Notes under the pieces: generated by a model | Told to the model about the DNA's origin: nothing | Database searches by the model: none | What the model saw: only the letters and a program-made list of their open reading frames with translations | Shown here: one piece after another, positions 1 through 64,000 of the stretch | Layout of the letters: each line of letters begins with the position of its first letter | Numbering within the stretch: the stretch's first letter is position 1 | Made by a program: the position numbers and the translations under genes | Assembly: GCA_043228905.1 (NCBI GenBank) | Contig: JBHGNT010000004.1 | Location: 12,400,001 to 12,464,000 of the forward strand | DNA length: 64,000 nucleotides | Direction of reading: 5' to 3' | Source: Azolla caroliniana | Lineage: Eukaryota; Plantae; Polypodiophyta

Positions 1-408
1 GTCATATTGGGGAACCTTGCCAATTGAACTACTTCCATCTATGCATTATTGTATTGTATAAGTTTCAATTTATTACATTCTATGTTAATCACTAGAACTT
101 TCAAGAAACTTCAGTAGAATGCATCTTCAGGCCCTCTCTAGAAGTTTCCATGCACTCTCTAAATGTTTCCTAGCTTGTATGCATACCACCACATTCTTGT
201 ATAAATACTTCGGTGCACCTTGATTACAATCAAGGTGAACAACACCAAATACGGAAGCATAATTTAGTTCTTGCTCTTTTGTCTACCTTCTCTCTCTCTT
301 GTTCTCTTGTCAATGCTCTCTCTCTCTATCTATATATCTATCTTTCGCTCTCTCTTAATATTTAGCTCGCCTACTTATCCCTGTCCTGGTCTACCCATCC
401 ATGACAAT

Positions 409-419
409 TTGTTCACCTT
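409..419 (+). promoter_or_regulatory. Non-tRNA (self-priming) PBS of element A
   Basis: ttgttcacctt just after the LTR end is the exact reverse complement of aaggtgaacaa at 232-242, which begins 32 nt after the start of TATAAATA (200-207). Confidence 0.8.
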
Positions 420-531
420 CCCTTTTTGTTACCATGTCCGACTCGGCCTTAAGCCAAGTAATGGCACCCTTCACCCGTTGAGCCTCACCTTCCGTTAGCA
501 CCTAACCCAAACCCTTCCTCTTCCAATTCAT

Positions 532-3500
532 ATGTCCTCGAACCTAACGTCAGCCTATCTAACAAAATTCAAGGGCTCGAGGGCGCATCTTCGTGGCTTC
601 ATCAATCAAAATCGGCTTATCATCCGCTTACAACCCCAACGTTATGCTAGTGATTTCTCTCGGGTCGGCCTCGTTGGCACCCTTCTCTCAATGCCGGCAC
701 AGGTGTGGTTTGCACCATTGATCGAGACCTCATCCCCACTCTTTGACAACTTTCCTACCTTCCTTGCGGATTTTGAAGCCACATTCAGAGAGACAAATCG
801 ACGACAAACGACACTCATGAAACTCTATTCCTTACACCAAGGCTCTCGTCCAGCTTCCGTCTATGCTTCAGAGTTTCATCAGATTGCATGCGATGTCAAC
901 TGGGATGACCAAGCTTTATGCGACTAGTTTCGTTGAGGCCTCAGAAATGATGTCAAGACTCTTCTCTTAAACTTTCCGGAGCCCACATCATTGTTCCAGG
1001 TAATCTCCCAAGTCATTCAATGTGATAATCGTCTTTTCGAGCTTTGACAAGAGGAATGGGGGACTCGAGGCTTTCCGTCTTCCTCCTGCAATGCTCCACT
1101 CACAAGGCCATATATATAAGTTTTGCCAAGCATGCCACGGTTGCCATCTTCCAATGATACTCATACCCCGAGGGAGGTCGACCCCTGTACCCCAATGGAG
1201 ATCGACCATGCTCGGTTCCAACCATTAACCGATGTCCAACGGCAACATCGATTTGACAATGGCCTCTGCCTCTATTGTGGTACCCCCGGCCATGTCATCC
1301 GCCACTGCTTGATGCGTGGCCCTCGTTATGAATCCCACCGTGCACGTCTTGCAGAGGTTTCTCGACAACAAGAAAATGATCGTGCACGTCTTGTAGAGGT
1401 TTTTGAACAACATGAAATCAAGCAAGTCCAGCTACAGTAGGAGCCATGCCATTGGACACTTCCCGTCCATACTTCTCTATGCTCCTACAATTCAGTCACG
1501 CCAGCAGGGTTCTCTCTTCGGGGGCGGTTACTGAAGCCACTGTCCCGTTGGTACCTCAAGTCGGGTTCCACCATGAGGTATTAACATTCTATCTCATTGC
1601 AACCTCTCAACATCCGATTGTTTTAGGGGTCTCCTAGTTGGAAACACACAATCCGATGGTGGATTGGTGTAGCCACTCCATCACCTTTCCACAAACACCA
1701 GTGCGGGTCTCTTCCACAAACATCGTTACTTCTGTGGAGGCTGCTTTCAGTTTGGCTGCACATTCTTCTTATTTCAACTCAATATCCGACATTGCCGATT
1801 CCGTTGTGGTCGATTCTAGCATGGTCGCTTCCGTGCCCGTTGTGTCATAGGACATCTTGGTTCCTGTCACCAATTTGTCTGCAAGATATAGCGATTTTTT
1901 GGTCGTGTTCGAAAAGTGAAATGTTGACCGGTTACCGGCACATCACCCCTATGATTGCCCAATCGAACTCCAAGATGGCGCACATCCACCATTTGGGCTC
2001 ATCTATGGGCTATCTGAACCCGAACTTGAGGCTCTTCCCACATATCTAGATGAAAACCTCGCCAAGGGCTTCATTTAACCCTCCAAATCACTGGTTGGGG
2101 CCCCAATCTTATTTGTCAAGAAGAAGGACGACTCATTACGCCTATGTGTGGATTATCGGGGTCTCAACAAAATTACGTTACGTAATCGTTATCCCTTGGC
2201 TTTAATTACAACACTCTGTGACCTACTTTGAACCGGGCTTAACTTCTCCAAAATCAACCTTCGGGGATCCTACAATCTGGTGCGTATCAAGCTAGGAGAC
2301 GAGTGGAAAACTGCCTTCCGAACACACTATGGACATTTCAAGTACAAGGTGATGCCTTTTAGTCTCACCAACGCCCCAATGGTCTTACAGCACACAATGA
2401 ACAATATATTTTGGGAGTATCTCGATCACTTCGTGGTGATCTATCTTCACAACATTTTAGTTTTTTCTTCCAACATAGATGAGCACACCTGAAACATTCG
2501 ACTGGTTCTATCCAAACTTCGGGAACATGGACTTTATGCCAAAAGTGAGAAATGTGAATTCGATGGGACCTCTATCGAATTCCTAGGCTACGTGATTTCA
2601 CCCTTCGGGATCACAATGGACGCACGCAAGGTAGTGGCAATAACCGACTGGCTTGTCCCTACTCGGTTGAAAGAGGTACAATCATTTCTCAGTTTTGCAA
2701 ATTTCTATCGATGATTTATCAATGGTTTTTCCTCTTTAGTGCAACCTCTAATAATCCTTACTAGAAAAGATACTCCATTTCTTTGGACTTCTGTGGTGCA
2801 AAGTGCTTTTGATGTCCTCAAGGCAACTTTTCTCTCAGCCCTAGTGTTGCTCCACCTCAACACCACAAGGCCTTTCCAAGTTGAAATCAATGCCTCCGAC
2901 TTTGCCATTGGAGCTGTCTTGTCCCAACTAGATGACGAGGGCGCACTGAATCTTGTTGCCTTCTACTCTTGGAAGTTTACCACCCCAGAAATCAATTATT
3001 CGTTCTACGACACAGAGCTTGCAACAATCATATCTACCTTCATCGAGTGGCGACCCTATTTGGCTGGGGCCCAACATCGCATCTAGGTGCTGACCGACCA
3101 GAACAATCTAATTTACTTCACCACCAGTTGTACATTGAATCGGAGGCAAACCCGATGGTCATCTTTTCTCGCCAACTACGACTTTGAGATCTTGTTTCGA
3201 CCTGGAGTTCAACATGGGAAAGTTGATGCCCTCTCTGAGCGTCCTTATTTTGCATTGCGCCCAAGAGATGATGCATATTCACAACAATCACATTTTTTGT
3301 TACGGCACGATCAACTTCAGATGTTCGCCACCTGCATGTTGCATGATGATTCTTTGCTCAACGAGATTGCCACAGCAACCACGTCAAACCCATTCACCAA
3401 AGAAATCATGGCCCACATCAATGACCCATCTCCAGGCATGAAAAGCTCATATCTCAACCAATTTACAGCACGAGATGGGTTACTATATCATAATCATCTC

Positions 3501-4814
3501 TTGTATGTTCCCGAAGGATCATGTCGGACACGGGTACTACAAAACTGTCATGATAATCCTCTTGCCGGCCACTTTGGGGTCACGAAAACCCTGGAATTGC
3601 TATCTCGAGGGTTTTGGTGGCCCCAACCTTGGAAATTTGTCAAGGAATTTATCAAGACATGTGATGTATGTGCTTGGTCCAAAATGCCTCACCATCGGCC
3701 ATATGGTCTCCTCCACCCGCTCCCCATTCCAAGTCGACCATGGGTCTCTCTATCCATGGACTTTATCATCGACCTCCCTTTGGTTGGTGGCCATGACACA
3801 GTGCTAGTCATTGTCGATCGGTTTTCGAAAATGGCTCACTTTGTCCCATGTTCCAAAACCATTTCTAGGGAAGAGACAACTGACCTTTTTCTTTAAAATG
3901 TTGTCCGATTACATGGCTTACCGGAGGATATCACCTCTGATCGAGGTTCTCAATTCATTTCCAACTCTTGGCAACGACTTCTACAAACATTCGGGACTTC
4001 TGTAAACTTGTCCTCAACATACCATCCTCAAACTGATGGAAAAATGGAACGAGTCAACCAATCCTTGAACAATACCTTCGGTGTACCGTGAGCTACCAAC
4101 AAGAGGATTGGGTGGGCTTCCTTGCAATGGCGGAATTTGCCTACAATAATTGTATCCATGCTTCGACTAAGGTTTCCCCCTTCTTTGCAAACTATGGATT
4201 TCACCCTCGTTTCAACATTTCCATACCTGCAATTTCAGTCAATCCATCGGCAGAGACACGTGCCCACGCTTTACACGATATCCATCGTGATATCTCTGTG
4301 TCGCTAGCGACCAATATAAAGATCAAGCGGACTGACATCGCTTGGTTGCACAGACGTTTGCGGTCGGGGACATGGTTTGGCTATTATGTCGCCACATAGC
4401 CAACACATCGCCACCATCACAAAAGCAGACTACAAAAGAATAGGCCCTTTTTGTATCACCGAGTGAATCAACCCAGTTGCCTCTCGGTTAGCACTTCCTC
4501 CAACATTCAGGATTCACAATGTTTTTCACGTTTCTCTCCTGGAACTCTACCATTCATCTCAAATTCTGGGACGACAACCTTCTCCACTGCCACCTATGGA
4601 ATTGTCGATGGGCAAAGAATATGAGGTTGACCAAATCCTCGACTTTGGATATCTTCGTCGACAACTCCAATATTTGTTCTTATGGAAAGGTTACCCCATT
4701 TTGGATGCCACATGGGAACTAGTTACACATTTACAAAATCCTTTGGAGGACATTCACGATTTTCATCAACGATACCCACATAAGCGAGCCGCGAGTTCTG
4801 GGAGGCGGCCTTAG
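532..4814 (+). pseudogene. Element A gag-pol (retrotransposon gag, CCHC knuckle, RT, RNase H, integrase, chromodomain), many stops and frameshifts
   Basis: ORF fragments: CLYCGTPGHVIRHC; [21 protein letters not shown]; EINASDFAIGAVL; HDNPLAGHFG...CDVC...SMDFIIDLP; EYEVDQILD...YLFLWKGY...ATWE. Confidence 0.95.
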
Positions 4815-5244
4815 AGGGAGGATAATGTCATAGACACAATGGAATGCAGGGGTTGAACCCACGATTGGGCAACCTTACCAACATTATTATATTGTATAAG
4901 TTTCAACTTATTACATTCTATGTTAATCACTAGAACATTCAAGAAACTTCTAGAGAATGAATCTTCATGCACTCTCTAGAAGTTTCCATGCACTCTCTAG
5001 ATGTTTCCTATCTTGCATGTATACCACCACATTGTTGTATAAATACTTCGGTGCACCTTGATTACAATCAAGGTGAACAACACTAGTTACGGAAGCATAA
5101 TTTAGTTCTTGCTCTTTTGTCTACCTTCTCTCTCTCTTGTTCTCTTGTCTATGCTCTCTCTCTCTATCTATATATCTATCTTTCGCTCTCTCTTAATATT
5201 TAGCTCGCCTACTTATCCCTGCCCTGGTCTACCCGTCCGTGACA

Positions 5245-5371
5245 CAACAACTCGATATGCTAAACTTGAAGGGGAGGAGCGAAGCCGAAAACGAGAAAGA
5301 CGAAGTCGGAATGTTCGAATCGGCTGGAGAAGATGGAAGAAGATTGGCTAGGAAGAGGCTAGCCTGATGTA
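5245..5371 (+). mobile_element. Fragment of host copia H (end of RNase H and 3' region) between insertions A and B
   Basis: ctcgatatgctaaacttgaaggggagg resembles copia C at about 10225-10250 and copia E at about 39313-39340; the sequence continues at 16760. Confidence 0.75.
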
Positions 5372-5408
5372 TGTCATGATGACACTTACATGCAATATGG
5401 GTTTACAA

Positions 5409-5470
5409 GGAATCGAACCCACAACCTTGTTATATTCGCATCGAGTTCTTGACCATTGTAATGATATATT
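5409..5470 (-). ncRNA. tRNA-derived Pol III cassette in the element B 5' LTR (copy in the 3' LTR at about 16325-16386)
   Basis: Minus strand reads cattacaatggtcaagaac...aaggttgtgGGTTCGATTCC: a perfect B box, a degenerate A box and 45 nt from U8 to G53. Confidence 0.7.
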
Positions 5471-5516
5471 TATTTGTAAAAGAATTGATAAACTATATGA
5501 AATACTACAGAGTAAT

Positions 5517-8500
5517 TGTTGAGATACAAGCTCAACATTGGCCGGATCGGTTGTGCAAGCCAAGAACCGGATCGGTTGGGGCCGATCGGTTAGGCCATAG
5601 CGGTGCGTAAACCGCAATGCCGTTGGGAAGATATTCCGCGTAGGAATATATTTTGGGAGTTAGCGTAGAGCTCAGTTATGAGCATTGAAGTACGTGTCAG
5701 TACCTCTGTCAGTCTGTATGGACTTGTATAAAAGTGCTCACTGAGCACATTCTATGTACAGATTGAGTATTATTTTTGAATTTAGTTTTCTGTGTGTTCT
5801 CTCTGTCTCTCCCGCATACTGTGTATATTCAAGCTCTCCATTAAACCTGCCTATTTTCAGTGTTCGGTTTTCTATTGCTTCCGCGCATAATCTTTTTCAT
5901 GGTATCAGAGTGCGAGGGTTGAGAACCTCTGCAGCCGACATAGCTTGAAAAGAAAACTAACCAAAAAGAACAAAAAAAAAAACAAAATGTATAGAGGCAT
6001 GGCTAGCTCGCTTCCTACCGAGAAGCTCAATAGGAACAACTATGCGTCTTGGTCCTACAAGATGCACCGGTACCTGCTCGGGCACGGTTACTAGAGCTAT
6101 GTTGACGAGGCAAATGATACAGCATCCGAATCGACACACAGAGATTTCCCGGCGTGGGAACAGTCGGCGAGCAGAGTATTGTACTGCTTCGCGTCTTGTG
6201 TGGGCGAATAGCTCCTAAGCTACATTCGGGATGCAAAAACGCTGAAAGATGCTTGGGGAAATCTGAAGAAGATTTTCGCTGCAAGCACTACAGCCAAAAA
6301 GCTTCAACTCCAACAGGAGCTGAGCAACCTACGACAATGCGATCAACGTGATTTTTCGGTGGCTGATTACACCTCAAAGATCAAAGATATATGCGACTCC
6401 TTAGCCTCCATCGATGTGAACTTCGAGGAAGGCGAGCTGGTGCAGATCTGTCTCGGGGGACTGGCATCGAAGTTCGGAGCGTTCTGAACTACTGTGTGTA
6501 CACGGGAGAATACGCCGTCGTTTTTCAACTTACAGTCAATGCTCCTTATACAGGAGAACCATGCGGGTGCGTCGACGAGCACGCAATGCCGACATCAAGA
6601 TGTTGTACACAGAGGGAGATAGGCCCCGTGGTCGTGGTGGACGAGGTGAGTCGGTGCGCAATGGGGGCGGCCGACGGGATCAAGGAAGAAGGCACTGAAG
6701 TGATGCCGACAGCAATTCCGGACCCTCCAGAAACAGGGGGAGTCGAGGCGATGAGAACCGGCATGGGAAATCTATCGTGGAATGTTGGTACTATGGAAGG
6801 AAAGGCCACAGGGAGAGCAAGTGCTAGAAAAAGCGCGCCGATTCAGAGAGAACCGGGTCCGGATCAGGTTCTGGACAGACCGACAAAGGAAATAAGGAGC
6901 GATCCGAAAAAGGGTCAGTCTTCGTGACGAGACAGGAAGCAAACTCGATGAAGAAGATCACCCCCAAGTTTGACAAGGTGTGGTACGTTGACTCCGGCAC
7001 GTCAAACCATATGACGTGCCACAAGGATGGTTCTCTTACCTAGAAAAACCGATGCAACCGAGAGTAGTCGCAACCGGAGACGACACTCCGCATTTGATCA
7101 CGAATGTCAATGAGGTTCCCCTGAGCCATGTCAGGTAGAAAGGAAAACTTATGAACGTGTTACACGTCCCGATAATCACGAAGAATTTGGTGTCGGTCGG
7201 GCAAATCGTCGACCAGGGGATGCAAGTTCGGTTCACACATCTTGGGTGCTTCATCAAAGAAGAAGGCCGAGTTATTGCGCAAGGGCGTAGAGACGGGAGG
7301 ATGTTTATCCTCGACTCTAGTGACGGTGGCACCGCAATGTTCATGAAAGGACAAAAAGTCGAGTAGGACATCGACTTATGGCACAAGCAGATAGGCCATG
7401 TCAACTATCAGCGGCTTCAGGACCTGCAATCGAAACAGGTAGTGTTTGGATTGCCAAAATTTAGTGGCCGAAAGGCGCAAATTTGTGAAGCTTTCCAGCT
7501 AGGGAAGCAACACCGACTTCCTTTTCCTAACGAGCGCAACCGGAGCCGGAACAAGCTCGACTTGATACATTCTGATGTATGGGGGCCGACATAGAATGTT
7601 AGTCTTGGCAGGAGTCGATATTTTGTCTCCTTCATTGGTGACTATACGCGGCACACGTGGATCTATCTCATCGAGAAGAAGAGTGAAGTCTTCGACTGTT
7701 TCCGGGACCTCAAAAGGTTTGTGGAAATAGAAACAGGACGAAAGATCAAGTGCTTGCGGTCGGATGACGGGAAAGAATACTTTTCCGGTCAATTCAACGG
7801 CTATCTACAACAGATGCAAATTCGGCGCGAATTCAGTTGTAGATTCACACCGGAGCAAAACGGCGTGGCCGAGAGGAACAACCGGTCAATTGTAGAAGCG
7901 GCACGGGCAATGCTGGAGGAGAAGAGCTTGCCCAAGTTCTATTAGGCCGAGGCGGTACGAACTGTAGTATACATCTAGAATTGGATCGGAGACAAAGTGT
8001 CGACGCATGAGTAGTATTTCGGAAGGAAGCCGAATCTACGACACTTGAGAGTTTTCGGTAGCATTGCGTATCTGCATGTACCGAAGGAGAAACGGAGGAA
8101 GTTGGATGCGAAAACCGAGAAGTGTATCTTAGTCGGCTACTCAGACAAGCAGAAGGATTATAACTGTTTTAACCCTCGCACCAAACAAGCGCACGTGAAC
8201 CATGACGTTGTGTTTGACGAGTCCGCATCCTGGTACTTGCCTCCGACTCCGAACCTCACCTCAAATCTGAGTTCTGACGATGAGGTTAGCGAGGCCGAGA
8301 TGCCTCCGGATGCGCCTGAAATCGGGACCCGCAAAGAGAGTCTGATTTCGTTTCGGTTAAGTGGACCGGATGGACGATTGAGTCGGTTCGACCAGTCCGA
8401 TGAAGAGCCAACGAGTAGTGGAGACTCGGCCGTGCATTCCCCGCGTAGGAAGCCGAGGAGACGGCTTACACGCAAAGAAAAAGGGAAGAAGAAGGTGTCG

Positions 8501-11156
8501 GATTACGGCACGGATAGGAACGAGTCAGATCGACGCGAGTCCGACTCCAAGGGAAGTGACGACAGGTCTTTGAGACCGAAGTCCGCGTCGGCCAAGAAAG
8601 CCTCAACTTCGGCTAATAAGCAATTGCGCCGATCAACCAACCAGAAGAACCCTATTGTGAGATTCGGTTAGAACGAGTACATGGTGCATCACTATGTGTA
8701 CATGACACGTGTAGCGGATGTGCGTGAGCCGGAGAGCTACGCAGAAGCGGCGAAGGACGCAAATTGGCATGCCGCAATGGAGGAAGAGATGCGCGCATTG
8801 GCGGAAAATGAAACCTAGGACCTAGTTGATGCAAGAAAAGGTGTGAAGCCGATCGGATGTAGGTGGGTGTACAAGGTCAAGTACAACACTGACGGCTCGG
8901 TCAACCGATATAAGGCCCAGTTAGTAGCAAAAGGCCATGCGCAAAAACACGGCATTGACTACAATGAGACGTTTGCACCAGTCACGAAGACAACAACTGT
9001 CCGTGTTTTGCTCACGGTCGCTACGGCAAAGGAGTGGCACTTACATCAGATGGATGTAAGGAATGCGTTCTTGCAAGCTGAGCTTGAGGAACAGGTGTAC
9101 ATGGTACAGCCCCCCGAATTTCAGTCTGGAACGAACACTTCGGTGGTGTGCCGATTGAAGAAGTCCCTTTACGGACTAAAGCAAGCCCCGCGTGCCTAGA
9201 ACGTGAAGATCACGCAACGATTGCGCCGGTTGGGCTTTGCGACGTTAAAATCAGACTCCTCACTGTTCACCCGGAAAGGTCGACTCAAGCCGGTTAGTAT
9301 TTTACTTTATGTTGATGACTTGGTCATCACCGGCACCGACCTTTACTCCAGCTTGCGGCATCATTTGACATGAAGGACCTGGGGGACCTTCATTACTTCC
9401 TCGAGATCGAAGTGATCCGCACCCCCGAAGGCATACTGATCAGCCAACGGCATTACATGCTGAGTACGCTCTTCAAATTCGGGATGGCTGACTGTAAGTA
9501 CGTCTCGATTCCTCTGGATAGAACCGTCAAGCTTCGTCCCGATTCCGGAAAGGTATGCGACCCGACGAGGTTCCGACAAATAGTCGGAAGCCTTATATAC
9601 TTGACCATCACCCGACCAGATCTCAGCTACACGGTCGGGGTGATCAGTCAGTTGATGGCGCGACCGACCAAGAAGCACCTTCAGTGCGCACAACGACTAC
9701 TCCAATACGTTAGTGGCACTAAGGACCGGGGGCTACTATATCGGGCCGATACTGCCGCGCAATTGGTCAGTTACACCGATGTTGATTGGGCCGGAAACGC
9801 CAGCGATCGTCGATCCACGTCCCGTTTCGCGTTCTATCTCGGGAGTGCCGCAATAGCGTGGAGTAGCAAGAAGTAGTCGATAGTTGCGCTGTCGAGCACC
9901 GAAGCCGAGTATAGAGGAGCGGTTGTTGTGACATGCGAAGCCATATGGTTGAAGCGGCTACTTAAGGATCTACAGGTGGAGGTATCCGATCCAACACCAA
10001 TCTACTGTGACAACCTCAGCAACATCCAACTAGCTAAGAACCCCATCTTCCACGCCCGGACTAAGCACATTGAGGTGCACTACCATTTCGTCCGTGAGCG
10101 TGTCCTCTCCAGTGAAGTCGAACTTTAGTATGTTCCGACAGATCGGCAGAACGCCGACATCTTCACCAAGCCTCTTGGTCTGGACAAGTTGCGGCAATTC
10201 TCGGGTGTGCTTGGGTTGCGTCACCTCGACATGCCGAACTTGAGGGGAAGAGACGTCCATGATGACCACGGAAGGGAGCAGGAAAGGAGCGGAAAAGACC
10301 GTGATGCCGAGTCAGATGACGGATTTGATTTCGGATTGGCTGAGGAAGCCGAGGGCGGATCCGCAGAAGAGTCTGAAAACGAACATAAGGGGAGCAGTCG
10401 AAAGAAAGAGCCGAAGCCAACCAAGCATGGGGGAGACGAAGCCATCAAGGGCGAGAAGACCGAAGAAGAGTTGGAGATAGGCAACTTGGACGAGAGTGAA
10501 AACCGATCAGAGGAAGCTAAGTCGGTTCGGATGTTTTATTCGGATACGCTGAATCAACCAAGGGCCAAGCGGAAGACAAGGCAACAGAAGAGGCGCCAAC
10601 ACCGCAAGAACAAGGAAGCTGAGAAGGGCCGCGTGAGCAGACAAGCCGATCGGAAGGGTCGAGGCGCGCGGAATCGAACAGGTCGAGGAGCGCGAGCGAG
10701 GCGTGAAGCCAGAAGGAACCAGAGCGCAGATCTGGAAGAGCAGATGGAACCTCAAGTTGAACTTGAGGGGGAGTTTTGAGATACAAGCTCAACATTGACC
10801 GGATTGGCTGTGCAAGCCGAGAACCGGATCGGTTGGGGCCGATCGGTTAGGCCGTAGCGGTGCGTAAACCACGAGGCCATTGGAAAGATATTCTGCGTAG
10901 AAATACATTCTGGGAGTTAGCGTAGAGCTCAGTTATGAGCATTGAAGTACGTGTCAGTACCTCTGTCAATCCGTATGGACATGTATAAAAGTGCTCACTG
11001 AGCACATTCTATGTTCAGATTGAGTATTATTTTTGAATTTAGTTTTCTGTGTGTTCTCTCTATCTCTCCCACGTATTGTGTATATTCAAGCTCTCCATTA
11101 AACCCTCCTATTTTCTGTGTTCGGTTTTCTATTGCTTCCGCACATAATCTTTTTCA
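5517..11156 (+). mobile_element. Element C: full-length degenerate Ty1/copia inserted in the LTR of B
   Basis: LTRs 5517-5899 and 10774-11156; perfect TSD GTAAT (5512-5516/11157-11161); PBS tggtatcagag (tRNA-iMet type) at 5900; PPT gagggggag at 10765-10773. Confidence 0.96.
5999..10779 (+). pseudogene. Element C copia polyprotein (gag-PR-INT-RT-RNH) with a charged C-terminal extension, disrupted
   Basis: WYVDSG-type protease motif, [76 protein letters not shown]; many in-frame stops. Confidence 0.93.
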
Positions 11157-11428
11157 GTAATCTAGAGTACTCTATGTTCTAGAATGTGCTAGAGTATTCT
11201 AGAGTGCTCTTTTGTCTAGGAAATTCTAGAATATTCTAGCATGGTATTTATTCAAGGAGGTTCTAGAATATTCATGGTCTTTATTCTAGAGCTTTCTAGA
11301 ATATCCTATTAAAACTTATAAATATGCATATTACCATAAGGGATGAACCAATTTGGTTAAACGCCATTCTAGAGCGCCCTTGTTTACTCGTTGTATTCCA
11401 CTCTTCTATTGGAATACATTATCTTTAC

Positions 11429-11459
<31 letters not shown>

Positions 11460-11557
11460 GACAGTTTGAACCTAATTTCTTGTTTCCTTCCTCATTTCTT
11501 TCTCTTTCAAGAACCTTAATAAGTTTCCTTCTTTCTTTTCCTCTTCCTTCGTACGAT

Positions 11558-12679
11558 ATGGAGTCTGTGAGCAAACAAGAATATATGCGCGTCCTTTCTG
11601 AGCTCGACATCCTCACAAATAAATTTGTGGCACTAGAGTAAGAAAATCAAAGACTACTCGGGGACCTACAACATGTGAGTACCGAGAAAGCGCAACAGTA
11701 TGAAGAGTTGTCACAATGGGTTCGCCAACTCGAGGCTACTATATTATCATTACGAGAACAAGCGTTGGGGGTTCAAAAATACCCCAAAGAACCTAAGATT
11801 AGCCTCCCTGCTAAGTTTGATGGTACGAGGTCTCTATTTCGAGGCTTTTTGAATCAAGTACGTTTGGTCATTCAACTACATCCTAATCGATATCCAACAG
11901 AAGCTGCTCGTGTGGGATTAGTAGGAACCTTGCTATGTGGTACGGCACTAGCATGGTTTGCTCCACTCCTCGAAAAGAAGTTACCGTTGTTGGAGGATTT
12001 TGAGGTGTTTGTTAAGGAGTTTCAAGTTAGCTTTGGAGATACTGACAATATTAGGATTGCAATAAACAAGAATCGAAGGCTCCGACAAGGAGATCGTCCC
12101 GCGTCGGCTTACGCAGCCGATTTCCGTCTCTTGGCATGCGATATCCCTTGGGATGAGGTGGCTCTAATGGAACAATTTCGTCATGTTCTGCGTAATGATG
12201 TCAAAGATCTTCTTCTTACCTTTCATGAAGATCCGAAATCTCTTACAGAGGCAATTAGTCGAGCTGTATGTTATGATATTCGCCTCTTTGAGCGACGCTC
12301 GGACCAACAAATGTTGCGCCGTCAACCGGATCAAACGTACGTTTCTATAATCGCAACGCCTCCACCAGTCTCAAGACTCATTACGAGGGATGGCCCAACT
12401 CCAATGGAAATAGAGTCAACACAACGTCGGGGGCCCTTATCGAATGCTGAGAAGCAATGACGTCGAGCACACCGCTTATGTCTATATTGTGGGGGTCCAG
12501 GACATATAGCTGTGGATTGTCCGCATAAACCTAGACGTCAAGTATACCAAGTAAGTGCACAAGACAACCCTACTTCAAGTTCCGTTATTACTTCTAATAA
12601 CATAATTAAGCCTAGTAGTCCATGCCATGAGAATAGATTCGAGGTCTTGAGCCAATTAGAGGATGTGTTAAACGAGTAA
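11558..12679 (+). pseudogene. Element B gag (retrotransposon gag domain plus CCHC knuckle), premature stops
   Basis: ORF 11675-12460 (PKISLPAKFDG...LAWFAPLLEK...LRQGDRPASAYAADFR...GPTPMEI) continues in frame to CLYCGGPGHIAVDC and TAA at 12677-12679. Confidence 0.9.
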
Positions 12680-12719
12680 GTCCGGCCAAAATAGGAGCCA
12701 TTTGGTTGGACAACCCTAG
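12667..12719 (+). promoter_or_regulatory. -1 programmed ribosomal frameshift signal (slippery heptamer plus stem-loop/pseudoknot), element B
   Basis: G TTA AAC is in the gag frame, followed by a 6-nt spacer and stem gtccggccaa/ttggttggac; loop tagg can pair with downstream ccta. The -1 frame is open into pol ORF 12706-13605. Confidence 0.8.
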
Positions 12720-15700
12720 ATATGTAGAGTTAGTTCCTAGTCGTGGTTCCATTTCATCAAATCAAGTTAGTCGAGCTTTTTCTACACAAGTTGAGCTTAG
12801 CACAGCTACATGTCATCGAGTCCTAGTCTCTGCCCTATTAGATTCTGGAGCCAACTCTTGTTTCACGGATCGTGAGTTTGCATTGACACAAAAAATCCTC
12901 TTGAATAGCCTCCCGAACCTAGTATCCGTGGAAGTCATCGATGGTCATCCTATAGGATCGGGTGATATAGTCGAAGAGTATAAGCCAATTTGTGTAGTTC
13001 TTGGTGATTTGACAAGTATAATCTCTTTCAACATTATTCGTAGTCCAAAACACCCATTAGTTCTAGGTCTCCCTTGGTTTGAACTACATAACCCAAAGAT
13101 TGATTGGATGAAAAGAACAATTGAGGAATCCCAAGAAAAAAGAACTACACTCGCATCCCTCAACACTCCAAAATTTGATACTGGGTCCCATAAGTTATCG
13201 ACCATTTCTCTCCATCAGTTACGTGAGGAAGCGGGGAACGAGGACATGTTCATTTTTGCAATCGTAGCAACTCCATCAAGCCCATCACCCACCTTACCGA
13301 AGCTGGACATCCAATTACCAAAAAAATACAAAGAGTTTTCAGACATCTTTGATAAGGTGAAGGCAAATACACTGCCAGAGCATAGGCCATACGACTGTCC
13401 TATTGACTTACAGCCAAGGAAAGAACCGTCATGGGGGCCAATTTATAATCTCTCTCCTGTCGAGCTAGAGACTTTGCAAGAATATATCAAGGAGAATCTT
13501 GCAAACGGACTCATTTGGCATTCTAGATCCCCTCCTGGTGCACCTATCTTCTTTGTTAAGAAGAAAAACGGGATATTCGGTTGGTCGTGGATTATCGAGG
13601 GCTGAACAAAGTGACTATCCGGAATATATATGCTCTACCCTTGATCCCAAACCTTTTGGAACGTCTCAGTGGAGCAAAAAATTTCACAAAATTGGACCTT
13701 CGCGGTACATACAATTTAGTTCGAATTCGCCCAGGGGACGAATGGAAAACTGCTTTTCGTACTCGTTATGGACATTTTGAGTATACCGTGATGCCATTCG
13801 GTCTCACAAATGCGCCTGCAGTGTTCCAACATATGGCAAATGATATTTTTCGACATTTTCTCGATATCTTCACTATAGTTTATCTGGACGACATTTTGAT
13901 CTACTCAAACACTGAAGAGGAGCATGATAAACATGTTCGTCAGGTATTACATCGACTACGAGAATATGGTCTCTACGCAAAATTAGAAAAGTGTAGTTTC
14001 GGCTAGAATCAAGTGGAGTTTTTGGGGTATGTTGTATCATCAACTGGTATCTCTATGGACCCAATGAAGGTTCAAACAATTTTAGATTGGCAAACACCCC
14101 TTTCCGTGTGTGATGTATAATGTTTTCTTGGGTTTGCAAATTTTTATCGGAAATTCATTAAAAATTATTCCAAGGTTGTGCTTCCACTCACCCGACTCAC
14201 ACAGAAAAATCAACCATTCATATGGAATTCAGAGGCAACTGAGGCGTTCGAAAGTTTAAAACGAGCATTTACAACAGCGCCTATTTTAGCTCATGTTGAT
14301 CCCAAGAAACACTTCATCCTTGAAGCTGATGCATCTGACTTTGTATTAGGAAGTGTTCTATCACAAATTGGAGATGACAGGCAACTACATCCTATTGCTT
14401 TTCATTCCCGAAAATTCGAAGCTGCAAAGATTAACTACGAGATCCATGACAAAGAGCTTCTGGCAATTGTGGATTCTTTTCAACAATGGCGACATTTTCT
14501 GGAAGGTTCTTCTCAGCAAATAATTATCTACAATGATCACAAGAACTTAACATATTTCCAAAATGCTCGAGTCTCAAGTCGGCGACAAGCCTGTTGGGCG
14601 CAATTTTTGACTCATTTCGACTTCGTAATCATATATCGCCGAAGGATACAACAAGGAAAAGCGGATGCTCTTTCATGACGCTCTTATATGGAACTTCTTC
14701 TAGGAGAACCAACTTTTGAGCATCAAAAACAAATCCTTTTGGGCCCAAAGCACCTACGAGTTATGGCAGTCAATTCCATAACCACACCCAGGGATTCCAC
14801 TCTTCTTGATTCCATTCGAGATCATATGGCTCCTAATGTGTTCACGAAAGAAGTTTTAGATCATATCATCCCGGATCGTGCTTCTTGCTTTAAATCGCAA
14901 AACCCTCGTACTGACTATAGGCAGTTCTATTGGCATGGTGGTTTTCTGTTTCGACAAAACCTTCTGTATGTACTTGATGGTCCCCCACATTTGCAAGTCT
15001 TACAACATTGTCATGACACTCCAATGACTGACATTTTGGAGTAGCCAAAACTCTAGAATTAGTTTCTCGGCGATATTGGTGGCCTCGACTTCGTCGTTTT
15101 GTCGAGGAGTATGTCTGACGTTGTGATACATGTTGTCAATCAAAGAGTCCTCGACACCGATCATATGGGTTACTCCAACCACTTCCAATTCCTGAAAATC
15201 CGTGGAAGTCTATATCCTTGGATTTCATCACCGATCTCCCAGTTTTGAGGGGTTTTGATACCATTCTAACCGTGGTCGATTGACTTACCAAAATGGCACA
15301 TTTTGAGACAGTCGATCTAGTTATGCGGGAGGTATTCAAGCATCATGGTCTCCCAAACGATATTATTAGTGATCGAGGTCCACAATTCATCTCAAAGTTT
15401 TGGAAGCACATGTTAAAACTTCTCCGAGTTTCGGCTAAGCTTTCTTCGGGCAATCATCTATAGACTAATGGCCAAACCGAGCGTACCAACCAGACTTTGG
15501 AGCAGTATCTTCGTTGTTTCATCAACTATCAACAGGATGATTGGGTTGATTTTCTACACTTGGATGAATTCGCTTATAAAAACTCAGTCCATTCGTCTAC
15601 AAGATATTCTCCATTTTCGCAAATACTGGTTCTCATCCTCGTTGGACAATGACTGAACACCCCGGAGTTCCTCTCAACCCTGCTGCTACAGATCGTCTCA

Positions 15701-16295
15701 GTCGTCCCCAAGAAGTTCACGCTACCATTCTCCACAATTTGCGTGATGCCCAAAGTACATACAAGAGGATTGCAAACCTTCATCGCCTAGACTCCTCAGA
15801 AATGTTTCAGGTGGGGGATCGTGTATGGCTTCTACAACACAACATCAAGACCACTCGGCCTTGTGGTAAATTAGATTACCAACGGTTCGGCCCATACGAG
15901 ATCACTGGTAAGATAAGCGATGTTACATTTCGTCTTGGCCTCCCTCCTCACATGCATCTTCACCCCGTGTTTCATGTCTCCCTTCTCGAACCTTACATCA
16001 CAAGTTCAATTCTTGGCCGTCTTACAATTCCCCCGCCACCGATAGAGTTTTTGGAAGACCGGAATTTGAAGTTGCGGCCATTCTCGATTCCAAGATTGTG
16101 CGCAACAAGTTGTATTACTTGGTCAATTGGTTAGGCTATACACCCAATGATCAAACTTGGGAACCTGCTGAAAATCTTGTCAATGCTGCAGACATAGTCA
16201 CCGAATTTCATCGACAATATCCTCATAAACCCGGTCCTAGTTCAACCCATGCGACCCGTGATACGGGTCGTCGAAGAAGGGGGATAGTGTCATGA
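12670..16295 (+). pseudogene. Element B pol (PR, RT, RNase H, INT, chromodomain), disrupted
   Basis: ALLDSGANSCF; VVDYRGLNK...[11 protein letters not shown]; LEADASDFVLGSVL; HPVFHVSLLEPY; YYLVNWLGYTPNDQTWEPAENL. Confidence 0.94.
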
Positions 16296-16448
16296 TGACA
16301 CTTACATGCAATTTGGGTTTACAAGGAATCGAACCCATAACCTTGTTATATTCGCATCACGTTCTTGACCATTGTAATGATATATTTATTTGTAAAAGAA
16401 TTGATAAACTATATGAAATACTATAGAGTAATTGTTGAGTACTCTATG

Positions 16449-16580
16449 TTCTAGAATGTTCTAGAATATTCCAGAGTGCTCTTTTGTCTAGGAAATTCTA
16501 GAATATTCTAGCATGGTCTTTATTCTAGGAAGTTCTAGAATATTCTAGCATGGTCTTTATTCTAGGACTTTCTAGAATAT
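16449..16580. promoter_or_regulatory. Phased heat-shock-element (nTTCnnGAAn) array in the element B 3' LTR (also about 11178-11301)
   Basis: TTCtaGAAtgTTCtaGAAtaTTC at 16449-16471 (five units in phase), with three-unit blocks at 16496 and 16533, upstream of TATAAATA. Confidence 0.65.
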
Positions 16581-16708
16581 CCTATTAAAACTTATAAATA
16601 TGCATATTACCGTAAGGGATGAACCAATTCAGTTCAACGCCATTCTAGAGCGCCCTTGTTTACTCGTTGTATTCCACTCTTCTATTGCAATACATTATCT
16701 TTACAATA

Positions 16709-16754
<46 letters not shown>

Positions 16755-16759
16755 TGAGA

Positions 16760-17714
16760 ATGTCGAGGGAGCAGCCGAAAGAGAGAGGCAAAGTCGGAGC
16801 CAACCGAACCAGGGGGAAGTGAAGCCAAGAAGGGCAAGAAAGGTGCAGAGTTGAAAAGGATAGAGTCAGCCGAGCGAAGGCGAAGACCAAGACATGGGCA
16901 GATGTGGTCAAGGGCCTAAAGGAAAATGACTTAGAGACAACCAATTCGGATAAGAGTTGGAATGAATCGGAACTAGCCGATTCGACCATGGAAGGTGACT
17001 CGGATGAGACGAATTACACAAAGTTCAGGAGGACGAGGAGCTAGCCGAAGACGACGCCAACATGGAGGAGCCGGCGGGTCGAGGATCGCCAATACCGCTA
17101 ACAAGGTCCTTAGAAGCAAACAAGCCAACCATATAGGTCGAGGTGTGTCGAATCAGATGGGGTGAGGGGCGCCGGTCTGAAGGGGTCGTGGGACATAAGG
17201 CTGAACTGGACGAGGAGCAGGAGCGAGGTGTCAAGATGCCAAGAGAAGAGGCTAGAATGACGAACCAGTTGGAACTGACTAGGAGGGACCTCAAGTTGAG
17301 CTTGATGTGAGTGTCGAGAGACAAGCTCAACATGGGCCGAATCAGCTGAAGAAGTCGAGGGCTGAGAACCGAGGGCTGAGAGGTGGGAGCAGAATTGAAG
17401 AAAGCTCGACTCAAACTGGCCAAGTCAGAAGAATTCCAAAAGGTTGTTGAGGGCCTATATTTATATTATGGTAGATAGAAATATTGTAGGTAGAATTAGT
17501 GCCAAGCTCATTTATCAGCATTCCAGTACTAACGGTACTTGTGTCAGCCCACTCATCACGGGCTTGTATAAAAAGTGGTCACCGAGCATAGTGTATGTAC
17601 AGAGTGTTCATTATTCAAACAAAATTTTTGTCTGCTCTCTCTATCTCTCTCTCTTACACCATTCTTTGTGTTTACCTAATTTTGCATTCCTGCCCATTGC
17701 CTAGCCAAATTTCC
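16760..17714 (+). mobile_element. Host copia H: 3' extension, decayed PPT and 3' LTR (about 17312-17714)
   Basis: Resembles the 3' regions of C and E (KTWADVVKGL, LETTNSDKSWNESE). LTR start tgtcgagagacaagctcaac resembles the C LTR start tgttgagatacaagctcaac. Right end approximate. Confidence 0.75.
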
Positions 17715-17772
17715 TTGTTGGCGCCAACCTAATAGTTCGAAAACCATTTGATGTTCGGGGTCATGTGAAATG

Positions 17773-20700
17773 TTTTGGTAATATGTCCCTCCAGTGGGAG
17801 GAGGAACCGACTGTCCAGAAGTTGTTGACAATCAATGACTACGAGGAGTGCACTGATCGGACCAAGGAGTGCCGACAGTTGAAGACAGGGAAGATCCGAT
17901 TGTTTGGAAAGCCGACAGTCGAAGAGTCGAAAACAATGAGTCGATTGTTTGATAGTTCGGCTATTATTATTATAGCAATAATAATAATGATACATAGTAG
18001 AGGCTACATTTGTAAATAGCCCATCCAATGTATAAGTATAAAGACGGTGAAGCATCATCGAACACATCAACACATTCATGGGGTATGTAAATCAACTTGT
18101 TGCGACCAAGTTTCCCTTGGATGATGCAATGCAGGCCATCCAGCTGATGTGCACACTACCGGACAACTGGGAGAACCTGGTGGTTACTCTCAGCACCACC
18201 TATCAACAAGAGAACTTGTCTTTACAGACGGTAAAGACAAGCATCCTAAATGAGGAGGCAAGGAAGAAAGACAAAGGATTCATGTCCCAATCGGAGTCGA
18301 ATTTGACTTAACATATGGACAAAGGAAGAGACATGCGAAGAAGAAGTCTACAATGAATGCAGAAATCCCACGCCAGATCGAAGTCCAGAGGTTTGCCCGT
18401 GTCATTTTATTGTGGAAAGCCTAGACACTTCCAAAAGGATTGTCGACACTTAAAGAAAGATAAGAGTGTCGGAAATAATGTCGAACCCAAGAAGATTCCT
18501 GATGAGAAGAACACTTCGGCCATTGCTACGAGCAATGAAGAACTCATGTTCATTTGTGAACAGACAAGTGCAAATCTTGCAAGTGAAGATTGCACATGGG
18601 TGATTGATTCCAGGGTATCGTTCCACATAACTCCGTCGAGAGAGTATTTCTCGACTTACATAGTCGGGGATCATGGCTATGTAAAGATGGGTGACAATGG
18701 AGAGTGAAGGGTAACCGGAGTCAGAAGTGTTTGCTTAACGACGTCGACAGGGTGTCGAGTGACACTGAAGGATGTTCAACACGTCCCCGATATCAAATTG
18801 AATCTGATATCATCTGGAAGGTTAGATGATGAAGGCTATAGTGGTAGCTTTCGAAATGGAAAGTGGAAGTTCTATCGAGGAAATGTTATTGTGGCCCGAG
18901 CACAAAAAGAAGGCAAATTGTACATGATGCATGCCCCACTGTGCAAATCGGAAGTAAATGTGGCAGCCGACTCGGCAGGTGAGATATGGCATAAGAGGCT
19001 AGGCCACATGAGTGAGAAGGGAATGCACTTCTTAGCCGACCAAAAACTTCTACCAGAAGTCAAGGGTGTGCAACTAGAGAAGTGTCGCGACTGCTTAGCC
19101 GGAAAGTAGAACAGAGTTGCATTCCACACAAGACCACCGAGAAGAAGAGAGGTTGCCCTGGAACTAGTACACACGGACATGTTCTATGTTGATGCTCCAT
19201 CGCATCGAGGTAGACAGTACTTTGTGACATTCATTGACAACCATAGTCGGAAGACATGGGCCTTTGTACTGAAGATGAAGGATCAAGTATTGTCGGTTTT
19301 CAAGGAGTTCCAGGCAAGAGCCGAAAGAGAGTCAAGTCAGAAGTTGAAGGTTGTCCGAACCGACAACGGTGGCGAGTACAAAGGCCAGTTCAAGGAATAC
19401 GCAAGAGCCAAGGTATTTGGATCGAATACACAGTGCCAAAAACCCCAGAGTTGAACGGGCTTGTAGAGAGGATGAATCAAACGATCATGGAGAGAGTAAG
19501 GAGCATGCTCTCTCATGTGAAACTGCTGAAATCCTATTGGGCTGAGGCGATGTACACAACTATTTATCTAATCAATAGGTCTCCCTCAATACCATTGAAG
19601 GGTGATGTTCCATAGAGGGTGTGGATGGGAAGGATGTCTCCTACCAGCATCTGAGGGTGTTCGGATGTCTGTCGTACATGCATGAACCGAAAGATCAGAG
19701 ATCAAAGCTTGACAACAAGTCGAAAGCATGCATATTCATGGGATACTCAGAAGATGAATTCGGCTACAGGCTATGGGACCTAGTCGACAAGAAGGTAGTG
19801 AGAAGTCGGGATGTAGTCTTTCTAGAAGACAAGATGATTGAAGACTGGAAGCAACAGAAGTCGGAATCGACTTCCCAGTCAACCCTGACTACCATCGACT
19901 TAAGGCCAAGTGAGTCGTCACCGACAGCTATAAGGAGACAGTTGCCCAACATAGCCGAATCTGAATCGATCGACTCGGAGAGACCGACTGACTATGATTT
20001 AGAGTCGGTAGAGATGCAAACGTCAATTGATGAATATGAGTTGGAGTTGTCCAACCAGTAGAGGCCGATTGACGAGCAGAATCCCGAGCAAAGAGAAGAG
20101 TTGGCAGAGACATCCGAAAGCGAGCCAACAACGAGTGGAAGAAGATACCCACTCAGGGAGAGGAAAGCACCGACTACATATGCCAATCAATATATCCTCT
20201 TCACTGATGAAAGTGAACTAGAGTGCTACGAAGAAGCCATTGCCGATGAGCATAGAGAGAAATGGTTGAGCGCAATGCAAGATGAGATGGAATCCTTGCA
20301 CGAAAACTACACCTACGACCTAGTAGAGGTGCCGAAAGGTAATAGAGCACTTAGGAATAAGTGGGTCTACAAGGTGAAGACTAGAGAAGCCGACAATGAG
20401 CCCAGGTATAAAGCCCGTATAGTGGTGAAGGGTTTCCAACAAAAGAACGGCGTCAACTTTGATGAAATATTCACACCAGTCGTTAAGATGACATCCATCC
20501 GAACTGTTTTGAGCATAGTGGCTAGCATGGACCTAGAGATCGAACAGTTGGATGTCATAATTGCATTTCTGCATGGGGAGCTAGAAGAAGAAATCTATAT
20601 GTAGCAACCCAAAGGGAAAGAGAATCTGGTGTGTTGACTGAAGAAAATCTTGTACGGTCTGAAACAATCTCCACACCAATGGTACAAGAAGTTCGAGTCC

Positions 20701-22342
20701 TTCATGATGGAACACCGGTTCCAGAAAACACAGGCCGCTCACTGTGTGTTCGTCAAAAGGTACGAAGAAGGAGACTTCTTGATTCTCTTGCTATATGTTG
20801 ATGACATGTTGATAGTCGGTCAAGATACAAGGAAGATTGGAAGCTTGAAGAAAGCTCTTTGCAAATCATTTGCCATGAAAAACCTTGGACCGGCCAAATA
20901 GATCTTAGGAATGCACATAGTTCGAGACAAAACTCAAAAGGTGCTATGGTTGTCACAGCAGAAGTATGTGACAAAGATCCTAGAGAGATTTAATATGTCA
21001 GATGCAAAGCTGGTCAGCTCAGTGTTGCCAACAAATTGCAAATTGAATGCGAAGCAGTGTCCGAAAGGGGAGAAGGAAAAGGCCGAGATGAGGAAGGTAC
21101 CATATGCCTCAGCCATCGGCACTGTAATGTATGCTATGGTCTATACGAGACCTAACATAACATTTGTTGTAGGAGCAGTGTATAATCAGGTGCTTAAAAG
21201 GCACCTCAAAGGTGTGCCTAAGGTATGGTGTCCGAAAAATTGTGCTGGAAGGTTTTACCGAATCGTCCGGATATGTCGACTCGAGCCAATCCACGTCAGG
21301 GTGCGTGATGACCTATGCAGGGGGAGCAGTGTCATGGCAGTCACGACTGCAGAAGTCTGTAGCTTTGTTGACTACAGAGGCAGAGTATATGGCAGCGATA
21401 GAGGCCGACAAAGAGATGATCGGGATGAGAAGTTTTCTCACCAAATTAGGGATGAAGCAAAAGGGCCTCTTGCTTCACTGTGATAGCCAGAGTGCCATAC
21501 ATCTTGCCAAGAATGTTGCATACCACTACTGGACCAAGCATATACAGAGAAGGTATCACTAGTTGCGGGAAAGAGTCGAAGAAGGAGAATTTTCCTTAGT
21601 GAAGTTCCATACTGACGACAATGGATCCGACATGTTGACGAAGAACCTACCTATGGACAGACTCAGAGTCTGTCAACAGAAGACAGAACTGATTGACTTC
21701 CTCCCACAGGAATGAAGGGGAAGTTTGTTGGGAATATGTCCCTCCAGTAGGATGAGGAACCGATTGCCCAGAAGTTGCTGACAGTCGATGACTATGAGAA
21801 GCTGACTGATCAAACCAAGGAGGACAGACAGTCGATGACAGGGAAGATCCGACTGTTCGGAAAGCCGACAGTCGAAGAGTCAAAAACAGTGAGTCGATTG
21901 TTTGATAGTTCGACTATTATTATTATAGCAATAATAATAATGATACGTAGGAGAGGCTACATTTGTAAATAGCCCATACTGTGTATAAGTATAAATACAC
22001 TTAGGGCAAGATGTGATAGAATAGAACAAAAGAGAACAAAAAAGAACAGAAGTAGCGTGAGAGCGCGTGACACAGAGAGTGAGTGAGAGCGGCACCATAG
22101 CTGTGTGCGTAACAGTAGACGCCAAAAGCCCTGCATGGCTGATACACTCGACGGAGTGTTGTAACATTCTGTGTTGTATATCCACTATACATAGTGAATC
22201 TTGGTTCCCGTGGTTTTCCCTCGTTTTAGGGTTTCAACGTTAAATCTCTGTGCACCATTGTCCTGTTTTTTTCCTGGCATATTTGTGGTTCGTATTTCAG
22301 CACGGTTCGTGTATTGTGATTTGATCGAACGATTTCTCAACA
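17773..22342 (+). mobile_element. Element D: Ty1/copia (Tnt1/Tork-like); a deletion removes the distal 5' LTR, PBS and gag N-terminus
   Basis: 5' LTR remnant 17773 to about 18040 matches the 3' LTR 21726-22342; perfect TSD AAATG; PPT gaaggggaag. FYCGKPRHFQKDC, WVIDS, WHKRLGHMSEKG, RTDNGGEY, LLYVDDML, CDSQSAIHLAKN. Confidence 0.93.
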
Positions 22343-22536
22343 AAATGTGGCACCGGAGTCCAGTAACCACGTGTGTGCATCTTGCGCACTGTAGAGAACT
22401 TCTCCAATCACCGAGTCTTCTAGAGAGAGGATTTCTCCTGATCGGGTGTCGGCAACATTGACTTGGTTACTGACTAGAGAGTGGTTCGAGTCGGATAGTC
22501 CTCAATTGTGCTCTGATCGCCGACCACTCTCTTTCC

Positions 22537-22811
22537 TTTTGATCAACCATTAGTCGGAAACGTTGTGACTGGCTTGTCTACAGTGGGTGCAGAAATCACC
22601 TAGTTGATTGATTCTCAACTTCAACCATTGTTGGTCTCCCCTCGTTTTCGATCGATTGGTATTCCGACCGGTTTTGATCAACCATTAGTCGGAAACGTTG
22701 TGATTGGCTTGTCTACAGTGGGTGCAGAAATCACATAGTTGATTGATTCTTGACTTCAACCGTTGTTGGTCTCCCCTCATTTTCGACCGATTGGTATTCC
22801 GACCGGTTTTG
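22537..22811. repeat. Tandem duplication, 2 x 135 bp
   Basis: gatcaaccattagtcggaaacg... at 22541 and 22676, with few mismatches. Confidence 0.9.
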
Positions 22812-25460
22812 TTAGCTTGTTCTCTCAATCGACTAAATCAGTGAAGTGGTGGGCTTCTTCCGACTCATCGATGGTGAGTCCCGTCGGTTTTTAGGGAATG
22901 TCATCAGTGAGAACTTGTCCTATTATTTCATCCAAGTATAGATTTGGACAATTATTGACGAATGTCATGTAGAATACATCCCAACTAGCCGGTAAGCCCG
23001 TTTGGAAGTAAGATTTAACTAACCTGGTCTTTTCTTTCAGCTATGGAGTTTCCTCTTCTTAATTTTTCTACTATTCGTTGCCGGATACAGATCTGGTCAA
23101 TAAGCCAGAGCTGAATCGAAATCCGAAACAAAGAACCAGATCGGTGTCCGGATGGTATCCAGAACCAAGAGCCGGATCGAATTGTAACCGGTAGGCCATT
23201 AGAGGCCTACGAATCTAGCCTAGTACGTAGCCATATTTTCAGGAGTCAATGTCAGTCACTTGTATGAGAATTGAAGTACATGTGAGTACTTCTGTTAGTT
23301 CGTGTAAGGACTTGTATAAAAGTGCTTATTGAGCACATTGTATGTATAGAGTGTTGTTATTTTGAATTGAGTTCTACTGTTCTGCTCTCTCTGTCTCCCT
23401 TGTGTATTCTTAAGGTTCCATTAAACTTGTCTGTATTCTGTTGCTATCCAGCTGATCCGGTTCTTCTTAGCTTCCGCATTTTCACTTTTACATGGTATCA
23501 GAGCGTAAGGGTTGAGAATCTCTGCAGTCGATGAGCGATTTCCGAGGACAAGCCCTAACACCCGGTAGAGAATAGCAAACAAAGGTTAGAATGGACAGAG
23601 GAATGGCTAGCTTGCTCCCGATGGAGAAGCTCGACAGATCCAACTATGCATCTTGGTCGTACAAGATGCACCAGTACCTGCTCGGGCAAGATTATTGGAG
23701 TTATGTTGACGGAGCTAACGATACGGAGTCACAAGGATGGTGCGAACAATAGTTCCAAGCTCTCCACAAGTACAGGGATTCGAAGAGACGCAGAAACCGG
23801 CAAGAGAAGACCGCAACGGAATGTTGGTACTGTGGCCACAAGGGCCACAGAGAGAGCGATTGTTGGAAGAAGCGAGCAAGGCCGGTCGAGGAAACCGGCA
23901 AAACTCACACTATGCAGAAGGATTTGAAGGATCCGGAACCGGTAAGACCGAAAAAGGGCCAACCTTTGTGATGAAGCACAACGCGAACTCAATGAAGAAG
24001 ACCACTTCTGGATTGGAGGAAGTGTGGTATGTTGACTATAGAGCATCAAATCTCATGACGAGCCATGAAGAGTGGTTCTCATTTTTGGAAAGGCTGGAGC
24101 AACCGGGAGTTGTCGAAACCGGAGATGAAACTCCTCACCCGATCGTGCATATCAAAGAAGTTCCCTTGAGTCATGTTGGACAAAATGGGAAGCTTATGAA
24201 CGTGCTTAACATCCCGACAATCACAAAGAACCTGGTGTCGATCTACCAAATTGTCGTTATACGGTTTACGCACCTGGGGTGCTTCATTGAGGAATAGGGT
24301 CGGATCATCGCTCAAGGGCGTCGGGACGGGAGGATATTTTTCCTCGAGACAAATGATGTGGGCACCGCTATGTTCGCGAAAGGGCAAAAGGTCGAGTCGT
24401 ACATGGACTTGTGGCAAAAGCAGATCGGCCACATCAACTTTTGAAAGCTTCAGAGTTGCAGTCAGAACACGTAGTTTCCGGACTGCCGAAGCTCAGTGGC
24501 TAGAAAGGCCAAATATGTGAAGCTTGCCAGTTCGACAAGCAACATAGGCTTCCATTCCCCATTGAGAAGAATCGAAGCAGGAATCGGTTTGATCTCATCC
24601 ATTCGGATGTGTGGGGACTGCCACAAAACACGAGCATCAGTGGGAGTCGGTATTTCGTCTCCTTCATCGACGATTTCACCCGACACACATGGATCTATCT
24701 GATCGAGAAAAAAAGTGACGTCTTCTCATGCTTTTGGGATTTGAAGAACCTTGTTGAACGTGAGACCGGAAGGAAGATCAAGTGTCTGAGATCGGATGGC
24801 GGAAAAGAGTATTTTTCCAACCACTTCATAAGTTATCTGCAGGCGAAGGGAATGCGATGGGAATTCTTCTATAGATACACGCAGGAGCCAAACAGCGTGG
24901 CCGAGCCTCAGAATAGGACGCTGGTAGTAGCGGCAAGGGAGATGCTTGAGGAGAAAAGCATGCCCAAGTTCTATTGGTCCAAAGCAATTCGGACAATCGT
25001 CTATATCCAAAATCGGATATCTTTCTCAAGGACAAAGGTGTCACCACACAAACTGTATTTCGAGCGGAAGTAGAACTTGGCACACCTTTGGGTGTTCAGT
25101 AGCATTGCATATGTGCATGTACCGAAGGAAAACCGAACGAAGTTTGACGCGAAAGCCAAAAAGTGCATTCTCGTCGGCTACTCGGATGAACAAAAGGGTT
25201 ATAAGTGTTATAACCCCTGATCGAAAATGGTTCGAGTTAGCCGAGATGTCGTTTTTGATGAATCGGCATCTTGGTACTTCTCTCCACTCGAACCCGAGCC
25301 GATTGTTGTTGATGATCCGGTAGAATCCGAAACAGAGGGAAGTGTAACGGAATCTGAACAGCCAGATAGTTCAACTTCTTTCTAGATTAGTGGAACGAAT
25401 CTGAACTGGTTGAGCCGGAGGTTTCAACCGGATGATGGGCTGACGAGTAGTGAAGACTTG

Positions 25461-26051
25461 GCAACAAACTGAGGAGATGGTTCACACGCAAAGAGAAGGG
25501 GAAGAAGAAGTTGTCGGATTATGACACTAGCAGAGCTTATTCGAATCAGAGTGAATCCCACTCAGAACAAAGCAGAGATAGAACATCAGAAGAGAAGTCT
25601 GAGTTAGCCAAGAAGGCCAAGAAATCGGCGAATCCGGATTTGCACCGATTCCCCCATGCAACAAACTGAGGAGACGGTTCACACGCAAAGAGAAGGGGAA
25701 GAAGAAGTTGTCGGATTATGACACTAGCAGAGCTGATTCGAATCAGAGTGAATCCCACTCAGAACAAAGCAGAGACAGAACATCAGAAGAGAAGTCTGAG
25801 TTAGCCAAGAAGGCCAAGAAATCGGCGAATCCGGAATTGCACCGATTCCCCCACGCAATAAACTGAGGAGACGGTTCACACGCAAAGAGAAGGGGAAGAA
25901 GCAGTTGTCGGATTATGACACTAGCAGAGCTGATTCAGATGAGAGTGAATCCCACTCAGAACAAAGCAGAGACAGAACATCAGAAGAGAAGTCTGAGTTA
26001 GCCAAGAAGGCCAAGAAATCGGCGAATCCGGAATTGCACCGATTCCCCCAC
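25461..26051 (+). repeat. Tandem triplication, 3 x 197 bp, in the INT-RT linker of E
   Basis: Units start gcaacaaactgaggag (or variant) at 25461, 25658 and 25855 and are near-identical. Confidence 0.93.
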
Positions 26052-26866
26052 CAGATGAACCCCATGAAGAGGTACGGGTATAACGAATCTATGGCACATC
26101 ATTATGCGTACATGGTGAAGGTGGTAGCAGTGCATGAGCCGGAGAGCTAAGCAGAAGCGGTGAAGGATGCAAATTGGCATGCCACTATGGAGGAAGAGAT
26201 GCACGCACTCATGGAAAATGAGACGTGGGATTTAGTGGACGTACCGAAAGGAGTGAAGCCGATCAATTGTCGATTCGTATACAAGGTTAAATACAACACC
26301 GACGGCTCCGTCAACATGTACAAGGCCCGGTTAGTGGACAAAGGCTACGTGTAGCAGCACGACATCAATTACAATGAGACATTCGCATCGGTCGTGAAGA
26401 TGACAACCGTCCGTGTCTTGCTTGCAGTGGCAATGGCGAAGGGGTAGCATCTACATCGGATGGATGTAAAAAATGTGTTCCTGCAAGGTGATCTTGAGGA
26501 TTAGGTCTTTATGGTTTAGCCCCCTGGATTTTAGTTAGGAGTGAATACATTGACAATGTGCCAATTGAAGAAGTCCCTCTACGGACTCAAGCAAGCCCCA
26601 CGCACCTGGAACGCGAAGATCACACAGAGTCTGCGTCGGATGGGGTTTGCTCCGTCCAAATTGGACTCTTCACTTTTCATTTGGCAAGGTCGAAATGGGC
26701 TGATCAGCATATTGTTGTACGTGGATGATCTTGGCATTGCCGACGACGACCTGGATGAAATCCGTTGCGTCTGTTAGGAATAGTACTGAGACAAAGAAGA
26801 AATTAGTACTAAGAGAGGAATATTAGTACTAAGACGAATAGAGGGTGTAGAACACTCAAGAGAAGA

Positions 26867-26904
<38 letters not shown>

Positions 26905-27136
26905 GAGGGAGAGAAAATGATTATGACAGCGATATATTATGTGAGAAGAATATACAAGGAAGGCTAGGAGGCTTAAGACTAGCGTTGAACCGATTTGGTT
27001 TGAAATAATGCCTTGTGCCTCCTTTTCTAGTGTTCTCAGGTGTAGTCCTAAAGCTTCTAGAATGTTCCAGAGAAATCTGGAATATACATTAATTTTCTAT
27101 AGTAAAACTTAAATAAAAATAATATCCTATGTATTG

Positions 27137-27205
27137 CAATAGATAGTGTAATGGTCAAGAGCTCGACCTATGTAACATAAGATCATGGGTTCCAATCTTG
27201 ACATA
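27137..27205 (+). ncRNA. tRNA-derived Pol III cassette in the element F LTR, antisense to the element (copy at about 37745-37813)
   Basis: A box TAGTGTAATGG at 27144 and 37752; B-box variants GGTTCCAATC and GGTTAGAGTC (consensus GGTTCGANTC); U8 to G53 is 45 nt in both copies. Confidence 0.72.
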
Positions 27206-27774
27206 TCATGACACTATCCTCCCTTTAAAACGACGAGTGTCATGAATCATTTTGGATTGAGGACTCGGTTTATCTGGATATTGACGATGGAAGCCTTCAA
27301 GAAGAGCATGAGCATTGGTCACATTCTCTATTGGTTCCCAAGTACACTCGATGGAACTATATCCTAGCCAATCGACTAAATAGTAGAGCTTGTTGCAAAT
27401 AATCTTGGAATCGAGGATGGCGGCAACCTCGTACTTAGGTCCATCTTCAAGTTCGATCGGGGGTGGAGCTTCTGCTCCGTGTCACTACACTTCTAGCGAC
27501 CTAGGAGGTTATCGGCAGGGTCTTCCTCCGCCTCCTCCTCTTGGGTTCTGATATTGATCTTCGTTGCCAAGGGGTCCGGCTTTTGTTCCTGTCGACGTAG
27601 CTTGATTTTAAGAGGCCTTAGTGGTGGCTCCACGGGTGTCTCTGTCTCTACTTGCCTCTTCTAGCTAGGTGGTTCCTTCCCTTGCTGCGAGGTATTGCCC
27701 TCTTTCCATACAGGCGTGTGCTTGGCCAGGAGTTACTACCGTTTTGAAGTTTTGTTGGGCATGGTCTCCGTTAC

Positions 27775-28300
27775 TCAAACCTGCTTCTTAGTCCTTACTG
27801 GCTCCACCGGTGGCGCCAAAAGAGTCAGCCATTGAGCCACGACCATCCATAATTTCTTGCCGTTCTGCATTGATTCTATCGCCATCCACAAGCAATTGAC
27901 GATGATTACCGACCAATCCACTTGCACCCCTGTGTATGTAGCAATGATAAAACCGTCTTTGTTCTTTGGCATTGCCGAGGGTCGGGGGTACACGAACCCA
28001 TACTCGTGGAGGACATGAGCCACTTCTCTAAATAAGGGGTCCTCCCCGTCTTGTGTCTGGTGAGCCTTACTAGGGAGGGAATACTCGCCAAAAAAATAGG
28101 TTAGCGTTTCAGGAGAAGGGTTCTCGATGGAGGGGATGCCCCCTTCCGGCAGTCCCATTAGAGCGCAGATGGCTTCCTCCGTTATGACTTCCGTGTTGAT
28201 TTTCTACATGACTTCGTCTGCTTCGTCATGGGGAGGTGCCTCTGCTATCCTCAAGAAGTCTCCCAACCCATGTTGGTTGAACCATTTCTTGGCTCTAAAG
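27775..28300 (-). pseudogene. Extra sense ORF downstream of integrase in element I (putative plant transposon protein/env-like)
   Basis: KWFNQHGLGDFLRI...ITEEAICALMGLPEGG...VDWSVII pattern; one internal stop. Family assignment by motif resemblance only. Confidence 0.5.
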
Positions 28301-31300
28301 GTAATACTGGCTGTTGTGGCATGCGTGCTTGTTCCGTTGGCTGGTCCATTCGTTGACACAGATCACATTCCTTCGTATATCGAACCAAGTTCTTTAGTGT
28401 CGCTGGCCACCATAAGCCGATGCGCCATATTTTGTTTGTCGTAGCTTCTCTGGCATAATGTCCTCCAGCGACCCCACAATGCGCTTCCTGTAAGATGGTG
28501 TCTTTTTCATCACTCCAGACCGCTCGCCACCATATGTTGTCTGCTCCTTTATGATATAGTGTATCCTGCACTAGAGAAAATGGTCTGCTTTGCACCGCCA
28601 ACCGTTTACACTCATCCCGGTTCATCCCATCTGGGGGTTGTCCGGTGCTTAAGAATTGGTGCATATTCGTTACCCATTTGTCCTCGTCCGCAACTGTCCA
28701 TCTATGATGGTTTCCGCTGTAATTTTAAACAATGCGGCATCCGAAAATTCATCTTGAACACTATCACCAGTCTCTCCGGATTCTAACCGACTCAAGTAAT
28801 AGGCAAACACGTGTTGTATACCCGGCCGGTGATAGATCTCAAATTCAAATTCTTGTAATAATAATGTCCACCGGGACAGCTTGCCGGTGAGTGATGCCTT
28901 TGAGACCAAGTATAAAAGCGTTGAAAGGTCTACATGGAATGAAAACTTGCGGCCCAACAAATAATGACGGTATTTGGTGACATTGTATATCATTCCTAGG
29001 GCTTCTCTTACCGTAGTGGAATAATTTCGCTCTGCCTTTCACAACTTCCGGCTAGTGTAGTACACCGGCCAATACCACTTATGTTCGGTAAGTTGCATGA
29101 GTACGCTGCCGATTGCAATATCTGACGCATCCACGAAGACATGGAACTCTTTGGACCAATCCGGGGGTTGTACCACTGGTGCTTGTAACAACATTACCTT
29201 GAGTGCATGGTACGCCTTGTCCTCTTCATCCATCCATTTAAACGGTGTCCGGTGTACAGTTGCGTGTAGTGGCATGGCGAGGTTTGCCAAGTACCGGAGC
29301 ATCCGGCTATGCCACCGGATCTGTCCTAAGAACCGGCTTAATGCCTTGGTGGTCATCCGTGCCGATGCCTGCAAAATAGCCTTGACCTTATCCGGGTCCA
29401 TGGCAATCCCCTCCTTGCTAACAATATGACCCAGCAATGTGTCGCTAGTCAAACAGAAGACACATTTTGCCGGGTTTAAGCTTAATCGGTATCCTCTGCA
29501 CTTTTCCAAGCATAACCTGAGATGGTCGAGATGTTCCCCTTTCCGTCTATATACTGCAAAATCATCCAGGAATACCTGCATAAACGCCGGTATGAATTCT
29601 CCAAATACTTCCATAATAATCCTCTGAAAGGTTGCCGGTGCCGTCTTGAGTCCGAACATCATTACAACTGCTACAAAGACTCCCCATTCTGTCACGAACA
29701 CTGTCTTTTCTTGATCGTCCGGGTGCATCCTTATTTGGTTATATCCGCTCAAACCATCGAGGAAGCTATAAACCTCGTGCCCGGCTACCGCATCTAAAAC
29801 TCCATCCATAAACGGAAGCGGAAATGCGTCGATAATCGTTGCCGCATTCAATTTCAGTAATCCACGCAGACATGGATCTTGCCATTCTTCTTCGGCACTA
29901 CAACAATTGGACTTAGCCAAGTGGCTTTCTTCACCAGCCGGATAAAACCAACCCGGAGTAGCATGTCAATTTCCTCCTTTACTCTTGCCATGTAGTTTAG
30001 GTTCATCCGATAGCGTCGTTGTGCCACCGGCTTAGCATCCTTGCTGAGGTGAATCTGGTGTTGATAAAGTTGGGGGTCAAGTCCCCACATATCTTCATAG
30101 GACCAGATGAATACGTCCTGGAATTCTTCTAATAATGTTGTCATTGCCGATTTGTCTCCCAGTGACATCTCGTTGGCCACGTGTACCGGACGCGCTTCCT
30201 CTCCGGTGCCCAAATTTACTTCTTCTAGTTGGGACGCCTTTACTTGTTGGGATACCACCATTTCCCATTCCAAGGCCTCCTATGCTTGCCTCAGTTCCCC
30301 GAGTGCATCCTTATCTGGTTCCACCCCGGCCTCTTCCGTTTGCACAATGTATGGAGATACCGCTTCTGCTACGTCCACTTCGAACAGAGGGACTATCCTT
30401 GGGTTCTCTTCAAGGTAGTGATCCACCTCATCGTCGGCCAGTCCTGCCAGCAGCATGTTCATGCTTTCGGCATATAGTGGGGTTATGTCTTTGCCGGGGC
30501 CTGCTTGCAGTTGCGTGGGTACTCTTACTTTCGCTTTCCCCCTTCGGAATTGTTTTCCTACTAGTTCTGTTTGATATGGGCCGTCCTCAGCCATGGTCGT
30601 CCTAGCAGCAGTGGATATGGACTACCATAGAAATTCGGAAAGCATGACCTTCGATCGTCACCTCCAACTCCCAGATCAAGCCGGTCGGTCGGACTGAGCT
30701 GGTGTCCGCCATCCGGAGCCAGAATGGGCATAGTTCCCACTCCTAAATTCCCAAAATGTCACATGTCTGGAGGCTTATCACATTTACTCTTGATCGGCCA
30801 TCGATTATCGTACCCGGTAGCTCCCGTCCTTTAATAATCGTAGTGATTGCAGGACTGCTCTGGATTTGAAAAGAATGCCAGAGCCGGTGCAGGACTTAAC
30901 GGAGCCATCACCAATTTCAACCCGTCGGTGAACTGGGGCACTAGTTGCAGTAACTGACCCTGATTTGGCATTCTTGAAGTGCTTGCTATGTGGGGTTCTC
31001 TGGCTTTTCCTTTACGGTGAGTTCCTCCACTACATTCGTGTGCTCTTTCATTTCGGTGACATTGTGTTCATTGGCCTTTTCAATCCATTCGGTGGTCTAT
31101 TTTCATATGGCCTCCTGTGCTTGCCATTTTGCCATCTTTCCTTTTGATCTGGTGGTGACTTCCGAGTATTGCTAGATTCTGCTTTTGGTTTGGTACCCTG
31201 TTGAAATTCGGTTACCGCTCGGTTAGGTTCTTCTGTTCTTCTTTGTTTCGGTTGGGCGCTACTTATGCCTCTATATAGCTCTCGTTGGTACTCCTTTTCC

Positions 31301-32459
31301 GGCTCCCGACGATCCTCTTTCCGAAAGTTCCGTTTCTTAATAAAGTGTTTGTTGTTCTTGTAACCTTGCCCGTGCCGGTCTTCATAGTCGCCTCGTTGGT
31401 CCTCCCTCCTCTGGTTGTAGCTTGGAGAGTAATCGCGACCATACCGGTCACCGTTATAATCTTGGTTCCTATCATACCGGTCCTGGTCATAAGCTTCCCA
31501 TCACTGGTCGTAATCTGGTGAGTAGTCCCGTTCATATCGATCTCGATTGTAGCCTTCCCTGCGTCGGTCGTCGCGATCGCGCCCATAGTCGTTGCGTATT
31601 CTATTTTTGTACCGATCCCCACATTCTGGTCGGTATCGGCTCTCCCTCTGGATTCGTTCGTCGTCTGGTTCGTGACTTCTATGTGGTTCAATGATCCGCA
31701 TCGGGGCCGCTTGTCGGTTGAGCAGGCTGTACTCGCATCGGTCCGTTGTGTGTGCCCGTGAGTGGCAAATCATACACTGCATCCTCATTGTGCAGTCTAC
31801 TATTGAATGGCCCAGGTTTAGACACATTGTGCATTGCAACGCTTGGCGAAACCTGAGATCCTCCTGATTTGGAAGGGCCCTTTGCAGGGCTCCCATCGTC
31901 ATCTGGGAGCTATGTTTATCCATTTCTAGCACGCGATCGATGACTTGATCCATTGTGTTGGCTTGGAAATCTAGTATCCCGCACATCGTTTGGAGGGGTT
32001 CCCTTAGAGCGGCCAGAAACACCGCTTTCGCCTCCTCCAGAGGTACCCTTGTTAACTGGTTGTGTAGTGTTTGAAATCAGATGATAAATTGGGGCACTAT
32101 CTCCTGCTCCTCTTGGTGGGTTTTGTAAAATTCCCCGACTAGTTCGTGTTGTTCCACTTGCCTATGGAATAGTCGAAGGAATTTTGTTTTCAAGGCCTCA
32201 AATGTGGCAAAGCTTCTGGGTAGGTGATTTGCGTGCCAGTAGGCCGCCGGTCCCTCTAATGTCATGCCGAATTCGTCAATTTTTGACCGTTCAATTTCTG
32301 GTTAGGTCAACCTTTAGGATACATGATTGGCTTCCCATGTTTGTAGGAACGCATAGACGTGTGCCTCCGCTTCAAGGTCATCACAGTACTTCGAATATGG
32401 GTACGGCATGGTGTAGTCTTCGGAAGGTTGTACCGGAGATGTGTCGTTTAGTTCTTGCT

Positions 32460-32625
32460 TTGCGGGTGGTGTTGGTGCATGGTTTTCTGCTTCCTCCGCA
32501 GTTGATGTTGGCATGCGGTTTTCCGCTATCTCCGCGGGTGGTGTTGGTGTGCGGTTTTCCGCTTCCTCCGCAGGTGGTGTTGGCGCGTTTTTTTCCGTTG
32601 TCTCCGCGGGTTGTGTTGGTGCGCG
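32460..32625 (-). repeat. About 33-bp tandem repeat in gag of I encoding PTPPAEEAENR-like units
   Basis: ORF 32314-32715: APTQPAETTEKN APTPPAEEAENR TPTPPAEIAENR MPTSTAEEAENH APTPPA. The peptide units are 12 aa, so the period may be 36 bp. Confidence 0.8.
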
Positions 32626-35600
32626 GTTGAATTCGTCGTCCTCCAAATCGTCCAGAGTATCGTGGCTGCTTTTGTAATTCGAAGAATACCTCCGAGTCTC
32701 CGTTGCCTCCGGCAAGCGTCCGCAGTTGCGCTTCTACCTCTTGCAGGCTTGTAAGACTACTGCCCTCGTCGGAAAGTTGTTGTTTTTGGAACCGAAGTGC
32801 TTCTTCCACGACCCTCCAAAGCACTCTGGGAAAAGACCAATCCTGATGGATCTCCTCGGTCGCTTGCTGGAAGGCTTCCCACCTTTGTTGTCTTTCGGCA
32901 AGTCTCCTTCCTCGTTCGGTGCCTTGGTCGTTAGACGATCGAGACATCCATCCCCCGGTGTTCTCTACTCACTGCAAGAATTGTGGTTGCCAAAAATTGT
33001 GTTATCCCTTAGGTTGGACAAGCCCTAACACAGGGTGTCCCTATGGAACACTTCACTAAAGGGTGGTATGGGGAGATATGGATAAACCGTGGTATTGAAT
33101 GGCTCTTAACCGGTTACTAACGGACATTGTTGATGATCGTAACAGATGCGTAAGATTAATTATATTAAGCATAGGACGGTAACCAAATAGATACTAAACA
33201 CTATGTAAAATAACAGCACTTCTTTTAATTATCCATCTTTGATTACATTCTTGTCGGGTCCTTTTATAGGTCTCCGACTGAGTTACAAACCGGAGCCAAC
33301 CGGAAACCGGCAACGATCCGGTCCGGATCCGAATCGGCATACTGATTCTGGGTCCGTTTGTCTGCTTCTCAAAATGACATAATAACATAATTAAATCCTT
33401 ATTAATTTCAACTCCCTATTCCTAATTAAACACCCCTTTCACATTCTGGACTCTAATTGGCCCTTTGTCCTTGCCGGCCAACAGTCCTAGAATGGTGCTG
33501 TCTTGATAGGGTTCGAGGAGAGAACTATGAAACACTAGATGTATGCGAAGTTTAGGGTTTAGGGTAGGTCGAGATGAAAAGTGACATCATTAATCTTTCC
33601 GATAATACGAAAAGGACCTAATCACCGATAATCCAACTTCTCGCATGGGCGAGTAGTCTTGATGTGTCGTCGTAGTAGCCATACCCGATCTCCAATGTTA
33701 AAACTATATGGAAGCCGATGAGGATCCATGTAAACCTTGTGTGTTTGTTGAGCTTGTTGTAGATGAGTAGATAAATCTGCTTTGTATCTTGCATAACCGC
33801 TCCTAACGATCCTCTGCGCAAGGATTTGTGGGTAACTCTGGGGTTTCAAATACACACCACCGGGGGTGACAACCCGTATAAGCATAAAATGGGGTAACTT
33901 TAGTCGATGAGCGGAGAGCGTTATTATAGGCAAATTCGGCAAGGTGGAGAATATCCGCCCAGTTATCTTGATGATAGCTTAGAAAGCACTGAAGATACTG
34001 CTCCAGCATTTGATTTGTTCATTCTGCTTGGTCATCGTTTTGCGGGTGCTAGCTTGAGGAGAGGTTACAAGTGACCTTGGGCATTTTAAAAAGGTGCTTC
34101 CAAAATTTCGAGACGAACTAGGGTCCACAGTCGTTGATGATATTATCAGGAAGGCCATGATGCCGACATACTTCACGCATGAGAATTTCGGCGGTTTCTT
34201 CACTGGATATTTCCTTATTACATGGCAGGAAATGAGCCATCTTTGTATATCAATCTACTACTATTAGAATTGCATTGAATCCCTTAGAGACTGGAAGATC
34301 TGTGATGAAATCTAGAGCAATGGATTGCCATGGCTTGCTTGGAATTGGTAATGGTTCTAATAAACCATATGGATGATGCCTTGACATTTTTGCTCTGCAA
34401 CATGTATCACAAGTCCGAACAAAATCTTCGACAAATTGTCGCATACAGGGCCACCAGAATGATTGTTGTATACTAAATCTAATGTCTTAGTACTACCAAA
34501 ATGCCCAGCTGTATATGTGTCATGACAGTTTTGGACTACTCGAAGGCGGCAAGAACCATTAGGAACATACAAGAGTTTCTTAAAGAATTGTGATCCATCA
34601 TGACATTCGAATTGTCGATAGTCCGTACTTGGTTGTTGCAACTGTGAACAAGATGCTCGAGAGGGATCAATTTGTGCTAGAATGGCTTGGGTGAAAGCAT
34701 TTGTCTTCAAGTCCTCACGTATGGTATCGATAACATGGGAATCCAAGGGCATGCCGAAGACCTGTGTTCCTTGCAGTCGTGTCGGTCCCAAGACTACTTG
34801 CTTTTGGTTATCAAAAGCTAGCTCGCCGGGATACGATGCTAGATATGAACGCCGTGATAATGCAACTGCTTCCCTTGGTGCTTCCCCAGACGATATGTAA
34901 TTTTGAAGTCGAAACGCGTGAGGAATTGGGCCCACCAAGCTTGACATCGATTTAACACACGAGCACTCTCAAAGTAGGCAAGGTTTTTGTGATCACTGAA
35001 TACAGTGACTTGATGAGAGGATCCCTCTAGAAAATGCCTCCATTGCGTAAAAGAGTCCACTATTGCTAATAGCTCCTTATCATGAATTTCATAGTTGATT
35101 TCGGCGGCGTCAAACTTGTGTGAGTGGAAAGCCATAGGATGTAGTTTTCCATCATTACCTTGTTTTGACAAAATGCTACCTAATGCGAAATCCGACGCGT
35201 CCGCTTCCATGATGAATGGTTTTTTCGGATCAAGGTGAGCTAGAATAGGAGCTGATGTAAATGCCTTCTTAAGATTCTCAAAAGCCATGTCCACTTCTTC
35301 AGACCAAACGAACGATTGTCCCTTCTTAGTAAGTTGTGTGAGAGGCAGAACAAGCTTTGAGTAATCCTATATAAACTTGCGGTAGAAATTGGCAAAGCCT
35401 AAAAAGCATTTCACATCTCGCAACGAACGTGGATTTTGCCACTGTACCACCATTTTGACCTTAGTTAGATCCATGGAGATGCCTTCCGAGGAGATGACAT
35501 AGCCCCGAAATTCCACCTGGTTGCACTCGAAACTACATTTTTCCAGCTTTGCATAAAGACCATGTTCTCGAAGTCATTTTCGTACTAACAGTACATGAGA

Positions 35601-36098
35601 ATCATGCTCTTCTTGGGTCTTTGAATAAACCAGTAGATCATCCAAATAGATGATCAAATAAACATCCAAGAGACCTCGCAATATGTCATTTGCCATGTGT
35701 TGGAAGACTGTTGGCACATTAGCGAGGCCGAATGGCATGACCGTATACTCGAAGTGCCCATATTTGGTGCGAAACGCGGTCTTCCATTCATCTTGTGGTC
35801 GGATCCGTACGAGGTTATATGCTCCCCATAAGTCGATCTTCGTGAAGAACATTGCACCATTGATCTGTTCTAAAAGACTTGAGATAAGGGGAAGTGCATA
35901 CCTATTTCTTATGGTGACCTTATTCAAGCCATGGTAATCCACAACGAGACGAAGTGATCCATCCTTTTTCTTGATGAAGAAAATGGGTGCGTCGGTTGGA
36001 GATTTCGAATGCCGAATGAAACCATTTTCCAAACTCTCCTCTATATAGGCTCGAAGGACTTCTAGCTCTAAGGACTTCCACTAATGGGCTACAGAGAT

Positions 36099-36151
36099 CT
36101 AGGGTTGTCCAACCAAACAACTCCTATTTTGGCTAGACTTAGTCGTTTAAC
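36099..36151 (-). promoter_or_regulatory. -1 frameshift signal at the gag-pol junction of F
   Basis: Minus strand G TTA AAC gactaa gtctagccaa...ttggttggac aaccctag, same layout as in B. Confidence 0.75.
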
Positions 36152-37387
36152 TCTTCTTCTAACTCACTAAGGACATCAAATTTGTTCGCTAGATTTGGGC
36201 TATTAGTACTATTAGGACTATCATATATTCCTACTGAAATAGACTCGGGTTTAGTACAATTAGAACTAGCAACTATTTGGTTTACCTATCTTCTTGGCCT
36301 ATGGGGACAATTTACTGCAATATGCCCTGGTCCACCGCAATAAAGACATAGTCGATTTGCTCAACGTCGTTGCTTTTCTTCTTCTGATAATGGTACGCGA
36401 CGACGTGTAGTGTCAATCTCCATCGGGGTTGAAGTATTCACTGGAGACGCATTATATGACTCCCTCAGTAAAGGTTTCGCTACCACTGAGGCGTAGGTGG
36501 GCTCTGATCTTGACCTCGGCATCTGGAATTACCGTTCCAAACGTCGTTCGAAAAGGCAGTTCTCGCATCTCACTACGCGACTGATTGCTTATGTTAATGA
36601 CTTTGGTTCTTCGGGGAAGGTCAAGAGTAAATCCTTGACATCGTTGCATAAACCATAACGAAATTGCTCCACCAATTCTTGATCATCCCAAGGGATATCG
36701 GCTGCAAGTAGGCGGAAATCTGCAGCATATGCGAAGGCTAGACGATCACCTTGGCATAATCGTCGGATTTTGTTGATTGTTGTCCTTATGCTGTCAGTAT
36801 CTCCAAAACAGGCTTTAAACTCACATATAAATTCTTCAAAATTGTTTAGTAATGGAAACTCCTTTTCTAACAACGGAGCGAACCATGCCAATGTTGAGCC
36901 ACTAAGTAGAGTGCCTACTAGTCCCACTCATGATGCATCAATGGGATATCGAGAAGGATGCATTTGAATCACTAAACATACCTGATTCAGAAAACCTCTA
37001 AACTATGATCGGGTCCCATCGAATTTTGCAGGAAGACTGATCTTGGGTTCTTTGTGAATCCCTTGAGTGCTTGATCCTTGTTGTTTTAGTGATACAATAG
37101 TCGCATCAAGTTGTTGTACACGCAACGTCAGCTCCCCGTGTTGTTGTTTTTCCAACGTTATTTGTTGAAGATCCCCCAACAAACAGTGATTTTCTTGTTC
37201 TAGTGCTACAAAATTCTCTTTTTAGCACTGGAGCTCCGAGAAAACATATTGGTATTCCTGAGCGCTAACAATTTCCATTTTACTAGGGAGGATAAGTGGT
37301 AAGAAGATGAGGGAAACCAGAAAGAAAACCGGAAAACTGGGATATGTAAGAAGATAAAAGGAAGAGGATGAGACGGAAGGAGGGAAA

Positions 37388-37399
37388 AAATCGGTTCAA
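37388..37399 (-). promoter_or_regulatory. Self-priming PBS of element F
   Basis: aaatcggttcaa (+) is the 12-nt reverse complement of ttgaaccgattt at 37594-37605, which begins about 33 nt downstream (minus strand) of TATAAAA at 37638-37632. Confidence 0.8.
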
Positions 37400-37936
37400 A
37401 CTATCAGGAATAGTATTGAGACAGAGAAGAAATTAGTACTAAGAGAGGAATATTAGTACTAAGAACAATAGAGGTTGTAGAACACTCGAGAGAAGGATAG
37501 AGAGAGAGTGAGAGATTGAGGGAGAGAAAATGATTATGACAATGATATATTATGTGAGAAGAATATACAAGGCTAGGAGGCTTAAGACTGGCATTGAACC
37601 GATTTGGTTCAAAATAATGCCTTGTGCCTCCTTTTATAGTGTTCTCAGGAGTAGTCCTGAAGCTTCTAGAATGTTCCAGAGAAATCTGGAATATACATTA
37701 ATTTTCTATAGTAAAACTTAAATAAAATAATATTCTACATATTATAATAGATAGTGTAATGGTGAAGAGCTCGACCCATGTAACATAAGGTCATGGGTTA
37801 GAGTCTTGCTATATCATGACAGCGTCAAATCTTAGCTCGCGGCATCATTCGAAATGAAGGATCTCCGTGACCTTTATTACTTCCTCGGGATCAAAGTGAT
37901 CCGCACTCCAGAACGACATGCGACCAATAAGGTTCC

Positions 37937-38674
37937 TGATGATGAGAGAGAGGAAAAAGATAGAGAAGAGTAGATGAAGAGAAAAAAATACTTCAATACA
38001 CTATTAGGAAACCAACATCATCTTCTTAGACTCTACAAATAACAAACCCAAATAACTCTACTCTAACCTCAATGACAATAATTGAAAATAGTCTTTTCTT
38101 CTTCACCCTTTCTTCTACTAAGCTTCTTCTCACTTCTTCTAGCCTTCTTATTCTACCTCCCTTCTTCTTGTAGATATTCTCTTCTTACTCTCTCCTTTTC
38201 TTGTAGATCTTCTATTCTTCTTTCCTCCCCCCGATTGCTAAGAATACCTTCATATTTATAGGTTTTTAGTTGCGTTATTCTTGCTTTTTCATTTTCTTTT
38301 CTTTTTACATATGCTCAAGTGTATGTGATGCCTTTTTCATATCATTATTTCTGTTTTATGTTTCCAAATTTATCACAAACGAAAGCTCTCTTCGTTAGCT
38401 TTATTATGAATATTTTATTTTGAAATTTGGATAAGAGATGAAGAAGTTATGCACTTTTTTCTCTACCTTGCTTTTTCTGCCTTTTTCTTGCATTTTCTTC
38501 TTTTCTCTTTTTTCTTGGTTTTTCTATTTTTGGAAAACGCCTCTAACTTCATATTCCTTTAATTTCATTCTTCTTTTAATATTTGAACTTTTCACATTGT
38601 GCTTTATTTTTTTATACACCTTAACATCCGATGTATTTACCACGGTCTTTTCTTACGAGCAAAAATTGACTTCA
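37937..38674 (-). mobile_element. Probable solo LTR inserted in the RT of E
   Basis: 738-bp AT-rich insert with TGA...TCA ends splits E's RT (flanks ggttcc and ggtttc); TATAAATA on the minus strand near 38253-38260. TSD imperfect. Confidence 0.6.
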
Positions 38675-39659
38675 CGGTTTCGATAGATGGCCAAAAGCCT
38701 TATCTATCTGACCATCACCTGGTCGGACTGATTAGTCAATTTATGGCGCATCGAACCGTGGAGCACGTTCAGTGTGCACACCAAATACTGACGTACATCA
38801 ACGGCAATAAGGACAGGCGATTGCTGTATCAGACCAGTGTAGCCTGACAGCTTGTCGGCTATACGAATGCCGATTTGGCCGCCAATGCTGGCGATCGTAG
38901 GTCTACATCGGGATATGCATTTTCACTTGGAAGCATTGTGGTCACTTGGAGCAGTAAGAAGTAGTCGATAGTAGCACTATCGAGCACCAAGGCCGAGTAT
39001 CGAGGAGCGGTTGTCGCGACATGCGCAACCATATGGCTCAAGAGGCTCCTGAAGGATCTGCGAGTGGAGGTGTTTGATCCAACGACGATCTATTGCGACA
39101 ACCTCAGCAGCAGCCAGTTGGCAAAGAACCCCTTCTTTCACACCCGAACCAAGCACATTGAGGTCCACTATCATTTTGTCTGAGAGCCCATTCTCTCCAG
39201 TGAAGTCGAGCTGATGCATGTTCCGACGGATCAGTAAGTGGCCGATATCTTCACCATGCCCCTAGGCTTACACAAGTTGCGGAAATTTTCCGGTACACTG
39301 GGTGTGCAGTACCTCGATATGATGAACCTGAGGGGGAGGAATGAGAAAGATGACACGGAAGTTGAGTCGGAAACTGATTTCGACTTCGGTCCGACTAAAG
39401 AAGTTGGACTGCACAGGACAACTGAAGAAGCTGAGACCGGATGCAGGGGGAGCCACCAGAATGGAGTGTCCGAGCCTGAGCCAACCAAACAAGGGGGAGG
39501 TAAAATCCAAGAAGGGCAGGAAGACCAAGACACGGACGTGGGCCAATTTCATGAAAGGTCTCAGAATCGAAGATAGATTGGAGACAACCAATTCGAACAA
39601 GACTTGGAATGAATCGAAAGCAGCTGATTCTGAAGAAGAGTTTGATTTGAAATCAGTTG

Positions 39660-40690
39660 TTATGCCAAGAGGTGGCTCTTGGTCTCCCTTGCGGTTAGGC
39701 CAAGAGGTGACTTTTGGTCTCCACTGTGGCTAGTCGTTGGCAGTTGAACGTTGTTGTTCTTGTAGTAGGGTCCGAAACTAGGTATTTCCCAAGTCCCAAT
39801 TTAGATTGGGACTCATTGTCCCAACCCAAGGGTGGAACCCATTCTTAGGAATAACGACATGGATGGGAACGACGACTGGAACCATGGTTGGGATTGGTTC
39901 CCTTATTGGGTTCCAACTCCTTATGCTTGTGCCAACATTGATCGTGACCTCTTGTCCCAACTCGTTTCGGGGCTTCTTGGTTCCGTTGTGACTAACTCCA
40001 GGATCATGTTCCAGTTGGGACTCTTTAGGGACACCACACTTATATACCAAATTGGCCTTCATTCATTATTATGCATGCACATGTGTCACAAATGCAACAC
40101 TTTTGCTACTTTCCCATGCACATAGATGGTTTGGTCTATTCTCCACATCCTCTAGAATGGAAAGTTGTAGTACTTCAAGCTCATCAAAATCCAATATTCT
40201 CCACATCAATGAACCATCATCTCATGGAGTGACTAAACCATCTACGCGTAAGGTAGGTAGCTCCAGGTCGAGGCGTCATGCAACAATAGTTGCTCTGCTT
40301 GTGCTCGTGGTTTGGAGGAGCTGCAAGAAACAACTTCTTCTGAGCCACTCCCACTCCCTTTTGTGTTGTCTACTCTACTCGCTCATCTCTTTCTTCTTCC
40401 TTTCACTTTGTACGGAAATCCCTCTCCCTCCCTCATTCCCTCTTGGGGCAGTAAATGTCTTACCGCTTACTCCATGTGGAGGAGCATGAAGAAGAAGAAT
40501 AAGGCTGAATGATCATGAGGAGTATGATAATATGGCTGATCATGCGGTCGATGATGATGATGGATAGGATCATGATCATCAAATTATAGGTGACTAGATA
40601 GATGATGTTTCAGCATCTCCACTAGAGGTGGAAAAGGTGAGGTATATGAGATGCAGATGATCTTCACATGATTATGTGATGTTCTTACAT
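39660..40690 (-). pseudogene. Degenerate gag-like remnant of an unidentified element
   Basis: Minus-strand Cys/His cluster (KCCICD...HNNE) near 40050-40110 with Pro/Gln-rich flanks; no termini found. Confidence 0.35.
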
Positions 40691-41015
40691 CAAGGAGAAA
40701 TAGAAAGCTTTGGCGAAGCTTGAAGTCTGCAAGAGAAACCTACTTGTACCCCCCACTTGAGATGGAGGGGGAGAATTGTTGGGACTTGTCCACTCAAGTG
40801 GAGCCCACAACATTGGAGCTGGTTGAGAGCCGAAGGGCTGATTGAGAATCGACTGTGTCAATAGTCGGCTGAGCATACAACCGATTGGGAGTCGGCTGAG
40901 CGTCGAATGCACGTAGGGCCAAGAAGGAGATAAGTTATAATTACTTATAATCATATTTATATATTTATATATGTATGCCCTTTTTTCTTTTGTATGTTTT
41001 TTCTTTGGTGTGTGT

Positions 41016-41061
<46 letters not shown>

Positions 41062-41181
41062 CACAGGTACATAGACTTTGGACAACAAGGAGAAAAACAT
41101 AAAAGGAGGATGAATACAGCGGGGGCTGGTTTTTTCTGAGAATATATAGCAAATAAGAAAACTGAGAGAAAATAGAAAAAC

Positions 41182-41234
<53 letters not shown>

Positions 41235-42090
41235 CAGAGAACGAAAGAGTGAGCAAGAGGAAGAGCATTCTACCAACGCAGAGACAGAGACCTATGAGGG
41301 GTTGTTCGTGTTGTCAGAGAACCACGATTGAACAACACCTATCCTGTCTACTTGTATCAGGTTTCTTCGTTTTATGTTTTTCTTATTTCCGTTTTTCTTA
41401 GTTTTTCCATCCACCCAGTTGGGTGAGGAATTATAATCTTGATTATTTCTTGTTGGTTTATCCACCCAATCGGGTGACGATTGTAGCCAAGGTTGTTGCC
41501 TTGAGGCTAGCACATTTCTTGTGCTTATTGTTGTATTATCCACCCAATCAGATGACGATTGCAGTCAAGGTTGTTGCCTTGAGGCTAGCACATTTCTTGT
41601 GCTTATTGTTGTATTATCCACCCAATCAGGTGAAGATTGTAGCCAAGGTTGTTGCCTTGAGACTAGGACATTTTCTCTAGTCAAAACCTAGAGAGCCCGT
41701 AATCATTTGTACCCACTATTGTGTAGCCAAGGTTGTTGCCTTGAGGTTTGTACGTTCCTCTAGTCAAAACCTAGAGAAGTCGTACACAATTTATAACATT
41801 TGTTATTATATCCACCCGATTGGGTGAAGGTTGTAACCAAGGCCATTGCGTTGAGGTAGATACATTCCTCTAGTGAGGTTGTATTCCATCGTACTCAAAA
41901 GTATAGTGAAATTGTTTAGAACATACGGTTCCCGTGGTTTTTTCCCTATTTTGGGTTTTCCATGTTAAAAATTTTGGTGTACTCTCATTTTCGTCTTGTG
42001 GTTTCATCTAGTGTTATTTCCCTTCCCTTCCCTTCCCTGTGTACATAGATCTTATTTTCTAGAACTCGGGAAAATGCCATTATAACCTCT
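40690..42090 (+). mobile_element. Element L: copia 3' remnant with PPT and a long 3' LTR (40777 to about 42090)
   Basis: ggagggggagaat followed by TGTTGGGA as in D and G; carries the cccgtggtttttccc...gggttttcca motif found in the D and G LTRs; contains (GT)n 41021-41058 and (GA)n 41184-41227. Right end approximate. Confidence 0.7.
41405..41880. repeat. 78-bp tandem repeat with a palindromic core CACCC-N4-GGGTG inside the L LTR
   Basis: tccaccc at 41461, 41539 and 41617 (period 78), with degenerate copies near 41410 and 41811. Confidence 0.85.
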
Positions 42091-42359
42091 TTCTCATCAT
42101 TGTAATTGCTATGGGAATAACAGAGCTATGTGGGATCGCATATACAACTACGAAAGCTATGCAATCATGCCAAGTTATTGATTGGCCTTGGTCTTATGCC
42201 AAAGGGAATAAGACTTGTTTGGGAGAACTATTGAACTATGTCAACAATGTTCCCTTCTTGGATGAAACCAAGACTTTGATTGCTTCTTTGGCAATTATGC
42301 CAAAACTCTTCATTGAATGTAATTGGGATATTATAATACTCATATTCATAGTACGTAAT

Positions 42360-42545
42360 ATTCGCACTCGTTAGCCCAAACTTTCGTTTTTGTTTTCATA
42401 CGTATGCAAACGAATGTGTATGTTATTATTCTTTGTGTTTTATTTTGCACTTTTTACCTTAAAAAATAAATTACTATATAGTAAATAATGAGTGCAAATG
42501 TATGGTATTTACCATACTTTGAGGTTGTTTTGCATACTCGAATGA
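42360..42545 (+). mobile_element. Single arm of the foldback/MITE family seen at 45814-46407
   Basis: caaacttt...tcatacg.atgcaaac.aatgtgtatgttat...tatttacca.actt.gagg.tgttt..catactcgaatg matches about 46195-46371 in the same orientation. Confidence 0.7.
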
Positions 42546-43153
42546 TAAGAATGTTCATGAATGCAAGTATTTTCAATCAAATCCTCAAATGTTTATTTCT
42601 TGTTTACTCTAGAAAAAAATACTTATACGAACTTTCCAAATGACTCGTTCATTTGTAAACACGGATGTCAACAATAGGGATGCCATGGAATGCACTAGGG
42701 CTACATCTTGAAACAATAGTATCAAGGGAGTTGAGAATAGTGACATAATTTATGGATATGTGAGCACTTTTTATGTTTTGAGGTTGTTCAAGAGGTAGGG
42801 AAAGAACATTTACAATGATAGGTTTTGCACCATAACCTTCCTTGTCAATACTTGATTCATCAAACAAAGATGCATAATTATTGGGACAATATCTTCATTG
42901 TAACAACATCACCAAAGTTTCAAGCTTGGAAAATGTCTAGTTATTTGATGTCTAACAATGTCTTCTGGGATTTCCATCCGAACCCACAACAATGCTTCAA
43001 CAATAGACATTTTTGAAAGTAAAGATTAAGGTTCGTGATTGGAAATTTGGATGAATGGATAGAAGTAAGAATCTATGAGAATCATAGAGTTTTGACTATA
43101 ATTTTGAAATTTGACTACTAATTTTAGTCACTTAATAAGAAAGCATACATATT

Positions 43154-43683
43154 GGAGACATCTAGGAAGTTGCAAATGTGCATGAGAGATTTAAACATCT
43201 TTGAAAACAATCATACTAATATTATAGGGAGACATCTAGGAAGTTGCGAATGTGCATGAGAGATTTAAACATCTTTGAAAACAATCATATGAATATTATA
43301 GGCATTGGCAATCACACACATTTATTTCATAGTTTCAAAGTACTAGTTTCATCGATTAAAAACACTAGGAAGTCACACAACTTTATTTGACAATTGTAAC
43401 TCCATTTAGTTGATTATTTATATCAATGACACAAGGTAAACATTAGATGCAAGATGGTGATGAATAATGTGCATGAGAGATTTAAACATCTTTGAAAACA
43501 ATCATATGAATATTATAGGCATTGGCAATCACACACATTTATTTCATAGTTTCAAAGTACTAGTTTCATCGATTAAAAACACTAGGAAGTCACACAACTT
43601 TATTTGACAATTGTAACTCCATTTAGTTGATTATTTATATCAATGACACAAGGTAAACATTAGATGCAAGATGGTGATGAATA
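43154..43683. repeat. Overlapping tandem duplications (2 x 74 bp, 2 x 217 bp) downstream of the dirigent gene
   Basis: ggagacatctagg at 43154 and 43228; aatgtgcatgag...gatgaat at 43249 and 43466, apparently identical. Confidence 0.92.
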
Positions 43684-43810
43684 TTAGAGGTTTGAGATGG
43701 GGAGGGGGGGGATATTAAAATGAGGATCGTATTGGGTGGTGCTTGTTTTGAGAGGAATAGATAATGTTGGTGAGACACAAAATAGGGAATGGCAAAGACT
43801 AAATGTTGTC

Positions 43811-44356
43811 CTAAGACAACATGGAAATGGTGACATCAAAACGAAGGACAAAGTAGGTTGGGACTTTAAAGGCAATTGTACTTATGGAAGCAATACCATG
43901 GGCATTTTGATAAAGGCCAGTGCCACCAGTGATGGGGATGGAACGTTGTGGCGGGTTCGAAGTATTTGCGAATATTCTCTCAACACCATGGAAAGAGAGG
44001 GAACCCTTCCCATCCAAAAATGCAGTGAAAGACCATAAGGCGCTAGGTTGAACACGTCCACAATACACATATAGGCCTTGGGCCCTCCCTAAAACCACCT
44101 TTGTAGAAGATTTTGATGATGGCCCTATTGTCAACTCATCATCGAACACAAACATGCGCCCAAAATTTGCGAAAGGAGAGCTCATGTTTTTGGCCATATC
44201 CACTTCCTTTGCTGCAGTGTTGAAACTAACATTTTTGTATAATGATAAATCATGCAAGTAGAATGTTACCTTGTGCGTCGTTTCACCCCTCACTAATTCT
44301 ATCTTTCTCATAATAAATAATGCGACCAACAAAGACATAAATTGGTTAATATCCAT
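43811..44356 (-). CDS. Dirigent-family protein (secreted, single exon, 181 aa)
   Basis: Hydrophobic N-terminal signal followed by the dirigent motifs FYLHD, FGRMFVFDDELTIGP, GRAQGLY, SFTAF...GSLSFHG and IPITGGTGLYQNAHG; intact ATG-to-stop ORF. Confidence 0.93.
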   Translation of the reverse strand: MDINQFMSLLVALFIMRKIELVRGETTHKVTFYLHDLSLYKNVSFNTAAKEVDMAKNMSSPFANFGRMFVFDDELTIGPSSKSSTKVVLGRAQGLYVYCGRVQPSALWSFTAFLDGKGSLSFHGVERIFANTSNPPQRSIPITGGTGLYQNAHGIASISTIAFKVPTYFVLRFDVTISMLS

Positions 44357-44455
44357 ATCCTAGCTCCTTTGCACGTGTGTGTGTGTGAACGCTAAAAGGA
44401 TATCTATCTATCTATCCCCCTCTCTATGGCCATGTGTCTTGTATGCTCACGGTTA

Positions 44456-44463
44456 TATTTATA
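44456..44463 (-). promoter_or_regulatory. Probable TATA box of the dirigent gene
   Basis: TATAAATA on the minus strand about 100 bp upstream of the ATG. Confidence 0.55.
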
Positions 44464-45813
44464 TGATAACAAAACATCAAGTTCACCTACTCCATTACAC
44501 CACCTACTTCATTGTGCTTCAATCATTATTTTGTTTCTCTATTTTCCTCTCCCATCTCCACTAAGTTTTGCATCATAATTATTCAAAGTTTCACCTACTA
44601 TGAATTATGCAAAATCATGATGCATCCATATAAAAATATGTTTAAAGTGGTTATTTTCTTGGAGTGAATGGTAAGATAAGACTCGTTTTTAAAAATACGT
44701 ATAAGAACCATGCGGCAATTCTAAGTGTTATTCAAAAGATTTAGGAAGTTTTCTTATTAGGATGAATACCTAAACCACCTTGTCCCACTTAAAGAACAAA
44801 CAGGAAGTTTAGAGTATTTTAGCTCTATGTTGATATTAGCAATAAAAATCCTTAATATTGTTAATAGTATTAAACTAGCCATTCTTGTGTTTAGAATGGT
44901 GAATGACTCCAAACGTGTTGTAGCTTATTGGGACCAAGCATTTAGAGAATGAAATTGCATACAAAGCCCACACATATGATGAGGCATGTGCACACGACGT
45001 GCACATGGTGCATGTACATGACAAAGTGTACACACAATAAAGTGTGCACTTTCATGAATTGTGGACACTTAGTGAATAACACACTAGAGAATTATAAACA
45101 TCTAATTTAATTTTCTAAATAAAACTTGACATTATGTTCCGCATACCACATGGAAAAGGTAAAAATGTCCATATGTAAGTCATCTTATTATCTCACTACT
45201 GAAAACTATTATCTCATGTTAATATCTTGTATTCAGTTCAAGAATATCACATAAACTCATCATCATACCACATTATAAACAAGGAAAGTCTAATACATTC
45301 AAACCAACAATGTAATACAATGACCAACACAAAATCTACATCAAAAAAGAGGAACAAGAAAACCATATAGATGGTATTTCTGTCTCTTGCTCACATAAAG
45401 TCCATAGACAAACAAAAGCATAACCAACATTATAATTTATAAATAATCATCATGTCATTGATAAATCCTTATCATAGAATTTAACCATTTTCTCAAATGC
45501 ACCCAAAAATACACAAGCTTATATAATCATGTTCATTTTGCACTAGTCTTGTCACAGATAATTTATAATCTTAATGTATGGCTCATGCACTCATACCTGA
45601 TAATATTTCTTGGAGTCAACTTTAAAAAGAAGATTTATATAACCATTGATGAGAACTAGGAAAAGTGACATATTGTCATGATGGTGAAGAAAATTTTGAG
45701 AATGTTATTTAATTGGAGTAGGAATTAGTTGTCTTTTGAGCATCCCTATGCAAATACACCTACCAATATTATTTGAATGTTGCACATTAGGATTGTACAA
45801 ATGATGGAAAGTT

Positions 45814-46407
45814 CCATGGTATGAACCATACGCACCATACATTTTGATCATTCGAGTATATGGTAAACACCCTCAAAGAATGATAAATACCATACTTTTG
45901 GATTAACTATTTATTATGAGGTAAATAAGCCTAAAAAATGGAAAAAAACAAAAGAAAACTTTAAAAATATGGGAAAAAAACACAAGAATGTTTGAATAAC
46001 ATTCGCATTCGTTTTCCAACGTAGGAAAACGAATGTATTGCTAGACGATGGAAACATGTTATTGTAGTTAAAATATTTTTATACATTCCTTGACATGAAA
46101 CATTTTTTGTGCTAATCCATTTGCTAAAATTACTTGTAACAATATGAAGAAGGTTGTTAAAATCATAGTATGTAATATACTCGAATGCATTGGCAAACTT
46201 TCTTTTTCATACGAATGCAAACAAATGTGTATGTTATCAAAACATTCTTATGTTTTTTTTACACATTTTACCTTAACTTTCTTACCTTAAAATAAATTTA
46301 CCTTATAACAAATAATGAATACAAAAGTATAATATTTACCAAACTTCGAGGGTGTTTCCCATACTCGAATGCGAATGCATGTATGGTATGTATGGTTCAT
46401 ACTATGG
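45814..46407. mobile_element. Foldback/MITE-like element with long imperfect terminal inverted repeats
   Basis: Left end ccatggtatgaaccatac...cattcgagtat.ggtaaacaccctc is the reverse complement of the right end gagggtgtttcccatactcgaatg...gtatggttcatactatgg; similarity extends about 200 bp inward. No clear TSD. Confidence 0.8.
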
Positions 46408-47404
46408 TTCAAATAACCTTTCTATAAATTAAGAACAAATTGGTAACTCAAAGCATTTTAGTCTATTAGGCTACCTTGACATTTGTAATAAACATGATGG
46501 GATTGTATAAACTAGTGGGACACGTAGTTTGCTTTATCACGTAAGCTAACATACCGAACAATGGTCAACACACACAAATGTGAAATGTGCAAATACACGA
46601 CCAAACATGCATCAGGTGAAATATTTACACTCAATGACATGAGACCTTGGTAGATGTTTGATGAAATAATAGAGAAGCTATGTGTGGGCATGAACTTTGC
46701 ATTTTTTTTTCCCCTAAAAACGGAGAATCGATGTTTGAGTATGAACTTCATTTTTTTCCTTAAAACTAAAGAACTCGAAATGGAAAACCGCAAAATAGCC
46801 TATGCAATATAACCACATCATTTTGTTGATTGTGTGTCCTACATACACACGATCATTTTGTTAATTGTGATAATTTTGTTGCATATGCTGGCGGCAAGGA
46901 CAGGCAAAATGCCCTAGAGTAGGAGAGGTAACTTTGTGGAATACAACTAGAACTCTTGGGCCTATAGACCGTATGATCTAATAGGAATAAAATGGAACTA
47001 GATCATGTTATGGAATTCAGCCAAACATCTATATACCCCGGATGAAACAATTGAGACATTGGATGGAGAATATATTGTGAATGGGCCACAAAAGATGAAA
47101 CATTTGCAAAAGTTGGGATCTACAGGTTGAGCATAGGACTTGGTGAGTCATGAACATCTTGATTTGAGTCAATACGGAATGTAACTTAAGACTTTATTAG
47201 CGTGATATTGTTGAAAGCTTTAGCTTAACAATGAATGAGATGCATGTACACGCCAAAAGGTGATAATATAGTCACTATGGGCTAACTCCACCCACCTTTA
47301 CTGAGTGTTGAACCTAAAGAATATATAAGTGGGTTGGGGGCTCCTTAAAACCATTAAATTCTCCTAACTTCAACATAGATACTCATTTCTAATACATTTC
47401 TATG

Positions 47405-47477
47405 TAGTCCATTAGTACATTTCCAAGTATTCCATTAGTACATTTCCAAGTAGTCCATTAGTTCATTCCCATGTAGC
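47405..47477. repeat. 23-bp minisatellite, 3 copies
   Basis: tccattagtacatttccaagta repeated. Confidence 0.8.
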
Positions 47478-48132
47478 CTATGACGAGTTGTACATTTGAA
47501 ATGTTGCCACTAAAGGGTAAAAACTATTAACAGTAGTTGTTTTGAATATGTGCTTGTTCGAATGTTCTCTACCTATATTGTATGCATGATTAAACATTAC
47601 ATGCCCCTCATTAGATATTAATTTCGTCTTGCCCCTCGATTTGATATAGAACATATCATCCATGTACGGGACTACCCATTCGATGTCTGGCAATGACACT
47701 TCACCTCACAAACACTAGGACTTATACAATGTTGTTGATTTTGTTGGGAAACATGTCCTTTCGGATGGGAAGAGAAGGACCGTGGTGGTGAATATCTTGG
47801 CCGAGGCCGAAACCAAAACCGAAATCGGAAATCGAAATCGAAAACCGAAATCATTTCAAAAGACTATAATTGTAAATAGTAAAAAATGCCTCCTAGTGTC
47901 AGAACAAAGTAAGAGATTGAACCATTGAAGGAAGGTATAAGAGAATAGAAGAAGAGTGGAGAATGGATTGATAAGAGAAGAGTGGGTTTATTAGAATAGA
48001 ATGATTACAAGGATGAGTTGGATACAAGGTGGGCTTGGAGCTAAAGACTAGTGTTGATTCGAATTGATTTGAGGATACATGTATGCCCTTATTTATAGGT
48101 TCCTATAGAATAGCTTAGAGATATATATAATG

Positions 48133-48170
48133 TTCTAGAATGTTCTAGGACATTCTAGAACATTCTAGAA
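48133..48170. promoter_or_regulatory. Heat-shock-element array (eight phased pentamers, one mismatch) in the J LTR
   Basis: TTCtaGAAtgTTCtaGGAcaTTCtaGAAcaTTCtaGAA, about 35 bp upstream (minus strand) of TATAAATA at 48097-48090. Confidence 0.7.
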
Positions 48171-48233
48171 TGATCTAGAGTTTTTACAATAATCAATGTA
48201 ATATAGAAAGTAGCTTTTGTTTTCTTATATGAC

Positions 48234-48300
48234 AATAAGCTATCTTAATGGTTGAGGTTTTCCACTATGGATTGCAAGGTTTGAAGTTCAAGTCCATGTG
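48234..48300 (+). ncRNA. tRNA-derived cassette in the J LTR, antisense to the element (copies at about 50663-50730 and a second, shortened unit at 50731-50780)
   Basis: A-box-like TATCTTAATGG at 48241 and 50670; B box GTTCAAGTCC or GGTTCAAGTTC with G53 at 48286 and 50715 (45 nt). Confidence 0.65.
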
Positions 48301-51300
48301 ACACCATAATGGAGGCTATTCATGACACAATCTTATTGCGCACAATCTTAGAATCGAGAATGGCGGCTACCTTGTACTCTAGGCCATCAACAAGTTGGAG
48401 AGGAGGCGGTGGCAGCACGACACAATTGGGAATTGAGTTGGTGTGGTAAGGTTCCAAAAGAGAGTTGTGAAAGATTGGATCCAAGACAGAATGTTGCATC
48501 ATTAATCCACTTCGTGATGACAAAAGGACCCCAGAGTTTATAATCTAGCTTATCACACGGTCAAGTAGTCTTTATGTGACGGCGTAACAACCATACCCGA
48601 TCACCAACCTTGAATGGAGACAGAAGATGATCTTGATCTGTGTGGGCCTTACTTTGGGCTTGAGCTTTCTGAAGATGTGAAGAAAACTTGGACTGGAGGT
48701 GTTGGAGTCGGTGAAGGTGCTGCTCTGCACTAGGGTTTGGTGAGATCACTGGAATGTCCAAGAGACACCATCGAGGATGGTTGCTAGTAGAGGCATAGAA
48801 AGGTGTCACCTTGGTAGAAGAGTGTATGGTGTTATTGTGTGCAAACTCTACAAGATGCAATATATGACTCCAATCATCAGATTGATAATTGATGAAACAT
48901 CGAAGATACTGCTCAAGTGTTTGATTTGTGCGCTTTGTTTGGCCATCAGTTTCGGGATGATATGCTGAAGAGAGTTTGCAAGAGATTCGGAGCCCGTCAC
49001 ATAGGTGCTTCCAAAAGTGAGAGATAAATTGCGGACCATGATCACTAATTATGTTGTTTGGAAGACCATGATGACGAAATACTTCGCCGATAATGATATC
49101 TGTTGTTTCTTGACTACTGATGCTTTTTACGTAGGGCAAGAAATGTGCCATCTTGGTAAATCGATCCACTACTATTAAAATAGCATCAAAACCATGTGAA
49201 GGTGGCAAATTTGTAATGAAATCCATAGAAATTGATTGCCATGGCTTGCTCGGAGTCGGCAACAGTTCTAACAACCCATAAGCATGATGCCTAGGAATTT
49301 TAGCTCAACAACATGTGTCACATGTGCGAACGTAATCTTCAACAAATTGTTGTAAATGAGGCCACCAAAATGATCGCTTCACTAGCTCCATGGTCTTAGC
49401 AATACCAAAGTGTCTGGCCATACGGGCATCATGACAGTGCTCCAACACTCGAAGGTGTGGTGATCGATCAGGGACATAAAGGAGATTCTTGTACAAAAGC
49501 AAGTTATCTTGCCACTTTAACTCCTTATAGTGTCGAGATGTCCTTGGAATTGTGGAGCAAAATGCATGATTTGGACCAAGGTGAGCGAAGAGATCCTCAA
49601 AAAAATCATCAGAGTGAAGTTGTTATCGAATAGTATCAAGAAGAGTTGAATCCAGTGGCGTGGCACAAACCGTGGTTGCTTGTAGTTTTGCTGGACCAAG
49701 GAGAACTTGCATTTGATTGTCGAAAGCTGGATCTCCAAGGCGAAGTGCCAAATATGAGCGTCGAGATAGAGCATCTGCTTGCCCTTGTTTTTTCCCTGGG
49801 CGGAAAATGATCTTGAATTCAAAACGAGTTAAAAAATTGCACCCACCGAGCTTGTCGGCTATGTAGCACTCGAGCCGTCTAAAAATATGTAAGATTTTTG
49901 TGGTCACTGTAAATGATGATTTGATGAGGCAAACCTTCCAAGAAATGTCACCATTGCACAAAAGAGTCGACCATAACAAGTAACTCTTTGTCCTGCAGCT
50001 CATAGTTGACCTCTGCAACATTAAAATTTATTGAGTGAAACGCGACTGGATGTAATTGCCCATCTTCACCTGGCTGTGATAGGATGCTCCCAAACGCAAA
50101 GTCGGATGCGTCTGCTTCAATGATAAATGGCTTTTTTGGATCAACATGAGCTAAGACAGGAGCTGATGTGAATGCCTCTTTCAACTCAGTAAAGGCTTTG
50201 TCTACTTCAGGAGTCCAAACAAATGCTGGATTTCTCTTGGTGAGTTGAGTGAGCGACAATACAATTTTCGAATAATTCCATATGAATTTGCGGTAGAAGT
50301 TGGCAAATCCAAGGAAACACTGGACATCGCAGATGGAACTTGGAGTATGCCATTCCAATATTGTTTGAACTTTCACTGGATCCATGAAGATACCTTTGGA
50401 TGAAATGGTACTAACCCAAGAACTCAACTTCTTTGCAATCAAAACTGCACTTCTCCAGTTTGGCATAAAGACCATACTCTCTTACACGTTGGAGTACCTT
50501 CCGCACATGTATATCATGCTCCGCCTGTGTTCTAGAGTAAATCAATAGATAATCTAAATAGACCTAGAATGTTCTAAGACATTCTAGAACATTCTAGAAT
50601 GATCTAGAGTTTTTACAATAATCAATGTAATATAGAAAGTAGCTTTTATTTTCTTATATGACAATAAGCTATCTTAATGGTTGAGGTTTTCAACTATGGA
50701 TTACAAAGTTTGAGGTTCAAGTTCGGGTGATGCCCTAATGGTCATGTGTTCATGACATAGTCTTGGGTTCAAGTCTAGGAGAAGAATAATGTTCACGGAT
50801 TCATGACACCTAGGGGCTATTATAAGCAACTAGGGCAAACCTTATAGTTAGAGTTAGTTGATTATTATTGTAAAGTTAGAACGAGGTAGTTGCCTCTGTA
50901 ATCGTGAGTGAGAGTGTAACTCTGTAGCCATCTGTCAGACGAAGGAGAAATCGAGGTCGTTACCTCTGAGTTCCATATTTATACTTCCTCTCTACTACAA
51001 TGATCTGTTTTTCTCGGGGTTTGTGTACCCCCGTAGTTTTTCCTATTTCGGGTTTTCCACGTAAAATATCGGTGTCTCTGTCTTCAAATTTTTCGTCTAT
51101 GTACTAGCTCTTGGTTTCTGCACACGAAGACGAACATGTAACTGGTTGTGGCCGGTCGATTCCTAACAAATGGTATCAGAGTGATGGAAGACTCGTTTGG
51201 TGGCATGTTTAAGCTTACCGGCTCCAACTATTGAGTGTGGAAGTCGAATATGAGAGACATGCTCATGTGCAAAGACCTCTCTCTGCCTTCCGGTGTAGTT

Positions 51301-54300
51301 TAGAGATAAAAGACTAGACAATATCGATGCAGTGACGTCAGAAGTATTGTATTTGAAGGACCGTATACATAAGATATTTTATAGACATGAGTCTATACAA
51401 TATCTTCGGCGAAGAAACAGAAGTAGACGTCCTATGGAAGAAGATCGACGTCATGTTTGAAAACAAGAATGTCGTGAATCGAGTCTCAGTATTTCGAAAA
51501 ATCGTGAGGCACTGTTATTAGGATGACTCCAGTATGGTGGAGCACATCAATGCCTTCCAAGGATTGATGAACCAAACCACCTCTCTAGAAGTACCTCTGG
51601 CCGACGAGATATTAGCGTTACTGTTGTTGGGATCCCTTCCGGACAGCTGGGAGACGCTCGTTGTCACTTTGGGCAACGCCAGGTTGGAAGGGACCACCCA
51701 GGTACAAAGCATGGATCATTGTGAAAGGTACAACGCCAGGTTGGAAGGGTGTCAATTTCGACGAAATATTTTCCCCGGTCGTAAAGATGACACGACGTCA
51801 TTCCAAACCGTGTTGAGCTTCGCGGCCAACATGGATCTCGAAGTCAAGCAATTGGATGTCAAGATGGTGTTTTTGCATAGTGATCTTGAAGAGGAGATCT
51901 ATATGCACCAGCCGGAAGGATTTGTAGGGAAAGGTAAAGAGAACCTTGTATGCCGATTAAGGAAGAGCTTGTACGGGTTGAAGCAAGCACCTCGGCAATG
52001 GTACCGAAAATTCGAATCCTACATGACCGACAACGGGTACCACAAAACGTAGGCTGATCATTGTGTATTTGTGAAGAAATTCAATGGAGGAGATTTCCTC
52101 ATCCTTCTGTTGTACGTGGATGACATGCCAATTGTCAGACGTGACCATATGAAGATCCAAGTGCTGAAGAAGGCCTTGAGCAGATCGTTTTCGATGAACG
52201 ATATGGGTCCGGCAGAGCAAATCCTAGGGATGCACATTGTTCGAGATTGAACAAGGAAATTGTTGTGGCTGTCACAAGTAAAATGCATGACAAAGGTGCT
52301 CTAGAGATTCGGCATGGAAAGCGTGAAACCGATCAACTCGACACGGTCGATGAACTACAAGCTAAGCAAAGAACAATGTCCGAAATCGAAAACCGAGAAA
52401 GCCGAGATGTCAAAGGTTCCTTATGCCTCGGCAGTCGGAAGCTTGATGTACGCGATGGTATGTACCAGGACGAACATAGGATACGCAGTCGGCGTGGTTA
52501 GCCGATATATGAGCAACTCTGGAAGAGAGCATTGGGTTGCCGTGAAGTGGATACTTCGGTACCTAAAAGGCACCTCGAACATGTGTCTCCATTTCGGTTC
52601 AGGTAACCCCACACCAGAAGGTTATACTGACTCAGACATGTCGGTTGATGTGGATACCAACCGATCCACGTCCGAGTATGTAATGACTTATGTAGGGGGA
52701 GCCATTTTGTGGTAGTCGAGGTTGTAGAAGGCTGTGGCGTTGTCGACCACCAAAGCCGAATATATGGCCATAGCGGAAGCCGGCAAGGAAATTATATGGA
52801 TGAAGGAGTTTATCGGTGAGCTGGGAATTCGGCAGGAGGAATTCCAACTCCATTGTGATAACCAAAGTGCCATCCACCTTGTGAAAAATGCCGCCTACCA
52901 CTCGAGGACCAAAAACATCCAGAGAAGATATCATTGGCTCCGAGAGCGAGTAGAATAAAAGGAGTTTGCTCTAGTGAAGATCCACACGGCCAAAAATGAA
53001 TCGGATATGCTGACGAAGGTGATGACAGTTGAAAAGCTAAACGTCTGCCGAAAGAGAGTCGGTTTGGTGAAGTACCCCATGCCAAAGTGAAGGGGGAGTT
53101 TGTTGGGAAATATGTCCCTCCAGATGGGAAGAGAAGGACCGTGTTGGTGAGTATCTCGGCCGAGGCCGAAACCGAAACCGAAACCGATTTGGAAGACTAT
53201 AATTGTAAATAGTCAAAAATGCCTCCTCGGGGCTATACTTGTAAATAGCTAGAAAGTTGCTTTGGTTTATAAGCAACTAGGGCAAACCTTATAGTTAGAG
53301 TTAGTTGATCATTATTTTAAAGTTAGAACAAGGTAGTTGCCTTTGTAATCGTGATTGAGAGAGTGAGAGTATAACTTTGTAGCTGTTTGTCAGACAAAGG
53401 AGAACTCGAGGTCCTTGCCTCTGAGTTCCGTATTTGTACTTCCTCTCTGCTATAGTGATCTAATTTTCTTGGGGTTTGTGGACCCCTGTGGTTTTTCCCA
53501 TTTCAGGTTTTCCATGTAAAATATCGGTGTCTCTGTGTCTGCATGTTTTTCGTCTGTGTACTAGCTCTTGGTTTTTGTGCACGAATACGAACGTTGTCAC
53601 AGTATTCTGCGAGTACGTGTAGGATCGAAGGCGGGACCACGGGCGTCTTGGACTAGGGAGTAGAGGGTACCGGGAGACTGACTCCCTCCACGACCGGCTA
53701 CACCTAAGTAGCACAAAACCGAAACATTACCGGTTTGGGTACAAGAGGCTACTAAACAGAAAAGAGGGCGAGATGGATAGAAAGAGAGAGAACATGCACG
53801 CACGCAACACTGACCTAACTCACGCCCATATGTACAAAAATGAAAGAAAGAGAACACTAAAGACACCCACACAAACACCGAACGTAGAACCTTCCACATG
53901 AAAATTTACAAGAACAAGATACAATACCGGCTTTGAGCCAGACCTAGGAAGCTCAGGATACAACAGTTGTCTACTGCCAAGCTGCCGATCGAGGAGCTCT
54001 CGGGCTCGTCGCGCCAAGCGGGGTCTTGCACGGGAGACAAGGACGAAACAGAACTGCTAGATGCTAGGACTCGCTCGCACAAGAAGACGAAGAAGAAGCA
54101 GAACTAGATGACACCCTAGGCAAGGGAAAATAAAGAGAAAGAAAACTTACTTCAAACCTAACGGTATACACTCCTAACACAAAACGGGCAACCCCTTTAC
54201 AAGGGACCCTCCCTTCCTTTTATAGAAGAAGGAGAGGGATGCGTTACAATGTGGGATAAATCCCGATTTACATGGGATTCTCTGTCCCGACTTGACTCTT

Positions 54301-57300
54301 ACTCGGCGCCATAAAGGCAACCCTATTATTCACACGTTTTTACAAGGGTAAGTGCACATGATGCACTCCGTCGATTCTTCTGATATTCCTTGGTTTCTCA
54401 CCATGGCCCGGAATCTTCACGACATCCGCCCCCATGAAACTGCACGTCCACCGGTACATGCCAAGCTCGGAGAAGGGTGAGAGATTCCGGCCAGTGAGGA
54501 ACCGGTTTTCCGTAATCTGCATTCCGGCTGCGCGTTGGCCTCGCCGGTCCGAACTGTCGGCTCCGGTTCCTCCTCCGTGTTTGCCTCCTTGTAAGCTTGT
54601 TCGACCCGTCGATAGGTCATTCGCCGCGATCCCGTAGTGCGCGTGCTTCCACGTTGGCCCTTCTTTCGACTGTATGCACACTTCTCGTCCCTTTAGATAC
54701 GCGGTGTCCTCCGTCCGAGGAGCACCCGTGATGGCCCGCTTGGCCTTCGTCGACCTTCGCGTTGTCCCGGTTCTTGTTCCGCACTGATCTCCACCGCCTT
54801 CATCCCCTCGCCGCCACCTACCTTCTCCTTGGTCTTATGTTGCCATAACAACCAAACTGCCAAGGTCTCCGGAACCAGTGTGGAAGATCCATCTCTGGCC
54901 TTCTACGTGAGATCACCTGGACCGGCGACCCATCTTCGCGCCTGTATTCCCGCTTTGGCACCTCTGTGTGCCGCACATCCGTTTCTCGTGTTCGGCTCCG
55001 CCCATGCCGAACTCCGGTTACTTCCCATGCACGCATCGTCGGCCCTCGCCCGGCCAGATTGTGCATCGCCACATCTCGGCGTACCAGTGCCCTCCACTTG
55101 GCCACTTTCGTCTTGCGTTGTTGCCACCGATTCAGAGCCTTCCGCTTGGCATCGTCCCCTCGCTCCCACCAGCTTGTTATCTTGGGTTTGGCTTGCCACG
55201 CTAGTAGTTGCCACTCCGACTGAGCCGCCGAGATCTCCCAAGCGGGTGTGGAGGATCATTCTCCGGCTCTCGATCCTGTTTCCAGTCTCCAATCCGTGTA
55301 GTCTATTACGCGCCCGTGCTCTCTCATTCCCGGCACCTCCGTGTGCCATCTTATGCCTTGTTCAGCACCGCCTGTGCCGAATGCCGTCCCGTACCTGTGC
55401 TTAACTTTAGCCCTTGATGGCCACTCGCACGTCTGTTGCTCCACTCCATGCTTGCCCCTCACCGGCTTTCCTCCAAAATCGTAACCTGCCGGTAAGGGTT
55501 CGGCCTTTCTCAACTCTGGTCTCGCCGGCTCCTAGTCCCTAAACCCTAAACCCTTCCCGAATCGTTGGTTCCCGTTTCTTGCTGCCACCATCCTTCTCAC
55601 TTTGTCTCACGTTGCCATGTCGGCTTGAATTGTCGGTGTCTCCGGATCGGTGTGAGGATCCCATAGGACCGTCTTCCTTTCTCTCCTCTCGTCTTCCGCG
55701 TTGTCTTCCGGCCAGTTTTAGGTGTGCCCTTTCCGGCTCGGCACACCGCTCCTTGACCGGGTGTCCCCGGAAGCTTACCAGAAAGATCACCCTCGCCGCT
55801 TTCCGACCCGCATGGCCTCCTTCGTTCGCATGACGCTTCGGCTATTTGGTGCTTCTGCTGTTGCCACCTTCGTCCCTTGCTACCACCTTCCATTACCCTT
55901 GGTCTCACGTTGCCACGTCGGCCGAATTGCTGGCGTCTCCGGATAGGTGTGAAGGATCCTTCTTGGGCCTCTGATTTGTTGGGTCAATGACTCGTGTACC
56001 GAGCGCATCCAATCTTTGTCTTGCCGACTCTGTCGGTCGGGTTCGTATCTAGTTTGTGGCCGCGTCACCGGCCTGATACCTCTTTCCGCTCTTTCGGCCC
56101 TTGCTTTGTCTGATCTCGTTCACTTGCCGCCATCGTCCTTCTCTCTAGGTCTCATGCCGGCTCTTGGGCCGACTGCCGGAGTCTCCGCATTAGTGGGAGG
56201 ATCATCGTAGGATCACCCATCCGCACTTCTACGCCGTATCTTGGGATCCCGTTCACTTACCGCCATCGTCCATCTCTCTAGGTCTCACGCCGACTCTCGG
56301 GCCGACCGCCAGAGTCTCCGAATCGGTGTGAGGATCGCCCCATCGCTTCCTTTACCCTCGTCCCCTTTCCGCCACCGTCAGTCTCTTGGTCTTACGTCGA
56401 ATCCGATGCCCACCACCGAAGGCTCTAGATCCAGTGTGAAGGATCCTCCTTGGGCCTCCCGTCTTTCTGACCCTATACCGGGTCTTCCTTCTCCGTGTGT
56501 TGAGAGGGTGGCTCACTCGACACCCTCTCCCGTGGTATCATGTACCATGTTCCGGCCTCTCCATAGGCCTGCTTCCTCCACCCTTCCGGATCGGTTATCC
56601 GGAAGTCCGCCCTACCCGGTTCTCGTCCGGGTCCGTCCGTCACTCTGCATTGCTGGGTCCCGTTCTCTTGCCGCCATCGTCAGTATCCTGGTCTTACGTC
56701 GCCTCCGTTGCCGATTGTCAAAGTCTCTAGCCTGGTGTGAGGTGACCCATAGGACCAGTCTTCGTTTCACCGCTTCCTGATCGGTTGTATTGGCCGTGAC
56801 TTCCGCGTCCTCGCCGTCACTTTCTGTCTCTTAGGTCTTCCGTTGGTTCTTGGACGCAACCACCTAAGTCTCGGGAACGAGTGTGGAGGAACCATACTTC
56901 AGTTTCCGCCATCGACCTCCTTCCTTGCGCTTCCCCACCATCTCCCTTCTCTTTCGGCCTCATGTTGCCACACCGGCTGAATTGCCGAAGTCTCTGGTCA
57001 AGATGTGGGGATACAGATTCCGTAATGACTACTGACGACTTGTCCCAGGCCACCGACCTTTTTAGTGGTGTCGGTGGAAACCATCCGCTCTATGATCGAT
57101 CAAGCCTCACCTGGCCTTAATTCTCCAATGTCCAGAGTTTTGGCTCTGATGTCGATCCCGCCGGACTCGTTTTGTACTCTCGATCATATTCACCCCGATT
57201 CCTGACCTTCTCCCGGTCGGTCTTTCTCCCCATGTAAAAGAGGGCGGCTCGTCTCGCACCCTCTCCCGTATGGGCACCTTCATACCGAACCTTGCCCTGG

Positions 57301-58154
57301 TCGAACGATCCACATCCGGATCGTGCTCCACCCGAATTGGAACGCCGACCAATCCGATCCCCGGTTGGGTCGACTTCTGATTCCACTCCTTTTGGTGCCG
57401 CCTCTCATTTCCCCTTTCTTCTCTGCCGCAGCTCCGTCCTCAACCTCCTTGCAGGCCATTTCCCATCCTTCTTCGTTGGCATCGTGCCAGGACTCCTCGC
57501 TGGCGCCTTCCTTCTATCCGGTCTTATGCCGGCACACGGGCTCGACTACCGAAGTCTCCGGAATCCGTGTGGAGGGCTCTTCTCCTCTCTCGACCTCCAC
57601 CTTGGCCAGTCTTTCTCCGCAAGTCGAGAGGGCGTCTCGCTCCACACCCTCTCCCGTGGTACCGTCATACCATTCCTCGGCCTCTGCCTAGCCGTTGTCT
57701 GCCTTGTCCAGAAGGCCGGCTTGCTCTGAGTCTTCGGAATCCGTCCGTGTGCTGGATCTCTCTTCTTCTTCAACCATCGCCTTCAGAGCCTCGTATGCTT
57801 CCCGGACCAAGGCTTCGACATCGAGCTTCGCCGATCCTTCTTGTTGCGTGCCCACTTCCTGCTGTGATGACACATCGTCGCGTGTTATCTTCCTTTTTCC
57901 TTTCGCGGACCGCTCCTCATCCAACTGTCGGCATACTCGTTCGACTTCCGACCAGTCCTCAGTAGCCATTCACTCTGTCATTGTCTTTGAGATCAATTCC
58001 GATGGCCTCCTGTTCTGCTCGGTTGATCGACCTAACGAACAACAAGACTTTGCTCCCGTTCCGAGAGCCGAGCAAGCCGCCACTCGAACTCTCGAAACGC
58101 CTTCATTGCGCTCCGGTGGGTCTTCGCCAATGCAACCCACTGGTCGAAGTCGCG

Positions 58155-58520
58155 TCATCCCTGGCTCTTCCGCCATCCTCCATATGCCTGCAGGAGCGCC
58201 TCTTCGATGGCCTCCCATGAACTATCAACTTCTCGAAGCTCCTTCATATCCACGTGCATACGGATGGCGACGACCCGACAGAAGAACTCCAGCCTCAACG
58301 CCTCATCTACGTCTCGCACCTCCATTTCTGCATTGTAGGCTTTCAAGTAGAATGAGACTTTATCCCCGTTGAAACGGCCGACTCTTTCGACCACTCGCTT
58401 AACAGCTTGCTGCATTGCTTCTCGCCTCATCACCACTCGTCCGAATTCCAACACCACTTCGGCCATCATCTCCGCGAAGTCATTGTCTTCCCACTCCATC
58501 ATCCCTTCCTGCCTTTTCAC
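58155..58520 (-). pseudogene. gag-like N-terminal ORF of element K
   Basis: VGRFNGDKVSFYLKAYNAEM...LEFF...SWEAIEEALLQAYG capsid-like pattern directly after the PBS. Confidence 0.6.
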
Positions 58521-58533
58521 GTCGGGTTCACCA
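58516..58533 (-). promoter_or_regulatory. PBS complementary to the 3' end of cytosolic tRNA-Trp
   Basis: Plus strand ttcacgtcgggttcacca matches the 3' 18 nt (with CCA) of plant tRNA-Trp(CCA) as recalled; 4 nt from the LTR. Confidence 0.75.
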
Positions 58534-60339
58534 AAGACGTCGCAATATTCCGCGAGTATGTGTAGGATCTAAGGCGGGACCGCGGGGGTCTTGGACTAGG
58601 GAGTAGAGGGTACCGGGAGACTAACTCCCTCTGCTACCGACCGCACCAGAATGGCACAAAACCGGAACGTTACCGGTTTGGGTACATGAGGCTACTGAAT
58701 AGAAAAGAGGGCGAGATGGATAGAGAAAGAGAGAACATGCATGCACGCAACACCGGCCTAACTCACGCCCTTATGTATAGAAACGAAAGAAAGAGAACAC
58801 TAAAGACCCCCACACAGACACCAAACGCAGAACCTTCCACATGTAAATTTACAAGAACAAGATACAATACCAGCTTCGGCCAGACCTAGGAAGCTCAGGA
58901 TACAACAGTTGTCTACTGCCAAGCCGCCAATCGGGGAGCTCTTGGGCTCGTCGTGCCGAGCGAGACAAGGCCAAAACAGAACCGCTAGATGTCAGGACTC
59001 GCTCGCACAAGACGACGAAGAAGAAGCAGAACTAGATGAAACCCTAGGTAAGGGAAAATATAGAGAAAGAAAAGTTACTTTGAACCTAACGGTATACACT
59101 CCTAACACAAAACGGGCAACCCCTCTACAAGGGACCCTCCCTTCCTTTTATAGAAGAAGGAGAGGGATGCGTTACAATGTGGGATAAATCCCGATTTACA
59201 TGGGATTCTCTGTTCCGACTTGACTCCTACTTGGCGCCATAAAGGCACCCCTATTGTTCACACGTTTTTACAAGGGTAAGTGCACATGATGCACTCCGCC
59301 GATTCTTCCGATATTCCCTGGTTTCTCACTATGGCCCAGAACCGGTCAATTCCTAATAGGTTTGACCCTAGATAGAGTCTATTCTTGATCTCTCTCATTA
59401 TCTCTAGATGATTATCCATAGTTTTATAGAGGTGGAAATGGAGGAAGATTGTGCTTCCATGACTTGTTGATTCCCACCATATGCAAATTTATGGCATGAA
59501 AAATCTATTCACCCGTTTAAGTATTCGACCTATTCAAGATCTACTAACTTATCTTCTATTTTATGTGATTGATCATGACATTTGTCCTATTCTACGTACT
59601 ACCAAAATAAGCTATACTAAGATGCAAATGAGCTGAAAACAAACAAGGAAATAGTTTAAGTGCTCCATTATCAAGAGAAAGACCATCGATGTGTGTATTT
59701 TTCTTGCTATAACTAGTTGGATCCATGAGGGATGGAAATGCTTCACCTTTCAAGGGAGCCTCAAATATAGCTTCACCTCTAGTTCTATGTTGATATTCTC
59801 CAATACATTGTGAAATGTTTGAGTTGCTCCTAGTCTCATCATAGAAAGCTTGATGTTGCTAGCTTTGTTTTTATGCTTGATTTCTGGTACTTAATATAAA
59901 AGTAAAAAGTACACTATCTTGATGCCATACGTGTTGATTTTTCATTAGCACAATGTCAATATAATGCCACAATGTCGCTAAGTAGTGCTCATCATCCATC
60001 AGGTCATGTCGAATCACCGCGATTTTTTTAAGGGGAGATCATAGAAGTAAATGATATGGTTTGGGGAAAGAGTGTGGGGTTATGTGGAATAGATACAAAA
60101 GAGGATGATATGAAATTGAATACTTTTACTACTTGAATATATCAATTTACACCACTTTAATGATAACACTTTAATCCTTTTGAGAGTGTTAAATATGTAT
60201 AGGGAGGGAGATTCAAACTCTCAATTGTTGGTTGATAATAGAAATATCTTGTGATAGGCTATTCAATTGTTTTCTTGTCACCTTCCTTTAAAAACCCAGA
60301 TTATATTAAGAACACTTACAATAATATTTAGATCAATTA

Positions 60340-61900
60340 GGTAAATACAAACCAACGGCAGCGCTAGAGTGTCATGGCACTGGTTAATGCAAATGTGGGC
60401 CTAGGGAGGACTCGGCCTCATAGACCCCTTAACGTAGAGCTGAGCACTGCTTGCAAAAATGGTAGTTCGATGCCTCCTACTATGTAAGGAGTGTTGGAAG
60501 GTAATATTTCACAATATGTTGCAATAAGCGACTCCCAAGTACGGTATGAACTAGAATGGAACTAGTGCTGCATGAACTTATTCCCACACAAGGTGTCCTA
60601 TCATCCGGAGGATAGGGTGACGAAGTCCATCTTGCGAGCATGGTGTCACATGCAACAACATTTGGTGAGGCACAACATGAATATACTAATCAAATGGACT
60701 CAACAACCATTATTTTGGAATTCACAAGTGCAAGCAAGTGACAACATGATCATAGAGCAGCTCAAGGGCATGGCATGGGAAAAGTTGGTGTAAACAGGGC
60801 TCCATTCTATATTAGATTGGAAATGCAAGGTGACTCTAGGGGGGGGCAGGGGAGGATCCAAGTCCTCCCATCAAAAGAGTTAAGAAAATGAGGAGATTGA
60901 TAGCAGAGGTGGTTGGCAGGTTCTGGTGGGGGATGTGACAGGAGATACATGGTTCGGTCTCTTCGATGAGGTTGGAACGGTTACTATGCTGACGAGCATG
61001 AGCGGATCTTGAGGGGCTACATTATTTGGGGAGAGCCAAAGTAGTGGCACCTAGCAGCTTATATGTGTGGAGGTGTAGCTTATATGAGTGGTGGTACAGG
61101 CTAACAATAGTTGGAAGACACACCCCGACGTTGTTAAGGTGGAACCCCACTAGAAGTTGTGGGTCTGGTAGTCACCCCCTCACGGAACTAGAACGGAACC
61201 CATGGGATTTCAAGTGGAAACATGGTGGCAGGTTGTGCCACTTCTTTGATTACAACATTAAATTGGGCCAATGTATATAATTGCAGTTGGAAGGTCCCCT
61301 ACACAATGGTTGGCGAACATTGGGCATGCTTCATGAGGTCCTTTGCGCATTCTAGAAGTGTCTCTGGCGTCTCCACGTGCCTGATAAGATCAAACTATTT
61401 TAGTGGCAGATCATCCATAAAGTGGTTCCCGAACTGGCGAATGGATAGGTAAACAAGGACGCTTGATAGCTTGCTCACTTTGCTCTGCACCTATCGAGAC
61501 TCTGAAACATTGTTTGTGGGATTACCCCCAAGCTTAAAGGATATGAGATAGGGTGACTCAAGTCCTACCTGCTTGCAAAGTACAAGGGACAACATCCTAC
61601 AGCGCGACGGCCTAGATCAATCCCTTGGTTGATGGCTGGATGAATGCCTTCAACACATGTAGCGAGTGCTATGAATGCACAAGAGATAAAATCGTCAAGA
61701 CCCGATTCAAGAAAGACTTGAAAAGCACATTCCCATGATCCCAGGATATTTGGATGTTGATCGTAGAGTTCACCCTTTGCTATGTGTGGAAATCTCGCAG
61801 CTTATAGGTCTTCCAAGATCTGGCACGCCCAAGGTGGAACTACCAGCCCACACTAGTTGTTTCCAACTCACCTCCCACCTTCCCTCCAATGAGGGTTAGG
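60340..61900 (+). mobile_element. Degenerate L1-type LINE ORF2 3' portion
   Basis: ARVSWHW...GGLGLIDP...ALLAK..VR..W at about 60360-60500; zf-RVT-like LWQIIHK...CSLCSAPIETLKHCLWD at about 61400-61525; VWKSR...VF at about 61790-61815. Many stops; ends approximate. Confidence 0.78.
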
Positions 61901-62289
61901 GGATCAAGCTCATGCTAACTAGCGATGGATTTGAAAATATGTTTATAGCTCTAGGTACCTACTTACATTAAGTAGAAAATACTTTCATATCGTATCCTTC
62001 AAGAATTGACGATGTTTTTTTTTATTTTTGCCCAATACTTTCATATCTCTTGTTGCGTCCTGATAGTTTCATCCCTATCTTGATGATCATTAAGGGGCAA
62101 TTCTAAACACCCTCCTTCCCCTTCCATTTGGCTTGACGGGTTTAAACCCTAATTTTCTCGAAAAAAAGACACATATTAAAGATGGCTATGGACAACCATA
62201 GTACACAAAAATATTCCACAATACACAAGATTATACAAAACAATACACAAGATAATCAATAGATAAAATAGTTATTCAAATCCAAGACC

Positions 62290-63065
62290 GAACAGTGGCA
62301 GTAATCCAGGGCCGAATAGTGGCCACAACTGACTGTAGAATGGCGGCAGTGGAGGAGTGACGGCAACAGAGAGTAGAATGGCTTCAATGGAGAAGGAGTG
62401 AACTCCTTCGGATTGAAAAGTGGCAGCAATACACGACCAAACAATAGCGCCAACTGAGTGTAGAATGATGGCAATGGATGAGTGAACTCCGTCAAATCGA
62501 AAAGTGGCAGCAATCCAAGACCGAACAGTAGCAGCAACTGAGTGTAGAATGATGGCAATGAGGAGTGAACTCCGTCAGATCGAACAGTGGCAGATGAAGC
62601 TTGGAACGCACAGTGATGACAACTGAGAGTAGAATGGCGTTAGTGGAAAAGGAGTTAACTCTGTCGGAACAAAAAGTGGCAACAATATACGACCGAACAG
62701 TAGCGGCAACTAATTGTAGAATGATGGCAATGGATGAGTGAACTCCGTCAAATCGAAAAGTGGCAGCAATCCAGGACCGAATAGTAGCAGCAACTCAGTG
62801 TAGAATGATGGGAGTGGAGGAGTGAACTCCATCAGATCGAACAGTGGCAGATGATGCTTGGAACGCACAGTGATGACAACTGAGAGTAGAATGGCGTTAG
62901 TGGAAAAGGAGTTAACTCCGTCGGATCGAAAAGTGGCAACAATATACAACCTTGATAGTAGCGGCAACTGAGTGTAGAGTGGAGGCAATGGAGTGAACTT
63001 GGTAGATGATGCTTGGACTAAACAGTGGTGGCAACTGAGTGTAGAATGGCGGCAATGGAGGAGTG
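62290..63065. repeat. Tandem array of 83-89-bp monomers with a ~257-bp higher-order period
   Basis: aactc landmarks near 62401, 62485, 62568, 62657, 62741, 62825 and 62914. Confidence 0.88.
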
Positions 63066-63384
63066 GACTCAACAGGGTTTAGCAACAGTGGTAGTAATCT
63101 AAGCCAGAATACTCAACTAGAGTTGGCCCACGTGATGTGGCAAAGGATCCTACATAATGGACCTAAAGCTTACAACAAGATGTAAGCCAATGACACCCAT
63201 AAAATCAGAAATCAAGCATATAATCATAATATTTTGGACTAATGAGAGTAGGGTTTCACCCAATAAGAAGGATTTATGCAGGAAACATGTTGGAAGGAGT
63301 CAATACGAGGAGCATCCCATTCATCTTCTTGATCTACCTCAAGTATTTACATTTATCTCAACATTTGTTTTGACTTTTGAGCTT

Positions 63385-64000
63385 AGTTAGTTAGCTTATT
63401 AGCTACCTCCGAATATGACCATACCCAAATAGCTAATTACCTACCTCAGAATATGACCATAGTTAACTAGCTACCAGTAATAGCTAATTAGCTCCCTAAG
63501 AATATCATTGCCAGAATAGCTAATTAGCTACTATTCATAGCTATTTAGCTACCATATTAGCCAATTATATGCCTATAAAAATAGCTAATTAGCTGCTTAT
63601 GACTATAGCTAATTAGCTACCAGAATTGCTAATCCCCTACTAGAATAGCTATTGTACTAAACTATGGTAGTAGTTAATTAACTACTGCATTAAACTATGG
63701 TAGTAGCTAATTAGCTACTGCATTAAACTTTGGTAGTAGCTAATTAGCAACCACTTAGCTAATTATCTACTCATCTAAAGTATGGTCATAGCTAATTAGC
63801 TACCATACTAAACTATGGTAGTAGCTAATTAGCTAGTCACCTAAAGTATGGTAGTAGCTAATTAGCTACCAGTTAGCTAATTAGCGACGCAACTAAAGTA
63901 TGGTACTAGCTAATTAGCAACTATAACTAAAGTATGGTAGTAGCTAATTAGTTCCCACTTCACTATGGTAGTAGCTAATTAGCTACTCATCTAAAGTATG
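63385..64000. repeat. AT-rich satellite built on the palindrome TAGCTAATTAGCTA (~33-bp units), running off the window
   Basis: taaactatggtagtagctaattagctactgcat-type units at 63658, 63691, 63724 and onward. Confidence 0.9.

What the first reader, a model, noticed from the sequence alone, without database searches (positions are those of the whole stretch)
27137..27205. Four divergent coding chromoviruses carry an antisense tRNA-derived Pol III cassette at the outer end of their LTRs
Seen: within about 110 bp of the TGTCA terminus each chromovirus LTR has A-box/B-box sequence antisense to the element. In F it is TAGTGTAATGG at 27144/37752 with B boxes converging on GGTTCGANTC. In B it is GGTTCGATTCC at 5419-5409 and 16335-16325. 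In J it is TATCTTAATGG at 48241/50670 with GTTCAAGT. In A it is TAGTTCAATTGG at 31-20 and GGTTCAACCCC at 4859-4849 (split between the two LTRs). In B, F and J the U8-to-G53 distance is exactly 45 nt, the canonical tRNA geometry, and AAGGT-like sequence precedes the T arm, although the flanking LTR sequence is poorly alignable. Established: Cassandra (5S rRNA) and Helenus (tRNA-like) TRIMs carry small-RNA-derived LTR segments but are non-autonomous, and B boxes bind TFIIIC and can act as chromatin barriers. Inference: this is a lineage-wide, selected module in autonomous-type elements. It could insulate the LTR promoter from heterochromatin, or make a short antisense RNA across the PPT (in F the first T4 is at 27250-27253, predicting about 115 nt). 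I do not know of a description of this arrangement but cannot search.
Basis: partly seen in the sequence, partly recalled or inferred. Interest (0 to 1): 0.85.

Follow-up and report, generated by a model that had tools for sequence, protein, structure and literature searches.

The report
Retrotransposon LTRs keep tRNA promoter boxes
A whole group of protein-coding plant jumping genes carries a worn-down, backwards-facing piece of a tRNA gene at the start of its end repeats; the promoter boxes are kept while nearby sequence has drifted, so the piece likely recruits the tRNA-gene transcription factor and may shield the element's own promoter from silencing.

Summary
Real and not chance. All four chromoviruses in the window, and most chromodomain-selected relatives in the genome, carry an antisense tRNA-like segment at the start of U3 in both LTRs. 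A pattern for it occurs 4226 times against 10 for the reversed control. The elements are self-priming Tcn1-type chromoviruses, and some family members have unbroken pol frames. The B box and a degenerate A box (G10 mostly lost) persist across families whose integrase synonymous sites are saturated. The cloverleaf and a terminator are not kept, so the boxes look selected rather than an RNA product. The family A/A2 cassette matches a free SINE-like repeat (at least 672 copies), so it was captured from it or gave rise to it. Selaginella SM-Tcn1 lacks the cassette, so it is not Tcn1-wide. Best reading: a DNA-level TFIIIC/Pol III site upstream of a heat-shock-type Pol II promoter, possibly a chromatin barrier. 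Main rival: a Ty3-like tRNA-pairing site in U3. No RNA or ChIP data were available. The scan earlier noted antisense tRNA remnants in the 3' region (not the LTR) of fungal chromoviruses. New variant of a known kind.

The parts
27144..27154 (+). Degenerate A box (tRNA positions 8-19) of the cassette in the 3' LTR of element F; antisense to the element
27188..27197 (+). B box (positions 52-61), mutated at position 57 in this copy; preceded by a variable-loop-like AGGTC segment (one change here)
27209..27228 (-). Start of the 3' LTR (TGTCA, 27213-27209) and the polypurine tract just before it
27055..27067 (.). Three alternating GAA/TTC units resembling a heat-shock element (motif recalled, function untested), between the cassette and the Pol II start
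26985..26996 (-). Predicted self-primer (12 nt complementary to the sequence after the 5' LTR), downstream of the TATA position
27266..27466 (-). Group I chromodomain at the end of pol of element F
26772..37821 (-). Element F, Tcn1-type chromovirus; LTRs 92% identical; 5-bp target duplication at 26767-26771 and 37822-37826; holds a nested divergent Ty3/gypsy insertion
37752..37805 (+). Cassette in the 5' LTR of F (B box mutated at position 56), pointing out of the element
5409..5463 (-). Cassette in the 5' LTR of element B (intact B box, weak A box)
16325..16379 (-). Cassette in the 3' LTR of element B
48241..48294 (+). Cassette in the left LTR piece of the internally deleted element J
50670..50775 (+). 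Cassette in the right LTR piece of J, followed by a second B-box arm (50766-50775) and a second terminus
4849..4885 (-). Deleted cassette in the 3' LTR of element A (B box kept, A box lost)
1..40 (-). A-box half of the cassette in the 5' LTR of A; the rest lies just outside the window

Best explanation
These self-priming Tcn1-type chromoviruses carry a degenerate, antisense tRNA-like segment at the start of U3 whose B box and A-box core persist across saturated families; it likely acts in the DNA as a TFIIIC/Pol III site and would keep the neighbouring LTR promoter open. Shown: position, orientation, copy number, box conservation, loss of cloverleaf and terminator, and kinship of the A/A2 cassette with a free SINE-like repeat. 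Inferred: capture of a tRNA or SINE head by the ancestor of this radiation, with a later exchange in A/A2; selection on the boxes; TFIIIC binding. Most speculative: group I chromodomains are proposed to steer integration into heterochromatin, so a TFIIIC site between flanking chromatin and the heat-shock-type Pol II promoter of the 5' LTR would work as a portable tDNA-style barrier. My odds: tRNA-derived and constrained 0.9; DNA-level TFIIIC function about 0.6; barrier role specifically about 0.35.
For: Pattern count 4226 vs 10. Copies chosen by chromodomain alone have a strict antisense B core in 21 of 28 and 27 of 35 LTR starts, 0 on the sense strand, with about 0.2 expected from shuffles. 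In 17 family representatives: T8 15, R9 17, Y11 17, A14 17, GG 16 of 17; T8-G53 is 44-45 nt in all 17, while B box to LTR end varies from 21 to 55 nt. Four-fold sites of integrase among F, J, B and A are 0.26-0.35 identical at 48-69% protein identity. A versus A2: cassette 0.79-0.84, adjacent U3 0.50-0.51, which is shuffle level. In 72 F-like copies, 0 of 6 columns at positions 14-19 carry common variants, against 11 of 45 upstream columns. Only the two innermost T-stem pairs are kept, the acceptor stem only in A. TFIIIB/C and tRNA-gene barriers in yeast and animals: PMC9540200 passages. Chromodomain targeting: PMC3350952 passages.
Against: No binding, chromatin or RNA data. G10 of the A box is kept in only 1 of 17 families. 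In the Q and R families the G19-to-52 distance is 40 nt and Q's A box is poor, so only the B box is general. The variable-loop AGGT segment is also conserved (A 17, G 14, G 15, T 16 of 17), which a pure box model does not explain. Genomic copies lose the B box, often at its CpG, suggesting methylation rather than protection. tDNA barriers are described for yeast and animals, not plants, in the review passages read. All 17 representatives were anchored on the B core and 8 of 17 came from a pattern that fixed the A-side motif and spacing; the link of 4 of them (L1-L3, L250) to a chromodomain was not shown. Families share ancestry and are not independent. One chromodomain copy (L343) has only a vestigial cassette.
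Confidence: 0.5

Rival explanations
1. RNA-level site: in the genomic RNA the U3 segment is complementary to the D and TPsiC arms of a host tRNA, which would bridge or dimerise the RNA ends and help strand transfer, as the 3' part of the bipartite PBS does in Ty3.
For: Same place and polarity as in Ty3, where the TPsiC and D arms of tRNA-iMet pair with U3 (PMC5371799 passages). A tRNA-like sequence in HIV-1 U3-R is reported to promote minus-strand transfer (seen only as a passage and reference in PMC6468702). The conserved variable-loop segment lengthens the complement to class I tRNAs.
Against: F, J and A are predicted self-primers with 11-12 nt matches and no tRNA PBS. No tested host tRNA stands out as partner: best identities are 0.58-0.67 to different isotypes among 16 tested. 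Positions 59-60 and the anticodon region vary freely. The self-primers of J and A cannot pair with the U3 box.
Confidence: 0.2
2. The selected product is a short antisense Pol III RNA that crosses the PPT in the 3' LTR or runs into the flank from the 5' LTR and regulates the element or its silencing.
For: A and B boxes at canonical spacing with an AT-rich upstream region. Foamy virus LTRs hold Pol III miRNA genes with A/B boxes (PMC3993851 passages). If the SINE-like repeat arose from the A/A2 cassette, that would imply past Pol III transcription.
Against: The first T4 lies 1-2 nt after C61 in 3 of 17 families, 15-86 nt away in 8, and beyond about 190 nt in 6 (flanks of single copies enter these figures). 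The fold is not conserved.
Confidence: 0.15
3. Neutral relic of an old tRNA or SINE capture, copied along with the LTR.
For: A free SINE-like repeat shares the A/A2 cassette at 0.76-0.84. SM-Tcn1 does without it. Copies decay after insertion.
Against: The boxes survive where synonymous sites and adjacent U3 are at or near random identity, and the B box persists at 15-55 nt from the terminus.
Confidence: 0.08
4. The kept letters serve on the sense strand as Pol II enhancer sites or terminal signals that happen to descend from a tRNA.
For: The segment lies just upstream of heat-shock-like arrays and TATA and near the integrase attachment end.
Against: The invariant positions are those of the B box (53-56, 58, 61) with 59-60 free, and the distance to the terminus varies widely.
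Confidence: 0.07

Closest known systems
Helenus / Cassandra / Ajax TRIMs (TRIMp3; Kojima 2024, PMC10886601; main text parts 1-4 of 6 and one supplement passage read)
   Same: Small-RNA-gene-derived segment in both LTRs; boxes conserved, tRNA function lost; origin by SINE insertion proposed.
   Different: Those are non-coding and 311-1263 bp long; the segment is in sense orientation in the Helenus LTRs I saw, including Helenus-1_SMo, and is proposed as the element's promoter. Here it is antisense, in 5-kb coding elements that keep a TATA promoter. Kojima notes that 'not a few LTRs' in Repbase have tRNA-like parts but analysed only TRIMs, so undescribed database cases may exist.
Tcn1 clade chromoviruses (SM-Tcn1; PMC2864245 passages and file S3; PMC6317226 passages)
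   Same: Group I chromodomain, self-priming, TGTCA/TGACA ends, fungal-like RT.
   Different: The SM-Tcn1 LTR shows no antisense A/B boxes (by eye); the passages read mention none.
Ty3 bipartite PBS and the HIV-1 U3-R tRNA-like sequence (PMC5371799 passages; HIV paper not held, seen as a citation)
   Same: U3 sequence complementary to tRNA arms in an autonomous retroelement.
   Different: There it matches the specific primer tRNA; here the elements are predicted to self-prime and no specific tRNA matches.
Foamy virus LTR Pol III miRNA cassettes (PMC3993851 passages)
   Same: A/B-box units inside the LTR of an autonomous retroelement.
   Different: They make defined hairpin RNAs with terminators; here neither fold nor terminator is conserved.
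tDNA / TFIIIC chromatin barriers of yeast and animals (PMC9540200 passages)
   Same: B box placed between repeat chromatin and a promoter.
   Different: Host loci, tested by experiment; here mobile, degenerate, untested, and in a plant.

Membership tests
Tcn1 chromovirus | Ty3/gypsy domain set with C-terminal group I chromodomain | tested here: met
   Pfam chromodomain in full-length relatives
Tcn1 chromovirus | Self-priming, no tRNA PBS | tested here: met
   11-12 nt LTR/PBS complement in F, J and A; not resolved for B and B2
Tcn1 chromovirus | RT-RH-INT tree placement with reference Tcn1 sequences | tested here: inconclusive
   No reference set was at hand. Named RT relatives: fungal 65-66%, angiosperm 52-54%. 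Likeness to SM-Tcn1 judged by eye.
Helenus / TRIMp3 | Non-coding, short (about 1 kb or less) | tested here: not met
   About 5.2-kb elements with pol frames up to 1203 aa
Helenus / TRIMp3 | tRNA-derived segment with A/B boxes in both LTRs | tested here: met
Helenus / TRIMp3 | Segment oriented to transcribe the element | tested here: not met
   Antisense in 48 of 63 chromodomain-selected LTR starts, sense in 0
Pol III type 2 promoter | B box GTTCRANNC | tested here: met
   mutated in both window copies of F
Pol III type 2 promoter | A box TRGYnnAnnnG(G) (consensus recalled) | tested here: inconclusive
   T8, R9, Y11, A14, GG kept; G10 in 1 of 17
Pol III type 2 promoter | TFIIIC binding and Pol III transcription | not testable with these tools
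   No raw RNA reads or ChIP data
Functional tRNA gene | Cloverleaf above tRNA cut-offs | tested here: not met
Ty3-type bipartite PBS | 5' PBS and U3 site complementary to one primer tRNA | tested here: not met
   No tRNA PBS; no specific match among 16 host tRNAs, an incomplete set

The most novel reading that the evidence does not exclude
Heterochromatin-targeting autonomous retrotransposons have domesticated a tRNA/SINE promoter as a portable TFIIIC barrier that guards their own heat-shock promoter, renewed it from a SINE at least once, and spread thousands of such sites through a plant genome.
Probability: 0.35. Interest if true: 0.82.

Novelty: new variant of a known kind. Interest (0 to 1): 0.62.

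Why it matters
tRNA-derived LTR segments were described in non-coding TRIMs as their own promoter, and that paper expected little LTR sharing with autonomous partners. Here a coding lineage keeps such boxes backwards through saturating divergence, which asks for a different function. If TFIIIC binds, this is a transposon-borne anti-silencing element and a test system with thousands of copies for whether tDNA barriers work in plants. If tRNA pairs there instead, self-priming elements still use tRNA. It also offers a route between SINEs and LTRs.

Tried and rejected
ARAGORN and whole-window Rfam: no tRNA. A first genome pattern had the spacing miscounted and gave only 61 matches; redone. Expression: no RNA holder listed; the three runs laid were contigs only and say nothing on transcription or strand. 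Isotype of origin: not resolved. The position-8 and acceptor-stem columns were off by one and were redone. Pairing of the self-primer with the U3 box: fits F and B only, rejected for J and A. Both trees are quick trees with midpoint roots. The five outgroup rows labelled 'no cassette' were checked only over 260 nt after the chromodomain and by a whole-contig model scan; an LTR start was visible in only 2 of 14 distant contigs, so their status is weak. The 800-kb count includes false matches; the by-eye count is used. Other LTR elements of the window: 6 of 7 repeats have no B core, one has a single hit far from its end. The HIV paper was not held. The REXdb table and sequence files of PMC6317226 were too large to read and the .doc files of PMC2864245 were unreadable; they could show the cassette in other Tcn1 elements. 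Supplements of PMC7466625 were listed, not read.

Full report
Setting. The window is C4:12400001-12464000 of a 523-Mb assembly. It holds nested Copia and Ty3/gypsy elements and a dirigent-like gene. Elements A, B, F and J end in a group I chromodomain (J's is cut short), and in A, B and F a polypurine tract and TGTCA follow. F has a 5-bp target duplication and LTRs 92% identical. After the 5' LTR there is no tRNA PBS; F, J and A have an 11-12 nt complement inside the LTR just downstream of TATA. Named RT relatives are fungal at 65-66% and angiosperm at 52-54%. This fits the self-priming Tcn1 clade, known from mosses and lycophytes (PMC6317226, PMC3350952, passages). The host is therefore probably a non-seed land plant (inferred, not identified).

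Observation. The window copies are poor examples: both F B boxes are mutated, A's 3' cassette is deleted and its 5' cassette runs off the window. I fetched 30 top copies per family. Intact A copies look like a tRNA with a paired acceptor stem. Rfam RF00005 finds 2 of 20 LTR fragments, under cut-off. A model from 14 tRNA genes of this assembly places its best hit on the cassette, antisense, in 20 of 20, strongly for A, moderately for F, weakly for B and J. Over the whole window only A's 3' LTR reaches E<0.05.

Spread. A pattern of D-loop, B core and LTR end matches 4226 times against 10 reversed. To avoid choosing by the cassette, I chose by chromodomain: strict antisense B core in 21 of 28 LTR starts (30 F-like loci, one being the window copy) and 27 of 35 (40 of 150 A-like hits, picked mostly from the lower identities), none on the sense strand, about 0.2 expected. 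In 800 kb of contiguous stretches chosen near the window or near known copies there were 9 chromodomains, 7 with an intact LTR start: 5 with the cassette, 1 with the B box deleted, 1 vestigial (by eye). Of 33 close metagenome contigs, 23 reach an LTR start and all 23 show the cassette by eye, 19 with an intact B core; 0 of 14 distant contigs show it within 260 nt, though only 2 of those show an LTR start. Carriers form one side of a quick integrase tree with two deep branches (SH-aLRT 94-96). Family members with unbroken frames near 1200 aa occur on both branches. SM-Tcn1 of Selaginella lacks the cassette by eye, so it is not clade-wide.

Constraint. In 17 family representatives T8, R9, Y11, A14 and G18-G19 are kept (15, 17, 17, 17, 16 of 17) but G10 in only 1. 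T8-G53 is 44-45 nt in all, while B box to terminus is 21-55 nt. All were anchored on the B core and 8 came from the spacing pattern; the other 9 show the same spacing. On the A branch, found by protein only, four more families keep the B box, with G19-to-52 distances of 33, 34, 40 and 40 nt, so fixed spacing is common but not universal. Four-fold sites among F, J, B and A are saturated (0.26-0.35). A and A2 share 0.79-0.84 of the cassette but only 0.50-0.51 of adjacent U3. The cloverleaf is not kept outside A, and there is no conserved T4. The variable-loop AGGT is also conserved, which I cannot explain by the boxes alone.

Origin. A T-arm-only pattern gave 4560 matches; of the first 30, 14 were LTRs, 13 a free SINE-like repeat (4 of them one tandem cluster), 1 a tRNA-Ile gene and 2 unassigned. 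That repeat has at least 672 copies and scores as tRNA-like. Its first unit is 0.76-0.84 identical to the A/A2 cassette and 0.49-0.66 to other families, with shuffles near 0.48. A/A2 sit inside a branch whose other families have unrelated-looking cassettes. Either A/A2 replaced an older cassette with a SINE head at the same place and polarity, or the repeat arose from the cassette. The direction is open.

Mechanism. The LTR reads, in element sense: terminus, antisense cassette, AT-rich spacer, heat-shock-like arrays, TATA, self-primer, R/U5. Kept boxes with lost fold and terminator point to a DNA-bound factor, most simply TFIIIC (inferred). In the 5' LTR that site lies between flanking chromatin and the Pol II promoter. 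The MAGGY group I chromodomain binds H3K9me2/3 and is proposed to target heterochromatin (PMC3350952), and TFIIIC and tRNA genes act as barriers in yeast and animals (PMC9540200); a barrier role is thus coherent but untested, and the passages read give no plant case. The main rival is Ty3-like pairing of tRNA D and T arms with U3 (PMC5371799). Frequent CpG loss in genomic B boxes shows that most old copies are not protected.

Prior art. Ten full-text searches found no description of antisense tRNA-derived boxes in LTRs of coding Tcn1 or other plant chromoviruses; subscription journals and Repbase notes were not searchable, and unread supplements could bear on this. Read: PMC10886601 (parts 1-4 of 6, passages, one supplement passage); PMC2864245 (passages, file S3 whole); passages of PMC6317226, PMC5371799, PMC6468702, PMC3993851, PMC7466625, PMC9540200, PMC3350952, PMC13570524. 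Earlier scan notes report antisense tRNA remnants behind pol in fungal chromoviruses and suggest a moss host; neither was tested here.

Verdict. Observation confirmed; interpretation partly supported. It works like a Pol III type 2 / TFIIIC site by sequence, is not a Helenus TRIM, and is not a functional tRNA. New variant of a known kind; interest 0.62.

Noticed in passing
L308-L313, L318-L322, L324, L325, L327, L233 (G000:C1): Free interspersed repeat of about 230 bp with two tRNA-like units facing each other, an A-rich tail and neighbouring (GA)n runs; at least 672 copies by exact pattern. Its first unit matches the A/A2 cassette.
   Followed up: partly
window 27055-27067 and the LTRs of A, B, J, B2: Arrays of alternating GAA/TTC units like heat-shock elements lie between the cassette and TATA; weak or absent in A2 and Q.
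   Followed up: partly
window 50765-50810; L063 and related loci: Some J-family LTRs end twice: a J terminus followed by a second B-box arm and an M-type terminus (9 unique instances), suggesting template switching that duplicates the B box.
   Followed up: no
L425, L438-L443: A young family on the A branch (pol frames near 1200 aa) has a perfect B box only 6 nt from the LTR end and a longer distance to a poor A box.
   Followed up: partly
window ~27800-33300: A divergent Ty3/gypsy element (RT about 33% identical to F-type RT) is nested in the integrase region of F; not checked whether it belongs to the PPT-less lineage noted in earlier findings.
   Followed up: no
window 43811-44359 (-): Dirigent-like host gene among the repeats.
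   Followed up: partly
L266:553-626 and 832-905: Two intact tRNA genes lie 500-800 bp upstream of a chromodomain on one metagenome contig.
   Followed up: no
PMC2864245 file S3: SM-Tcn1, reported there without evidence of self-priming, shows by eye a 12-nt LTR match to the sequence after its 5' LTR, as in family J.
   Followed up: no
L232:3949-5055: Chromodomain plus LTR start repeated three times in tandem (354-bp unit).
   Followed up: no
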